From an uncultured Muribaculaceae bacterium (lineage in GTDB: Bacteria > Bacteroidota > Bacteroidia > Bacteroidales > UBA932): a DNA stretch of 64,000 nucleotides. Below are positions 1 through 64,000 of the stretch, one piece after another. The stretch covers positions 2,861-66,860 of the forward strand of contig CAYVED010000005.1 in NCBI GenBank assembly GCA_964449975.1, written 5' to 3'. Position 1 is the first letter of the stretch. Every line of letters starts with the position of its first letter. Under the pieces are notes generated by a model that searched no databases, was not told where the DNA came from, and was given only the letters and a program-made list of their open reading frames with translations. The position numbers and the translations under genes were made by a program.

Positions 1-141
1 AATTTATCGGGAAAAATAAAAAAAGATTTTTACGAAAAGGGGTATAACTATCTCAATTCCGCAATAGACTGTATTGAAAGGAATGTGAACCCTAAATTTA
101 TTTTCTGCGATTTATGCAATCGCATATATTATAATGTATAA
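1..141 (+). CDS. 3' end of an upstream gene (partial), possibly a DNA polymerase III delta' (HolB-like) C-terminus
   Basis: Frame 1 is open from base 1 to TAA at 139-141 (...NSAIDCIERNVNPKFIFCDLCNRIYYNV*) and ends 2 nt before the next ATG. The product guess rests only on remembered holB-PSP1-gldH synteny in Bacteroidota. Confidence 0.3.
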   Translation, partial: NLSGKIKKDFYEKGYNYLNSAIDCIERNVNPKFIFCDLCNRIYYNV

Positions 142-143
142 AT

Positions 144-1448
144 ATGGAAAAAAATAAAGAACATGATTGCCTCAGAGGTTGTGATAAAGAGATTTTAAGC
201 AACGGCGAAACAAGATGCACATATAACAACAGGTGTTGTAAACTAAGCGTATTCAACTGGCTGGAAGGAATAACGCAGGAGGATCTGAAAGATCTTTTTG
301 AAGTACGTTTCAAAAACACCCGCAAAATAATTTTCCGCAACGACTCCGGACAAAACCTTAAAACAGGAGATATTGTTGTGGTAGAGGCGCAGAACGGATG
401 CGACGTGGGAATCATAACCCTTTCCGGCCCGATAATAGCCAACCAGTTAAAAAGGGACAGGATAGATATAAAGACCTGCGAGTTCCGGAAAATATATAGA
501 AAAGCCAGGCCTAACGATATTGAAAAATGGCAGGAAGCCATTGCCCGCGAGCACAGGACAATGATAAGATCGCGCCAGATGGCGGCAGACCTCCAGCTTA
601 ATATGAAAATAGGGGATGTCGAATTCCAGGGCGACGGATCAAAAGCAATATTTTATTATATCGCCGATGAAAGAGTGGATTTCAGGCAGCTTATAAAGAA
701 CTTCGCGGAAGAATTCAGAATAAGGATAGAGATGAAACAGATAGGAGCCAGACAGGAAGCCGGACTTATAGGAGGCTTGGGAGTATGCGGACAGGCTCTA
801 TGCTGTTCAAGATATATGAGCGATTTTCAATCTATTACAACGCAGGCCGCAAGATGCCAGGATTTATCTCTCAACCCTCAAAAACTTGCAGGTCAATGCG
901 GTAAGCTCAAATGCTGCATAAATTACGAAGCCTCTACATATATAGACGCCCAAAGCAATATCCCTAAATTAACCGAACCTCTCCAACTGGAAGACGGTCC
1001 TGCTTACCTGATGAAAACCGATATTCTAAGAGGCATTATGTGGTTTTCTTACGACCAGTACAATATGGCGAATATGAAACTGCTCACGGCCAAAGAGGTA
1101 AAAGAGATTATGGCCCTGAATAAAAAGGGTATAAAAGGCGAATCATTGTTGGAAGAAACCAAATCCAAATCGCTTGATTTTTTAAGTGCGGCAGGGGAAG
1201 AGAGTATCTCCCGGTTCGATGCGGAGAAGACAAGAAGAAAAGGACGGCACAAAAAAGAGGATAAAACTCCGCGTCAGCAAGAGGGAAAAAACGGAGAACA
1301 GAGAGAACAGAGGGAGCATAGAGATAATAATCACAAGAACAGGCGCGAGGGTAACGGAAAAACTCAACGCGGAAGGGAAAAGAGAAATAACAGGACTCCG
1401 CACAAACGCCCGGAAGAGAAACCTAACCGGGAATCCGGAAATGAATAA
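144..1448 (+). CDS. PSP1 domain protein (RicT/YaaT-like) with a roughly 95-aa K/R/E-rich C-terminal tail
   Basis: 434-aa ORF with the Cys-rich PSP1 signature GLGVCGQALCCSRY...AGQCGKLKCCINYE. Confidence 0.85.
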   Translation: MEKNKEHDCLRGCDKEILSNGETRCTYNNRCCKLSVFNWLEGITQEDLKDLFEVRFKNTRKIIFRNDSGQNLKTGDIVVVEAQNGCDVGIITLSGPIIANQLKRDRIDIKTCEFRKIYRKARPNDIEKWQEAIAREHRTMIRSRQMAADLQLNMKIGDVEFQGDGSKAIFYYIADERVDFRQLIKNFAEEFRIRIEMKQIGARQEAGLIGGLGVCGQALCCSRYMSDFQSITTQAARCQDLSLNPQKLAGQCGKLKCCINYEASTYIDAQSNIPKLTEPLQLEDGPAYLMKTDILRGIMWFSYDQYNMANMKLLTAKEVKEIMALNKKGIKGESLLEETKSKSLDFLSAAGEESISRFDAEKTRRKGRHKKEDKTPRQQEGKNGEQREQREHRDNNHKNRREGNGKTQRGREKRNNRTPHKRPEEKPNRESGNE

Positions 1449-1947
1449 ACTCAACATATCCGCAAACAGCCCGGCTGCAATAATCTTTTTATTTTCCGCA
1501 ATACTGCTTTACGGATGCGGCAGACCCGTGAAAGATTACGGCTACATAAGCATGAATCCGGTACGGGGATGGGAAAAAGGGAGAGATCTTACATTCAGTC
1601 TCGAAATGGAAGATACGGTAAATATCTACAGCATATATTTCACGTCCAGGATAAAGAACAACCGGAGCATAAACGATATTAACGGGTTTCCGGTGAATGT
1701 CATATTCAGATCCCCTGACGGGCAATATTACTCCGATACCATCTCTTTGCCGCTAAACATCATACAGAAAAGAAAATTATACCGTATGACGAACGGAATA
1801 ATGGAGATAGAGTGGCCGTATCTGAAAAATATCCGTAACGACAGGAGCGGAACATGGCATATCACCATTAGGCAGACTACAAAAACGGATATTTATAAAA
1901 ATATAATAGGATTCGGAGTTTGCAGCAAAGAAAATAACCGATTATGA
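1441..1947 (+). CDS. gldH: gliding-motility-type lipoprotein GldH
   Basis: Internal ATG at 1441 gives MNKLNIS...IFLFSAILLYGC with a lipobox (LYGC). Size is about 168 aa. The body (NIYSIYFTSRIKNN...VNVIFRSPDGQYYSDTISLPL) resembles GldH. It sits downstream of the PSP1 gene with an 8-nt overlap. Confidence 0.6.
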   Translation: MNKLNISANSPAAIIFLFSAILLYGCGRPVKDYGYISMNPVRGWEKGRDLTFSLEMEDTVNIYSIYFTSRIKNNRSINDINGFPVNVIFRSPDGQYYSDTISLPLNIIQKRKLYRMTNGIMEIEWPYLKNIRNDRSGTWHITIRQTTKTDIYKNIIGFGVCSKENNRL

Positions 1948-2711
1948 GTACAAAAAATAAACTTAGAAGATTCAGGGAAAACGAATCTTTTACATGCCTT
2001 TACCAGCCTGCAACGGAAGAAGTCCTGAAAAAAGACTACTACCTCAAAGGTAGGTGGGGAGAAAAGGTATTCGGCAACAATAACCCGATCATACTGGAAC
2101 TGGGATGCGGCAAAGGAGAATACACAATAGCGCTTGCCGCCAGATTCCCCGATAAGAATTTCATAGGGATAGACATAAAAGGAGCCCGTATGTGGAAAGG
2201 GGCCAAGTCCGTACACGAACGTAATATATCTAACGCAGCATTCGTAAGGACACGTATAGAGTTCATAGAGTCGCTGTTCGCAAAAGAGGAAGTAAGCGAA
2301 ATATGGATAACATTCGCAGACCCTCAACTCAATAAGAGCAGAAAACGTCTCACCGGAACCATGTTCCTTTCCAAATACCGTAATTTCCTGAAACACGACG
2401 GAATAGTAAACCTGAAAACAGACAGCATTTTCCTGCACCGATATACAGTTACCTGCGCTGAATACAATAATCTCACAATACTGGAAACGAACGGCGATAT
2501 TTACGGAAGCGGACGCGCAGACGAAATATTATCTATCAAGACTTTCTATGAATCATACTACATAAAACAAGGATTCCCCATAACTTATACGGCTTTTAAA
2601 ATAGATAATCCGGGACAACTTACAGAGCCTCCGAGATCATTATGGAATGAAGAATACTGGCTTGGAGAAGAAATGAAAGGACGCGAAAACATCCCTGCAA
2701 ATAAGGGATGA
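1944..2711 (+). CDS. trmB: tRNA (guanine-N7)-methyltransferase
   Basis: SAM motif ILELGCGKGEYT, the FADPQ motif, and an ATGA overlap with the gldH stop. Confidence 0.9.
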   Translation: MSTKNKLRRFRENESFTCLYQPATEEVLKKDYYLKGRWGEKVFGNNNPIILELGCGKGEYTIALAARFPDKNFIGIDIKGARMWKGAKSVHERNISNAAFVRTRIEFIESLFAKEEVSEIWITFADPQLNKSRKRLTGTMFLSKYRNFLKHDGIVNLKTDSIFLHRYTVTCAEYNNLTILETNGDIYGSGRADEILSIKTFYESYYIKQGFPITYTAFKIDNPGQLTEPPRSLWNEEYWLGEEMKGRENIPANKG

Positions 2712-2724
2712 AACCTATAATTCT

Positions 2725-3726
2725 CTAGCTGCATCTCGTACCTACGTATTCCGCAAGTTCGCACAAACGGGTCTTGGCAAATGTATCGGGAAGCACCGAT
2801 AAAGCCTCCTGCGCCAAAACGGAATGCCTCTCAAGAGAGCGCTGTGCGTACTCTATCCCGCCGTTGACATGTACAAATTCGTTAACGACCGCTATTATCT
2901 CTTTTTCGGAAGCGGTTATATCTTCTCCCTTTACCACGGAATTAGGTATCCCGGAAATAAGTCCTATTATTTGCGCCCTCTTATCGGGAACATTTGCCAT
3001 TGCTCCCAGCAACGGAAGGGTTATCTTACGCTCTTTAAGATCGGAGCCGGCTATCTTGCCGGTTTTCATATCGGGAGAATAATCGAAAATATCATCCCTT
3101 ATCTGAAAAGCAAGGCCTAAATGAAGGGCATATTCGGAAACCGCCTCGATATATTGCTGCGGAGCCTCTGCACAAATGGCCGCTCCCTTTACCGAAGCCA
3201 CGAACAGACTGGCAGTTTTTCTGGATATTATTTCATAATAATCTTCTTCGGTAGTATCCAAAGCCTCTGCCTTTTCCATCTGGATTATCTCGCCCTCCGA
3301 AAGTTCCTGCAATGCAAGGGCAAAACAACCGAGTACCCTCCCGTCGCATTTTTCTATAAGCAGCCGCAATGCTCTGGCCAGCCAGTAGTCCCCGGTCAGT
3401 ACGGATGCAGCCTGATTAAACACCGCTTTTACGGTAGGCACTCCCCGTCTCACATCTCCGTTATCAGCAACATCGTCATGCAAAAGCGTAGCCGTATGTA
3501 TCATTTCACACACAGCCGCACAATAATAATTTTCTGGGGTTATTTTTCCGCAGGAATTCGCCGCAAGAAGTGAAAGCACCGGCCTTAACTGCTTTCCGGC
3601 ATTTTCTATCAGATATGTATTTATCCTGGAAAGCAGAACATTATTATTATCCAGAGCTTTAACCAGAATACCCTGGTATCCGCTCCAGTCTTTTCCCAGA
3701 TCGTTCTTTATCTGTTTAATATCCAC
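2725..3726 (-). CDS. polyprenyl diphosphate synthase (octaprenyl/IspB-like)
   Basis: Two Asp-rich motifs, LLHDDVADN and IRDDIFDY. Length is 333 aa. Confidence 0.9.
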   Translation of the reverse strand: MDIKQIKNDLGKDWSGYQGILVKALDNNNVLLSRINTYLIENAGKQLRPVLSLLAANSCGKITPENYYCAAVCEMIHTATLLHDDVADNGDVRRGVPTVKAVFNQAASVLTGDYWLARALRLLIEKCDGRVLGCFALALQELSEGEIIQMEKAEALDTTEEDYYEIISRKTASLFVASVKGAAICAEAPQQYIEAVSEYALHLGLAFQIRDDIFDYSPDMKTGKIAGSDLKERKITLPLLGAMANVPDKRAQIIGLISGIPNSVVKGEDITASEKEIIAVVNEFVHVNGGIEYAQRSLERHSVLAQEALSVLPDTFAKTRLCELAEYVGTRCS

Positions 3727-3728
3727 AA

Positions 3729-4316
3729 TCAGAATATTATGGCCAATGAGAGTTCGAACCCTCTGTTTTTAGCGGAGATTTTATCCCTGTCAAGTGTAAA
3801 CTCCCCGAGTTTCCCCAAATCCCAGCAATATCTTCCGCTCACCTGTATCTTCCATATTTCAAGTCCTGCCCCTAACCCCATACCGTACTGAAAATTATTA
3901 AAATCGTGATTCGAGATATCGCTGCTCTTTGAGATAGCATACCCTATATATGGAGACACCTGTATAAACGGCCTGAACAACAACAGGTCAAGACCCCACT
4001 GTAAATTAACCGGCAACTGAAGATACCCTATTTTACTATCGTACTTAATGGATTTGTAATCAACCGTACTGTTTTTCTGAGTATACAACAGTTCCGGCTG
4101 CAATGCCAGTCCCAAAGGTAATCTCAACTTATACAACACTCCTACATGAAATCCCGTCCTGCCTTTAATAGAGGTTTCTATATCACCTATCTTTATATCC
4201 GACATAGAATTGAAATTCAATCCCGCCTTAATACCGAATCCCGACTGGGCACGAGCCGATACCATCGCCAGCGAGATAAACATAAATGCAACAATAATCT
4301 TTCTCATATCTGTCAT
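3729..4316 (-). CDS. small outer-membrane beta-barrel protein (OmpA-like porin family)
   Basis: Signal peptide MRKIIVAFMFISLAMVSARAQ, alternating beta-strand pattern, and an aromatic C-terminal residue (F). The stop is 2 nt from the polyprenyl synthase start. Confidence 0.7.
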   Translation of the reverse strand: MTDMRKIIVAFMFISLAMVSARAQSGFGIKAGLNFNSMSDIKIGDIETSIKGRTGFHVGVLYKLRLPLGLALQPELLYTQKNSTVDYKSIKYDSKIGYLQLPVNLQWGLDLLLFRPFIQVSPYIGYAISKSSDISNHDFNNFQYGMGLGAGLEIWKIQVSGRYCWDLGKLGEFTLDRDKISAKNRGFELSLAIIF

Positions 4317-4347
4317 TTTAGTTAAATAATTAAAAATCCCGGCAATT

Positions 4348-4394
4348 CAAAAGAATATCCGGAAAACGGCGGAATATGCCCTGCCGGATATTCT
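4348..4394 (-). terminator. intrinsic terminator downstream of trxA
   Basis: 11-bp stem agaatatccgg (4352-4362) / ccggatattct (4384-4394), followed on the minus strand by a TTTT run. Confidence 0.6.
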
Positions 4395-4413
4395 CTTAAT
4401 CCCCGGTAAAGAA

Positions 4414-4728
4414 TTACAGCAGAGAGTTAAGTTTGTCCGCAATAGCCGCTTTGGTTGCAGAACCGACAATCTTATCTTTAAGCTCCCCGCCTTTAAAGAA
4501 AAGTAACGTAGGGATATTCCTGATACCGTACTTCATAGGTACATCGCCGGCCTCGTCTACGTTGCATTTCGCAACAACAGCCTTTCCTTCGTACTCCGTT
4601 GCAAGTTCGTCAATTATCGGAGAAATAGCCCGGCAAGGGCCGCACCATGTAGCCCAAAAATCTACCAGAACAGGTTTATCGCCTTTAATTACTTCATCAA
4701 AATTCGCTTCGTTTACTGCTAATGCCAT
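4414..4728 (-). CDS. trxA: thioredoxin
   Basis: 104 aa with the WCGPC active site. Confidence 0.95.
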   Translation of the reverse strand: MALAVNEANFDEVIKGDKPVLVDFWATWCGPCRAISPIIDELATEYEGKAVVAKCNVDEAGDVPMKYGIRNIPTLLFFKGGELKDKIVGSATKAAIADKLNSLL

Positions 4729-4803
4729 AATTATAAATTTTACTTTAATTAAAATGAAAATGCTAATTTACATTATTTTTTTATTTTTCACTATTTAAAT
4801 TTC

Positions 4804-4811
4804 CAAATATA
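4804..4811 (-). promoter_or_regulatory. candidate -7 promoter box (TATATTTG) for trxA
   Basis: Minus-strand match to the Bacteroidetes TAnnTTTG consensus, 75 nt upstream of the trxA ATG. Motif match only. Confidence 0.35.
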
Positions 4812-4813
4812 CG

Positions 4814-6013
4814 CTATTTATTGGAGAGTATATAAGCCAATCCTCCCCCTGCAGTTTCTTTATAAAGACTCGGCAGATCGTGCCCCGTTCTCTTCATAAC
4901 TTCTATAACATTATCGAAACTGACCCTGTGATTACCGTCTGACATCAGGGAATATACGTTGGCATCTACCGCTCTCGTGGCTGCAAAAGCATTTCTTTCG
5001 ATACACGGAATCTGTACCAGGCCGCAAATAGGATCGCATGTCAGTCCCAGGAAGTGCTCCATACCCATTGAGGCGGCGTATTCTACCTGCGAAGGAGTAC
5101 CGCCGAATAATTGTACGGATGCCCCGGCTGTCATGCTGCATGCAGAACCTATCTCGCCCTGACATCCTACTTCCGCACCTGAAATAGAGGCGTTTGTCTT
5201 TATTATATTTCCTATAAGCCCCGCCGTTGCAAGACCTTTTATTATTTTTTTATCGGAGAAATCATAAAATTTCTTGTTCAGATACGTTACGGCCGGCAAA
5301 ACCCCGCAGGATCCGCACGTAGGAGCAGTAACGATCAACCCTCCGCCGGCGTTCTCCTCTGCTACCGCCAAAGCAAAAGAGAATGTCATGGCCCTTCTCT
5401 GCATAGATCCCTGAAAGCCTTTGGCTTTCATATAAAATGAAGCGGCTTTCCTCGCCAGTTTCAGACCGCCGGGCAGCACACCCTCATTCTCAATACCCCT
5501 CTCCACTGCCGCCTTCATGACGGTCCATACTTCATACAGATAATCGTCCAGATCTTTATCTTCATACAAAGCAACATATTCCCAGAATGTGGTTCCGTTC
5601 TCTTTACACCAGTTGAGAATATCTTCCATAGTGGAATGCGGGTAAATAGATTCACTGGGATTTCTCTGCCCCGTATCGCTTATATCCCCTCCTCCTATAC
5701 TGAAAGTAGTCCAACTGTCGACAACGTTTCCTCCGGAATCATAAGCCTCAAAAAACATCCCGTTAGGATGTTGCGGAAGCACTACGTCCCCTCTCCAGTT
5801 CAGTTTACACCTGTCTTCTCCCAAAACCTCAAGAATGGCCGTATCCGTAAGGTGACCCTTTCCGGTTGAAGCAAGACTGCCGTATAAAGTAACTCCGAAC
5901 GATGTAGCATCTTTGTTTCTTTCCTTAAATTGTAATGCCGCTTTTCCCGGCCCCATAGTATGACTGCTGGAAGGACCTCTTCCTATCTTGAATATCTCTT
6001 TTATGCTTTCCAT
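4814..6013 (-). CDS. sdaA: L-serine ammonia-lyase (iron-sulfur dependent, single-chain)
   Basis: N-terminus FKIGRGPSSSHTMGP and conserved Cys-containing core. Length is 399 aa. Confidence 0.9.
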   Translation of the reverse strand: MESIKEIFKIGRGPSSSHTMGPGKAALQFKERNKDATSFGVTLYGSLASTGKGHLTDTAILEVLGEDRCKLNWRGDVVLPQHPNGMFFEAYDSGGNVVDSWTTFSIGGGDISDTGQRNPSESIYPHSTMEDILNWCKENGTTFWEYVALYEDKDLDDYLYEVWTVMKAAVERGIENEGVLPGGLKLARKAASFYMKAKGFQGSMQRRAMTFSFALAVAEENAGGGLIVTAPTCGSCGVLPAVTYLNKKFYDFSDKKIIKGLATAGLIGNIIKTNASISGAEVGCQGEIGSACSMTAGASVQLFGGTPSQVEYAASMGMEHFLGLTCDPICGLVQIPCIERNAFAATRAVDANVYSLMSDGNHRVSFDNVIEVMKRTGHDLPSLYKETAGGGLAYILSNK

Positions 6014-6035
6014 TCCTTATACATTTAGTGTGATG

Positions 6036-6043
6036 CAAATATA
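6036..6043 (-). promoter_or_regulatory. candidate -7 promoter box (TATATTTG) for sdaA
   Basis: Minus-strand TAnnTTTG match with 22 nt between the box and the sdaA ATG. Confidence 0.45.
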
Positions 6044-6111
6044 TGAATATTTTAATTCGTTCCGCCCAAGAAATTTTTATCCGGCGCCGTAAGGTATTCC
6101 CATTTAATAAT

Positions 6112-6119
6112 TATCTTTG
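6112..6119 (+). promoter_or_regulatory. candidate -7 promoter box (TATCTTTG) for kbl
   Basis: TAnnTTTG match 45 nt upstream of the kbl ATG, in the divergent sdaA/kbl intergenic region. Confidence 0.45.
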
Positions 6120-6164
6120 CGGCAGTTTATAATTAAACGGAAAATCCATTAAAACAGCAATATT

Positions 6165-7355
6165 ATGTATAAAGATTTTCAATCTTATTTACAGACCGAG
6201 CTTAAATCGATTCAGGATGCCGGCCTTTACAAAAACGAAAGAATTATAGTTTCTCCGCAAAAAGCAGCTATAAAAGTAAGCACGGGTAAAGAAGTGCTGA
6301 ATTTCTGCGCAAACAATTATCTTGGTCTTTCGGATAATGCCGAGTTGATAAATGCCGCCAAGAAAGCCCTGGACGACAGAGGGTTCGGCATGTCAAGCGT
6401 GCGTTTTATCTGCGGTACGCAGGACCTGCACAAAGAACTTGAGAAAAAAATCTCGGATTTCTTCGGTACGGAAGATACCATTCTTTATGCGGCATGCTTC
6501 GATGCCAACGGAGGCGTTTTCGAGCCGCTTCTCAACGAGCAGGACGCCATTATCTCCGACGCTCTTAACCATGCTTCTATTATTGACGGCGTAAGATTGT
6601 GCAAAGCACAGCGTTACAGATATGCCAACGCAAATATGGAAGAGCTTGAGAATTGCCTGAAACTTGCACAGGCGCAAAGGCACAGGCTTATCGTTACCGA
6701 CGGAGTATTCTCTATGGACGGCAACGTTTGTCCGCTTGACAAGATATACGAACTGGCTGAAAAATATAATGCCATGGTAATGGTAGACGAATCACATTCG
6801 GCGGGCGTCGTAGGAAAAACCGGAAGAGGAACTACAGAACAGTTCAACCTGAGAGGCAAGATAGAAATTATCACAGGAACGCTGGGAAAAGCATTCGGAG
6901 GTGCGATAGGCGGATTTACAACAGGTAAAAAAGAGATAATAGACATGCTAAGGCAACGCTCGCGCCCTTATCTTTTTTCCAACTCCATACCTCCTATGGT
7001 TGCGGCAGCCGGAAGCGCAATGTTCGATATGATGGCAAGAACAAACGAACTGCAGGATAAACTCCATTCGAATACGGATTATTTCGTAACTAAGATGAAA
7101 GAGGCAGGATTCGATATTAAACCTACCCAGTCCGCTATCTGCGCGGTAATGCTTTATGATGCAAAACTTTCGCAGCAAATGGCCGAGAAACTTCTGGAAG
7201 AGGGTATCTATGTAGTAGGATTCTACTATCCGGTAGTGCCTAAAGAACAGGCCAGGATACGGGTACAGATTTCAGCCGGACACGCAAAAGCACATCTGGA
7301 CAAAGCTGTCGCAGCATTCGTAAAAACAGGAAAAGAACTGGGTGTTATAAAATAA
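6165..7355 (+). CDS. kbl: glycine C-acetyltransferase (2-amino-3-ketobutyrate CoA ligase)
   Basis: 396-aa class-II aminotransferase fold with FSMDG and DESHS motifs and a PLP Lys context (GTLGKAFG). Confidence 0.9.
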   Translation: MYKDFQSYLQTELKSIQDAGLYKNERIIVSPQKAAIKVSTGKEVLNFCANNYLGLSDNAELINAAKKALDDRGFGMSSVRFICGTQDLHKELEKKISDFFGTEDTILYAACFDANGGVFEPLLNEQDAIISDALNHASIIDGVRLCKAQRYRYANANMEELENCLKLAQAQRHRLIVTDGVFSMDGNVCPLDKIYELAEKYNAMVMVDESHSAGVVGKTGRGTTEQFNLRGKIEIITGTLGKAFGGAIGGFTTGKKEIIDMLRQRSRPYLFSNSIPPMVAAAGSAMFDMMARTNELQDKLHSNTDYFVTKMKEAGFDIKPTQSAICAVMLYDAKLSQQMAEKLLEEGIYVVGFYYPVVPKEQARIRVQISAGHAKAHLDKAVAAFVKTGKELGVIK

Positions 7356-7376
7356 CCGGTAATAATATCATAAATT

Positions 7377-7428
7377 AATAAACTGTGTCCGGGTTAGAAA
7401 AATGTATAACTTCAAGACACAGTTTATT
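7377..7428 (+). terminator. hairpin downstream of kbl (possible terminator)
   Basis: aataaactgtgtc (7377-7389) pairs with gacacagtttatt (7416-7428). The loop is large (26 nt) and there is a T-rich tail. Confidence 0.35.
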
Positions 7429-7435
7429 TGTAAAG

Positions 7436-7851
7436 TATCAATAGATGCGCTACAAAATTGATTTTTAGGTCTCCTGTAAAATACTTATTTTTAGGGGAAA
7501 TCCTTGATAATTTTGAATTTCCTATCCAGTGCATACAAACAGATTGGGGTACAGAGTTTTTTAATTATGATTCCCAATATGAACTTCATGAGCATTTTAT
7601 TAAGTTTAGGCCAATAAAGCCTAAAACTCCCTGGCAAAAGCTTAAATCTGTGGAGCATCTTATTCCTATTCAGCCGGAGGTAACCAATGAGTTCCGGGAT
7701 TCCGAAGAACAAATTTGGCCCCGAAACTATGAATATTTAAAGCGATTTAAGAACAGGGAAGCGACCATTACAACTAAAAATACTGGTAAATAGATTATTC
7801 CAAGATAATATGTCTAAGAAAACCCTTTACTTTGCAGCGTATCTATTGATA
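7436..7851 (+). mobile_element. internally deleted IS remnant (IS481-like integrase-core fragment) bounded by 21-bp imperfect inverted repeats
   Basis: Left IR tatcaatagatgcgctacaaa (7436-7456) versus right IR tttgcagcgtatctattgata (7831-7851), 19/21 complementary. The interior encodes only a fragment of an rve transposase core. Confidence 0.6.
7458..7793 (+). pseudogene. transposase fragment (DDE/rve core remnant)
   Basis: IQCIQTDWGTEFF...FIKFRPIKPKTPWQ resembles the IQTDxGxEF...IRPxxPxxNGKVER core of IS481-type transposases. The N-terminal two-thirds is missing and the sequence decays after KTPWQ. Confidence 0.6.
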
Positions 7852-7853
7852 TA

Positions 7854-8663
7854 TCACAGTTTGTAAACTCCCAGCATAAACTGTATCCCTATCGAGAAAC
7901 GGGGCACTTCTTTAACACTAATATTGCTATTAAAAGCATTGGTAAGTCTGTATTTTCCGTACACATATACCCGTTTATAGCCTATTCCGCACTGCACTCC
8001 GGCCTGGAACGGATTAAACTTACTTCCGTCTCGATATTTATATTTCTTCTTTTTCCCGGAACTGAAATCTTTTATCTTCAAGCGCTTGCTATACGAATAA
8101 TCCCCCCACGCAATCAGTTCTATAAAAACCTGGTCGCTGGAATAATACTTTCTCCCCGGAAAAAGATAAAACCTGTTCACTATTCCCGTCCCAAGATTAT
8201 CAGTCCTGTAATAATGAGTTCCGTCAGTCGTAGCTATCCCCAGATCAAACACATCTTTTCCACCATGTTTGAGTTTATAAGAATAAGCCGAATATTGAAA
8301 TATTGTTCCTATCCCGTACCATTTCACCGGACGATATATTAATTTGCTCCCTACTTCAAGATTAAAAGAGTTTCCATAATAAACCGGCATATTATCATTG
8401 CCCCCGACAGGGCACATAAAACCTATTCCAAAATACAACTCTTTTATAAATCGTTCATATCCTTTCTTATTTCCGTACTTACTATCCCCGTAACGGTAAA
8501 AGGTAATATCCTTCCCTCTCAAACTATCGTTCCTCGACGATCCTATTTTTATAGGCGACTGGAGAATGTACTCGGTCTCGCCTATTACTATTTTCTTTTG
8601 GGCATACATTGTTCCTGATGCCATGAGTCCGATTAAAAATGTAATAAAAAATAATCTGTTCAT
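7854..8663 (-). CDS. hypothetical outer-membrane beta-barrel protein
   Basis: Signal peptide MNRLFFITFLIGLMASGTMYAQ and a Y/G-rich alternating pattern. It is the last gene of the ECF sigma cluster. Confidence 0.6.
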   Translation of the reverse strand: MNRLFFITFLIGLMASGTMYAQKKIVIGETEYILQSPIKIGSSRNDSLRGKDITFYRYGDSKYGNKKGYERFIKELYFGIGFMCPVGGNDNMPVYYGNSFNLEVGSKLIYRPVKWYGIGTIFQYSAYSYKLKHGGKDVFDLGIATTDGTHYYRTDNLGTGIVNRFYLFPGRKYYSSDQVFIELIAWGDYSYSKRLKIKDFSSGKKKKYKYRDGSKFNPFQAGVQCGIGYKRVYVYGKYRLTNAFNSNISVKEVPRFSIGIQFMLGVYKL

Positions 8664-8711
8664 ACGTTTAAATTCTTTTTAGATCCATTTTATTTATAAA
8701 AAAATTATGTG

Positions 8712-9218
8712 TTATTTTAATCTTATCTCCCCACTCATTACGGATTTTATAACTCCCTCAGTAATACAGCCATCTATTGTCATTAACGTAAATTCATTAG
8801 AATTATCTATAAGCATTATTACCTGAGAACTCTTATCCTCCAGATATATATTCACACTCTCTCCGTCTGATTTCGCACTCATCAGTTTTGAATATCCTTG
8901 TTTAAGAGCCTGCTTCAGTTCCTCGGAAAACGCTGAGCACACCTCGCCTCTTTTCCGGTCATATTTCTTAAAGACCATAATCCTTATTCCCGTCATATCT
9001 TTCAACAGGTTACGGGTACTTTCGGCTTCCGACAATTTTCTTAACAACAGCGGTGAAATTTCCACACTCTCTACATATATGGATTCCTGGAATTTGCTGA
9101 TAATAAGCTCAATCCTATCATGCTGCAACTCCGGATTGTAACTCCCTCCCGCCTTTGCAGATCCGGAATATCCTAATATACATATTAATAAAAGCAATTT
9201 AATCCTAACTCTGTTCAT
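8712..9218 (-). CDS. DUF4252-like exported protein
   Basis: Signal peptide, about 168 aa, and a C-terminal ...VNIYLEDKSSQVIMLIDNSNEFTLMTIDGCI pattern typical of DUF4252 proteins that follow ECF sigma/anti-sigma pairs in Bacteroidota. Confidence 0.5.
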   Translation of the reverse strand: MNRVRIKLLLLICILGYSGSAKAGGSYNPELQHDRIELIISKFQESIYVESVEISPLLLRKLSEAESTRNLLKDMTGIRIMVFKKYDRKRGEVCSAFSEELKQALKQGYSKLMSAKSDGESVNIYLEDKSSQVIMLIDNSNEFTLMTIDGCITEGVIKSVMSGEIRLK

Positions 9219-9224
9219 ACGTTT

Positions 9225-9698
9225 TTATTTTAATATATTTAATTTTTTAATAGCTTCACCGGGTTTGGCCATTTTCCCGGTCTGATCGCCTATCTTTGCC
9301 ATAATATCGTTCAGATACTCCAATTTATCGTTTGCTATATTAATGGCTAACTGTTTGTCATGTACCTTTCTGCCATTCATTATAAGTTTATATTCATTAT
9401 ACGCACCATTCTCTATAAGCTCTATCGCACCTATTAGCAGCATTACCGCAGCCGCAACAGCGCCTATAAATAAATATATTCTCCGGCGGTTTGCATTCCC
9501 ACGATTTATACGGGGATATGCAAAACCTTTTTCATCGTTTACATATTCAAATAATACAGAGAAACGCTCATGTTCCGGAGCTATTTTACCGGCCTTAAAA
9601 TAAAGACGCAAGGACTCTTCCTGCTCAAGAGTAGTCTCTCCTTCAAAATATAAATCCAGGAGCCTGGAATAATCGCTCTGTTTTCTTATCCGTCTCAT
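9225..9698 (-). CDS. putative single-pass anti-sigma factor / membrane protein
   Basis: Position immediately after the ECF sigma gene (3-nt gap), an N-terminal LDLYFEGETTLEQEESLRLYF motif, and one TM helix (IYLFIGAVAAAVMLLIGAI). Confidence 0.5.
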   Translation of the reverse strand: MRRIRKQSDYSRLLDLYFEGETTLEQEESLRLYFKAGKIAPEHERFSVLFEYVNDEKGFAYPRINRGNANRRRIYLFIGAVAAAVMLLIGAIELIENGAYNEYKLIMNGRKVHDKQLAINIANDKLEYLNDIMAKIGDQTGKMAKPGEAIKKLNILK

Positions 9699-9700
9699 TT

Positions 9701-10219
9701 CTATTTACAATTTATTAAATAACACCTTAATTTTCCCCGTACCCTCGACAACATCGTCCTTATATTTCCCTGTGTAGTATCGAGTATGACAGCTATTTCG
9801 TCCAACTCATATCCCATTACATCCCTTAATCGCAATACTACCTGCTGATCAGCAGGCAAACACCTTAAAAATGTTTTAAGCATCTCTATTTTCTCTTTCG
9901 TTTCCAGAGCCTGATGCGGAGAAGCGTAACTACAATTATCCGGTGAAAATCCCGGCATTTTATCGAGACTCCGGTTATTGTTTTTTTTAAGTTTAATATA
10001 ATCCAGGCAGATATTCCTTAGAACAGTAAATAAAACAGCCTCCATACTTCTGAAATATTCTCCGTTGCAATTAAGTCCCCAGACCCTCATAACAGCCTCT
10101 TGTACCATATCCTCTGCAGTCGCCGCTCCGGATACGGCAAACCCTTCGGCAAAATGTACAAGTTGTTTACGTACCCCCTCTATATTTCGATTAAACTCTT
10201 GTTCTGTCATAACTATCAT
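9701..10219 (-). CDS. ECF-type RNA polymerase sigma-70 factor
   Basis: Region 2 (AEDMVQEAVMRVW) and region 4 (LRDVMGYELDEIAVILDTTQGNIRTMLSRVRGKL). Length is 172 aa. Confidence 0.85.
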   Translation of the reverse strand: MIVMTEQEFNRNIEGVRKQLVHFAEGFAVSGAATAEDMVQEAVMRVWGLNCNGEYFRSMEAVLFTVLRNICLDYIKLKKNNNRSLDKMPGFSPDNCSYASPHQALETKEKIEMLKTFLRCLPADQQVVLRLRDVMGYELDEIAVILDTTQGNIRTMLSRVRGKLRCYLINCK

Positions 10220-10246
10220 GAAGACGAATATCTCAAGTCTTTGTTA

Positions 10247-10254
10247 CAAAATTA
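10247..10254 (-). promoter_or_regulatory. candidate -7 promoter box (TAATTTTG) for the ECF sigma operon
   Basis: Minus-strand TAnnTTTG match with 27 nt to the ATG at 10219. Confidence 0.4.
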
Positions 10255-10389
10255 TAAACATTATCATATTTTTAAACAACGTTCAGCCTTGCCGGCCGCC
10301 ATTTTAAGCGATCAGGCAAAGCTGACACATAAATCATTACAAGAAAAAGCCTGTGCCCGTAAGCTTTTTGGCTTAATCCTCATATACTA

Positions 10390-11916
10390 CTATAAATAAA
10401 ACCACGGCAACCAGTAATTACGTCTGCTCCCGTATCTGTAATTATCTCTGCCGAAGATAAAATCCACAGGCTCCTGAAGAATAACAACCGTATTTTTGGG
10501 AACGAAAAGCCTTAAATTCTGAAATTTGCCGTCAAATTTATTTCGTTTTGAGATCACTCTCGGATTTACGGTTATCAAAGAATCTTTTACGGTTATAACA
10601 TTATCTACATGCAAAGAATCGTACGTATTATCAAAAATTGAAAAATCCCTGAAACTATTAGTTTCGCACTCAAGACGCAAAGGCTCTTGTCGCGATTGCC
10701 TGTAAATACGGAGCGAAGGATATATTACAAACTCTTTTTCTTTATTTCTCAGCGTCCTTACATAAAACAGATCGAGTTTATTCCTTTTTACATCTATATA
10801 CATCCCCTGTCCGCTATTATCCTCCAACCGCGGATATTTAATATAAAGTGTATCATAGTTCCCGGATACGGGTAATGTACTCATAGTTTCCTGATACCTG
10901 TAATAAGGTTTAAAAGCAACGGAGCTAAGGGCTATAAAAGCCAGCAGAGAAAGAACCCATAATATAAATATAATCAGACCCGGTTTCCACTTGGGACTTT
11001 TAAACCGGAAACAAAGATTTATACCTCCGTACAACATACCTATAAACGGCAGGAAGTAAACAAGTATGCCCGTTATTTTTAGCCATATCCCCGATATATT
11101 CAACTGAATATAATCGGAAAGAGCAAAAAGGTTGATACCGCTGAATATATCCACTCCTAAAAATATGAACCATCCGGCAACTATTCCCGACAAACCTATT
11201 ACTATTAATATACCGCCTATGATAAACAGGACGGCACGTCCCAACGCATTGGCAAAACCGCTCCCCGTCCTGCGTCCGAAGTCCCTCACTTCCCTTTCCA
11301 TATTTCTGGCTCCTTCAGCAAACTTTCTCTGTATTTCATCTACGGAAAGGGTTTCCCCGTGCATGGCGCATTTCTGGGCAACGGTTTTTGCGGCAGGAAT
11401 AATAATCCATAAAACACAATAAACCAGAATCATAAAAGCGAACCAACCCATATGAAAACCGAAAAAGTGTCTTATCGCGAACATAGGCGCTGCCGTAACG
11501 ACAAAAAATAAAATAAATAATATCCTTACCCACACTACATCCATTTTAAAATAAGCGGCAAGCCCGCTGCATACGCCACCGACAACTCCGTTGGCTGTAT
11601 CCCTGTACAATGAACGTTTGGCTCTCCCTTGTCCGTACATTCCCCCGGAATCAAAAGAGTCCTCATTTTCATACGGTTTACCCATAATATCTATTATAGA
11701 AATTATATCTTCGAGCGTAACGACCTTCTCTTTGCCTCCCTTTTCTATTATAAGTTCGGCAACTCTCTCTTCTATATCGTCCAATATCTCGTCCCGTCCG
11801 GACTCGGCCTTATAATATATTTTAAGGTTATCGAGATATTGTTCAAGCTCTTTACAGGCATCCTTTTCCAACGTAAAGGAGACCCTGGCAATACTTACTT
11901 TTAGTACTTCTTTCAT
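10390..11916 (-). CDS. PspC domain-containing membrane protein (long form)
   Basis: PspC motif LYRDTANGVVGGVCSGLAAYFKMDVVWVRILFILF, multiple TM helices and a C-terminal extracytoplasmic domain. The N-terminal module is paralogous to that of 12287-12886. Confidence 0.8.
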   Translation of the reverse strand: MKEVLKVSIARVSFTLEKDACKELEQYLDNLKIYYKAESGRDEILDDIEERVAELIIEKGGKEKVVTLEDIISIIDIMGKPYENEDSFDSGGMYGQGRAKRSLYRDTANGVVGGVCSGLAAYFKMDVVWVRILFILFFVVTAAPMFAIRHFFGFHMGWFAFMILVYCVLWIIIPAAKTVAQKCAMHGETLSVDEIQRKFAEGARNMEREVRDFGRRTGSGFANALGRAVLFIIGGILIVIGLSGIVAGWFIFLGVDIFSGINLFALSDYIQLNISGIWLKITGILVYFLPFIGMLYGGINLCFRFKSPKWKPGLIIFILWVLSLLAFIALSSVAFKPYYRYQETMSTLPVSGNYDTLYIKYPRLEDNSGQGMYIDVKRNKLDLFYVRTLRNKEKEFVIYPSLRIYRQSRQEPLRLECETNSFRDFSIFDNTYDSLHVDNVITVKDSLITVNPRVISKRNKFDGKFQNLRLFVPKNTVVILQEPVDFIFGRDNYRYGSRRNYWLPWFYL

Positions 11917-11938
11917 ACGTTTAAAAAATTTTTTAGAG

Positions 11939-12274
11939 CTATTTGTTTTTAATGTAATCTATAGAATCGACTACTTCTTTCCATGCGGCATCCATTTCCG
12001 CCAGAGCTTCTTTACCTTTATCGGTAAGCGTATAATACTTTCTGGGCGGTCCCTGCGGACTCTCTTCCCATCTGTAACTGAGCAACCCCTGATTTTTCTG
12101 CCTTGTCAGAAGAGGATATAATGTTCCCTCAACAACAATCATTTTCGCCTCTTTAAGCTCCGCTATCAACGAAGACGCATAGGCATCGTTCTTTCTTAAA
12201 ATACTCAGGATACAGTACTCCAGAACTCCTTTGCGCATCTGAGACTTTATATTATCTACATTCGAATCAACCAT
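11939..12274 (-). CDS. PadR family transcriptional regulator
   Basis: 111 aa with a winged-helix signature: GVLEYCILSIL...YASSLIAELK...EGTLYPLLTRQKNQGLL...PPRKYYTLTDKG. Confidence 0.9.
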   Translation of the reverse strand: MVDSNVDNIKSQMRKGVLEYCILSILRKNDAYASSLIAELKEAKMIVVEGTLYPLLTRQKNQGLLSYRWEESPQGPPRKYYTLTDKGKEALAEMDAAWKEVVDSIDYIKNK

Positions 12275-12286
12275 AACTTTCCATAT

Positions 12287-12886
12287 TTATTTCATATTAG
12301 CAAAACGTCTTAAATTCTCTGCGGTAACCGGGAGGCCGTACATTTCACATTTTTTCACCGGAGTATCGGCCAAAGGAACCGCAACCCAAAGAATAACATA
12401 TATCCAGAACCCGGCAGAACCCATAAATAACGCTATTATAAAGAGTATCCTGATCAATAACGTATCCAGTCCGAAATATATTGCAAGTCCGGAACAGACA
12501 CCGCCTAACGATTTGTTCACGCTATCCCTGTATAACTTTCTCAGAGGTCTGCCGTTAGTAGCATAAAAGTCTCCCCCGTCCTGTTCCGTCCTGTACCCCT
12601 GTCCGGAATTCTCGTCCTTCTCGCTGAACGGCTCTCCGTCCGGCATCCCTAACTGCATTATAACGCTGTTTACCATCCCAAGATTTATGACATCCCGGTA
12701 TGAATTAAGATTTTCCGAGAAAAGTTCGGCAATACGCCCTTCCAGGTCGTCCATTACCTCTTTGGTCTGCACCCCCATTCTGGCATTATTCCTGAACTTT
12801 TCAAGATACTTTCTAAGTTTTGCATAAGCATCTTCTTCCATAACAAAACTTTTTCCGCCGATACCTACATTAATTACTCTCTTCAT
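12287..12886 (-). CDS. PspC domain-containing membrane protein (short form)
   Basis: LYRDSVNKSLGGVCSGLAIYFGLDTLLIRILFII PspC motif plus one or two TM helices. First gene of the operon. Confidence 0.8.
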   Translation of the reverse strand: MKRVINVGIGGKSFVMEEDAYAKLRKYLEKFRNNARMGVQTKEVMDDLEGRIAELFSENLNSYRDVINLGMVNSVIMQLGMPDGEPFSEKDENSGQGYRTEQDGGDFYATNGRPLRKLYRDSVNKSLGGVCSGLAIYFGLDTLLIRILFIIALFMGSAGFWIYVILWVAVPLADTPVKKCEMYGLPVTAENLRRFANMK

Positions 12887-12959
12887 ACGTTTAAAATTTT
12901 TAAAATTGCATCTCTTTTTAGATAAGAAACTGTTTTTAATTTATTAATCTCATTCTTTA

Positions 12960-12974
12960 TCAGTTCTTTTTCAT
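12960..12974 (-). other. 4-codon mini-ORF (ATG AAA AAG AAC TGA) in the leader of the PspC operon
   Basis: It is preceded by the same 19-nt start context (TCATACGTTTAAAATTTTT on the plus strand) as the PspC gene 88 nt downstream. Coding status is doubtful. Confidence 0.2.
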
Positions 12975-13003
12975 ACGTTTAAAATTTTTTTAAAGCATCT
13001 GCT

Positions 13004-13101
13004 TACCTTGTTAAACAGGCTCGCTATTCGCCATAGTAAGCAGCTTAAAATAGCTAAAAAGTATCCTTAAAATAATTTCGGTAACAAATCAAAACAATTT
13101 C
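13004..13101 (-). repeat. copy 1 of a roughly 98-nt conserved upstream element (promoter/leader candidate)
   Basis: About 90% identical over 98 nt to 48461-48558, and reverse-complementary to 45585-45682. It lies in the sense orientation upstream of the PspC-PadR-PspC operon. Confidence 0.8.
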
Positions 13102-13169
13102 TAAAAACATGTTTACAATATAGTATTCTATATTAAACACTATCTTTTATAACAATGTTTTCTGTATTG

Positions 13170-13177
13170 CAAATATA
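13170..13177 (-). promoter_or_regulatory. candidate -7 promoter box (TATATTTG) upstream of repeat copy 1
   Basis: Minus-strand TAnnTTTG match about 70 nt upstream of the repeat. If used, the whole repeat would be transcribed as a 5' leader. Confidence 0.3.
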
Positions 13178-13220
13178 TATTATATTTCAACTACCTTGTA
13201 TCGCATAATATTTAAAATTT

Positions 13221-13246
13221 TAAAAAAAGGTATAAAAACTATACCT
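13221..13246 (-). terminator. second hairpin plus T-run downstream of secG
   Basis: aggtata (13228-13234) / tatacct (13240-13246), followed on the minus strand by a T6-7 run. Confidence 0.45.
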
Positions 13247-13306
13247 TAAATTTATTTATCGGGAAACAAGACGGTTGCAAATTCCTGACAAAAAGATATA
13301 TACAGC

Positions 13307-13338
13307 AAAATCCGGCTATTTGTAAATAACCGGATTTT
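13307..13338 (-). terminator. intrinsic terminator downstream of secG
   Basis: Perfect 9-bp stem aaaatccgg (13307-13315) / ccggatttt (13330-13338), 20 nt after the secG stop. Confidence 0.55.
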
Positions 13339-13357
13339 CTATCTGTTTTGTAACAAA

Positions 13358-13711
13358 CTAGTTACCTGGTGTTGCCTCCTGAGCCGGAGTTTCTGTTGCC
13401 GGAGCTTTCTCCACAGGGAACTGCGGTTGTGCGGCAGGAGTGGTATTCTCTATCTGTTCTATAAGATTAGTCTTATTTTCAGCAGCTTTGGTAGAAACAA
13501 AAGCCGTAGCGGCAATACATAATACTATAATTATTATAGCAAGCGCCCATGTCGATTTCTCCAGAAAATCTGCGGTTTGTCTAACGCCGAACGTTTGGTT
13601 GCCGGAGGCAAAATTAGCAGCCAGTCCACCGCCTTTAGAGTTTTGAACCAATACTACAAGTGTCAGAAAAATACTTGCAATAACAATAAGGATAGCAATA
13701 ACCGTATACAT
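13358..13711 (-). CDS. secG: preprotein translocase subunit SecG
   Basis: Two TM helices with LVVLVQNSKGGGLAANFASG...FGVRQTADFLEKSTW, plus a proline/alanine-rich tail. Confidence 0.85.
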   Translation of the reverse strand: MYTVIAILIVIASIFLTLVVLVQNSKGGGLAANFASGNQTFGVRQTADFLEKSTWALAIIIIVLCIAATAFVSTKAAENKTNLIEQIENTTPAAQPQFPVEKAPATETPAQEATPGN

Positions 13712-13712
13712 A

Positions 13713-14369
13713 TTATATTAATTTTTTTAACTTTATTTCGTCTACAAGGGATGCAAAGTAAGTACTTTTTTCCGGATATAACAAAATTAGTTTTGCATAA
13801 ACATCTATAGCCTGTTCATAATAACCCTGTTCCGCATAAATTTCGGCAAGAGTTTCAGTAAAAAACTCGGGAGATTCAAAATCTTCGGTACTCATCAACG
13901 GTTCCTGGTCCGTATAGGATACAAGAGGCTCGCTTCCGCATTTCGGGACAAAAGTTCCCACTTTTTCGATTCTCTCCTCCTCTTTCAGCAATTCAAAATC
14001 TTCCCTGGTAAAATAATCTCCCCCCAAAATATATACTTTCGGTTTAAGCTCCCCGTTTATCAACTCGCCAATCTCTATCTCAGGCAAATCCAAATCCGGG
14101 TCTTTATCTTCACCGGTTTGCACAACGCAGTCTACTCTCATATTGCCGGCTAAAATATCCCTGGCATCATTATATATTTTCTCACGGGAATGCAGAAAGA
14201 CGGCATAATCCCTGAACTTCTCGCCGAAACACTCTTCGCCCGTTATGCTTATCAGTTTATATAAAAGTATCTGCCGGGCATAAGTGTACCACGGAAATCC
14301 GTCGATAAGCCGTTCGATCTCCCCTATCTCTAAAGATTTTAAATTAAAATATTTCCCGGCATCCTCCAT
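13713..14369 (-). CDS. hypothetical protein with a C-terminal TPR-like repeat
   Basis: 218 aa, acidic, ending AEIYAEQGYYEQAIDVYAKLILLYPEKSTYF (TPR-like). It is tightly packed between the LptE-like gene and secG. Confidence 0.55.
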   Translation of the reverse strand: MEDAGKYFNLKSLEIGEIERLIDGFPWYTYARQILLYKLISITGEECFGEKFRDYAVFLHSREKIYNDARDILAGNMRVDCVVQTGEDKDPDLDLPEIEIGELINGELKPKVYILGGDYFTREDFELLKEEERIEKVGTFVPKCGSEPLVSYTDQEPLMSTEDFESPEFFTETLAEIYAEQGYYEQAIDVYAKLILLYPEKSTYFASLVDEIKLKKLI

Positions 14370-14373
14370 AGTG

Positions 14374-14886
14374 CTACCAGTTTGCTACGGTTGCATTGAA
14401 AATATCTTCCGCAAGTATCTTAATAATATCTTCTACCAGTCGGGCCTCAACCTGTTCCAGTGTAAGATTGGAATCATAATCCTGAAAAGCCGCAAAAGAT
14501 TTTTCAAAATCTTCTTCCGGATACTTATTATTTGTAAACAGTATCTTCACCGTTATAGTAAGCCTGTTCTGCGCCGCGACCTCAGCCGACGTTACCGCTG
14601 TTGGAGTTATATCATAACTCATTATGAATCCGCTGACCTCAAGGTCGCCCCCTTCATTGAACATCTCCAGCTTGGTAAGTTTACGATATTTATCCTGCAG
14701 CGCAAGAGTAAGCTCATTGCTAAGCGACGGATTTATTTTCGGAGCCTTATTCTCAATAGTATACACCGAAATAGATTTGACGTCGGGAGCTATTGAAGTC
14801 CCTGAAAACGAATATATCCCGCATCCGCCCAATAAAGCGAGCAATGCGGTTAATATTAATATATATATCCCTGGTCTGTATCTCAT
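14374..14886 (-). CDS. LptE-like LPS-assembly lipoprotein
   Basis: Lipobox LLGGC, about 170 aa, and the conserved Bacteroidota context (sigma-54 activator, lptE-like gene, TPR gene, secG). Confidence 0.5.
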   Translation of the reverse strand: MRYRPGIYILILTALLALLGGCGIYSFSGTSIAPDVKSISVYTIENKAPKINPSLSNELTLALQDKYRKLTKLEMFNEGGDLEVSGFIMSYDITPTAVTSAEVAAQNRLTITVKILFTNNKYPEEDFEKSFAAFQDYDSNLTLEQVEARLVEDIIKILAEDIFNATVANW

Positions 14887-14889
14887 CCT

Positions 14890-16131
14890 CTAAATATCCA
14901 GTTTTAACTCTTTTATTTTCCTGTAAAGCGTCCTTTCGGAAATCCCCAACTCCTTTGCCGCCGCCTTTCTCTTTCCGCTATGCTTTTCAAGGCACTTTCT
15001 TATCAGATCCGCATTTACGTCGGGAATAGAGAGTACCGTATCCTTAATTTCTTCGGCATAGCTGTAATCCGCATCCTCTGCATGAATAGGCTCCGGAATA
15101 CCGGAAGCAGTATCCCGATGAATTATCGGCCCTGCAACATCCGGCTCCCTGCGTATAATAGGGGAAACGCGCTCATTATCCCTGTGTATAATAGGAGAGG
15201 ACGAGGCGCCGGTTGTATTTTCAACCTGCTCCTTTAGCTTTTCGACCTCCTGCCTGAGCTGTAAAAGTATTTTATAGAAAATATCCCTGTCCGATATGAA
15301 ATCCCCCTGGTGATGACCTGCCGTATTTATAACCGGAAGATGTTCGGGAGTATCGGCAGGAAGGTATTTTTGTAATATTTGCGGCTCGATAAGCCTTACC
15401 CTTTCCAGCACCGACATCTGCTCGGCCACATTTTTAAGTTGCCGGACATTCCCCGGCCACCGGTACTGCTCCAGCATACTCTGTGCCTGCGGGGTAAGTT
15501 TTATGGCGGGCATTTTATATTTATCGGCGAAGTCAAGAGCGAACTTCCTGAACAGCATATATATATCCCCGACTCTCTCTCTGAGGGCAGGCAGCATTAT
15601 GGGAACCGTATTAAGCCTGTAATAAAGATCCTCCCTGAATTTTCCGGTACTTATCGCATGCGGAACATTTATATTGGTCGCCGCAACAACGCGCACATCC
15701 GTTTTCTGTACTTTTGACGAACCTACTTTTATGAATTCGCCCGTCTGCAAAACCCTAAGTAACCTGACCTGTGTAGTAAGAGGGAGTTCCGCCACCTCGT
15801 CCAAAAATATCGTACCTCCGTTCGCCGTCTCAAAATATCCTTTTCTGGTCTCTGTAGCCCCCGTAAAAGCACCTTTTTCATGTCCGAACAGTTCGGAATC
15901 TATCGTTCCTTCGGGAATAGCGCCACAGTTTACTGCAATATACGGCCCGTGTTTACGGGCGCTGTTCATGTGTATGATCTGCGGAATTACCTCTTTTCCA
16001 ACGCCGCTCTCCCCGGTAACCAATACCGAAAGATCGGTATTTGCAACCTGGGTGGCAATATCCAGCGCCCTGTTAAGGGCAGGATCGTCCCCGATAATAT
16101 CAAACCGTTGTTTTATGCTTTGTAGTTCCAT
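14890..16131 (-). CDS. sigma-54-dependent transcriptional activator (AAA+ and Fis-type HTH, no receiver/sensor domain)
   Basis: Walker A GESGVGKEV, GAFTGA loop (EKGAFTGA) and C-terminal HTH AAKELGISERTLYRKIK. I prefer the ATG at 16131 (MELQSIK...) over the TTG at 16140. Confidence 0.9.
   Translation of the reverse strand: MELQSIKQRFDIIGDDPALNRALDIATQVANTDLSVLVTGESGVGKEVIPQIIHMNSARKHGPYIAVNCGAIPEGTIDSELFGHEKGAFTGATETRKGYFETANGGTIFLDEVAELPLTTQVRLLRVLQTGEFIKVGSSKVQKTDVRVVAATNINVPHAISTGKFREDLYYRLNTVPIMLPALRERVGDIYMLFRKFALDFADKYKMPAIKLTPQAQSMLEQYRWPGNVRQLKNVAEQMSVLERVRLIEPQILQKYLPADTPEHLPVINTAGHHQGDFISDRDIFYKILLQLRQEVEKLKEQVENTTGASSSPIIHRDNERVSPIIRREPDVAGPIIHRDTASGIPEPIHAEDADYSYAEEIKDTVLSIPDVNADLIRKCLEKHSGKRKAAAKELGISERTLYRKIKELKLDI
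15067..15198 (-). repeat. in-frame 33-bp (11-aa) tandem repeat, 3 clear units plus 1 degenerate
   Basis: SPIIHRDNERV (15166-15198), SPIIRREPDVA (15133-15165), GPIIHRDTASG (15100-15132) and IPEPIHAEDAD (15067-15099), in the linker between the AAA+ and HTH domains. Confidence 0.8.
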
Positions 16132-16137
16132 AATCTG

Positions 16138-16145
16138 CAAAGTTA
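16138..16145 (-). promoter_or_regulatory. candidate -7 promoter box (TAACTTTG) abutting the sigma-54 activator start
   Basis: Minus-strand TAnnTTTG match only 6 nt upstream of the ATG at 16131. Confidence 0.35.
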
Positions 16146-16205
16146 AAAATTTTCTATAGCATAAATCAATTTTAACTACTTTTGTTCACAAAAATATTAT
16201 CCGAC

Positions 16206-16955
16206 ATGAAATTTTTAGCAATTATTCCGGCAAGGTATGCTTCAACACGTTTTCCCGGTAAACCTCTTGCGATAATAAAAGGCAAGATTATGATACAAAG
16301 GGTTTACGAACAGGCTGCCAAAGTTTTTGAACACGTATGTGTGGCGACCGACGATAGAAGGATATATGATGCCGTAAAAGGATTCTCCGGAAAAGCGGTA
16401 ATGACATCTCCGGAACACGGCAGCGGAACAGACAGATGTCTTGAGGCCCTGGAGAATTATTCGCGTGAGAGTGGCCTTACATTCGATACTGTAATAAATG
16501 TACAGGGGGACGAGCCTTATATCCGCCCTGAGCAACTGAATCAGTTGAAAGAATGCTTCAATAATCCCGGCGTAAATCTGGCAACCCTTGTAAAAAGGGT
16601 AAAAAACAAAGATGAACTGCTGAACCGAAATGCGCCGAAAGCGGTAATAGACAATAACGGCTATGCCATTTATTTCAGCCGCTCTCCCATACCTTATCCT
16701 ATGAATACAGAGATAACGGACGATTATGTAAAAAACACAAAATTTTACCGGCACATAGGTCTTTACGGATACAGGGCATCAACTTTGCAGCAAATTTGTA
16801 GCATAAAACAAAGTTTTTTAGAAAAAACCGAAAAGCTGGAACAGTTGCGTTGGATAGAAAATGGGTTGAGAATCAAAGTAAAAGAAACGGAATATGAGAG
16901 TTATGCGGTAGATACGCCCACCGATTTGGCATTTCTGAATTCGAATATTTGCTAG
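16206..16955 (+). CDS. kdsB: 3-deoxy-manno-octulosonate cytidylyltransferase
   Basis: MKFLAIIPARYASTRFPGKPL N-terminus and the VNVQGDEP motif. The ATG at 16206 is preferred over the TTG at 16182. Confidence 0.9.
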   Translation: MKFLAIIPARYASTRFPGKPLAIIKGKIMIQRVYEQAAKVFEHVCVATDDRRIYDAVKGFSGKAVMTSPEHGSGTDRCLEALENYSRESGLTFDTVINVQGDEPYIRPEQLNQLKECFNNPGVNLATLVKRVKNKDELLNRNAPKAVIDNNGYAIYFSRSPIPYPMNTEITDDYVKNTKFYRHIGLYGYRASTLQQICSIKQSFLEKTEKLEQLRWIENGLRIKVKETEYESYAVDTPTDLAFLNSNIC

Positions 16956-16962
16956 GAATGAT

Positions 16963-16970
16963 TATATTTG
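16963..16970 (+). promoter_or_regulatory. candidate -7 promoter box (TATATTTG)
   Basis: TAnnTTTG match 52 nt upstream of the ATG at 17023. Confidence 0.4.
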
Positions 16971-17022
16971 CAAGAATATTGAAAATTATTTATAAATCAA
17001 CACTATAATTTTTTAAACCAAA

Positions 17023-18684
17023 ATGAAAAGAAACTTATTAAAAGCACTAGGTTTTGCTCTTCTAGGTTTGATGGTTGTTTCTTGTAGCAATCCATCAAAG
17101 ATGGCAAAACTTGCTAGCCAGGTTACAACAGAGTGTAACCCTCAGATTCTCGAAGCAAAAGCAGGTAAGATAAAAGCTGCTTACACTGTGGCATTTCCTG
17201 CAAAATATTTTGTAAAGAAAGCTATTCTGGATATTACTCCCGTACTTGTGTATGAAGGAGGAGAGGTAGCTGCACCCGTACTTTCCCTGCAAGGAGATAA
17301 GGTTCTTGATAACAATACCGTTATTTCTTATGACAACGGCGGTTCCGTAAGCAAGGAAGTTGAATTCAACTATGTTCCCGGTATGGAAAAAGCCGTTCTG
17401 GAATTAAGGGCTACTGTTTCAAACGCTTCCAGGACTAAAAACTTCATTTATCCCGCTCCTTTCAAAATAGCGGACGGTACCAATATTACTTATATGCTTG
17501 CATGTACCAAGGGCGTACCTTCTTTCGAGGCTGATAATTACCAGAAGATTATCAAAGAAAAAGAAGAAAGCCAGATACTTTACCTTATCAACAGCGCAAA
17601 TGTAAGGAGAAGCCAGCTCAAATCTTCGGAAATAAAAGAATTTGAAGAATTCCTTAAAAAAACCAAGGCAGATGAGCGCAGAACTATCGTTTCCAACGAT
17701 ATTATAGCTTATGCTTCTCCGGACGGAATATATAATAAAAATGAAAAGCTTTCCGAAAACAGGGCTAAAACGGCTAAGAACGCTTTTATTAAAACCATTA
17801 CCAAAAAAGTTGATGTAAAAGATATTCCTCTGAATGTTTCTCAAATCTCTGAGGACTGGGAAGGTTTCCAGGAATTGGTTTCAAAATCGGATATTCCTGA
17901 TAAAGACCTTATCTTACGTGTTCTTTCCATGTACTCAGACCCTAACGTAAGGGAAAGGGAAATAAGGAATATGTCAAACGTTTTCAAAATTCTTGCAGAA
18001 AAAGTACTTCCGGCATTGCGCAGAGCAAGATTCATAGCTAATGTTGAGTATAAGAACTGGACAGACGCGGAGCTTACCCAGATCATAGATGACAATATAG
18101 ACCAATTAGATGAAGAAGCTCTTCTTTACGGGGCTACATTGTTCGATACCGACGCTGCAAAAGCATCTATCTATAAAAAAGCCGCTGCAAAATTCAACAG
18201 CAGCCGCGCATACAACAACCTTGCAGCCCTTTATCTTAAAGAGGGTAAAACTTCCGATGCAAAATCGGCTTTAGGTAAAATGTCTGACAAATCCGCAAGC
18301 TACTACAACAATATGGGTGTAGCCGCTCTTCAGGAAAAAGATCTTGCAAAAGCTGCCGAATATCTTGCAAAATCCGATATTAAAGAAGCCAAAGAAAATA
18401 TGGGCTCTATTAATATTCTTACCGGTAACTATTCTCAGGCCGTAAACAACCTTAACGGAAGCCAGTCATTCAATGAGGCCCTTGCAAATGTTCTTACAAA
18501 CAACACGGGTAAAGCAGCTTCTATCCTTAAAGGAAAGACCTGTCCTAAATCGGCTTACCTGCGCGCCGTTATAGCAGCACGTCAGGGTAACGTTTCAGAG
18601 GCTAAAGCTCAACTGGAAACAGCTAAGAAAGATGCTGCTTTAGCTGCAAGAAGCCAGAAAGACATAGAGTTCGCAAAACTCTAA
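17023..18684 (+). CDS. hypothetical lipoprotein with C-terminal TPR-like repeats
   Basis: Lipobox LMVVSCSN. Length is 553 aa. The C-terminal third is rich in A/K/L helical repeats (YNNLAALYLKEGKTSDAKSAL...). Confidence 0.6.
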   Translation: MKRNLLKALGFALLGLMVVSCSNPSKMAKLASQVTTECNPQILEAKAGKIKAAYTVAFPAKYFVKKAILDITPVLVYEGGEVAAPVLSLQGDKVLDNNTVISYDNGGSVSKEVEFNYVPGMEKAVLELRATVSNASRTKNFIYPAPFKIADGTNITYMLACTKGVPSFEADNYQKIIKEKEESQILYLINSANVRRSQLKSSEIKEFEEFLKKTKADERRTIVSNDIIAYASPDGIYNKNEKLSENRAKTAKNAFIKTITKKVDVKDIPLNVSQISEDWEGFQELVSKSDIPDKDLILRVLSMYSDPNVREREIRNMSNVFKILAEKVLPALRRARFIANVEYKNWTDAELTQIIDDNIDQLDEEALLYGATLFDTDAAKASIYKKAAAKFNSSRAYNNLAALYLKEGKTSDAKSALGKMSDKSASYYNNMGVAALQEKDLAKAAEYLAKSDIKEAKENMGSINILTGNYSQAVNNLNGSQSFNEALANVLTNNTGKAASILKGKTCPKSAYLRAVIAARQGNVSEAKAQLETAKKDAALAARSQKDIEFAKL

Positions 18685-18732
18685 CAAAGAAGATCTTAAT
18701 AAAATCCGTACAGGATTAATCAATACCATCAG

Positions 18733-18762
18733 GTGTGTCTGGGCATTCAGGCACACTTTTTT
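18733..18762 (+). terminator. intrinsic terminator
   Basis: 9-bp stem gtgtgtctg / caggcacac (one G-U pair), 6-nt loop, then TTTTTT (18757-18762). Confidence 0.75.
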
Positions 18763-18781
18763 ATTACAGCCCCCGGCATCT

Positions 18782-18789
18782 CCCCCCCC
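18782..18789. repeat. C8 homopolymer tract
   Basis: tCCCCCCCCa read directly, in the intergenic region upstream of the glycosyltransferase gene. Confidence 0.9.
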
Positions 18790-18793
18790 ATCA

Positions 18794-18897
18794 CCCCAAT
18801 CGCTGCAACTTAAAGGTTATCAGAGCATTTGAAAATTCAACACTATAGTGTTGAATTTTGCTGCCAATTGATAATCTTTAAGTTGCAGCGGTTGGGG
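18794..18897. repeat. 104-bp nested palindrome (29-bp outer arms plus a perfect 28-bp inner palindrome)
   Basis: Outer arms 18794-18822 and 18869-18897 are 27/29 complementary. Inner aaaattcaacacta|tagtgttgaatttt (18832-18859) is a perfect palindrome. Confidence 0.85.
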
Positions 18898-18923
18898 TTG
18901 TTGAGGTTGTAATTCTTTTTTAA

Positions 18924-18931
18924 TATATTTG
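18924..18931 (+). promoter_or_regulatory. candidate -7 promoter box (TATATTTG) abutting the glycosyltransferase start
   Basis: TAnnTTTG match ending 5 nt before the ATG at 18937. Confidence 0.4.
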
Positions 18932-18936
18932 CAAAC

Positions 18937-20283
18937 ATGACAAAACTAATCATATTCACAAATACATACCCCTACGGTACGGGCGAAACTTTCCTGCATG
19001 AAGAGTTGCCGTTTGTCGCGCAAAAATTCAGTAAAGTAATCATTTTCCCGTTATATATTCCGGGAGGAACGGGAAATATCGGGAACATCGCCCTACGTCC
19101 GATCCCCGGTAACGTTATTGTAAAACGTCCCCTTATCGACTTCGATCATAAAGATAAAATGATGCTCCTGATTAACGGAATTATGCCGCGTTTTCCTATT
19201 GAGGCAATAAAGGAGTTTTTCAGCAGGAAAGTATTTTCGTCGGGAAAGAAATTATGGATATTTCTAAATTATACCCTGCTCAGAAACTCCGTTATCAATA
19301 ACCGGAGCGTTATTAAAGATGTTACGGCAGAGATAAAAAACAGCACAGCCGTTTATATGTACTGGGGGGACAAATCCGCCCTGATTATACCCTATATCAA
19401 AAAACGGCTGAAACATGCACCGAAGTTCATAGTAAGATTTCACGGTTCGGATCTGTATGAAGAGGCCAAAGGATATATCCCTTACAGAAAATCCATTTAT
19501 AAGAATACCGATTATGCCGTCCCGATTTCAAATAACGGCGCGGAATATATAAAACAAAATTATCCGGATACCCTTCCCGATAAAATAAAAGTGCACAAAC
19601 TGGGAAGCCACTCACACTGCATGCCTGAAACGATCCCGCCGGCAACGGAATTCTTTCATATTGTAAGCTGCTCAAACGTAATAGAACTGAAAAGAGTTGA
19701 TATGATAGCCAAAGCGCTCCTTAAAATAGAGCAGGACATCCCGTTTATAGAGAGGATGGCGGAAGCCGGTTATAAAAAAATAAAATGGACCCATATAGGA
19801 GACGGCCCGTTGTTAGAAAAAGTTAAGGGATTGTTTAAGACAGGGACATCTGTAATTTTCCCCAACTTTACCGGCAACCTCAGCCACGATAAAGTTATGG
19901 AGTATTACAGTACGCACCGAACCGAACTTTTCATACAGGTAAGCCGCAGCGAAGGCATACCGGTATCCGTAATGGAAGCATTATCTTTCGGGACCCCCGT
20001 AATAGCGACAAATGTAGGCGGGGTAGGAGAACTGTTCGGGTGTATCGGGGAAAATAACGGCGGTACAGCGGTAACGACCGGGGGAAAATGTACCTACGGA
20101 ACGCTTCTCGCTCCGGATGTTACAATAGAACAACTGGAAAAAGCCATTAAAGGGAATATTCTGCTTCCCGATAAAAAACAGGAAGAGGCACGTTCTGCCG
20201 CCCGCATGGAGTGGGAAAAGAACTGGAACAGCGAGAAGAATTACAGCGGATTCGCAGAATTCCTTTCAAATATCAACACCTAA
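18937..20283 (+). CDS. glycosyltransferase (GT4/GT-B fold)
   Basis: C-terminal [24 protein letters not shown] (E-x7-E region). Length is 448 aa. Confidence 0.8.
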
Positions 20284-22067
20284 TCGAGCTTGAGTACCGC
20301 CATGAAAGCACTCTGCGGAACCTCTACATTACCAACCTGGCGCATACGGCGTTTCCCTTTTTTCTGTTTCTCCAGAAGTTTTCGTTTTCTTGAAATATCC
20401 CCTCCGTAACATTTTGCGGTAACGTCCTTACGAACGGCCTTAACGGTTTCCCTGGCGATAATCTTAGCTCCGATAGCCGCCTGTATAGCTATATCGAACT
20501 GCTGGCGCGGTATAAGTTCTCTCAGTTTTTCGCACATTTTCCGACCGAAATCATACGAATGATCCTTGTGGATGAGACTTGAAAGAGCGTCCACCGGTTC
20601 CCCGTTAAGAAGAATATCCAGTTTTACAAGATCCGCATCCTTATACCCCGTAACATGATAATCAAAAGAAGCGTAACCCTTTGATATAGATTTTAACTTA
20701 TCGTAGAAATCAAATACTATCTCTGCTAAAGGCATATCAAAATTAAGCTCTACGCGCTCGCTGGTTAGAAAATGCTGGCTAGTCAGAACGCCTCTTTTAT
20801 CAAGGCACAACTTCATTATAGCCCCGAAAAATTCGCTTTTGGATATTACCTGGGCGCGTATATAAGGCTCCTCTATATGGTCTATCAGGGTAACGGCCGG
20901 AAGGCCCGAAGGATTATGCACATCCAATACCTCTCCTTTAACGGTATATACTTTATAAGAGACGTTAGGAACGGTAGTAATGCAATCCATATCGAACTCC
21001 CTGAACAGACGCTCCTGCACAATCTCAAGATGCAGCAGCCCCAGGAACCCGCAACGGAACCCGAAACCCAGTGCAAGGGAACTTTCAGGCTCGAAAACAA
21101 GGGAAGCATCGTTAAGCTGCAATTTCTCCAGAGAAGTTCTCAGATCCTCATATTCATCCGTCTCAACCGGATAAACCCCGGCAAATACCATAGGCTTGAC
21201 TTCTTCGAATCCGGCAATAGCGTGCGAACAGGGGTTATCGCATTTTGTAATAGTATCTCCCACTTTTACCTCAACCGCACTTTTTATTCCTGATATTATA
21301 TATCCCACATCTCCGGTTTTAATCTCATTTTTCGGACACAGCTTCATCCTGAGAACTCCCACTTCATCAGCTACATATTCCTTTCCCGTATTGAAGAACT
21401 TGACTTTATCCCCCTTTTTTATCGAACCGTTTTCAACTTTAAAATATGCGATGATTCCCCGGAACGAATTGAACACCGAGTCGAAGATCAACGCCTGTAA
21501 AGGGGAATCCGGATCGCCTTTAGGAGACGGAACCCTATCCACTATGGCATCCAGTATATCAGGAACGCCCTGCCCCGTTTTGCCGCTGGCAAGAAGTATG
21601 TCTTCATCCTTACAACCGATAAGATCTATAATCTGATCCTTCACAACCTCCACCATAGCCGCATCCATATCTATCTTATTTACTATCGGGATGATTTCCA
21701 GATCATGGTTTAATGCCAGATAAAGATTTGAAATCGTCTGCGCCTGTATCCCCTGCGTGGCATCAACTATTAAAAGCGCCCCTTCACAGGAGGCGATAGC
21801 GCGGGAAACCTCATAGGAGAAATCCACATGCCCCGGCGTATCCAACAGATTAAGAGTGTAATTTTCACCGCCCCTGCTATATTCCATTTGTATGGCGTGG
21901 CTCTTTATAGTAATGCCTTTCTCTTTCTCCAAATCCATAGAGTCCAGCACCTGGTTCTCCATCTCTCTCTCCGAAAGAGTATTAGTGGCTTCGAGCAATC
22001 TGTCGGCCAAAGTACTTTTTCCGTGGTCAATATGGGCTATAATGCAAAAGTTCCTTATATTTTTCAT
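20280..22067 (-). CDS. lepA: elongation factor 4 (LepA)
   Basis: [30 protein letters not shown], and the LepA C-terminal domain ...[24 protein letters not shown]. Confidence 0.95.
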
Positions 22068-22136
22068 CTAACTTAAATATTTATCAATAAACGATTACCC
22101 TGCTTTTTGTATTATTCGGGAGAAGATAATAGCCTG

Positions 22137-22144
22137 CAAATATA
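22137..22144 (-). promoter_or_regulatory. candidate -7 promoter box (TATATTTG) for lepA
   Basis: Minus-strand TAnnTTTG match 69 nt upstream of the lepA ATG. Confidence 0.4.
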
Positions 22145-22258
22145 CACATTTTTACGGTATTTTTAAGACCGTCCGTTCCGCTTATTATTTATTAGTAAAA
22201 CAGCTTGTTTTTTAACAAATTATAAACTAAATTCGCAAAAATAAAAAATCAGCATTTT

Positions 22259-23107
22259 ATGTCTAATATTCAAAAGCTCAGTGATATAGCATCTCAGATA
22301 AGGAGAGATATTATAAGAATGGTAACGGCTGCGCAAAGCGGACATCCGGGTGGAAGTCTCAGCAGTACGGATATAATGACCGCCCTTTTTTTCAGTGAAA
22401 TGAAGCATTCCCCGGAAAAATGGGACAGAAGCGGAAAAGGAAATGATATGTTCTTCCTATCCGCAGGGCATATTTCCCCGGTTTTCTACAGCACTCTGGC
22501 CCGCAGCGGATATTTTCCGATAAAAGAACTCTCCTCTTTCAGGGTTTTCGGAAGCCGTTTGCAGGGACACCCTTCCGTAGACAAAGGATTGCCGGGAGTG
22601 TACCAGGCAGCAGGCTCTCTCGGACAGGGACTTTCCGTTGCTGCGGGAGCGGCTTTGGGCAAGAGGCTGGATAAAGAGAATAACTATGTATACGTGCTGG
22701 TGGGAGACGGAGAAACCGAAGAAGGACAGATATGGGAGGCCGCAATGTTCGCCGCTCACCATAAACTCAATAATCTCATAGCTATCACCGACTGGAACGG
22801 ACAACAGATAGACGGAACCACCGAATCGGTTATGGGCATAGGAGACCTTGAAGCCAAATGGAAAGCATTCGGCTGGAACGTAATCGTATGCGACGGTCAT
22901 AATATGGAAAAAATACTCGCGTCATTCAATCGTGCCAAACAAATGGAAGCGGAACAGGAAAAGCCTGTAATGATACTTATGAAAACGATTATGGGCAAGG
23001 GTGTAGATTTCATGGAAGGTACCTGCGAATGGCACGGAAAAGCTCCGAAACCCGAACAACAGGATAAAGCGCTTTCACAATTAAATGAAACACTCGGAGA
23101 CTTCTAA
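22259..23107 (+). CDS. transketolase, N-terminal (TPP-binding) subunit
   Basis: SGHPGGSLS, GSLGQGLS and GDGETEEGQIWEA motifs. Length is 282 aa. Confidence 0.9.
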   Translation: MSNIQKLSDIASQIRRDIIRMVTAAQSGHPGGSLSSTDIMTALFFSEMKHSPEKWDRSGKGNDMFFLSAGHISPVFYSTLARSGYFPIKELSSFRVFGSRLQGHPSVDKGLPGVYQAAGSLGQGLSVAAGAALGKRLDKENNYVYVLVGDGETEEGQIWEAAMFAAHHKLNNLIAITDWNGQQIDGTTESVMGIGDLEAKWKAFGWNVIVCDGHNMEKILASFNRAKQMEAEQEKPVMILMKTIMGKGVDFMEGTCEWHGKAPKPEQQDKALSQLNETLGDF

Positions 23108-23202
23108 AATCCGATCCTATTGATAATAAGTTCTTTGAAGGCTTGAACAACCCGTGCTGAACTCTGTTATTATATACAGTTTTAATAAATATATAATAAT
23201 GT

Positions 23203-23826
23203 ATGAGAATATTTAAATTAGCACTATTTGTTTTTGTAAGCGTCGCCGTTACCTCATGTAACTGGGGACCGGGCGCACTCGATGAGACACAGGATCAGAT
23301 TCTCACGGTTGCTTACAAATCTGAAACCGCAGACTTCTCAAAGTTTCAGACTTATGCGATTACAGACTCAATATCTGTTGTATATAACGGAAAGAAGTTC
23401 AGACTCCGCAATGACACAACGGATATGATAATTGCGCAGGTTGTTCAGAATATGGACAAATACGGATATAAGATGATAGAAGCATCCGGAAATCCGAATC
23501 TTATTGTAGACGTATCTTACATCCAGTCTACAAACACGACCATTTATCCCGGTTACTGGAACGACTGGAACTGGTGGTGGGATTACTACTATTATCCCTG
23601 GGGTTCCTGGTATCCGTACTATCCTTACCACATGCCAACCGTTGTTTCTTCCTATACTACGGGAAGTGTGATAATTGAAATTGCAGACATGGTTAATGTC
23701 GCTACCGAACCTACCGTACCTATCGTATGGCACGGCTTGATAAGAAGCATCCTTAACGGTACGCATTCACAGGCACAATTATCATCATCAATTAACGAGG
23801 TATTCACAATACTGCCTCCTAAATAA
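23203..23826 (+). CDS. DUF4136-like lipoprotein with a W/Y-rich segment
   Basis: Lipobox AVTSCNW. The aromatic run YPGYWNDWNWWWDYYYYPWGSWYPYYPYHMP is typical of this family as I remember it. Confidence 0.5.
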   Translation: MRIFKLALFVFVSVAVTSCNWGPGALDETQDQILTVAYKSETADFSKFQTYAITDSISVVYNGKKFRLRNDTTDMIIAQVVQNMDKYGYKMIEASGNPNLIVDVSYIQSTNTTIYPGYWNDWNWWWDYYYYPWGSWYPYYPYHMPTVVSSYTTGSVIIEIADMVNVATEPTVPIVWHGLIRSILNGTHSQAQLSSSINEVFTILPPK

Positions 23827-23845
23827 TTTAACACATTAAGAGTAT

Positions 23846-24481
23846 ATGAAGAAAATAATTTTGATTATGGCAATAGGCTTAAGTTGTGTTAGCATGGGGA
23901 AAGCACAATCTTACGGCAACAATATGAGACAGATTTTCTCACTCAATTACCAGATGAGCGTTCCGCTTGGAAGTTCGAGAGATTTTGTTTCAAAAATGAG
24001 CTTCGAAGGTATAAATATCAACTGGGCGTATTTTGTAACGCAAAGGCTGGCGGTAGGTGTCGATTTCACATATAACAATTACCATCAGAAGATTGGACAA
24101 AAGATTTACCGTCCAAATGACTTCACTGCTGTTAATGCGGCACAATACAGATACACACAGGTATTTCCGCTTAAAGCGCAGGTAAAATACTTTTTTACTC
24201 CCGACAGATTCATAAAGGCTTATGCCGGATTGGGTATGGGGGCGTTAAGTGCAGGCGAGCACATTATAATTCAGGATATAGACGCATGGAATAACACGTG
24301 GGGATTCCTGTTGTCTCCCGAAGCAGGCATACTGATTCCTTTCGGACGGGATGCCAACTGGGGAGCAAATGTAACGGCAGGTTACAACTGGAGCACCAAC
24401 AGCAGTACATTCGGAAATATCAAAATAGACAACAGACAGGCGTTCTACTTTAATGTGGGCCTTTACGTATCTCTATTTTAA
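23846..24481 (+). CDS. outer-membrane beta-barrel protein (OmpW/porin-like)
   Basis: Signal peptide MKKIILIMAIGLSCVSMGKAQ, alternating strands and a C-terminal F. Confidence 0.6.
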   Translation: MKKIILIMAIGLSCVSMGKAQSYGNNMRQIFSLNYQMSVPLGSSRDFVSKMSFEGININWAYFVTQRLAVGVDFTYNNYHQKIGQKIYRPNDFTAVNAAQYRYTQVFPLKAQVKYFFTPDRFIKAYAGLGMGALSAGEHIIIQDIDAWNNTWGFLLSPEAGILIPFGRDANWGANVTAGYNWSTNSSTFGNIKIDNRQAFYFNVGLYVSLF

Positions 24482-24538
24482 GGAAATACAATGACTGCCG
24501 AACAAACATAACAATACTAAATATCTTAAACAACTATA

Positions 24539-25498
24539 ATGGAAAGAAAACAATTCATAAATACCGGCAACAAGGACACCAGAAGTGGCTTTGGAGCCGG
24601 TTTGTCTGTATTAGGCAATGAAAACGAAAACGTGGTGGCGCTTTGCGCCGATCTTACCGGATCATTAAAAATGGAGGCGTTTGCAAAGGCGCATCCCGAC
24701 AGATTTTTCCAATCGGGTATTGCGGAAGCAAATATGATAGGCGTAGGAGCGGGACTGGCCCTGACGGGGAAAATCCCGTTTGTAGGTTCTTTTGCCGCAT
24801 TCGCCACAGGCCGCGTTTACGACCAGGTCCGCCAAAGCATAGCCTATTCGGACAATAATGTAAAAATCGCCGCTTCCCATGCGGGAATAACCTTAGGCGA
24901 GGACGGTGCCACCCATCAGATACTCGAAGATATGGGACTGATGAGAATGTTGCCGAACATGGTTGTGATAAATCCGTGCGATTACAACCAGACAAAAGCC
25001 GCAACTATTGCAGCCGGAGAGTATAAAGGCCCGGTATATTTAAGGTTCGGACGGCCGTCAGTTCCTAATTTCACTCCTGAAGACCAGAAACTTGAAATAG
25101 GAAAAGCCCTTAAACTGACAGAAGGAAAAGATGTTACGGTTTTTGCGACCGGACATCTCGTATGGGAAGCTATACAAGCCGCCGAAGCATTGGAGAAAGA
25201 GGGAATATATGCGGAGGTGATAAATATACATACGATCAAACCTCTCGATACAAAAGCCGTTCTGGAATCGGTTGCAAAAACCGGAGCGGCAGTGGTTGCG
25301 GAAGAACACTTTATAGCCGGAGGATTAGGAGAGCTTATAGCAGGGACACTAGCCGCTTTCGAACCTGCCCCCGTAGAATATGTGGCTATAAATGACAAGT
25401 TCGGACAAAGCGGAACCCCTTCCGAACTTATGAAAGCCTACGGACTTGATGCAGAGCATATAATAAAATCCGCAAAAAAAGTTATCGCCCGCAAATAG
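24539..25498 (+). CDS. transketolase, C-terminal (pyrimidine-binding) subunit
   Basis: GIAEANMIGVGAGLA, DGATHQ and the C-terminal domain. Length is 319 aa. Confidence 0.9.
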   Translation: MERKQFINTGNKDTRSGFGAGLSVLGNENENVVALCADLTGSLKMEAFAKAHPDRFFQSGIAEANMIGVGAGLALTGKIPFVGSFAAFATGRVYDQVRQSIAYSDNNVKIAASHAGITLGEDGATHQILEDMGLMRMLPNMVVINPCDYNQTKAATIAAGEYKGPVYLRFGRPSVPNFTPEDQKLEIGKALKLTEGKDVTVFATGHLVWEAIQAAEALEKEGIYAEVINIHTIKPLDTKAVLESVAKTGAAVVAEEHFIAGGLGELIAGTLAAFEPAPVEYVAINDKFGQSGTPSELMKAYGLDAEHIIKSAKKVIARK

Positions 25499-25548
25499 AA
25501 CAGCACAATTTTTGTAATTTCTATTACACCTTACAAACAATTACACCG

Positions 25549-26097
25549 GTGGAAGACACGGAGATACTTAAAGCATATAGAGAAGATGGCAGGCAGGAGT
25601 ATGCCTTTAACCTCCTTGTACGTAAATACAGTGAAAGATTATATTGGCACATCAGGAAGCTCACAAGCTCCCATGATGATGCCAACGATCTTTTACAGAC
25701 CACATTCATAAAAGTATGGAAAAGTCTGCCCAAATTCAGGGAAGAATCCAAATTATATACGTGGTTATATCGCATAGCTACAAATGAGACACTTACATTT
25801 CTAAAAAAGAAGCGGTTTTCATCGGTTATCTCGTTAAGCAGTTACGATATGATAATGGAAAATAAACTGCGGAGCGACAAAAGTTTTAACGGAGACCGGT
25901 TGCAATACGCCCTGCATAAAGCAATAATCAAGTTGCCCGACAAACAACGGGCAGTATTCAATCTGCGATATTTCCAGGAGATGAAATATGAAGAAATATC
26001 GGAAATAATGAACACCTCCGTAGGAGCGCTGAAAGCTTCTTATCATCATGCCTATAAAAAAATTAAAACCGAACTTGAAGAGAATTTCGACGAATAA
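25549..26097 (+). CDS. ECF-type RNA polymerase sigma-70 factor (GTG start)
   Basis: Region 2 DDANDLLQTTFIKVW and region 4 RYFQEMKYEEISEIMNTSVGALKASYHHAYKKI. Confidence 0.85.
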   Translation: MEDTEILKAYREDGRQEYAFNLLVRKYSERLYWHIRKLTSSHDDANDLLQTTFIKVWKSLPKFREESKLYTWLYRIATNETLTFLKKKRFSSVISLSSYDMIMENKLRSDKSFNGDRLQYALHKAIIKLPDKQRAVFNLRYFQEMKYEEISEIMNTSVGALKASYHHAYKKIKTELEENFDE

Positions 26098-26155
26098 CTT
26101 TAAACGGAATTAATCCTTTTTAAAAAACAACAGTCTAAACAGCATAACGAACAAT

Positions 26156-26668
26156 ATGAACAGGAACAAACATATAGACAACAGGATTGATAAGGGGAAC
26201 AGTAATGACATTCTGAATACTACCTCCCTTAAAAACAATCCTTTTACCGTTCCCGATGAATATTTCAGCCGTATGGAAGAGCAGTTGCATGCCCGGATAC
26301 ATAATACGGCGGAAAAAAAGAATCCTGTTCCTCCTGCTTTACGGACGGCATTTGCTATGGCTGCGATGTTCGCTCTTGTATTCGGACTAGGTTACAGCAT
26401 ATTATATATTACAGGAACACACAACGGCCCCTTAAAACAGACGATCGTCCCGGATAATACTGCATCCATTGAGGATCGTACCGATATTCCAAAAGAATCC
26501 CTGTCGGACGAAGAACTGCTACAATACTACGGAGCATATTATACATATCCTGCGGAAACGCTGGAGACGATAGATATAGTACCGCCTCCCGTAAACAAAG
26601 AAGAGATAGAACAATATTTGATAGAGAGCAACGTACCGTCCTTTACGATACTTGCCGCATTAGAATGA
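26156..26668 (+). CDS. putative anti-sigma-like membrane protein
   Basis: It follows the ECF sigma gene and has one TM helix (AFAMAAMFALVFGLGYSILYI). No recognisable catalytic motif. Confidence 0.45.
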   Translation: MNRNKHIDNRIDKGNSNDILNTTSLKNNPFTVPDEYFSRMEEQLHARIHNTAEKKNPVPPALRTAFAMAAMFALVFGLGYSILYITGTHNGPLKQTIVPDNTASIEDRTDIPKESLSDEELLQYYGAYYTYPAETLETIDIVPPPVNKEEIEQYLIESNVPSFTILAALE

Positions 26669-26693
26669 AGATAACAAATAATCAATTATATAT

Positions 26694-27260
26694 ATGAAAC
26701 TTTTAATTGCCGTTGCGCTTTTTGCCATATCAAATACAGCATTAACCGCCCAAAGCGCCAATACAAAACACTGTGAAGGGTGCAGGGAATCGTCGGTGAT
26801 TTCGGACGGTATAATATGTCCCGATGATAAGCACTCCGTATCCGGGTCCATACAAAACCAGGAACAAAAAAAGACGGAAAAACGCCATCCTTCAAAAGAG
26901 GAAATAAGCGCACAGAAAATAGCATTTTTTACCCAGGAACTGAATCTTACCCCGCAAGAGGCCGAAAAATTCTGGCCGGTATATAATGCCAGTTGGCATG
27001 CACGCGGAAAAGCGAGAAAGGAGATAATGAGAAATCTTGAAAAGCTTAATAAAGCGCTTGACGAAAATCCTCCCGTTCCGGATGCGGAGATAGAGGCTTT
27101 ATCGGACACCTATATAAAGAGCTTTAAAAAAGAGGGAGATCTTTACATCTCTTACTTTAACGACTTTAAAAAAGTTCTTCCGCTACGTAAAGCCGCAAAG
27201 GTATTCAGTGCGGAAGAAAAGTTCAGGGTAATGCTCATAAAGCAATTAAGGGGTAAGTAA
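26694..27260 (+). CDS. exported helical protein (possibly Spy/CpxP-like), third gene of the ECF cluster
   Basis: Signal peptide MKLLIAVALFAISNTALTAQ and a charged helical body (KIAFFTQELNLTPQEAEKFWPVYNASW). The family call is tentative. Confidence 0.45.
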   Translation: MKLLIAVALFAISNTALTAQSANTKHCEGCRESSVISDGIICPDDKHSVSGSIQNQEQKKTEKRHPSKEEISAQKIAFFTQELNLTPQEAEKFWPVYNASWHARGKARKEIMRNLEKLNKALDENPPVPDAEIEALSDTYIKSFKKEGDLYISYFNDFKKVLPLRKAAKVFSAEEKFRVMLIKQLRGK

Positions 27261-27788
27261 AGGGGCAAAAAAGTCCGCATTCTCTTCCCTGGTGTAAAAA
27301 GTCCTGAAAATAAGGAATACTTCCTTTTGTTTTATGGAATGCAGGTGGATACAACTTATTTTATTATTCAGATAAAATCTTACGCTGTCCAGAACCATCT
27401 GCATGGGAGGATATATCGGAATAGAAACAGATTTATGGGATGACGGGGCTGTATATATGGAAATATTCTCTATTGCAAATTCGTCGCACAGATTCAAGTG
27501 ACTATTATCGAACCCTAATAATATAAATTCGGAATCATCTCCGGCAAAACCCTGTCCATGATGATTCGCCTGAATATATATCATCTCACCGCCGTAAAGT
27601 TCTTTACTCTCCACTTCTTTAAATGAAAGCCTCATTTTGCCGCTCTGCAAAAAGAGAATATAGTTCATTTTTTTGTCTAAAAGCATAAAATCTTCATCTT
27701 TACTAAGGCTGTGAAAGCTGAATCCCACGCTTTTATCGGAGTGATAATTCACACATGAAAGATGTTCTTCAGGATATAAAAGTTTCAT
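27246..27788 (-). CDS. AraC-family regulator N-terminal module lacking the HTH domain (possibly truncated)
   Basis: The tail ...HSIKQKEVFLIFRTFYTREENADFFAPLL matches the linker that in Bacteroides AraC-type proteins immediately precedes the HTH domain. The ORF stops there and runs into the convergent gene. Confidence 0.4.
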   Translation of the reverse strand: MKLLYPEEHLSCVNYHSDKSVGFSFHSLSKDEDFMLLDKKMNYILFLQSGKMRLSFKEVESKELYGGEMIYIQANHHGQGFAGDDSEFILLGFDNSHLNLCDEFAIENISIYTAPSSHKSVSIPIYPPMQMVLDSVRFYLNNKISCIHLHSIKQKEVFLIFRTFYTREENADFFAPLLTP

Positions 27789-27825
27789 AAATTTAAAGTT
27801 CTAATTATATTATAAATTTAAACAA

Positions 27826-28728
27826 TCAGAATTTCAGATAGAATTCTTTGGTAAGTTCCCGGTATCCGGAAGTATAATCGCCTCCTTCCGCAACCACCAG
27901 TTCCTCTTTTACAAAAAGAGTGTTTAATGTACCTTCTGCAAACATAAATTCCATAAGATACCTACCGGGCTTTTTTATTCCGGTAGTACGTACACGACAT
28001 AACCTGACCGGATGCAATGCAAACTCTCCGGGACGTTTACGGGCGTTATTAAACAAAAAAACTGTTTTTTCAAGAAATAACTCTCCTTCCTCCGCCGGAA
28101 GTATCAAAGCGAGCCGTCCTCCCTTTTTAAGCAATTTTAAAGAATATCTTATCAATTCGCTTTGAGAGAGCATATCGGTATGGCGGGCATTAGAACGGGA
28201 CTGTTCCGGAGATTTAAGGGAATTTATAAAATAAGGCGGATTCGAGAATATATAATCATATTTCTTCCCCGGCAATAACCCCGGTATCTGCTGCAATGAG
28301 CAAAGACGCGCCTCCAGAATTATACCGTAATCACCTCCTCCCCAGGGAGAAGCCGAGAAGTTCTTAACGGCATCCCTGTACGAACTTTCATCTATCTCAA
28401 CCGCATCTATCAGAGCATTAATAAACATACCGCCCTCTCCTGCCGGAGATAATCCCGTCCTGCGGTTAATCGCGGCCAGCCTTTGCGCGGCCATAAGAGC
28501 CAGAACGCCCGTGCCTGTACCTATATCAAGCAGATCCAGGCCTTTATGTACATCCTGGCCGCAATATTCCCGCAAACCGTTTTGCTCCCGGCAGTCTTTT
28601 TCGTTAAAATCTGCCGGAAGATTATCGGGAAGACTCATCCAGGCTCCCAGCAAAACGCTGTCGGTATTTACCCGCATAGCGGAATTACCCTGCTCTACGG
28701 TAAATTGCTTAAATCTGAAACTGTCCAT
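27826..28728 (-). CDS. tRNA1(Val) (adenine37-N6)-methyltransferase-like SAM methyltransferase
   Basis: FRFKQF...N-terminus, [15 protein letters not shown] motif and NPPYF catalytic motif. It is about 60 aa longer than typical family members. Confidence 0.75.
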
Positions 28729-29407
28729 CTTTCATTACCATACACCGGTCGCACATCTGCGCCAACTCTTTCTCATGCGTTACGATAACTATTGTCTGAC
28801 CGTACTTTTCCCTCAGATCGAAAAACAGCCGGTGAAGCTCCTCCTTGTTCTTGCTGTCGAGATTCCCCGAGGGTTCGTCTGCAAACAATACCGCCGGTTT
28901 GTTTATAAGTGCCCTGGCAACGGCCACACGCTGCTGCTCCCCGCCACTCATATGCGACGGCTTATGATCCGTACGCTCCTCCAGTCCCAGGTCGCAGAGT
29001 ATCCGCCGCGCCCTCTCCCTTATAGCTTTTTCGCTCCACTTTTCCGGTTCTGCTTCCGCAAATATCCTGCGGCCGGAATTAGACCGGGCAATAAGGGCAG
29101 GCATCATAACGTTTTCCAGAGCAGTAAACTCCGGCAGCAGATGGTGGAACTGGAATACAAAGCCTATTTTCCTGTTTCTGAACACCGATAACTTATCGGA
29201 AGAGAGAGAGAAAATATCTACCCCGTCTATAATGACCTTCCCGCTGTCGGGATACAAAAGGGAACCCATTATCTGCAATAATGTAGACTTTCCGGCACCG
29301 CTCGCACCCACTATGCTTACTACCTCCGCAGGTTCTATTCTAAGGTTTATACCTTTAAGCACCTGCAATTCTCCGTATGATTTTTTTATCTCTTTACATT
29401 CTATCAT
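28709..29407 (-). CDS. ABC transporter ATP-binding protein (LolD/MacB-type)
   Basis: Walker [10 protein letters not shown], signature [15 protein letters not shown] and Walker [13 protein letters not shown]. Confidence 0.85.
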
Positions 29408-29553
29408 TTTATCACGCTTTTACCGCAAGAAGGTTGTCCGAAATCAATCCCGGTATTACCGCCATACATAGCGTATTCCGGCTTCAGAACGTTGCCGTCC
29501 GATTGATTTGCAAACAACCTCCTCTTTAATAATAACAAGGACGTAACAGACGG

Positions 29554-31707
29554 TTATTCCTCTTTTTCCATAGCCTCGTATGCTTTCAGTAATTTTTCCT
29601 GTACATCGGAAGGAACCTGCTGATACTCTGCAAACGACATCGAGAACGTAGCCCTTCCGCTTGTAAGCGAACTGAGAGTGGTTGAATATTTATACATTTC
29701 TGCCAACGGAACCCTGGCTTTAAGCACTTCGAAGCCTTTCTCACTGCTCATGCCCTCTATCATGGCGCGCCTGTTCTGAAGATCGCTCATAACATCACCC
29801 ATACAATCTCCGGGAACAAATATTTCCACATTGTAAATAGGTTCCATTATTTTAGGGCCTGCTTTCTTGAATGCTTCCTTGAAAGCGTTTCTGCCGGCGA
29901 GTTTAAATGCCAGCTCATTAGAATCCACCGGGTGCATTTTGCCGTCATATACGTAAACCTTTATGTCGCGGGCATAAGAGCCGGTAAGAGGGCCTTCGGT
30001 CATTTTTTCCATTATACCTTTAAGTATAGCAGGCATGAATCTTGCGTCTATAGCTCCGCCCACGATACAGTTATAATATTCCAGTTTTCCGCCCCACTCG
30101 AGAGGATATTCCTCTTTCCCCTTTATGTTCAGTACCATATCCTGGCCGTTCACCTTGAATTTGTTATTCTGCGGCGCTCCCTCTACATAAGGTTCTATAA
30201 GCAGGTGAACCTCTCCGAACTGTCCCGCTCCGCCCGATTGTTTCTTATGACGGTAATCGGCTGTCGCAATTTTGGTAATCGTCTCCCTGTACGGTATTTT
30301 AGGAGGATAAAGTTCTATCTCCATTTTATGCAAGTTGTTAATAGTCCATTTCAGGATATTGATATGATGCTCTCCCTGTCCGCTGAGAATAATCTGTTTA
30401 AGCTCTTTTGAATATTCCACTATAATCGTAGGATCTTCCGCATTTGCCCTGTTAAGGATTTCCCCCAGTTTTTCATCATCTTTCTCGTCTTTGGCCTTTA
30501 TTGCCGTACGGAATTTAGGTTTGGGAAATTTTGTAGGCTTGAATACGAACTCACAGTTGCCCGAATTAAGAGTCTGGCCTGTTTTTACAGATTTCAGTTT
30601 TACCGTACAGGCTATATCTCCCGCCATAACTTCGGAAATTTTCTCCCTTTTCTTTCCTGCGGCCGCATAAATGGCTGCAATCCTCTCCTTCGATCCGGTC
30701 TCCGGATTCACCAGATCCATCCCTTCCGTAAGTTTCCCCGACATTACTTTAAAATACGACACCTCGCCCAAATGCGGCTCCATAGCGGTTTTATATATAA
30801 AAATAGAAGTAGGGCCGTTTACGTCCACTTTAACTTTCGTGCCTTCTTTCAGTTCGTTTTCATTAGTATCCGGAGCCGGAGCGGCATTGATCGTAAACTC
30901 CATAAGCCTTTTAACGCCTATATCTTTCTTTGCGGATAAACAGAATACCGGCATTATATCCCCTTTCCTCATTCCTATTTTCATTCCGCTTCTTATTTCA
31001 TCTTCGGTAAGAACCCCTTTATCGAAAAATATCTCCATTAAGGTCTCGTCATTTTCCGCACTCATCTCCACCAGTTGTTGATGTAGCTCCTGCGCTTCGT
31101 CCATGTATTCTTGCGGAATTTCAAATGATTCCCTCGATCCGTTATCATCCTTGAATTTATACATTTTCATTTTAAGGACATCTATAAAACTGCTGAACGA
31201 ATTACCCGGATCGACAGGGTATTGCACCAATACCACCTTATTTCCGAATGTCTGTTTCAGAGACTCGACAGTAGCATGCCAGTCCTGTTTCTCATGATCC
31301 AACTGGTTTACGCCTATAATAATAGGTTTCTGATGTTTGATGGCATGGCGGGCAACTATCTCCGTTCCTACCTCAACCCCCTGGGCAGCGTTCACCAGCA
31401 ATATCCCCGTTTCGGCAACCGAAAATGCAGAATATACGCCGCCTACGAAATCATCCGACCCGGGAGTATCTATAATATTGAATTTATTATCCATAAATTC
31501 CGTATATAACAGGGTAGGATAGATAGACCTCTGATATATCTGTTCTATTTCCGTATTGTCACTTATCGTATTTTTCCCCTCTATTGTCCCTCTGCGGTCA
31601 ATAACTTTTCCTTCAAACATCATAGTCTCCGCCAATGTAGTTTTACCGGATTTGGAACTTCCTAACAGGACAACGTTCCTAACATTCTTGGTGTCATAAG
31701 TTTTCAT
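29554..31707 (-). CDS. elongation factor G paralog (EF-G2-like)
   Basis: 717 aa. Divergent P-loop GSSKSGKTT instead of AHxDxGKTT, DTPGSDDF, and EF-G domains II-V recognisable. Confidence 0.85.
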   Translation of the reverse strand: MKTYDTKNVRNVVLLGSSKSGKTTLAETMMFEGKVIDRRGTIEGKNTISDNTEIEQIYQRSIYPTLLYTEFMDNKFNIIDTPGSDDFVGGVYSAFSVAETGILLVNAAQGVEVGTEIVARHAIKHQKPIIIGVNQLDHEKQDWHATVESLKQTFGNKVVLVQYPVDPGNSFSSFIDVLKMKMYKFKDDNGSRESFEIPQEYMDEAQELHQQLVEMSAENDETLMEIFFDKGVLTEDEIRSGMKIGMRKGDIMPVFCLSAKKDIGVKRLMEFTINAAPAPDTNENELKEGTKVKVDVNGPTSIFIYKTAMEPHLGEVSYFKVMSGKLTEGMDLVNPETGSKERIAAIYAAAGKKREKISEVMAGDIACTVKLKSVKTGQTLNSGNCEFVFKPTKFPKPKFRTAIKAKDEKDDEKLGEILNRANAEDPTIIVEYSKELKQIILSGQGEHHINILKWTINNLHKMEIELYPPKIPYRETITKIATADYRHKKQSGGAGQFGEVHLLIEPYVEGAPQNNKFKVNGQDMVLNIKGKEEYPLEWGGKLEYYNCIVGGAIDARFMPAILKGIMEKMTEGPLTGSYARDIKVYVYDGKMHPVDSNELAFKLAGRNAFKEAFKKAGPKIMEPIYNVEIFVPGDCMGDVMSDLQNRRAMIEGMSSEKGFEVLKARVPLAEMYKYSTTLSSLTSGRATFSMSFAEYQQVPSDVQEKLLKAYEAMEKEE

Positions 31708-31891
31708 CTTGGTTTTATTATCTTTAAGTTGTTTATAATTAAATGTTTACTCTTTTTTATAGTACAGAATTCAAATTTAATGTTTTTTTTTCTAAAAAGC
31801 AATGCCAACCCAACAATTACACCCTCTAGTTGTATATTTAGCATATATCCTATGCTTATACCCTACAACTATATGTAATAGTTTTGTGGTT

Positions 31892-32254
31892 ATGAATAAA
31901 AACGCAAATATAAAACGCCGTATTTACGAGCAGAGAAGAATAAAAGGCTATTCCCAGGAATACATGGCCGACAGACTCGACATCTCTCTTAATTCTTACC
32001 GGAAAATAGAGAAAGGCGATACCAACCTTGTAAGTTCAAGGCTGGATGATATTGCAGATATTCTGGAGGTTCCATGTGACGATCTCATTTTTGACATGGA
32101 AAATACAAGAGCCGAATATTCTTTAAATCATTTGCGGAAGATAGAAGAACTTACGAAGAAAATCGAAGCAAAAGACAAATATATAGCTTATCTGGAACAG
32201 TTGATAGCGCTTCAGAGAGAAAAACTAGAATCTTACAGCAAACCCAAACCGTAA
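31892..32254 (+). CDS. XRE-family HTH transcriptional regulator with a coiled-coil tail
   Basis: IYEQRRIKGYSQEYMADRLDISLNSYRKIEKGDT. The internal ATG at 31892 is preferred over the 31802 ORF start. Confidence 0.75.
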   Translation: MNKNANIKRRIYEQRRIKGYSQEYMADRLDISLNSYRKIEKGDTNLVSSRLDDIADILEVPCDDLIFDMENTRAEYSLNHLRKIEELTKKIEAKDKYIAYLEQLIALQREKLESYSKPKP

Positions 32255-32280
32255 AGTTTCATCAAGGGATTATGTTCTGT

Positions 32281-33063
32281 TCAAAATCTGATTTCACCGC
32301 AAATTCCCACCGCCCCCTTTCCGTAATAAGGCATCGCGGCCATAATTACTTTATTCCGTTTCTGCTTTCTTTTAAATAGTCCGTTTTTATCGGTGAAGAT
32401 CCAATATGAAATCCTGGTGCTCAGTATCCCGATACCGGCTCCGGCAAGTACATCGGTCGTCCAGTGTCGGTCGTTATAGATACGCAGCACTCCGGTAAGT
32501 ATTGCCATAGAATAACCGGCAAAACCTATCCAGGGATTGGTATCTTTATATTCCATACGTAAAAATTCCGCCCCCATAAAAGCCGTGGCAGCGTGTCCCG
32601 ACGGGAATGAATTAAAAACGGCAACATCGGGACGACGAATACCGGCAACACGCTTGATCGCCGTTACTGATACGCTCATAATCAAGTAAGAAGATGCAAG
32701 CAGAATAGTGCGGTCAAGAAGGTTGTTTTTACTTTTAACCCCTAAAGCATTAAGACCGTACGACAAGACCACAGGCATATACTGGAGATAGTCATCTATT
32801 CTGACGGGAACGCCGGGGCGGGAGAGAACGGAGCGGATCTTTTGATTCGGCATACCGGTCCAGTTTTGTTTAAGACTCAAAGTCCCAACCCCTATACATA
32901 ATACCGGCACGATAAGTTGCCTGTATGTAAACGGCGTCCCTGAAGAATAGTTCCTTAGAGAATCCTGTTTACGGGCGAATATTTCAGATGAAAAAACCGA
33001 GCATAATATTAAATATATAATTACAGGTTTCAAATATCTTTTTTTCTCTTTTATTACAGTCAT
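32281..33063 (-). CDS. PAP2 superfamily phosphatase (membrane)
   Basis: Motifs KRVAGIRRP, SFPSGH and the later RHWTTDV. Multiple TM helices. Confidence 0.8.
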   Translation of the reverse strand: MTVIKEKKRYLKPVIIYLILCSVFSSEIFARKQDSLRNYSSGTPFTYRQLIVPVLCIGVGTLSLKQNWTGMPNQKIRSVLSRPGVPVRIDDYLQYMPVVLSYGLNALGVKSKNNLLDRTILLASSYLIMSVSVTAIKRVAGIRRPDVAVFNSFPSGHAATAFMGAEFLRMEYKDTNPWIGFAGYSMAILTGVLRIYNDRHWTTDVLAGAGIGILSTRISYWIFTDKNGLFKRKQKRNKVIMAAMPYYGKGAVGICGEIRF

Positions 33064-33193
33064 CGGCGTACTCTTTTATTACGGGACAATAACGTCCCTG
33101 CTGTTAAAACCCCCTATCAGGAACATCATATAAAAGACTCAATGGGGGGATTCCCGCAATAACCCGTTATATGCGATATAACCTGGCTGTCAC

Positions 33194-33661
33194 ATGGTAT
33201 ATTTATTTGGAATCATATTCAGGCTGACGCTTATTGTCATTCTTATTACGGCCTGCAACAGCGTAAAAGAACCGGACGGGGCCTGCACCTTTTGTTTATA
33301 TCGGGGTAAAAATGCAACGTTGCTGCGGGAAGGGAATCTTATCGTTCTAACCGGCATAGGCGTACGTAAAGAAAGAATATGCGTACCCGTCTCTTTTTAC
33401 AGAGATTCTTTCAGGGGTAGCAGTATATATCCGCACAGGAGTATCCGCATTAAGGGAACTATAAATAATGAGCGGATTACATTTAATCTGATTATCCTGC
33501 CGGTAGGGGAAGAACTTTCAGGTGCCACACTTTTTTCTTTAACGGATACAGTCCGGAGAGAGAGGTACTTTAAAGGCAGACCGCATCTTTCTCTGCAGGA
33601 AAAGTTGGAGAGGCATCTGGAATCGCTCCTGATACTTTGCGGATGTAAACCCGCCGGTTAA
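33194..33661 (+). CDS. hypothetical small lipoprotein (doubtful ORF)
   Basis: The only support is the 155-aa ORF and a lipobox-like LITACNS. The stop overlaps the convergent TonB-dependent receptor stop. Confidence 0.3.
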   Translation: MVYLFGIIFRLTLIVILITACNSVKEPDGACTFCLYRGKNATLLREGNLIVLTGIGVRKERICVPVSFYRDSFRGSSIYPHRSIRIKGTINNERITFNLIILPVGEELSGATLFSLTDTVRRERYFKGRPHLSLQEKLERHLESLLILCGCKPAG

Positions 33662-36099
33662 TACGTGATAGATAACCCGGCATATAATCCGCGTGGCATA
33701 CCCGGACGTATTCCTGCCGGTGTGCGGGATACGATGTAACGGTTATCGAACAGATTAATCGCCGATAGCGAAATTCCGATATGCCTGTTCAGGTTATATT
33801 TGCCTGTAAGATCTACAATAAAACTGTTCCCGGCTTTCCGGGCTGCCGGAATATCTCCTTTTCCCGCTTTGGTTCTGAACCCCGAATTATAGCGGGCGTT
33901 TAACGCCAGGTTGATTTTATCATATTCCAGTCCGATGTTTGCCGCTAATTGATGTTTGGAAATATACGGTATTTCGTCGCCTTCTTTTACTTCGCCCCAA
34001 ACGTCGCTTTTAAATGCATTCTTGAAACGTGTTTTTGTAAGTGTATATGATAACCCCAATGGAAGTTTCAACCTGCTATAGCGTGGCATAAGATTATAAT
34101 TAACCAGAAATTCAAGACCGCCGACATCTACTTTTCCTGCATTAAACTGGTCGAGCGTGCCGCTTCCACCCGTTGCAGCCATATCGCTGCCCAATAAATT
34201 GCTGTATTGGTTCATAAACCCGACTGCTTCAACATACAGCGAGCCGCTCATCAAACGCGCACCCAATTCATAATTGACGCTGTTTTCGGGCTTCGTATCT
34301 GCTTTTACCCCCGGAGGCGCAAAGCCGCGGTGTATCCCGCCAAAAGCGGAAAGACGATGAGAGAAACGATAATTGACACCTATACCCGGAATAAAAGTCC
34401 CCCCAACCTTGTTTTCGATTTTCTTTAATGCGTATCCTTTTCTATCGGGGTCTTTTTTACCGTAATCATCTTGCGAGATCGTAATGTATTCGTAACGCAA
34501 TCCCGGCGTAATTTGAAGATTCCCGTATGTAAATTTATAAAGTATATAACCCGCAAAAGCCCCGGCCTTGATAAGCCGGTTATCGTCCGAACCGGGTTTT
34601 CCCGCAACACCCAATACCATGCCCGATTTTATCATGTCATATTTATCCACATGATGAAAACGGTCTTCCGTATCCTGGTGCAAACGTATGCCGGCTTCCA
34701 CATCGTTGCGTGTATTACCGATATTGAAACTATAATTCGTGCGAACCTGTACTCCTTTCGATACGTATTCGCGTTGGTTCGCTTTCACATTAAGCGGACT
34801 TTTCTGAGTATCTTTCAGTCCTTTCATAACCTCCACTATTTCTGCATATTTAGCCGGATCTTCCAGAGCAGCAGCCATTGATGGCGCTTTGTCACCTATA
34901 TTTACTTTATCGAGTTTATACCAATTACGGTAAAATGTATTGTAATATCCTACAGCCCTTACGGACAGATTCCGGTTAATATTGAAAATATACGTTGCCG
35001 TGAATTGTTTATGGTTCGTTTTCATACGGTCTACCGCAGACGCGGCGTAACGTTTAAATGGAGAGGCTTTATAGTCGGCTTCCGTGATTCCGAGATATGT
35101 TTCATCAGAATCTTCATCGGAGTATTGGAACTTTAATGTTAACGAATGGTTCATATCCTTATCCATATCGGTATTTAACCTCAATTTAGCTGTTATATCG
35201 TTTCTGTCAAATCCCTTTTTTGCGTGATTGTCAATTGACTTGAATCCGTCGGAACGATATTTAAGGAAATCCACCACATAGCCTGCATATTTATGAGAAT
35301 TACCCACGGTGGCTCTCAGGTTACTTGTATTGAAACTTCCGTAAGAAGTTCTCATACTTGCGCTTAGTTTAGCAGGAACGGGAACCGAAATGAAGTTTAT
35401 GGCTCCGCCGGTGGTAAACGGCCCGTATTGAATCTGGCTGCTGCCTTTCAATATCTCAACAGCATCCATTCTTCCTGCCGTCGGGAAATAATAAGCGGCG
35501 GGAGAAGCATAGGGAGCGGGCGCAGCCAATACTCCGTCTTCCATAATGGTTATCTTTGATGTACGGATCGGAGACGAACCTCTTAAGCTGATATTGGGAC
35601 GCAGTCCGAATCCGTCTTCTTCAAACAGGTTTACTCCCGGCACGCTTGCCAATATACGGTTAATATCGGTATAATTAAATTTGCCGAGTTCTTCTTTCGA
35701 CACATAATATCCAGATCCGGTGCGATTCAGAACGGCATGTTTACTTCCTAAAATAGAGGATGCCGAAACCGTAATCTCATCCAGTTCTTTTGTAGTTTCC
35801 GTAAATACAAAATTTTCTTCTATATTGTTTCCCTGTATTGCTGTTACAGGTTTTTCCTGCGATTCGTATCCTACAAAAGAAACCACAATAGAATAATTCC
35901 CTGGATTTACGTTTTTTAGTTCGTAACGTCCTTTAACATCGGTTGCGGCGCCTCTTGAGGAACCTTTAAGGATAACGTTGGCTCCGATTACAGGAGTATT
36001 GTCGGAAAATGTAACTGTTCCTTTGATTGTAGTGTTCTGTGCTACGGCGGCTACAGAAAGTAGTATCGCCGCAATTACATAAAAAAATCTGATTTTCAT
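33658..36099 (-). CDS. TonB-dependent receptor with N-terminal carboxypeptidase-regulatory-like domain
   Basis: Signal peptide, CarboxypepD_reg-like N-terminus (TIKGTVTFSDNTPVIGANVILKG), plug region, and a C-terminal ...GLYAGLSITY terminal aromatic residue. Confidence 0.9.
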   Translation of the reverse strand: MKIRFFYVIAAILLSVAAVAQNTTIKGTVTFSDNTPVIGANVILKGSSRGAATDVKGRYELKNVNPGNYSIVVSFVGYESQEKPVTAIQGNNIEENFVFTETTKELDEITVSASSILGSKHAVLNRTGSGYYVSKEELGKFNYTDINRILASVPGVNLFEEDGFGLRPNISLRGSSPIRTSKITIMEDGVLAAPAPYASPAAYYFPTAGRMDAVEILKGSSQIQYGPFTTGGAINFISVPVPAKLSASMRTSYGSFNTSNLRATVGNSHKYAGYVVDFLKYRSDGFKSIDNHAKKGFDRNDITAKLRLNTDMDKDMNHSLTLKFQYSDEDSDETYLGITEADYKASPFKRYAASAVDRMKTNHKQFTATYIFNINRNLSVRAVGYYNTFYRNWYKLDKVNIGDKAPSMAAALEDPAKYAEIVEVMKGLKDTQKSPLNVKANQREYVSKGVQVRTNYSFNIGNTRNDVEAGIRLHQDTEDRFHHVDKYDMIKSGMVLGVAGKPGSDDNRLIKAGAFAGYILYKFTYGNLQITPGLRYEYITISQDDYGKKDPDRKGYALKKIENKVGGTFIPGIGVNYRFSHRLSAFGGIHRGFAPPGVKADTKPENSVNYELGARLMSGSLYVEAVGFMNQYSNLLGSDMAATGGSGTLDQFNAGKVDVGGLEFLVNYNLMPRYSRLKLPLGLSYTLTKTRFKNAFKSDVWGEVKEGDEIPYISKHQLAANIGLEYDKINLALNARYNSGFRTKAGKGDIPAARKAGNSFIVDLTGKYNLNRHIGISLSAINLFDNRYIVSRTPAGIRPGMPRGLYAGLSITY

Positions 36100-36152
36100 T
36101 TTTAATTGAGTGTTTTTAAAATTAGCTGTTTTCTACAGAAATAAAACTGCGG

Positions 36153-36160
36153 CAAAGATA
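36153..36160 (-). promoter_or_regulatory. candidate -7 promoter box (TATCTTTG) for the TonB-dependent receptor
   Basis: Minus-strand TAnnTTTG match 53 nt upstream of the ATG at 36099. Confidence 0.4.
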
Positions 36161-36390
36161 GATTCTGCTCCAACATGCATCAATCCCTAAAACTAGGAGA
36201 TTTAACTATGTAAAATAATTATTTATAGGGATAGTGTTATGATTAAAAACGACATCCGTTCCTTTGAAGATAGGTTCTAATCATGCTGTGATATAATAAA
36301 GATTCTTTATACTTAAAATTATGTTGAAGTGACATTAGAATTCCATTAATAATAAGACTGTACAGCAAACTAAATTACATTGTTATTAAT

Positions 36391-36398
36391 TATCTTTG
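36391..36398 (+). promoter_or_regulatory. candidate -7 promoter box (TATCTTTG) for rnhB
   Basis: TAnnTTTG match 22 nt upstream of the ATG at 36421. Confidence 0.45.
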
Positions 36399-36420
36399 TT
36401 TCTTTAATAACCATATATAG

Positions 36421-37032
36421 ATGAAACCTGTAATCAAACTGCTCCCTTTCATGGCGGAAGGGGTTATAGAAGCCGGTTGCGATGAAGCCGGCAGAGGGTG
36501 TCTGGCAGGGGCGGTATTTGCCGCCGCCGTAATTCTGCCTCCCGATTTCTATCATCCGCTCCTGAATGATTCCAAACAATTATCGGTAAAACAAAGGGAA
36601 CAATTACGTCCGATAATAGAGAGGGAAGCCGTTTCATGGAATGTTTGCGCCGTCTCTCCGGCAGAAATCGACGAAATCAATATCCTGCGGGCTTCCATTA
36701 CCGGGATGCACCGCGCATTGGATAAACTCCGTGTAAGGCCGGAAGCTATTCTGGTAGACGGGAACCGTTTTTATAAATACCGGAACATCCCTCATACCTG
36801 CGTGATAAAAGGGGACGGAAAATACGCTTCTATTGCCGCTGCTTCCGTACTGGCCAAGACTCACAGGGATGAATATATGCAAAGGCTTGCAGAAGAATAT
36901 CCTCAATACGGCTGGGACAGGAATATGGCATATCCTACAAAAGCGCACCGGGATGCCATAAAGAAATTCGGAGTTACCCCCTATCACCGCATAAGCTATA
37001 AACTGTTGGAGGAAGAACCTCTTTTATTTTAG
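36421..37032 (+). CDS. rnhB: ribonuclease HII
   Basis: [19 protein letters not shown] and DSKQLS motifs. Length is 203 aa. Confidence 0.9.
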
Positions 37033-38331
37033 ATTAAACGGCGGATGGCATGCGGCATGTCCGGCCAGTTCCGATAATAACCTGCCGGCATCAGCCATAG
37101 ACCGGTCAATATCCGGCTCCAGAGAGTCGAGTCCGTATATTTTTATTCCCGACAAAAAGCCGTTATCCGCTCCGGCTTCATTTACGCCGCAGAAAAGCAC
37201 CAGCGGTTTATTATATTTTGCAGCCAGCCGGGAGATTCCGTCTATAACTTTCCCCTGAAAACTTTGCGAATCTATTTTGCCCTCACCGCTTATTACAATA
37301 TCGGAAGATGCGATCCTCTCTTCAAGCCGTGTGAGAGATGCAAAATATTTCCATCCGCTTATCAGGGCGCCCCCCAAAAAATACATCGCGGCAAAGCCCG
37401 TGCCCCCGGCGGCTCCTGCTCCGGGAACGGCAGCCGACAACGCCGCAGGAGAGCGGTTAATCCCGGCTGCCGTTCCGTTTTGTATAATATCCGCGCGAAT
37501 ATAATTCTCCATTCCGGTCTCAAGCCTCTGTTTTATAGCGGCAGTGGCGCCCTTTTGCGTACCGTACACCATAGTAGCTCCGTTATCTCCCAACAAGGGA
37601 TTGGTTACATCGCATATCACATTCAGAACGGCCTTTTCCCCGTTGCAATTAACAAGAATATTCTCCGGTATCTCTATAGCAGAAATACGCTCCAGATCCT
37701 TCCCGCACATATAGTTTTCCGTAACAGGGTTGCCGCAGGCATCCGAAAAAACAACACCCAAAGCCTGCAACATGCCGGAACCACCGTCGTTGGTAGCACT
37801 TCCCCCAATGGAAAGCGTTATTTCATCTGCGCCTCTGCCCAGAGCATGTTTTATAACCTCCCCCAATCCGTATGTCGTAGTGTAAAGAGGATTACGTTTT
37901 TCCCGTGGCAACAGTTCCAGTCCCGATATTTTCGCCATTTCTATAAAAGCACTTTTACCGTATATTATATAAGATGTGTATATACGTTCTCCGAGCGGGC
38001 CGGCAGCCGTGCAATCCACTCCGGCAAAACGTCCTGTTCCTCTTTGTCCGCAATATTTCTTTACAACGGAAGCGCTTCCGTCCCCGCCATCGGCAATTTC
38101 CACAATATCAAAATGTATAACATTATAGTTAATATTCTCTTTCAAAAAAAAGTCATCTCTAACTAATGTGTTATTTGATCTTATATTAAGAGACTTATCC
38201 TCGGCATATTTCTCTATTCCTCTCCGTATTGCCTGCGCCGCTTCCAGAGAGGTAAGACTCCCCTTAAATTTATCGGTTGCAATAAGAATTTTTAAAGAAT
38301 TGGTTTTCTCTCCTTGTTTTTCCGCTCTCAT
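37024..38331 (-). CDS. glycerate kinase
   Basis: [35 protein letters not shown] and GEGKIDSQS motifs. It has an N-terminal extension and an internal insertion relative to typical members of about 380 aa. Confidence 0.8.
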
Positions 38332-38397
38332 TTTTCTACATTTGAATTTTTATCGGGATATAAATATAATCATATATTGCACATAAAATTTATAAAC

Positions 38398-40494
38398 ATG
38401 AGAAAAATTAGCTTATTACTGATTTTCGCCCTTGTGCTAGGCTCCCTGCCGGTTAAGGGTGACGAGGGTATGTGGATGCTTCCGTTATTGGAGAAGTTGA
38501 ACATAAAAAAGATGCAGGAAATGGGGCTTAAGCTCTCTGCAGAAGAGATTTACAGCATTAACAATTCCAGCCTGAAAGATGCCATAGTTCAATTCGGAGG
38601 CGGTTGTACTGCCGAAATAGTTTCGGATAAAGGACTTTTATTTACAAATCACCATTGCGGATACGGGGCTATACAGAAACTAAGTACCGTAGAACATGAT
38701 TACCTGAAGGACGGATACTGGGCCATGAATCTTAAAGAAGAACTTCCGGCAGAGGGACTTACCATTACATTTATAGATAAATTTACAGATGTTACGGCAC
38801 GTATAGAGAAAGCCATTGTAAAAGCAAAAAACGCTGAGGATAAAAAGAAACGTTACAACAAAGAGGTAGAAGCTATAGTAAAAGAGGCCGTTGCAAAAGA
38901 TGCTACGCTAAAAGCGCGTGTAACCGATTTCTATAACGGTAATCAGTACTTCCTGATAACCGGCCGTACTTTTTATGATATACGTTTTGTAGGGGCTCCG
39001 CCGTCCTCGATAGGTAAGTTCGGAGCCGATACAGATAACTGGATGTGGCCGAGACATACGGGAGATTTTTCCGTATTCAGGATATACGCGGATAAAGATA
39101 ATAATCCTGCAAAATATTCTCCGGACAACGTACCTTATATTCCTAAACAGTCTCTTAAAATATCTCTGAAAGGAATAAAGCCTAACGACTATACAATGAT
39201 AATGGGATTCCCCGGACGTACGACAAGGTTTATGACATCCGAAGAAGCTAAGGAGACCCAGGATATTAATAATGCCATAAGCATCTATACAAGAGGCATC
39301 AAGCAGGACATCTGGATGGAAGACATGCAGGCGGATCCTAAAATAAGGATACAGTATTCCAGCAAATATGCAGGTTCTTCAAACGGCTGGAAAAAATGGA
39401 TAGGAATGAACGAAACTTTCGATAAACTGAAAGTTGTAGAACGCAGAGCTGCAGACGAGGCCGAATTTATGGAGTGGGTAAATGCAGATCCGGGAAGAGC
39501 GGAAAAATACGGCAAAGCTCTTGAGAAAATAAATACGGCGGTTAAGAACAGAGCGGTTGCAGCATATAATTACAAGTATCTGAATGAGACTCTTAACAGC
39601 ATCGAACTGCTAAGGCTTACAAGCCCTCGTGCGGCGGCCAACCTAAATGCATTTTTCAAAGATTATTCTCTCCCGACTGATAAAAAACTGGCAAAGGCCG
39701 TGATAAAAATATATAAAGAGAAAGCCGATGCCAAATTCCTGCCTTCTTTCTACGGTATAATAGACTCCCAGTTCGGCGGAGATATAGATAAATATGTAGA
39801 TAATATGTATGCCTTTTCGGTTTATGCGGATCAGGCAAAATTAAAAACCGCTCTGGAGTCTAAAACCGACCTGTCGGCAGATCCGGTAAAAATCATGGCA
39901 AATTCCATAACGGAGGTGAATAAAAAGCTCCGGGATCTTCTTCTGAAAGATGCGGACATGTATAACGAAGGTAAAAAAGAGTATGTCGCAGGCATTATGG
40001 AGATGAATAGGGATAATCCTATGTATCCGGATGCTAACTTTACCATGCGCCTTACTTACGGACAAGTTCTGCCTTACTCTCCAAGGGATGCCGTAGAGTA
40101 TGATTATATCACCACCCTTGATGGAGTTATGCAGAAAGAAGATCCGGATAACTGGGAGTTTGTAGTTCCGGTAAAACTTAAAGATCTTTATAAGGCTCAG
40201 GATTATGTAAATTCAAAATACGGCTCTTATGCTTTGGAAAACGGTAAAATGCCTGTAGCTTTTATCTCCAACAATGATATTACCGGCGGTAATTCCGGAA
40301 GTCCCATACTTAATGATAAAGGCGAACTGCTCGGCCTCGCTTTTGACGGAAACTGGGAAGCAATGAGCGGAGACGTTATTTTCGAGCCTTCGCTGCAAAG
40401 ATGTATAAACGTAGATATTCGTTATGTATTGTTTATCATAGACAAGTTCGGAGGAGCAGGATATTTGCTTGATGAAATGAAAATCGTAAGATAA
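38398..40494 (+). CDS. S46 family dipeptidyl-peptidase (DPP7-type)
   Basis: DEGMWML after the signal peptide, TNHHCGY (His), and GGNSGSP (Ser). FDGNWE has Gly where DPP11 has Arg, which as I recall suggests DPP7-like specificity. The internal ATG at 38398 is preferred. Confidence 0.9.
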   Translation: MRKISLLLIFALVLGSLPVKGDEGMWMLPLLEKLNIKKMQEMGLKLSAEEIYSINNSSLKDAIVQFGGGCTAEIVSDKGLLFTNHHCGYGAIQKLSTVEHDYLKDGYWAMNLKEELPAEGLTITFIDKFTDVTARIEKAIVKAKNAEDKKKRYNKEVEAIVKEAVAKDATLKARVTDFYNGNQYFLITGRTFYDIRFVGAPPSSIGKFGADTDNWMWPRHTGDFSVFRIYADKDNNPAKYSPDNVPYIPKQSLKISLKGIKPNDYTMIMGFPGRTTRFMTSEEAKETQDINNAISIYTRGIKQDIWMEDMQADPKIRIQYSSKYAGSSNGWKKWIGMNETFDKLKVVERRAADEAEFMEWVNADPGRAEKYGKALEKINTAVKNRAVAAYNYKYLNETLNSIELLRLTSPRAAANLNAFFKDYSLPTDKKLAKAVIKIYKEKADAKFLPSFYGIIDSQFGGDIDKYVDNMYAFSVYADQAKLKTALESKTDLSADPVKIMANSITEVNKKLRDLLLKDADMYNEGKKEYVAGIMEMNRDNPMYPDANFTMRLTYGQVLPYSPRDAVEYDYITTLDGVMQKEDPDNWEFVVPVKLKDLYKAQDYVNSKYGSYALENGKMPVAFISNNDITGGNSGSPILNDKGELLGLAFDGNWEAMSGDVIFEPSLQRCINVDIRYVLFIIDKFGGAGYLLDEMKIVR

Positions 40495-40545
40495 GTTATA
40501 TGATATTTTAACCGCCGGACACTGATTACGGCAGATTATAACAGC

Positions 40546-40578
40546 AACAGGGCCGTCTGCTTCCGGGACGGCCTTGTT
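40546..40578 (+). terminator. hairpin downstream of the S46 peptidase gene
   Basis: 12-bp stem aacagggccgtc / gacggccttgtt (one G-U pair), 9-nt loop and a weak T tail. Confidence 0.5.
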
Positions 40579-40632
40579 CTATAATAAGGCATAACGAAAA
40601 TAATCCGGATTGTTTTATACTAAAACTATGAT

Positions 40633-40640
40633 TAATTTTG
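40633..40640 (+). promoter_or_regulatory. candidate -7 promoter box (TAATTTTG) for the Mrp gene
   Basis: TAnnTTTG match 22 nt upstream of the ATG at 40663. Confidence 0.45.
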
Positions 40641-40662
40641 CCGTAATAAACAAGCTGCTTAC

Positions 40663-41799
40663 ATGACAACAAAAGATATTGAAAAAGTGTTGGATGAGGT
40701 GATTCATCCCGCATTTGAGAAGAGCGTTATCGCCCTGGAACTTATCGAGGATATAAAAATCTATGCCGAAACAAAAAAAATCAGACTAAAATTGGTTTTC
40801 AAGTCTCCCGACGCCCTGGCTTCAAGCATAAAAAAAGCATGCGAAGAGGCGGTCTCAAATGCTTTCCCCGGTTTTGAAATAAGTATTATAGAAATGGTGA
40901 GAGAGGGGACAAAGCCTAAAAAGAAAAATATATTGCAGTTGGGGCAGGAGCAACTGGAGCATGTAGGAAAAATTATAGCGGTCGCATCCGGAAAAGGCGG
41001 GGTGGGGAAATCTACCGTTTCCGTAAATCTTGCGGTAACCCTTGCTCAAATGGGATATAAAGTGGGACTGGCAGATGCGGACGTATACGGGCCATCCATA
41101 CCTAAAATGACCGGAACGGAAGGGAAGATTCCGGAAGTCGAATTTACCTATGGGGACGGATATACGGACGACGGCCGGTCGGCCGGAGCGGATTCAAATT
41201 CCCGTACCGGAGAACATATTGAAGGAGAGCACGGCGGAGTAGTTTCCGAATTGATTATCCCTATAGAAAAATACGGAGTAAAATGGATGTCCATAGGATA
41301 CTTCGCGGCTCCGGGACAAGCTCTTATATGGCGCGGGCCTATGGCATGCAATGCTCTTAAACAAATGATATTACAGGTAAAATGGGGAGAACTGGACTTT
41401 CTGCTGTTCGATCTTCCTCCGGGAACAGGGGATATTCATATAAGCCTGGTACACGATATTCCGTTATCCGGGGCGATAATAGTAACCACACCCCAGGCCG
41501 TGGCGCTTGCCGACGTAGAAAAGGGAATAAATATGTTCCGTAATAAAGATGTAAACAAGCCTATTTTAGGACTGGTTGAAAATATGGCCTGGTTTACCCC
41601 CGCAGAACTTCCGGATAACAAATATTATATTTTCGGGAAAGACGGAGGTAAGAATATGGCTGAAAAATACGGAGTGCCTTTACTGGGACAGATACCTCTG
41701 ATCCAGAGTATAAGAGAAAGCGGAGATGAAGGCATACCGGCCTCATTAACAGGCAGCTCGCAATACGGGGCATTCGAAGAAATAGCGAAAAAGTTGTAG
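40663..41799 (+). CDS. mrp: Mrp/NBP35 (ApbC) iron-sulfur cluster carrier ATPase
   Basis: N-terminal DUF59-like domain, deviant Walker [12 protein letters not shown], and the DLPPGTGD motif. It carries an insertion of about 35 aa (residues ~160-196). Confidence 0.9.
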
Positions 41800-41822
41800 C
41801 GCCGACCGGCCCGGCGTTTTTT
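41800..41822 (+). terminator. intrinsic terminator after the Mrp gene
   Basis: cgccg-accggcc-cggcg hairpin followed by TTTTTT. It overlaps the stop of the convergent Smr gene. Confidence 0.55.
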
Positions 41823-43080
41823 ATATAGTCACCATAGTGGCTCCGAAACCGTATTCTTTAAAAGAAGCATCCTGCCATGTACAACGGCTGTACCGGGCTT
41901 TAAGCTCTTTCAGAAGGGCGTTCCGCAATACTCCGTCTCCTTTACCGTGTATGAAAACTATCCGCGTTCCTTTTTTATTCAAACAGGACTTCATAACCTC
42001 ATTGAATTTACCGAGCTGGTATAACAAAATATCGGTACTACTCATTCCGGAAGTGGTTTCCAGCAATTCATGGGCATGCAGATCCACTTCCATTATTCCC
42101 GATGCCGTAATTTTTATAACAGAATCCTCGCTTTCTTTTACAGATTTCGTTTTATTCGCCGTACACGTCTCTTTTATATCTTTACGGAACTTATCTGCAA
42201 GCTCCTTTTGCAATTCCGTAAATTTGTCGGGATTATTACGTCCCTCCTTTATAATATTCACAACATATCCTCTTTCCGGCAAATATTCATTCTCTTTGAA
42301 CATGCTTTCTTTCAGAAGATTAACCGGATCCAGCATAAACTCCTTAACAACAGTGTCCTTAGGTTCCCACGCCCCGGTCTCGTGTATCCCTTTATAAAAA
42401 TTAAAACATCCCTGCGGAATAATACCGCCAGAACCCGTCCGCTTAAAAGGAATAGCCCTTACCTGAACCTTTTTCGCTCCCTGCGCAAGAGCCTCTTTAG
42501 AGAATGTAAATATGATATTGCGCTCATAAGGCAATATTTCTCCGGCGAAAACGGTTGTATGCTTTCCTTTATAGATAACCGTATAAGTTACCAGCAAATT
42601 ATAGTTGCTCTCGTTGACGAGCGTACAGTTAAAAACCTGCGTACCCTGAGAGTTCCCGGAACCCTGATTTATACAGTATTTACCGGTTGCGGCAGAATAC
42701 CGGCCGTCCCGTCCCGTATATATAAGCGCAATATCAAGATCTTCGCCGCTCACGGTCTGTATAAATCTGGTTCCGGAGGAAATTCCCTCTGCTCCGTATA
42801 TATTCTCCGCAACCGGTTTGTTTTCGCAGGGATCATCTATATCCGGTATATCCCCGCCCCTGCCCCGGGTTATTTTCCCCGGAATCCGCACCGCGCCGCT
42901 TTTTGATTTACCTACAATATTCTCTTCCACCACAACACACTCTTTTTGCGGCATGGGTATCCGGAATCCATCTTCGTCCTCAACCAACGCCAGTCCCCTC
43001 TTATCAAATCCGACTACTATCCCGCCTCCCGTCTGATTTAAAAATCTTACTTTATCCCCCGGTTTCATAATGCTTCGCAT
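41821..43080 (-). CDS. DUF2027-like N-terminal domain fused to a C-terminal Smr (small MutS-related) nuclease domain
   Basis: C-terminal VDLHAHEL...IVFIHGKGDGVLRNALLKEL is the Smr signature. The N-terminus KPGDKVRFLNQTGGGIVVGF is typical of the Bacteroidota family. The start could instead be the ATG at 43068. Confidence 0.7.
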   Translation of the reverse strand: MRSIMKPGDKVRFLNQTGGGIVVGFDKRGLALVEDEDGFRIPMPQKECVVVEENIVGKSKSGAVRIPGKITRGRGGDIPDIDDPCENKPVAENIYGAEGISSGTRFIQTVSGEDLDIALIYTGRDGRYSAATGKYCINQGSGNSQGTQVFNCTLVNESNYNLLVTYTVIYKGKHTTVFAGEILPYERNIIFTFSKEALAQGAKKVQVRAIPFKRTGSGGIIPQGCFNFYKGIHETGAWEPKDTVVKEFMLDPVNLLKESMFKENEYLPERGYVVNIIKEGRNNPDKFTELQKELADKFRKDIKETCTANKTKSVKESEDSVIKITASGIMEVDLHAHELLETTSGMSSTDILLYQLGKFNEVMKSCLNKKGTRIVFIHGKGDGVLRNALLKELKARYSRCTWQDASFKEYGFGATMVTI

Positions 43081-43194
43081 TTTTGGGTAATTCTCTATAA
43101 CTTAATATTTTGTTCTTTTTAAAAAATAATACTTATCACTACCTGCGATTTTAGATGACCTGAAAACCAGCCATCTACCCAGAAATGCGAAGCA

Positions 43195-43638
43195 TTATAA
43201 TAACTTTTTAACCAACGCGGAGATCACGCGGCCTTCGGCTTTCCCGGCAAGTTGTCTGGTGGCAACCCCCATAACCTTACCCATATCCTGCGGTCCCGAC
43301 GCACCCAGGGATGCTATTATCTGTCTCAATTCCGCCTCAATCTCGGCTTCCGAAAGCTGCCGTGGAAGATATACCTCCATACATGCCGCCTCCGCCAGTT
43401 CATTATCCGCAAGCTCAGCGCGGTTTTGCTGTTTATATATCTCCGCCGTTTCTTTACGCTGTTTTACAAGTTTCCCGATAATTTTCACCACATCCTCATC
43501 GGATATAGTCTGGGAACCGTCCGCCGTTTTCGCCAAAAGAACAGCCGCCTTTATACCGCGTAAAGATTCGAGCCTGGTTTTCTCTTTAGAAAGCATCGCA
43601 TCCTTTATATCCTGCTGAATCCGGGTCTCTAAACTCAT
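43195..43638 (-). CDS. GatB/YqeY domain protein
   Basis: 147 aa with IKDAMLSKEKTRLESLRGIKAA...QRKETAEIY...YLPRQLSEAE. Confidence 0.85.
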   Translation of the reverse strand: MSLETRIQQDIKDAMLSKEKTRLESLRGIKAAVLLAKTADGSQTISDEDVVKIIGKLVKQRKETAEIYKQQNRAELADNELAEAACMEVYLPRQLSEAEIEAELRQIIASLGASGPQDMGKVMGVATRQLAGKAEGRVISALVKKLL

Positions 43639-43685
43639 AATAAATCCTCCTTAATAATATTTATCATTTTATACAATTTACTTCA

Positions 43686-45452
43686 TTACTCCACTGGAGC
43701 GATACTCTTTAAAAAAAGTTCGTCCATCTGCATATCATCTATATAAGAAGGGGCATCAAGCATCACGTCCCTGCCGTTATTATTCTTAGGGAATGCAATA
43801 TAATCCCTTATGGTTTCCTGTCCGCCGAACAGAGAACAGAAACGGTCGAACCCGAATGCAATTCCCCCGTGAGGCGGAGCGCCGTATTTAAATGCGTTTA
43901 TTATAAAACCAAAACGGTAATCCGCTTCTTCCCCGGAGAATCCGAGCACTTTGAACATCCTTTCCTGTATTTTAGAATCATGTATTCTTATGGAGCCTCC
44001 GCCTACCTCGGTTCCGTTAATTACGAAATCATACGCATTGGCGTTCACCTGCTCCAGATACTCTTTTTTATCGCTGAAAAATTTATCCATATCCTCCGGC
44101 TTAGGCGAGGTGAACGGATGATGCATTGCATAAAAACGCTCCGTTTCTTCATCCCACTCAAGCAACGGAAAATCATACACCCACAGCGGGGCGAAAACAG
44201 AATTATCCCGTAATCCGAGGCGGTTCCCCATTTCCAGGCGGAGCGCCCCCAGCATGCCCTGCGTTTTCTTTTTATCTCCCGACAAAATAAGAATAAGATC
44301 CCCTGTTCCGGCTCCGGTGTTATCCGCAGCAGCCTGCAAGTCCTCCGGAGAATAAAATTTATCTACAGACGACTTAATTCCATCGGGAGTCAATTTTATA
44401 TATACCAGACCCTTTGCTCCTATCTGCGGCCTTTTTACCCACCCGGTAATTTCATCCAGTTGTTTGCGGGTATATCCGGCACATCCCTCCGCTACTATTG
44501 CTCCTATATATTCTGCGGTATCGAATACAGGAAAGCCTCTCCCCTGCATTATCGAGGTAATATCATTCATTTTCATTCCGAAACGTATATCCGGTTTATC
44601 GCATCCGTAATATTCCATTGCGTCAGAATATGAGATACGCGGAAACTCACCTGAAAACTCTTTTCCAAGAACATCTTTAAATAATGATTTTGCAAGTCCT
44701 TCAAACGTATTCAGCACATCCTCCCTCTCTACAAACGACATCTCGCAGTCTATCTGGGTAAATTCGGGCTGACGGTCGGCACGCAGATCTTCATCGCGAA
44801 AACATCTGACGATCTGAAAATATTTATCATATCCGGCAACCATAAGAAGCTGTTTAAATGTTTGAGGACTCTGCGGCAAAGCATAAAACTGCCCCGGATT
44901 CATACGGCTGGGAACTACGAAGTCACGCGCACCTTCCGGAGTCGATTTTATAAGACAGGGCGTCTCTATTTCCAGAAATCCCACGCTGCTAAGATAATTC
45001 CTGGTCTGCTGGGCCATTCTGTGCCTCAACTCCAGAGCCTTTTTAAGCGGACCGCGCCTTAAATCCAGATAACGAAACTGCGCCCTCAACTCTTCTCCGC
45101 CGTCGGTATTATCCTCTATCGTAAACGGAGGAGTTACCGCCGTATTCAGGACTTTAACGGACGTGAGTTTTATCTCTATATCGCCTGTCTCTATCTTACT
45201 ATTCCTGCTCTGTCTTTCCGTAACTATACCGCATGCCTGTATTACATATTCCCGTCCCAGTTTCTCTACCATAGAATTTATCTCTTTACTCTCATTCTCA
45301 TCCGCAACAAGCTGGGTAATACCGTAACGGTCGCGCAGATCAATAAAGTTCAGGCTCCCCATTTTCCTGACCCTCTGCACCCATCCGGCCAGAACGACCT
45401 CCTGGCCTGCATTTGTAATGCGCAATTCTCCGCAAGTGTGTGTTCTGTACAT
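43686..45452 (-). CDS. aspS: aspartate--tRNA ligase
   Basis: [29 protein letters not shown] (motif 2) and [12 protein letters not shown] (motif 3). Length is 588 aa. Confidence 0.95.
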
Positions 45453-45584
45453 ATTCGTGATTTTAAATTCTTAAAGAATGGGCGAAGTTAGTAAAAAATA
45501 AAATAAGCACGACTTTTGATATTACTTTATCTGTCTGTATTTAAAACTCTTTACATATAAAAGCGTTTATACATAAAAAGGATA

Positions 45585-45682
45585 CAAACTTTTTTGGTTT
45601 GTTACCGAATTTATTTTAAGGATATTTTTAGCTATTTTAAGTTGCTTCCTGCTGCGAACAGCGGAACCTGTTTAACAAGGTA
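45585..45682 (+). repeat. copy 3 of the roughly 98-nt conserved upstream element (reverse orientation on the plus strand, sense to the downstream gene)
   Basis: Reverse complement of 13004-13101 with about 16 differences and 1 gap. It ends 60 nt upstream of the ATG at 45743. Confidence 0.8.
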
Positions 45683-45742
45683 AACAGATAAGAGAAAAAA
45701 GAACTGATAAATATTAACAAATTAAAAATCATTTCCAAGTAT

Positions 45743-46207
45743 ATGAAAATATTTTCAGAAAGATTAAGTAAATTTATGCTGATAATGTTTGGGGCGGCAT
45801 TATTGATATTTCCTGTTACTGCAAATGCAGATGATGACATTCCGGTAACTTTCAACCAGTTGCCTAAGAAAGCCCAGACTTTTATAACCAAGTATTTCTC
45901 GGAAGGGGATATTCTTCTGGCAAAGCTCGACAAAGACTTAATGGAAAAAACGTACACCGTTAAATTCAAAAACGGCAGCGAGATAGATTTTAACGGTTCG
46001 GGAGAGTGGAAAGAGATAGAATGTAAAAACTCAATGGTTCCCAACGGAATTATAGACTCCAGAATAATCTCCAAAGTAAAAGAACTTTATCCGGATCATT
46101 ATATCAAAGAGGTTAAAAAGAACAAACTGAATACCGAAGTAAAACTTTCAAACGGACTCGAACTGAAGTTCGACAAAGTTATAAACCTTATTGATGTAGA
46201 AGATTAA
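45743..46207 (+). CDS. PepSY-like (DUF2874-type) exported protein
   Basis: Signal peptide and duplicated motif LPKKAQTFITKYF...YTVKFKNGSEIDFNGSGEWKEIEC / ...VKLSNGLELKFD. Confidence 0.7.
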   Translation: MKIFSERLSKFMLIMFGAALLIFPVTANADDDIPVTFNQLPKKAQTFITKYFSEGDILLAKLDKDLMEKTYTVKFKNGSEIDFNGSGEWKEIECKNSMVPNGIIDSRIISKVKELYPDHYIKEVKKNKLNTEVKLSNGLELKFDKVINLIDVED

Positions 46208-46300
46208 ATTTCACCCCCTGACGGGAATATTATATATAACGCCGGAAAGAACCGTTTTATAAGCGCTCATTTCCGGCTCTTTTTGTATCTTTGCCACATT

Positions 46301-47206
46301 ATGATGAATATCAGAGCAAAAAAGGCGTTGGGACAACATTTCCTTAAAGACGAGTCCATAGCCAGGAGAATTACGGAAAGCCTCATTCTTCCCGATAAAG
46401 GTCAGGGAAACATAAAGAACACACTGCAAACAATAAATCCGGAAGACCATCTCCATCCGGGCAGCGGAGACCAACAGGGAAAAAATAAAGAAGAAAATCC
46501 CGCTTCCATATTACAGGTACTCGAAATAGGCCCCGGAACCGGAGTGCTGACCAAATACCTTCTGGGAAATCCCCGTATTAAACTTGAACTGGCCGAGATA
46601 GATACCGAATCCGTAGACTACCTCCGCAGTAATTATCCGCAACTTCTCTATACCCTGCAGAAACGTGATTTCCTTACGATGCCGCTGGATAATCTATTTA
46701 AGGAAGAGTTCGCAATAATAGGGAATTTCCCTTATAATATCTCATCGCAAATATTTTTCAAAATACTCGATCACAAAGAACGCATCTCGCAGGTTGTATG
46801 CATGTTACAGAAAGAGGTAGCCGAAAGACTGGCCAGCCCTCCCGGAAATAAATCATACGGCATATTATCGGTCTTATTACAGGCATGGTACAATATCGAA
46901 TACCTGTTCACCGTAAATGAAAACGTATTCCTGCCTCCGCCTAAAGTAAAATCCGGGGTGATCCGCCTTACACGCAACAGCCGGACTTCCCTGGATTGCG
47001 ATCACGGGCTTTTCAGGCAAATCATAAAAACATGTTTCAACCAGCGCCGTAAAACTATCCGCAATTCCATTAAACCGGTGACGACAGCAAAAGGCGTTAC
47101 CCTTCCCGATAATAAATTACTTGACATGAGGCCGGAACAATTATCGGTAGAGCAGTTCGTCGAACTTACAAAACTCGTTTCCTCAAATTTGCCTGAACGT
47201 TTATAG
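46301..47206 (+). CDS. rsmA: 16S rRNA (adenine1518/1519-N6)-dimethyltransferase
   Basis: KKALGQHFL, LEIGPGTG and GNFPYNISS motifs. There is an insertion of about 40 aa between the first two motifs. The ATG at 46301 is preferred over the TTG at 46283. Confidence 0.85.
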   Translation: MMNIRAKKALGQHFLKDESIARRITESLILPDKGQGNIKNTLQTINPEDHLHPGSGDQQGKNKEENPASILQVLEIGPGTGVLTKYLLGNPRIKLELAEIDTESVDYLRSNYPQLLYTLQKRDFLTMPLDNLFKEEFAIIGNFPYNISSQIFFKILDHKERISQVVCMLQKEVAERLASPPGNKSYGILSVLLQAWYNIEYLFTVNENVFLPPPKVKSGVIRLTRNSRTSLDCDHGLFRQIIKTCFNQRRKTIRNSIKPVTTAKGVTLPDNKLLDMRPEQLSVEQFVELTKLVSSNLPERL

Positions 47207-47213
47207 ACAAACA

Positions 47214-47248
47214 AGTAAAAAAAAGTGACTGAATTAAAAATTCAGCCA
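47214..47248 (-). terminator. intrinsic terminator (strong on the minus strand, possibly bidirectional)
   Basis: gtgactgaatt / aattcagccac stem (10/11 pairs), 3-nt loop, and a T8 run on the minus strand (plus-strand A8 at 47214-47222). Confidence 0.7.
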
Positions 47249-47282
47249 CCTCTGTTTATAAGTATCCTCTATAAGAGGAATT

Positions 47283-48363
47283 CTACTCTCTGGATTTTAT
47301 AAAATAATCTTTCATCTTGGAACTTCCCTCCAGTTGGTATTTATAAAATTTCTCCTGTTCTGTATAATATTTCTCAATTTGCTCTTTGGTAATCTCTTTC
47401 ATTTCACCGAAAATACGCTCTACACTCTGCAAATCGGTAACTTTATAATCCCAGAAATTCATAATGTTATACAATGCCGCTATTTCTTCCGTTTTATTAT
47501 CCATACGTAATTCCGCCAACCTGGCGACTAATTGCGAAACCTTCTCGTCTGAAGAAGATAAAAGATTAATTGCCGTTACAGCCTCGGTCACCTCTTCGCG
47601 GGTAAGCTCTCTGCCTGCGACAAGGTACATTGTAAGTATCTTACCGTAAGCATTAACAATGCTTTTATCTACAAGGTGATTGCCTATAAATCCATTTGCA
47701 GCAATTTTGTTTTTCAATAAATATGATAACAACTCTTTATTATCGGATAAGTTCCTGGAAAAATAATCCCATACCGGAGCAGTAAAAACATCTCTTTCTT
47801 TGAAAACAGTTATGTTCTCAGCCAGAAATTTACCTATTTCGGCCTGCCTGTAAGCCTTCGAAAGGCTTTTTAAATAGGTAACGGCATTATCGACCGTTTT
47901 ATCCGCGTCATACACACTTTTCAGATGTGCGGGAGAATTCTTTATGTCTTTTGCCTGATCCACTTGTTTTATAAATTTATCCAGCTCTCCTCCCCCTATA
48001 ATCCGTCCTATCTCATTACCGTCCCCGTCAAGAATGAGAAAAGTAGGATAAGCCGATATGGAATATTTTTTTGCAATATCTACCCCTTCTCCCTTTTCCA
48101 TATCTATTTTGATATTTACAAAATTCTTATTAAAGTAATCTCCTGCTTCTTTGGTAGGGAATATAGTATTTGCCATATATTTGCACGGTCCGCACCATGA
48201 GGTGTAACAATCCAGAAATACCAGATTAGGTCCTTTTTTGTTCGACTTTGCTTTTTTCAGCGCTTCCGCAAACGTACCTTTCTCCCAATTAACCCCTCCG
48301 GACTGAGCAAAAGAAGCAAAAGAAATAAAAGCACATAATGTAAATAATAAAATCTTCTTCATA
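47283..48363 (-). CDS. exported thioredoxin-fold protein with a C-terminal helical extension
   Basis: Signal peptide MKKILLFTLCAFISFASFAQ and YTSWCGPCKYM active site. The internal ATG at 48363, preceded by TTTAAACGT, is preferred over the ORF start at 48416. Confidence 0.75.
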
Positions 48364-48460
48364 CGTTTAAAAATCTCTTTTATAATGTTATTAAATATAA
48401 TCTTAGCCACCGGCAAATGTATGATAAAAAGTCTAATATCCCATCCCCGTGTTAAAAAAT

Positions 48461-48558
48461 ACCTTGTTGAACAGGGCCGCTATTCGCAGCAGTAAGCAGC
48501 TTAAAATAGCTGAAAAATATCCTTAAAATAATTTCGGTAAAAAATCAAAACAGTTTCT
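48461..48558 (-). repeat. copy 2 of the roughly 98-nt conserved upstream element
   Basis: About 90% identical to 13004-13101. It lies between the susD-like stop (48578) and the thioredoxin-fold gene start (48363). Confidence 0.8.
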
Positions 48559-48577
48559 GAATATTCTCGTCAATCAT

Positions 48578-50119
48578 TTATTTATTATTGCTCCAGGGAG
48601 TATTATCAAACGGAACTCCCCATTGAGGATTCCATCTTAACACCTCGTTTCTGATAGGAAGGATAAAAAAGTCGGAATTTACCTTTGCAGAGTATGGCTT
48701 ATCATGTATAACATGGGTAATCTGCTCTTTTGCCCAGGGTTTACCTATCTCGTTAGTAAAACGCTTGAGGTCGAAAAACCTTTTGGTAGATGCCGTAGAA
48801 AGTTCGCGGCGTCTTTCATCTATAATTTCCTTTATAATATTATCCTCTCCCGAAATCTGCAACTCCGGAGTTCCGGTTTTATGCCTCAGTTTTCTGAGAT
48901 AATTCAGATCGGCCAAAGCTCCGGATAAATCATGAGTTCTGGCACGCCCCTCCGCTCTCATCAAAAGAATTTCCGGATAAGTATATCCCGATGTTCTTTC
49001 AAGTTTCGACTGATAATTCAGAATCCTTCTGCCGTCATCATAAGTAACTCCGTTCTGAACCGTTTTATAGCCTAAATATTCAAAAAAGAAATATTCGCAC
49101 CGCAGATCGGTAGAGGAATCAAATAAATCAAGTAGCTCTTTGGACGGATAAGTATCGCCTAACCTCATCTGGGCACAACTCCTGTACAGGCAATTCTCCA
49201 TATTATATGTAGCGCTAAGGGAGGCGCTTCCCTGTGATGTCTTTATTGAACTTACATTCCTGTTATCCCTATCCTGCGCAACACTCGGATCCGCCCATGA
49301 AAACTTATTCATATCATAGAACAGATTATCCATTCCGCCTGCGCCGGAAGCTGCAAGGGCAAGAGACTTATCCGCATAAAATGCAACACTGTCGTATTTT
49401 GCAGTAAACAAGTGGTAATAAGAAAGGAAAGCATAAGCCTGAACCTTTCCGAATCTTGTATTAAAAGAAGGAATATCGGGAAGATTTTTCATTTGAGAAT
49501 GAATATCTCCCGCAACCCGTTTAAATATATCTTCCATAGAACTTAGATCTTCCATAGGAGAATTAGGATCGCTGGAAGTTCTGTAAGGAATAGTCTTTGT
49601 AGAATTATCTCCGCCCGGACGATAGGCCGGGCCATATCCGAGAGCCGTCATAAACAGGCTCCATGCTCTTGCAACCGTTGCCTGCGCTATTATTTCATCA
49701 GCCTCTTTTTCAACTTCCGGCGTTCTTATCCCGTTGATACCGTCTATACACGAATTAAAATATTGTACCGCACGGTAGGTTCCCATATTCCAGAAAAAAT
49801 CATGGAGATTAGGGTTCCCGTAAGGCTTTTTAAATACATAAGCAAAATAACACTGCATATCCTGACGACCGTTATACCATGCAAAATCAGCCTGAATATC
49901 GGACATTTCAACATCATCACACAAAAAAGGAATCAGGCTGATACCGCCGTTATCCAAGTATACAAAGTTTATAGTGGCCTGATTATTCAATAACCTGTCA
50001 AAAGCAGATATATCCCCTTTCCCCGGAATAAGCATTCCGGCAGGTTTTACATCCAGAAAGCCCGAACAGGATGTAATAAACAGAGCTAATATTAAATTTA
50101 TTATTATATTTCTTTTCAT
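48578..50119 (-). CDS. RagB/SusD family outer-membrane lipoprotein
   Basis: Lipobox FITSCSG, 513 aa, and a position immediately downstream of the SusC-like gene. The C-terminal ...IPIRNEVLRWNPQW pattern is SusD-like. Confidence 0.85.
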   Translation of the reverse strand: MKRNIIINLILALFITSCSGFLDVKPAGMLIPGKGDISAFDRLLNNQATINFVYLDNGGISLIPFLCDDVEMSDIQADFAWYNGRQDMQCYFAYVFKKPYGNPNLHDFFWNMGTYRAVQYFNSCIDGINGIRTPEVEKEADEIIAQATVARAWSLFMTALGYGPAYRPGGDNSTKTIPYRTSSDPNSPMEDLSSMEDIFKRVAGDIHSQMKNLPDIPSFNTRFGKVQAYAFLSYYHLFTAKYDSVAFYADKSLALAASGAGGMDNLFYDMNKFSWADPSVAQDRDNRNVSSIKTSQGSASLSATYNMENCLYRSCAQMRLGDTYPSKELLDLFDSSTDLRCEYFFFEYLGYKTVQNGVTYDDGRRILNYQSKLERTSGYTYPEILLMRAEGRARTHDLSGALADLNYLRKLRHKTGTPELQISGEDNIIKEIIDERRRELSTASTKRFFDLKRFTNEIGKPWAKEQITHVIHDKPYSAKVNSDFFILPIRNEVLRWNPQWGVPFDNTPWSNNK

Positions 50120-50164
50120 ACGTTTAAAAAGTTAACATTCGTTTCATACTTCAAATTCCTTTAA

Positions 50165-53100
50165 CTATAAATTAACCGATATTCCAAAGTAGAATTCCGG
50201 TCTTAACTGCATGGAAGAAAGTCCCCCCACAGAGAATGCCCCCACAGAATCATATCCTCCGAAATTATCAATAGTTTCGGGATCAATATCCACTCCTTTT
50301 GCCGTAATATAGAATAGATTCCTGGTTTGGAAATAGATTTTTAATCCGCTTAACCTGAGCTTGCTTAAAACTCCCCTCTGGAAGTTATACGTTAAGGTAA
50401 GATCCCTTAATTTAACATAACTGGCGCTTGCTGTCAGATGATCGCTGTACGGATAGTAAAAAGCGTTCATCGTATATAGATCCAATTTAGGATATATTCT
50501 GGTTGCTTCGTCTCCAGGGTTGCGCCACCTCTCGGCAACATGCCTGTTATTATAATTAGAGCCGTAAAAAGAATCCTTCCTGTATTTATGTCCGAACTTT
50601 CCTATAAACATAAACGAAAGTTCCCAGGCGTTATAACTGAAACTGTTCGTCCAGCTCAGATCCAGCGGCGGCCTTACGGTTCCAAGATAAACCGCATCCT
50701 CTGCTTTAAGCATGCCTCCCTCTACTTTTTCACCCTTGCTATTGTAATATAAAGGATTACCCGTATTATCAAGGCCGGCAAAACGTCCGCCCCAGAAAGC
50801 ATCCATAGAATAGCCCTGCACCATGATGGCACTTCCTGCATATGACTCAAAATAAGGGCGGCTGAGATTATAATAATCTACGCGGCTCGTATTATAGTTT
50901 GCAATCAGGGAACTGTTCCATAAAAACCCGCTGTTTTCCCCTTTTAAAATATCTCCGGACACAGATAATTCGAATCCTCTATTGGTTACTCCTCCCACAT
51001 TCTGATTAAGGGAGCCCATTCCTTTAGTTTCATCAACCTGATCCATTACGATAAGATCCGTACTCTTCTTGTTATAGAAATCAAACCCCACATTCAACCG
51101 GTTATTTATCATTGAAAAATCAAGTCCTATATCCGTAATCCGTGTTTTTTCCCAGCGTAACTGATTATTAGGATATGTATTTATACCGTTAGATACTCCT
51201 CCCATAATAGGACTGTAATTGCCCACATTTAAAACAAGATACGGAGTATTATTTAAAGAAATATTTCCGTTTATACCGTAGGAGGCCCTTATATTAAATC
51301 TGTTAAAAATATCTTTGATCCCTGAAAAGAACTCTTCCTCGGATATTCTGTATGCTCCTCCTACTGACCATGTAGGTTTATAACGGAATTTCGGATCCGT
51401 CCCGAAAAAGTTGGTAAGATCCAAGCGGATACTGCCTGTGATCTGATACCTGTTATTAAATTCATAAGAGGCATTCCCGTACCATGAAACAAAACGATTG
51501 TCCCTTACACCGTAGTTATTACCATAAGATACGCTGCCTAAATAATCCGGGCGTCTGCCGAATAACATATCCCCGGAAATATTATTAGTATTGCTTCTAT
51601 ATTCATGTATATTGAATCCCGAATCATAAGTTGCAGAAACAGGATCATAACCCAGTCTTGTAGGCAAAAAAGATCTTTCGTATGTATCTTTACTTATTTC
51701 GCTGCCCAGCATTGCAGTAACCCTGTGCTTCTTATTATCGAAAGTCTGGTTATAGTTCAACTGCGCACGTATTACCCAAGACATAATAGTTCCCCTGTTT
51801 TCATCAATCTTACCGCCGTCCGGAATATAATGTTTTGCAGGATTGGTCGCGGAAGTTCCGTCATTGTATGCAGTACGCATGGCAAATGAACTTATGTCCG
51901 CTATGGTACGGCTGGTAGTGGAACCCTTGACCCAAGCCCCACCTACGCTTCCCGACAAAAAATCGAAAAATTTAACATTAATATCTCCACCAAGTCTTAC
52001 CTGAAGATTTTCTGAGGTCGTCCCGTGAAGGCCGAGGTCGGACTCCGGATGATAAGTAACCGGTTTCATCCCATGATAAGTATTATACTTATCAATTCTC
52101 CTCTGTCCTACCGGCATGAACGGAACCGCATTCCCACTCTCATCATACATACGGGTATACGGATCAATTTTACCGAACCCGGAAACATTGGCAAGATCTT
52201 TCCATGTTTCAACGGAACTGTTCTGTTTGAAATAATTTATATTTGTAAAAATCCTGAACGAAAACCAATCCGTAGGCTTCCAGTTATTATTAATATCGGC
52301 AATAAATCTCGAACTGTTATTATGTTTAAGATTCCCGTATTCTCCTATATAGCGGATAGCTCCGTGGAACATATTTTTATCACTGCCTCCCGAAATCGAG
52401 AGATTATGCGAATGAGACTGTTTAGGCTTTATAAGATATTTTCCTATCTGCTCCAGTGAATTATTCCCTCTGAGCATTTCAATCTGTTTGTCGGCGTCCG
52501 CAGCAGGAATCAGTCCCCTGTCTTTAGCCATCAATAAATACATATATTCGGAAATCCTCCTGTATCTGTTATATTGTGAAAAATAATTAGATGGATTCGC
52601 TTGATATAAATCCAGTTCCGCATCCATATAATCCGCAGGAGACGCCATATTCAGTTTGGAAAAATCCGGTTTTAAAACGATACTGTATGTTCCTTTATAA
52701 CCTACGCTTACCGCCCCTTTTTTAGCACTTTTGGTAGTAATAACTATCACACCGTTGGAAGCCCGCGCTCCATAAATGGAAGCGGCGACCGCATCTTTTA
52801 AGACAGTGATATTCTCGATATTATCGGAATTAATACTTTCCAGGCCCATACCGTCGCCGATAAGCGGATACCCGTCCACCACAATAAGAGGCTCCTGGGT
52901 TCCGTTAAAAGTAGAGACGCCACGCACCTCAATCTTGCCGTCCTTGGTAAGCACTACACCGGCCGATTGACCTTCAAGAACGGAGGCCAGGGAAGGCTGT
53001 AGCTTTTTCTCCAACTTCTGGGAAGTAACTACCGCATACGATCCTGTCGAACGTTCTTTAGATAATGTCTGATAACCGGTCACCACCACATCCGATAAAG

Positions 53101-53713
53101 CTATGGAGCTTTGTTCCAGTATGATCTTATAATCTCTGGCTGCGTCACCTACTCTAAAAGTCCTGTCCTTCATCCCTATAGAGGTTATTTTTATCAGATC
53201 GCCCTCCGCGCCTTCTATCCGGAAAACTCCGTCAATATCCGATGCGGCGAATTTTTCAGTACGGGTATTCTCAACGGATGCTCCGGGAAGAGGTTCCCCG
53301 GCCTCATCCTGCACAACACCTTTTATTAATACCTCTTTAGAAGATACTCCGTTTATCGTGTCGGATTTCTGTAATGTGCTCAATATAACATGGTTATCCC
53401 TTATAACATAAGAGATTTCCAGCGGATTGAGTATTTTAGAAAGCACGGCTTCCAGAGGTTCGTTGCTGCAATCAAAGGTTACTTTAATCTCGTTCGCTTT
53501 TACCTTATCGGTATAAATGAACTTAAAATCGGTTTGAGAGGCAATCTTGTCCAGCGCCGTTTTAAGAGATACGTTATCACATTTGAGGCTTACAGGAATT
53601 TTTTCCTGCGCCATAAGTTCTACCGCTCCCATAATTACAAAGGCGCACAAAAGCATGAGCGCTTTTCGCATAAAATTTAAAATCATTTTTTCAGTAGTCA
53701 TAGATCTTTTCAA
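50165..53713 (-). CDS. SusC/RagA-type TonB-linked outer-membrane transporter with an N-terminal STN signalling domain
   Basis: STN-like segment (VSLKTALDKIASQTDFKFIY...LEAVLSKIL...YVIRDNHVIL), CarboxypepD_reg domain, plug (ITVLKDAVAASIYGARASNGVIVITT) and C-terminal F...L barrel end. The true start may be the ATG at 53671 (MRKALMLLCAF...). Confidence 0.9.
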   Translation of the reverse strand: MKRSMTTEKMILNFMRKALMLLCAFVIMGAVELMAQEKIPVSLKCDNVSLKTALDKIASQTDFKFIYTDKVKANEIKVTFDCSNEPLEAVLSKILNPLEISYVIRDNHVILSTLQKSDTINGVSSKEVLIKGVVQDEAGEPLPGASVENTRTEKFAASDIDGVFRIEGAEGDLIKITSIGMKDRTFRVGDAARDYKIILEQSSIALSDVVVTGYQTLSKERSTGSYAVVTSQKLEKKLQPSLASVLEGQSAGVVLTKDGKIEVRGVSTFNGTQEPLIVVDGYPLIGDGMGLESINSDNIENITVLKDAVAASIYGARASNGVIVITTKSAKKGAVSVGYKGTYSIVLKPDFSKLNMASPADYMDAELDLYQANPSNYFSQYNRYRRISEYMYLLMAKDRGLIPAADADKQIEMLRGNNSLEQIGKYLIKPKQSHSHNLSISGGSDKNMFHGAIRYIGEYGNLKHNNSSRFIADINNNWKPTDWFSFRIFTNINYFKQNSSVETWKDLANVSGFGKIDPYTRMYDESGNAVPFMPVGQRRIDKYNTYHGMKPVTYHPESDLGLHGTTSENLQVRLGGDINVKFFDFLSGSVGGAWVKGSTTSRTIADISSFAMRTAYNDGTSATNPAKHYIPDGGKIDENRGTIMSWVIRAQLNYNQTFDNKKHRVTAMLGSEISKDTYERSFLPTRLGYDPVSATYDSGFNIHEYRSNTNNISGDMLFGRRPDYLGSVSYGNNYGVRDNRFVSWYGNASYEFNNRYQITGSIRLDLTNFFGTDPKFRYKPTWSVGGAYRISEEEFFSGIKDIFNRFNIRASYGINGNISLNNTPYLVLNVGNYSPIMGGVSNGINTYPNNQLRWEKTRITDIGLDFSMINNRLNVGFDFYNKKSTDLIVMDQVDETKGMGSLNQNVGGVTNRGFELSVSGDILKGENSGFLWNSSLIANYNTSRVDYYNLSRPYFESYAGSAIMVQGYSMDAFWGGRFAGLDNTGNPLYYNSKGEKVEGGMLKAEDAVYLGTVRPPLDLSWTNSFSYNAWELSFMFIGKFGHKYRKDSFYGSNYNNRHVAERWRNPGDEATRIYPKLDLYTMNAFYYPYSDHLTASASYVKLRDLTLTYNFQRGVLSKLRLSGLKIYFQTRNLFYITAKGVDIDPETIDNFGGYDSVGAFSVGGLSSMQLRPEFYFGISVNL

Positions 53714-53787
53714 AAAGTTATTTTATAAGCAATACAATCGAACCCCGTTTTATCCACATATTTTTTTTTAAAAAATCTTAACATTTA

Positions 53788-53858
53788 GAGTCTGTTTAAA
53801 AATATTTCGAATGAATTTTGATCTCTTTTATTAATCACTAATATTTTTAAAAAGACTC
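53788..53858. repeat. 19-bp inverted repeat (18/19) with a 33-bp spacer in the susC/sigma intergenic region
   Basis: gagtctgtttaaaaatatt (53788-53806) versus aatatttttaaaaagactc (53840-53858). Confidence 0.6.
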
Positions 53859-54130
53859 TTAGTTTTTTATTTGAGAACTGTACAATAAATAACTCAAGCG
53901 GATTTTATTATATAACAACTCTAAGCCCCGGGATGTTTTATGCCTCCGGCAATTATTTCAAGTTTCTATCTCCAATATCGCCCCCATGTGCGGCAAAAAA
54001 TATGTCGGGATACCTGAAATTCGGCCGGCCATCCATATATTCCGGTTTTTTATGTGGGTTTGTTCTTATGAATTGTGTATAATATGTAACCTTATTTAAT
54101 AAAAATGGAAAATTACTTCAATTCTGTTAC

Positions 54131-54138
54131 TATATTTG
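54131..54138 (+). promoter_or_regulatory. candidate -7 promoter box (TATATTTG) for the ECF sigma gene
   Basis: TAnnTTTG match 35 nt upstream of the ATG at 54174. It lies inside the longer ORF-track model, which argues for the shorter CDS. Confidence 0.4.
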
Positions 54139-54173
54139 CTTCGCCCCTTAACCATGGGGTAAAGAACCGTAAC

Positions 54174-54707
54174 ATGAAAACAAGTGAAAGTAAAAAAGAT
54201 CTCTACCAGAAGATCTATGCCGAATATTTTTCCAGAATAGCTGCATACGCTTTCAGTTTTCTCAAGGATAAAGAAGAGGCTGATAATATCGCTAACGATA
54301 CATTCCTTTCTTTATGGGAGAACCGGGAGAAGTTGAACTGGGAAGAAAATTTGTCCCCCTGGTTGTTCTCAGTAGCCAGAAATAAGAGTTTTAATACTCT
54401 AAAGAAAAGGATGCATTCCCACAATTACAAAAAAAACAGTATAAAAGAAAAATCGGATTATCTTAATTTCCTGGCATTGCAATCGGAAAGCCCGGTAAAG
54501 ATCTATGAAAAAGAAGTGGAAAAATTATTATGTCTGGCGGTAGAGAAAATGACACCTAAAGTAAGAACCACTTTTATTCTAAGCAGGCTGAAAGGACTGA
54601 AATACTCGGAGATCGCGGAAATCCATAATATTTCCAACCGTACGGTGGAAGCTCGTATAAAGTTGGCAATGTTGATATTAAGAAAAACTTTTAAAGATTA
54701 CCTTTAA
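54174..54707 (+). CDS. ECF-type RNA polymerase sigma-70 factor (PUL-associated)
   Basis: Region 2 EEADNIANDTFLSLWE and region 4 LKYSEIAEIHNISNRTVEARIKLAM. The ORF track begins at 54105, and I prefer MKTSESKK... at 54174. Confidence 0.8.
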   Translation: MKTSESKKDLYQKIYAEYFSRIAAYAFSFLKDKEEADNIANDTFLSLWENREKLNWEENLSPWLFSVARNKSFNTLKKRMHSHNYKKNSIKEKSDYLNFLALQSESPVKIYEKEVEKLLCLAVEKMTPKVRTTFILSRLKGLKYSEIAEIHNISNRTVEARIKLAMLILRKTFKDYL

Positions 54708-54731
54708 ATCAAATACCTATATTTTAACATA

Positions 54732-55718
54732 ATGAATAAAGACCTGTTATATAAATACTTTATGGACGAGGCTTCGGAAGAAGAGGTGGATAGGATAATC
54801 CGCTGGGTGGAAAGCTCAAAAAAGAATCTGGATTTTTTCGCCGAACAGAAAGCCTTATGGGATATATCGGCGGACATTAACCGGTTAGGAAAGGAAAAAA
54901 GTTCCCGGAAAACAAATAAATTCCGGGTTGCATATTACTCCGCCGCGGCGATAATAATTATCCTGCTGGCTACAAATCTCATTTTTATGCTTAGCGGACA
55001 GAGCACTCCGGTTTATGAGTCTTCTCTTATAGTGCAACTCCCGTCTGAAGAGTTGCGTACATTATATACAGAAAAAGGAGTAAAAGCGCATATCGTGCTT
55101 CCCGACAGTTCGCAGGTATGGCTTAACTCGGATAGCCGGATAACATATCCTGCCGTATTCGGCAACAGGATAAGGGAGGTGGAATTATCTGGAGAAGCAT
55201 ATTTTGAAGTAATAAAGGATTCTCTGCATCCGATGATAGTGAAAACAAATAAAGATTTCTCTATAGAGGTTCTGGGAACATCATTTTCGGTCAGGAGTTA
55301 CAATAATGACAATACGGCAAAAGCCACATTATTTTCAGGCTCTATCTCCATGCACTACAGAGACGTCCGTAACAATGAGCATAAAGTATTGAAACTTAAC
55401 CCGAAAGAATCATTTATATATTATCAGGCAAACTCCGCACCCGAACAGGTAAAATATGAAAACAATGATAAAGAGATAGCCTGGAAAAGAGGAGAGTTAT
55501 TATTCGACCGCACCCCTGTGGAAGATGTTTTGAAAATGCTGGAAAGGTGGCACGGTACGGAGTTCGTAGTAGAAAACAAGGCCATATTCAATGATAAGCT
55601 CACCGCCTCTTTCCAGACGGAATCAATCGTCCAGATTATGGAGATGATGAAATATTGTATAGATATGGATTATAAAATAAATAATAATACCGTTACAATT
55701 ACAAAAGTAAAGAAATAG
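54732..55718 (+). CDS. FecR family anti-sigma factor
   Basis: One TM helix (YYSAAAIIIILLATNLIFML), a FecR domain (VWLNSDSRITYP...LSGEAYFEV) and a C-terminal DUF4974-like segment (LLFDRTPVEDVLKMLERWHG). Confidence 0.85.
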   Translation: MNKDLLYKYFMDEASEEEVDRIIRWVESSKKNLDFFAEQKALWDISADINRLGKEKSSRKTNKFRVAYYSAAAIIIILLATNLIFMLSGQSTPVYESSLIVQLPSEELRTLYTEKGVKAHIVLPDSSQVWLNSDSRITYPAVFGNRIREVELSGEAYFEVIKDSLHPMIVKTNKDFSIEVLGTSFSVRSYNNDNTAKATLFSGSISMHYRDVRNNEHKVLKLNPKESFIYYQANSAPEQVKYENNDKEIAWKRGELLFDRTPVEDVLKMLERWHGTEFVVENKAIFNDKLTASFQTESIVQIMEMMKYCIDMDYKINNNTVTITKVKK

Positions 55719-55753
55719 AATCCGTTATTTTTGTTTTAGAGGATATAAGTTCG

Positions 55754-55761
55754 TATATTTG
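55754..55761 (+). promoter_or_regulatory. candidate -7 promoter box (TATATTTG) for the sensor kinase gene
   Basis: TAnnTTTG match 8 nt before the ATG at 55770 and 29 nt before the ATG at 55791. Confidence 0.4.
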
Positions 55762-55769
55762 ATCCGATT

Positions 55770-58700
55770 ATGCAATGCACTATCCCCGAAATGAAATCAA
55801 AAGCTACCCGTGTTTTCATAATTTTTCTGTTTTCTACAATATTTTCCTGCGTTTTCCCTACCGTTTCACGCGGGGAGGATTCTACAAAACAAATAATCTC
55901 GGCCAGAGGAGATCGGGCATATCCTCCTTTTGAGTTTATCAATGAGAAAGGAGAGCCGGACGGATTCAACGTGGAGTTATTCAAAGCCATTATGAAAGAG
56001 CTAGACCTGGAGTATAACCTACAGCTCATCAGATGGGAAGAAGCGATGAAGCTTCTTAAAGAGAATAAAATCGATGCGATAACAGGAATGGCCTATTCTC
56101 CTTCGCGGGCAAGGATATATAATTTTTCATCGCCCCACAGTTATCTATACCAGAATATGATCTGCCGGAGAGATCATCCCGTAAACTCCCTGGAAGCCCT
56201 GGAAAACAAAGAGGTCATTTTACAAAACTTTGAAATATCAACCGATATAATTCTATCTTCCGGAATAAATTGTAATATCATCCTGACGGACAATATATAT
56301 GAAGGCCTGAAATTATTATCGGAAGGAAAACACGATGCGGCGATATGCGGGGATATTATAGCTAAATATATTATCGGGAAATACAAATTCAAGAATCTGG
56401 AAATAAGATATCTGCCGTCAATAAAACCGGTAAATTACGGTTTTGCCACAAATATAAACAATCCCCGTCTCCGTACAATGCTTAATATAGGAATGGAGAA
56501 ACTGAAAGAAAACGGAACATACAGCCGGATATATAATAAATGGTTTTCAGATGACCGGAAACAGGATATATCTTCACCCGTCTATATAATCATAGCGGTG
56601 CTGGCAGCCATAATATTAATCTCATTTATAACCATATATATCATAAGAAGGCATATACGCAATGTAACCGGGGAGCTTAACGCCCTTAATGAAGATATGT
56701 CCGAAACTCTCCTGCGCACCCATCTGGCAATGAAAAAAAGCAACCTCATACAATGGGATTATGATTGCCGGAAAAGAACGTTGAGAACCCTGGATAATTT
56801 TATATCCGTAACAGCGGACTTTAAATCCGAAAAAGATTATTTCAAAAATATACATCCCAACGATTTTCATAAAATATCCTCAGTTCTGGAAAGAATGAAC
56901 AGAAGGGAAGATTTTGAATACACCATAGATATAAGGATGAAATATCCGGATAAAAAGGAGTGGCAGTATGTAAGTATAGACGGCGTCCCGGTAAAAGACA
57001 AAAAGGGAAAAATTATAAAATATACCGGGTTCCGCAGGAACAACACAAATTTTGTAAAACTGAACGAACAGATCAAAGAGAAAAACCTGCATCTTAACCT
57101 GGCTTTACAGGCAGGATATATCATTCCCATGATTATAGACACCGAGACCGATACGGTGTACATATCTATGCGTGAACACAGCCGGACAACAAACATCACA
57201 TCATCAGGAAAACCCATCAGTACAATGATGTCGAACGTACATCCGGACGACAGGGAACGCATCATAAAAATTTTTCATGACCTGAAAAACGGATTAATAA
57301 GAAAGGCCGGCGACGAAATACGTTATTACAGCGACGACCGCAACGAAAACCATTTTGAACTTAACTACATCGGAACCAACTTCGACCAACAGGGCAAACC
57401 GGGTAAAATCGTGGGATATTCTCAGAATATTACGGAACGTAAAAAAGCCGGATTGGCGCTTAAACAGCAGAAAGAGTTCATAAGCAATATTCTTAACCTG
57501 CTTCCTTTTCCCGTTCATATAAAAGATGTGGATAATAACGGTACATATATATACTGGAACAGGGAAAGCGAAAAGTTTCTGGGCAATTTCCTGTCGCAAT
57601 CCGCAACGAACCTGCTTGAAAGCGGCACAGCAAATGCAATATCCGAAATAGACCGGGAAGTATACGACAGCGGTAAACCTTATATCAACCAGGAAACCCT
57701 GATAACGAAAGATGGAAAAGAGTTAAGCACTATAGTACATAAGAATGTAATTCATTACGGTAATAAAAAACTTTTACTGGTAGTAAGATGGGATATTGGA
57801 GAACAGAAAGAATTATACCGTAAATCGAAGATACTCTCAACCTCGATGCAGGCGCTTAAAGCATATACCTGGTATTGCGATCTGAGGGATGGAATTCTTA
57901 AATTCGGGGAAGGATTCGATCAGACCGGAGGTTCTGCCGAAGAGATGAACAGCATTATCAAATTCGCCCGGAAAATACATCCGGCATACCGGCAAAACTT
58001 CATTGACTTTATGGATGATTTTTGTAAACGGGACTGCGGGGATTTTGCCCTGGAATACGAAATAGATTATACGGGAAACGGAAATTACGAATGGTGGGAA
58101 TGCAGGGGTGTAATGGATATAGAGACATCCAACAATATCTCTTACAAATATATATACGGTATATATATAAATATTTCAAGGCATAAGGAAGTAGAACTGG
58201 ACCTGCTTCGGACAAAAAGCAAGCTTGACAGGCTTAATAAACAAAACGAATTGATCCTTAATAATACAAACTCAGGGCTTGTATTCCTGGATAACAACTA
58301 TGTAATACAATGGGAGAATCTATCTTCATATCTACCAACTCATCCTATACTCTCAAAATACAAAAAAGGAGCCGTATGTCATAACTCCGTAAAAGAACTG
58401 GAGACACCTTGTCCGGACTGTCTCGTAGAAAAGTCACGCCGTTCCCTGAAAATGGAATTCCGGGAAATGACCCTGTGCGGAATAACGGCAGAACTGACAT
58501 CCGTTCCTGTTTTTAATGAAGATAATATATTGATAGGTTCGGTACTTAAAATAGTAAATATAACCGACAAGCGCAAAATAATTCTCGAACTGGAGAGGGC
58601 CAAAAACAGTGCGGAAAAGACAAACAGGCTCATGCAGAACATTTACGACAGGCTGCCGTGCATGCTGTTCATAAAAGACGTAACGGACGATTACAGATAC

Positions 58701-59684
58701 ATAGTCGCAAACAGTTATTTCTGTAAAGCATTGGGAAAACCGGGAAATATGATTATAGGGAAGACCGATTTTGAAATATTTTCACGGAACGAGGCAGAGA
58801 GATTCCGTGCCGACGATACGATAGCGACAGGAATGAAAGAACCTCATATTTTTGAAGAAGATACATATTGGCTGGGAAAACACACGGTATGGCAAACTAC
58901 AAAATCCGTTATGGAAGCAATTAACGGGCATAAGATTATTATCGGACTTTCACTGGATGTAACTGATAAAATAGAATCCTATAAAGAACTGGAAGAGGCA
59001 AAAGAAAAAGCCGAACAATCGAATAAACTCAAGTCGGCTTTTCTTGCAAATATGAGCCACGAAATACGTACCCCTCTGAATGCTATCGTAGGGTTTTCCA
59101 ATTTAATAGCATATTCGGATAACAATGAAGAAAAGAGAGAATATTATAACATAATAAACATCAATAACGAATTATTACTGCATCTGATAGGAGATATTCT
59201 GGATCTTTCGAAAATAGAGGCCGGTATGCTGGAGTTGAAACCCGAACAATTCAATGTGGAGGAATTGTTCGTCAGCCTGAAATATACATTTGCCCGACGC
59301 GTAAAATCTTCGGATGTCAAACTTATCTGTGAAACCCCTGGCAAGGATACATTTGTATATCTGGATAAAAACAGATTCACCCAGGTGATAACCAATTTTG
59401 CTAATAATGCGGTGAAATTCACACCTAAAGGAGAAATAAGGATAGGCTACATCCATGAAAACGAAGGGGTCAGGATATATGTATCCGATACCGGTATAGG
59501 TATTGCTCCCGACAAAATAGGTAAAGTATTCGAACGTTTTGAAAAACTGGACGATTTCGCGCAGGGCACGGGACTCGGCATGGCTATATGCAAAGCAATA
59601 ACGGATGCTTCCGGAGGAACCATAGGAGTGGAATCGAAGTTCGGATACGGTTCTACTTTCTGGGCATGGTTCCCGCTTACATAG
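55770..59684 (+). CDS. large sensor histidine kinase (periplasmic solute-binding domain, TM, multiple PAS, HisKA, HATPase, no receiver)
   Basis: SBP_bac_3-like N-terminus (YPPFEFINEKGEPDGFNVELFKAI), TM IIIAVLAAIILISFITIYII, several PAS-like repeats, H-box MSHEIRTPLNAI and G-box GTGLGMAICK. The protein ends right after the ATPase domain. The start may be 55791. Confidence 0.85.
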   Translation: MQCTIPEMKSKATRVFIIFLFSTIFSCVFPTVSRGEDSTKQIISARGDRAYPPFEFINEKGEPDGFNVELFKAIMKELDLEYNLQLIRWEEAMKLLKENKIDAITGMAYSPSRARIYNFSSPHSYLYQNMICRRDHPVNSLEALENKEVILQNFEISTDIILSSGINCNIILTDNIYEGLKLLSEGKHDAAICGDIIAKYIIGKYKFKNLEIRYLPSIKPVNYGFATNINNPRLRTMLNIGMEKLKENGTYSRIYNKWFSDDRKQDISSPVYIIIAVLAAIILISFITIYIIRRHIRNVTGELNALNEDMSETLLRTHLAMKKSNLIQWDYDCRKRTLRTLDNFISVTADFKSEKDYFKNIHPNDFHKISSVLERMNRREDFEYTIDIRMKYPDKKEWQYVSIDGVPVKDKKGKIIKYTGFRRNNTNFVKLNEQIKEKNLHLNLALQAGYIIPMIIDTETDTVYISMREHSRTTNITSSGKPISTMMSNVHPDDRERIIKIFHDLKNGLIRKAGDEIRYYSDDRNENHFELNYIGTNFDQQGKPGKIVGYSQNITERKKAGLALKQQKEFISNILNLLPFPVHIKDVDNNGTYIYWNRESEKFLGNFLSQSATNLLESGTANAISEIDREVYDSGKPYINQETLITKDGKELSTIVHKNVIHYGNKKLLLVVRWDIGEQKELYRKSKILSTSMQALKAYTWYCDLRDGILKFGEGFDQTGGSAEEMNSIIKFARKIHPAYRQNFIDFMDDFCKRDCGDFALEYEIDYTGNGNYEWWECRGVMDIETSNNISYKYIYGIYINISRHKEVELDLLRTKSKLDRLNKQNELILNNTNSGLVFLDNNYVIQWENLSSYLPTHPILSKYKKGAVCHNSVKELETPCPDCLVEKSRRSLKMEFREMTLCGITAELTSVPVFNEDNILIGSVLKIVNITDKRKIILELERAKNSAEKTNRLMQNIYDRLPCMLFIKDVTDDYRYIVANSYFCKALGKPGNMIIGKTDFEIFSRNEAERFRADDTIATGMKEPHIFEEDTYWLGKHTVWQTTKSVMEAINGHKIIIGLSLDVTDKIESYKELEEAKEKAEQSNKLKSAFLANMSHEIRTPLNAIVGFSNLIAYSDNNEEKREYYNIININNELLLHLIGDILDLSKIEAGMLELKPEQFNVEELFVSLKYTFARRVKSSDVKLICETPGKDTFVYLDKNRFTQVITNFANNAVKFTPKGEIRIGYIHENEGVRIYVSDTGIGIAPDKIGKVFERFEKLDDFAQGTGLGMAICKAITDASGGTIGVESKFGYGSTFWAWFPLT

Positions 59685-59697
59685 CCGGCGGCAACGG

Positions 59698-60993
59698 CTA
59701 TTTACTGTTTATCGCATCTACAGGATTAAGATTGGCTCCTACCCAAGCCGGCATAAGTCCCGAAATCGTTCCTATTGCCGAAGCTATGGCTATCCCGTTT
59801 ACAATATTTGCAAATGAAAGTTGCATCGTAAACTGTCCCGTCGCCGGAATAATAAGTATTATTCCCGCTACCATTATAATTCCTATTATACCCCCTGCCA
59901 CTGCAAGAAAAGCCGCTTCAACGAGGAATTGTGTCATAATTACATATTTTTTCGCCCCGAGCGCCTTCTGTATCCCTATTATATTCGTCCGCTCCTTAAC
60001 CGAAACGAACATTATATTGGCGATCCCGAACCCTCCTATCAAAAGGGAGAATCCGGCTATAACCCAACCTACTTTATTGAGCATGGAAAATACGGACTGT
60101 ACCATATCGAGCAAAAAGGTCATCTGTATTATGGAAAAATTATCTTTCTCCCCGGGTTTCAATCTTCTCTGCGCCCTCATAAGAGTCTTTATTTCATCAA
60201 TAAAATCCTGCCGGGACACGCCTTCTTTAGGAGTAGCGAAAATAGAGTTATCAACCATTTTGGGATTAACCATATACCTGCCGAAATTAAGCGGGATCAA
60301 AACCGACTCGTCTGTCCGGAACATATCCGCCATGCTCTCGCCCCTCTTTTCGAAAACCCCTATAACTTCTGCCGAGTGGTTTCCTATTTTTATCCTTTTT
60401 CCTACCGCATCTTCACCCTTAAAGAGTTCTTCGGCTATTTCATAACCTATAATAGCCACAGGAGTCCCGTTCTTACTCTCCTCCTGTGAAAAGTAACGTC
60501 CGTTCTCAAGATCTATTTTGGTTATTTTATCGAAATCATATGTTACGCACCCTAACATAGCTCCGGATACGGAATTCCGGCCGTGTTTAACGGAAGAATT
60601 TAAAAATATGGTAAGCGATATTGCTCCCGCCATTCTGGAATTATTTTTAAGGAACCTGTAGTCCTCATAAGAAGTATTAGGTCTTTTAATGTATTCCCAC
60701 CAGCTATATTCGCCAAATCCTCCGGCATCGTCATCCCCGATACCCCATTTGGATATTTGTATCGTTTCGCTCGAAAAAGAATCGAACCCTTGCCGTACAT
60801 TATCCTGCAAGGCATCTATGGCAGAAAAAATGGCGACAATAGAGAAAATTCCGATACTGACCCCGAAAAGAGATAAAAATGTCCGGAATTTATCCCCTTT
60901 CAACTGGGAAAAAGCAAACGAAATACTCTCTTTTAATAATTTCGCAATTATTATGCTCTCCTTATATAACTTCTTTACCGCCATATCCTGCAT
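59698..60993 (-). CDS. ABC transporter permease (MacB/FtsX-like)
   Basis: N-terminal TM, MacB-like periplasmic domain, and a C-terminal FtsX domain (IGIQKALGAKKYVIMTQFLVEAAFLAVAGG). Confidence 0.8.
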   Translation of the reverse strand: MQDMAVKKLYKESIIIAKLLKESISFAFSQLKGDKFRTFLSLFGVSIGIFSIVAIFSAIDALQDNVRQGFDSFSSETIQISKWGIGDDDAGGFGEYSWWEYIKRPNTSYEDYRFLKNNSRMAGAISLTIFLNSSVKHGRNSVSGAMLGCVTYDFDKITKIDLENGRYFSQEESKNGTPVAIIGYEIAEELFKGEDAVGKRIKIGNHSAEVIGVFEKRGESMADMFRTDESVLIPLNFGRYMVNPKMVDNSIFATPKEGVSRQDFIDEIKTLMRAQRRLKPGEKDNFSIIQMTFLLDMVQSVFSMLNKVGWVIAGFSLLIGGFGIANIMFVSVKERTNIIGIQKALGAKKYVIMTQFLVEAAFLAVAGGIIGIIMVAGIILIIPATGQFTMQLSFANIVNGIAIASAIGTISGLMPAWVGANLNPVDAINSK

Positions 60994-61008
60994 ATTTGAT
61001 TTAAACCA

Positions 61009-63609
61009 CTATAACCCTATCTGTTTTTTTAACGCCCTGATAGCATCGAAAGCGTCAAGAGGTGACATCGTATTAATATCCATAGCTTTCAGCTTGTCTC
61101 TCAAATCCGATAACAAAGGATCTTCAAGCTGATAAAACGACAACTGTAAATTATCGCACGCCTTTTTATCCTTCACCTCCTTCTTCACAACCGGGCCTTT
61201 ATCTCTTCCCTTTTCCAGTTTATCCAGTATTTTCCGCGCCGAATCCACAACCTCCCTAGGCATTCCAGCCATAGCAGCAACATGTATACCGAAACTGTGT
61301 GCCACCCCCCCCGGACAAAGTTTGCGCAGAAATATGACTTTTTTATCTACCTCTTTCACCGATATATGATAATTCTTTACTCTCCCGCATATCTCCTCCA
61401 ATTCGTTAAGCTCATGATAATGAGTAGCAAACAAAGTTTTAGCCCTGTATTTATTTTTATGAATATATTCCACTATGGCCCATGCGATAGACATTCCGTC
61501 AAAAGTGCTCGTTCCGCGTCCTATCTCGTCAAGAAGTATAAGAGATCTTTCCGAAAGATTATGCAATATAGTGGAGGTCTCTATCATCTCCACCATAAAA
61601 GTAGATTCCCCGCGGGATATATTATCGGATGCGCCTACCCTTGTGAATATCTTATCGGCAATACCTATTGAAGCGCTCCGGGCGGGAACGAACGAACCTA
61701 TCTGAGCCATAAGCACTATGAGCGCCGTCTGTCTCAGCAGGGCGCTTTTACCGGCCATATTCGGGCCCGTAAGAATTATAATCTGGCGGGACTCGTTATC
61801 CATATACAGATCATTGGCAACATATTCCTCCCCAAGAGGCATAAGAGTCTCTATCACAGGATGGCGTCCCTGTTTAATATCCAGTTTAAGACTTTCGTCC
61901 ATTACAGGACGGCAATATTTATTTTCAACTGCAAGCATGGCAAATCCTGCCAGACAATCGAGGCGCGCGATAATATTGCTGTTCTTCTGTATGGCGGCTA
62001 TCTCTTTCTGAACGGAGGCAACAACCTGTAAATAAATTTTCTGCTCTAATTGAAGTATCCTGTCCTCCGCTCCAAGTATTTTCTCTTCATACTCTTTAAG
62101 TTCCTGTGTGATATATCGCTCCGCATTTACCAGAGTTTGTTTCCTTATCCAATCCCTGGGAACTTTATCTTTATGGGCGTTTCTGACTTCCAGATAATAT
62201 CCGAACACATTATTATAGCTTATCTTCAAAGAAGGTATTCCCGTTCTATCGCTTTCCCGTTGCTGTACATGCAGCAAATAATCCTTGCCGTGCCGTGCGA
62301 TCTCACGCAGTTGATCCAGCTCCTGATCGACCCCTCCGGCGATAATATCCCCTTTCCCGAAAGCGGCAGCCGGTTCTGCTGTCATTTTCGCATCTATCTC
62401 GGCATAAAGGTCTTCGAGAAGAGAAAGTTCTGCTGCATGATCCGGGGCCGCCCTCATTCCTATCTCTTTGACCGCCTCCATCTGCCCCAATCCCCTCTTT
62501 AACTGCATTATCTCTCTGGGCATTATTTTACCGGCGGCGGCCCTTGATGTTATTCTTTCAAGGTCTCCGACATTTCCTATCTTTTCCTGTATCTCGTTTC
62601 TATCCAAAGGGTTATCCACAAAATACTCCACAACTTTGTGCCTTCCCTCTATCTCCGTTAATTCTTTTACCGGCATAGCCAGCCAATTCCTTAACATCCT
62701 GGCACCTAAAGGAGAAGAGCATTTATCGATTACATCCAGCAAAGATACCCCGTCGCCTCCCGACGAAGAAAAGAGTTCGAGGTTCCTTACGGTAAACCTG
62801 TCCATCCACACGAAACTCCCTTTATCTATCCTGGAAATAGAGCAAAGATGAGCTACCCCTGTATTATGGTTCTGCTCCAGATAAAACAATATAGCCCCCG
62901 CTGCCGCAACTCCCAATATAAGTCCTTCTATACCAAACCCTTTAAGAGAGTGTAGGCCGAACTGCTTTTTAAGTTTATCATTACATGCTTCAGGTACGAA
63001 AGCCCATTCATCCATTACCGACAGATAATAATTATCCCCGAAACGTTCGCGGAATCCCGCCTGATACCCTTTTTGTACCACTACTTCTTTAGGAGTAAAA
63101 TTAGAAAGCAGTACCTCTATATACTCCAGCGGCCCTTCCGCAATTTTAAACGTTCCGGTAGATATATCCAGAAAAGCTATTCCTCCCTTATCCTGATAAA
63201 AATATACCGAACAAAGATAATTATTCTCCTTTTGCTCCAGCAGTTGCTCGTTATAGGCTATTCCCGGCGTAACGAGTTCGGTAACTCCGCGTTTAACTAT
63301 TTTCTTGGTGAGCTTGGGATCTTCAAGCTGATCGCATACGGCAACCTTATATCCGCTTCTTACGAGTTTCGGAAGATATGTCTCTATCGAATGATGAGGA
63401 AATCCGGCAAGTTCCACATGCTGGGCGGAACCGTTGGCCCGTTTCGTAAGAACGATCCCCAGTACTTTGCTGGCAATAACCGCATCATCCCCGAACGTCT
63501 CATAGAAATCCCCCACCCTGAATAAAAGCAAAGCATCGGGATGCTGTCTTTTCACCTCGAAATACTGCTTCATAAGAGGTGTTTCGACTATTTTCTTCTT
63601 CTCGTTCAT
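61009..63609 (-). CDS. mutS: DNA mismatch repair protein MutS
   Basis: TPLMKQYFEVKRQHPDALLLFRVGDFYE N-terminus, Walker A GPNMAGKS and STFMVEM/DEIGRGTST motifs. Length is 866 aa. Confidence 0.95.
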   Translation of the reverse strand: MNEKKKIVETPLMKQYFEVKRQHPDALLLFRVGDFYETFGDDAVIASKVLGIVLTKRANGSAQHVELAGFPHHSIETYLPKLVRSGYKVAVCDQLEDPKLTKKIVKRGVTELVTPGIAYNEQLLEQKENNYLCSVYFYQDKGGIAFLDISTGTFKIAEGPLEYIEVLLSNFTPKEVVVQKGYQAGFRERFGDNYYLSVMDEWAFVPEACNDKLKKQFGLHSLKGFGIEGLILGVAAAGAILFYLEQNHNTGVAHLCSISRIDKGSFVWMDRFTVRNLELFSSSGGDGVSLLDVIDKCSSPLGARMLRNWLAMPVKELTEIEGRHKVVEYFVDNPLDRNEIQEKIGNVGDLERITSRAAAGKIMPREIMQLKRGLGQMEAVKEIGMRAAPDHAAELSLLEDLYAEIDAKMTAEPAAAFGKGDIIAGGVDQELDQLREIARHGKDYLLHVQQRESDRTGIPSLKISYNNVFGYYLEVRNAHKDKVPRDWIRKQTLVNAERYITQELKEYEEKILGAEDRILQLEQKIYLQVVASVQKEIAAIQKNSNIIARLDCLAGFAMLAVENKYCRPVMDESLKLDIKQGRHPVIETLMPLGEEYVANDLYMDNESRQIIILTGPNMAGKSALLRQTALIVLMAQIGSFVPARSASIGIADKIFTRVGASDNISRGESTFMVEMIETSTILHNLSERSLILLDEIGRGTSTFDGMSIAWAIVEYIHKNKYRAKTLFATHYHELNELEEICGRVKNYHISVKEVDKKVIFLRKLCPGGVAHSFGIHVAAMAGMPREVVDSARKILDKLEKGRDKGPVVKKEVKDKKACDNLQLSFYQLEDPLLSDLRDKLKAMDINTMSPLDAFDAIRALKKQIGL

Positions 63610-63615
63610 AGCTTA

Positions 63616-63623
63616 CAAAAGTA
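63616..63623 (-). promoter_or_regulatory. candidate -7 promoter box (TACTTTTG) abutting the mutS start
   Basis: Minus-strand TAnnTTTG match ending 6 nt upstream of the mutS ATG (63609). Confidence 0.4.
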
Positions 63624-63735
63624 GAAAAAAAAGCCGATATTCCGTCATACCGCCAGGCCAAACTCATTTTCGATATAAATATTTTCTTTTTTGATTATCT
63701 TTACGGTGCAAAACCGAAAAATAAATTATGATAAT

Positions 63736-64000
63736 ATGAAACTTAAACACATTTCAGGCTATATTTTAGCCGCGTCCATTGCGCTGGGCATATTTTCATG
63801 TGCGCAATCCTCAAAACAAGAGCTACTGGAAAAAGAGTTATATTCCGTAATGGAAAAGAACAAAGCCGCAGGCCTGGCTGTAGTTGCGGTTGAAAACGGT
63901 AAAATAGTATATGATAAATCTTTCGGATACAAAGATCTTGAGAATAAGGCAGAGCTTAAAAACGGAGATATTTTCCGTATCGCCTCTATTTCAAAATCCT
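63736..64000 (+). CDS. serine hydrolase / class C beta-lactamase-family lipoprotein (5' partial, runs off the window)
   Basis: Lipobox GIFSCAQ, GLAVVAVENGKIVY, and an S-x-x-K motif (ASISKS) at the window edge. Confidence 0.65.
   Translation, partial: MKLKHISGYILAASIALGIFSCAQSSKQELLEKELYSVMEKNKAAGLAVVAVENGKIVYDKSFGYKDLENKAELKNGDIFRIASISKS

Follow-up and report, generated by a model that had tools for sequence, protein, structure and literature searches.

A short intergenic repeat with inverted ends before three envelope-protein loci of an uncultured Muribaculaceae bacterium: candidate mobile element or regulatory switch?

What does it mean when one and the same non-coding sequence stands before several genes for envelope proteins? 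In the stretch of DNA considered here (64,000 nucleotides in all, hereafter the window), an element of 98 nt had been described that recurs at three such places, and the original prediction took it for an operator or leader RNA through which the adjacent genes would be co-regulated. Much of that description stands, namely the three non-coding copies in sense orientation, the promoter-like pattern within them and the lack of a match to a named RNA family; the conserved, co-regulating operator or leader does not. We give about an even chance to the element being a dispersed, non-coding repeat of the MITE type that is new and specific to this lineage, and not a conserved regulatory switch. A regulatory side-effect, for example through a putative outward promoter, is possible, and a shared envelope regulon is not supported.

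The core, its longer unit and the RNA it might encode

The element is built around a non-coding core of 102 nt, of which the 64-kb window holds three copies: copy 1 at 13004..13105 on the minus strand (nhmmer E 1.3e-30), copy 2 at 48460..48561 on the minus strand, starting 16 nt past the stop codon of a SusD gene (E 2.8e-32), and copy 3 at 45581..45682 on the plus strand (E 2e-29). An nhmmer model made from the three copies recovers these and no fourth copy in the window (next best E 0.9), and a 28-nt pattern from the core, with up to three mismatches allowed, likewise matches three times against 0.00 expected. Over 102–103 alignment columns, copies 1 and 2 are 89.2% identical (11 mismatches without a gap), copies 1 and 3 are 84.5% identical, and copies 2 and 3 are 85.4% identical, the longest perfectly identical block of the latter pair, as read from the alignment, being ~19 nt. 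The interval first given for copy 2 (48461–48558) is 1 nt off, since 13004–13101 pairs with 48460–48557, with 10 mismatches. The statement that no open reading frame explains the conservation holds, as no frame spans the core and all copies are non-coding; all six frames are interrupted in the element, the longest sense frame extends over 25–30 codons and has no start codon, and a 30-aa translation of the core found no match among 1.84 billion proteins.

A direct repeat had been pointed out within the element, and TATTTTAAG indeed occurs twice in each copy, at spacings of 22, 22 and 21 nt in copies 1, 2 and 3, respectively. Are these repeats preserved by selection? Variable columns number 21 of the 103 in the core, and the longest invariant run, 14 columns, is what random placement yields (P 0.59); because this run matches chance, the intact repeats are no evidence of constraint. 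LytTR-type operators consist of 9-bp direct repeats with a 12–13-bp spacer, a geometry that the TATTTTAAG repeats fit with a sequence unlike the LytTR consensus. No LytTR regulator was found among the 31 window proteins scanned, and a repeat search revealed no dyad symmetry in the core.

The homology of copies 1 and 3 extends ~50 nt past the 3′ side of the core, up to ...AAATTAAAAAC(A)GTTTC, so that the 98 nt originally delimited represent the common core only. The full-length unit measures ~152–178 nt and is bounded by imperfect terminal inverted repeats of ~21 nt, with the consensus AGAAACTGTTTTGATTTGTTA ... TAAYAAATTAAAAACAGTTTCT. In copy 1, the unit delimited by the end pattern and the terminal stem is 178 nt long (12925..13102, minus strand), with its left inverted repeat AGAAATTGTTTTGATTTGTTA at 13082–13102 and its right inverted repeat TAATAAATTAAAAACAGTTTCT at 12925–12946. 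In copy 3, homology to copy 1 up to ...TTTC and the terminal stem delimit a unit of ~152 nt (45584..45735, plus strand), whose left inverted repeat lies at 45584–45604 and whose right one, at 45715–45735, is degenerate (inverted repeat of 14 nt, 86% complementary). The left-end pattern AGAAACTGTTTTGATTT, with up to three mismatches, matches four times in the window against 0.53 expected; these matches are the three left ends and 12925–12941 on the opposite strand, exactly where the homology of copies 1 and 3 stops. The inverted repeat of copy 1 is matched there over 17/17 positions with 2–3 mismatches and reaches ~21 nt.

Copy 2 shares the core only. Its right end is not recognisable, and its 3′ part shows no significant similarity to the tail of copy 3 (P 0.155); a candidate right inverted repeat was rejected, as it matches copy 1 marginally (P 0.005) but in a stretch that is also present in relatives, close to the start of the thioredoxin-like gene (Trx). 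Also rejected was the idea that the tail of copy 1 is native leader of the downstream PspC operon, held in common with a related locus (L018), the similarity being not significant (P 0.73). Copy 1 further contains a 24-nt segment, GCTTTAAAAAAATTTTAAACGTAT (12973..12996, minus strand), that the alignment shows to be missing from copy 3; forming a direct repeat at a spacing of 88 nt, it is a copy of the context in which start codons stand at this locus, and it gives rise to a mini-ORF, MKKN followed by a stop codon (12960–12974).

Could the element then act as RNA? That it encodes a structured cis-regulatory leader RNA or a small RNA strikes us as quite improbable, although several observations point that way. 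Copy 1 appears, from its place downstream of a conserved promoter box, to lie within a transcribed leader; full-length copies 1 and 3 fold better than shuffled sequences, with terminal stems of ~21 bp (z -3.67) and ~14 bp (z -2.16), respectively; and several mismatches of the inverted repeat are G-U compatible on the sense strand. However, the stability of the full-length folds is due to the terminal inverted repeat alone, and copy 2, which has no terminal stem, gives a z of +0.08. The cores fold no better than shuffles (z +0.2 to -1.6) and adopt a different structure in each copy, and the alifold consensus of -12.8 kcal/mol includes a covariation term of -0.11, that is, essentially no covariation. 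The short hairpin with differing stem bases that had been proposed is out of register in copy 1. As anticipated, the element belongs to no named family: Rfam returned no match in the whole window at gathering thresholds, and a search with two of the copies at E up to 10 gave chance-level scores of 12–20 bits, against thresholds of 39–120. Nor does a terminator follow the element in an E. coli-type scan, which is uninformative for this phylum, and an RNA of this kind would also have to be reconciled with the lack of conservation in relatives.

The same sites in related genomes

The AspRS of the window has no equal in the protein collection searched; the closest relatives carry one that is 87–89% identical, and five of their genomes retain the gene order SusC-SusD-Trx-KsgA-PepSY-AspRS, whole or in part. 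The spacer between SusD and Trx, the site of copy 2, is 71 nt long in two of them (L012 and L017) versus 215 nt in the window, and that between PepSY and AspRS, the site of copy 3, is 119 nt long (114 nt in L009) versus 290 nt, with gene order and orientation unchanged. At the PspC site, the window can be aligned with L018/L019 through the SecG terminator, the box TATATTTG and the initial ~45 nt of leader, and a fragment (L020) aligns with the PspC leader too; compared with L018, the window then carries ~115 extra nucleotides, which correspond to the core. The element is thus missing from 3/3 orthologous, syntenic sites in the closest relatives compared, and nhmmer models of the core and of the full-length unit found no match in ~200 kb of the relatives' loci. 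This speaks against a conserved operator or leader, a reading that had itself been tied to conservation upstream of orthologous genes. At an AspRS identity of 87–89%, the relatives are distant enough that exact empty sites cannot be reconstructed; loss of the element in the relatives, as an alternative to its gain in the lineage of the window, is less parsimonious.

Wider searches gave a similar picture. Scans for the exact core in 185,579 species genomes and in JGI metagenomes returned eight chance matches, none with similarity in the flanks; viral contigs held no exact-core match, and plasmids and phages gave no blastn match to full-length copy 1. As the collection scans required an exact match of 19–20 nt, they would overlook elements that are related but diverged.

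The relatives bear equally on another role that repeats can play. Copies 2 and 3 are inverted with respect to each other and 2.8 kb apart, as might be expected of recombination substrates that flip the PepSY-KsgA-Trx segment in the manner of an invertible region. We hold this to be extremely improbable: relatives without the repeat show the same gene order and orientation, identity between the two copies is uninterrupted over ~19 nt at most, a recombinase gene was not found nearby, and copy 1 is unpaired.

Further differences between the window and its relatives lie close to these sites. In L018 (about 5880–6003), and also in L019 and L021, the PspC leader holds a different, non-homologous insertion of ~80–90 nt, which is flanked by a 19-nt start-context duplication, AAAATTAAAGCGTATGAAA, and creates an upstream ORF of eight codons (MKPSIVQC, then a stop codon); the L020 fragment has neither this insertion nor that of the window. 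Different insertions in the window and in L018/L019/L021, and none in L020, make the PspC start look like a recurrent insertion site. After SecG, the window (13225–13335, minus strand) and L018 (5640–5770) each carry two successive terminator-like structures, hairpins with a T-run, of which the first is conserved in sequence and the second has another sequence of the same form. In L013–L016 (about 7130–7300), the thioredoxin-like gene has no SusC/SusD pair upstream of it, and of SusD there remains what looks like the terminal ~100 nt, which suggests that the locus was replaced or deleted in those strains.

Promoter boxes, orientation and start codons

Each copy lies 5′ of the next gene and in sense with it, as had been observed, and Pfam agrees with the proposed products: PspC (199 aa)-PadR-PspC (508 aa) after copy 1, a thioredoxin-like protein after copy 2, whose start codon we correct from 48363 to 48362, and a PepSY_like protein after copy 3. 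From the core to the ATG there are 118, 98 and 61 nt in copies 1, 2 and 3, respectively; the full-length units end 39 nt (copy 1) and 8 nt (copy 3, before the PepSY_like gene) from the start codon. Such an arrangement invites the idea of a copy-pasted promoter/operator cassette, kept by selection, that wires the PspC-PadR-PspC, thioredoxin-like and PepSY_like genes into one envelope regulon, its internal TTTG-N21-TAyTTTTn serving as a sigma-A promoter and the TATTTTAAG pair, 21–22 bp apart, as tandem binding sites of one regulator. We regard this as possible but rather doubtful. In its favor are the sense orientation of all three copies at 61–118 nt from the adjacent ATG, the envelope association of all downstream products, the direct repeat intact in 3/3 copies at a distance of two helical turns, and the promoter-like pattern in the core. 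How far does each of these carry?

Orientation was previously taken to argue for a co-regulated mini-regulon. Copies 1 and 2 are each flanked by genes that run in a common direction and so had a chance of 1/2 each of being in sense, and copy 3 lies between the divergent AspRS and PepSY genes, one of which it would match in direction whichever way it pointed. With only two copies informative, 3/3 in sense has P = 0.25 and is not significant.

The promoter-like pattern is present much as described, with TTTG 21 nt upstream of TAyTTTTn in copies 1 and 3 and TTTT in its place in copy 2. The Bacteroidetes sigma-A promoter has TTTG at about -33 and TAnnTTTG at -7 (PMC7366714); the TTTG of such promoters stands about 19–21 nt upstream of the -7 box, and in copies 1 and 3 it is 21 nt upstream of TAyTTTT, but the core copies lack the terminal G at -7, and copy 2 has TTTT at -33. 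The core-internal -7-like boxes, TACTTTTT in copy 1 (13056..13063, minus strand), TATTTTTC in copy 2 (48512–48519, minus strand) and TATTTTTA in copy 3 (45623–45630, plus strand), all have a single mismatch to TAnnTTTG, at this final G, and the same position varies between copies. By our estimate from the box positions, a putative promoter within the core would imply 5′ UTRs of ~110–165 nt, whereas the median in B. thetaiotaomicron is 32 nt (PMC7366714). A sigma-54 promoter was considered as well and set aside, the GG-N10-GC pattern being seen by eye in copy 1 only.

Exact -7 boxes exist outside the core. Upstream of copy 1, TATATTTG (13170..13177, minus strand) belongs to the native PspC-operon promoter, and both the box and the leader that follows it are conserved in relatives, in the global alignment of the window with L018 as well as in the L020 fragment. 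At copy 2, the only exact box is TACATTTG (48414..48421, minus strand), between the core and the thioredoxin-like gene and 51 nt from the ATG. In copy 1, therefore, the core follows a conserved box and lies in the leader, and in copy 2 it precedes the best box; with its position relative to the promoter boxes differing between copies, one fixed cis-mechanism is hard to reconcile, unless the core's own imperfect promoter is used. A selected cassette further has to contend with the absence of the element from 3/3 orthologous sites and with invariant blocks no longer than chance, and it leaves the inverted ends without explanation.

Might regulators encoded nearby act on the element? Copy 1 has an ECF sigma / DUF4252 cluster and a gene for a PadR as neighbors, and the element could accordingly be the target promoter of the neighboring ECF sigma factor (9701–10219) or the operator of the PadR of the copy-1 operon. 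We think either very unlikely. The pattern TGTAAC-N16-TCGTC occurs once in the window, at 10223–10247, and in none of the copies. PadR operators show dyad symmetry, which the core lacks, and a palindrome of ~30 nt at 13107–13142, outside the element, is the better operator candidate. This near-perfect palindrome, TGTTTAATATAG-AATAC-TATATTGTAAACA, is part of the PspC leader (minus strand), where it follows the conserved promoter and precedes copy 1, and is absent from L018; it may serve as an operator, for instance for the PadR of the operon. The ECF-type promoter-like motif itself, TGTAACAAA-N-ATTCGTCTT (10223–10247, minus strand; about 8800–8830 in L018), stands upstream of the ECF sigma gene, where TGTAAC-N16-TCGTC is conserved in the window, L018 and L021. 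As the sigma factors of the relatives start with MTEQEF, that of the window probably starts at the second ATG (10210) and not at 10219.

A second, shorter sequence is repeated at two of the three loci. A context of ~20 nt, CTAAAAA..TTTT(T)AAACGT followed by ATGAA, is common to six gene starts and to the mini-ORF in copy 1; its shared part is (T)TTAAACGT directly before ATGAA, usually after CTAAAAA..TTTT, and the motif of the gene starts has the form TTTAAACGTATGAA. The ATGs concerned, all on the minus strand, are at 8663, 9218, 11916, 12886, 12974 (the mini-ORF), 48362 and 50119, and the six genes, from the loci of copies 1 and 2, all specify envelope proteins (a 269-aa OMP-like protein, DUF4252, both PspC proteins, the thioredoxin-like protein and SusD). 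AAACGTATG occurs eight times in the window against ~0.7 expected and not once in three 21.7-kb loci of relatives, whose orthologues lack the start context. At the gene for the 508-aa PspC, the window shows a precise 20-nt insertion directly before the ATG: where L018 has CAAATAGCT followed by ATG, the window has CAAATAGCT, then CTAAAAAATTTTTTAAACGT, then ATG.

This start-codon motif, found at the loci of copies 1 and 2 and absent from orthologues, hints at lineage-specific rewiring and to that extent favors a selected cassette. A bolder account would have the lineage rebuild the control of its envelope genes by copying short cis-elements, namely a cassette of ~150 nt placed before three loci and, independently, the start context CTAAAAAATTTTTAAACGT followed by ATGAA, written onto six start codons at the loci of copies 1 and 2. 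We deem it unlikely; were it true, it would imply templated copy-paste at start codons and a shared regulator of transcription and translation.

A possible history and its parallels among small repeats

Taken together, the inverted ends and the absence from the same sites in the closest relatives make the element look like an ordinary small mobile repeat. It is non-coding and, at 152–178 nt, well within the ~500 bp below which MITEs fall. Terminal inverted repeats stand at the limits of the unit, clear in copy 1 and degenerate in copy 3, the right end of copy 2 not being recognisable; and presence/absence polymorphism is seen at all three sites, against relatives only 87–89% identical in AspRS. 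No convincing target-site duplication was seen: copy 1 is flanked by TTA at either end when the unit is taken to run as GAAA...TTTC, and copy 3 has no duplication. A transposase with matching ends was not found in the window.

Two other structures of the window are of a related kind. At 7429–7858, a segment of ~430 nt between inverted repeats of 28 nt (82% complementary) contains an ORF of 111 codons that weakly matches IS481-family transposases (NCBIfam E 3.7e-5, 23 bits versus a cutoff of 224) and has no match in Pfam; judged by its sequence, it is probably a decayed IS481-like insertion sequence remnant, with ends unrelated to those of the element. At 18793–18898, in intergenic DNA before a gene at 18937, an inverted repeat with 30-nt arms (93% complementary, 46 nt apart) is preceded by a C-rich run and may represent either a strong hairpin or one more of the small palindromic repeats.

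If the element is a MITE-type repeat, how did it come to these places, and with what consequences? Its arrival in the AT-rich intergenic DNA 5′ of genes in this lineage would postdate the split from the closest sampled relatives. We suppose that the copies were inserted in trans, the transposase being one that recognises the inverted ends and whose gene lies in another part of the genome; copy 2 may subsequently have lost or replaced its right half. Lying between the upstream DNA of genes and their start codons, at 8–39 nt from the ATG for the full-length copies, the copies should be either co-transcribed or supplying transcription. They may be transcribed within the 5′ leader, as the location of copy 1 downstream of a promoter box conserved in relatives suggests; alternatively, transcription might issue from their internal TTTG-N21-TAyTTTTn pattern, and with the RNA then starting after the left inverted repeat, the long terminal hairpin would not form. 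Sense orientation, if it held genome-wide, would reflect selection on tolerated insertions and not a designed regulon.

Read as a mobile repeat, the element would add one more family of small mobile intergenic repeats, from an uncultured Bacteroidales lineage, and could be used as a marker of recent genome change there. It would also be a possible natural example of a MITE that donates a promoter or leader, in a phylum with unusual promoters and translation starts, and a caution that the same sequence before several genes need not mean a regulon. Should strict sense orientation before envelope genes hold across the genome, or the start-codon motif prove to be a copied regulatory signal, the assembly of regulons by mobile cis-elements would become directly testable.

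Known systems offer several parallels, of form and not of sequence, since the searches above found similarity to the element nowhere outside the window. The Correia elements of Neisseria and the ERIC elements of enterobacteria measure ~100–160 bp, have terminal inverted repeats and lie beside genes, with which they are transcribed as leaders that form hairpins, and promoters come from some of the copies; Correia elements, moreover, are high-copy and marked by a TA duplication, an IHF site and RNase III processing, none of which was observed for our element. Our element resembles both in unit size, terminal inverted repeats and gene-adjacent insertion, but they belong to another phylum and have another sequence. 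Correia, ERIC and REPIN are listed among promoter-bearing small repeats in a study of putative mobile promoters (Matus-Garcia, Nijveen and van Passel 2012; PMC3575422). To be classed as such, two sequences of a genome must share 80% identity or more over a length of 50 nt or more, in the interval -150..-50 of genes that are not paralogous. Copies 2 and 3 qualify as such a pair, with ~85% identity over the 53 core positions that they share in this interval (positions 50–102) and with downstream proteins of different Pfam families, which also lends something to the idea of a selected cassette; the core of copy 1 lies mostly beyond -150, with only 33 nt within -150..-50, and the class of putative mobile promoters, an established one, is defined operationally and implies no mechanism (PMC3575422). 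Within the Bacteroidales, species-specific intergenic MITEs with promoter activity are represented by BrickBuilt of Porphyromonas gingivalis (Klein et al. 2015; PMC4596501). BrickBuilt is built on a 23-nt minisatellite and present in 19 copies per genome (PMC4596501), in contrast to the 9-nt direct repeat that is all our element has and to the three copies counted in the 64-kb window. In other respects the two are alike: both are small, non-coding and intergenic, end in inverted repeats, are confined to one species or lineage, lie near gene starts, and carry inside them promoter elements, as reported for BrickBuilt, or in our case a promoter-like pattern.
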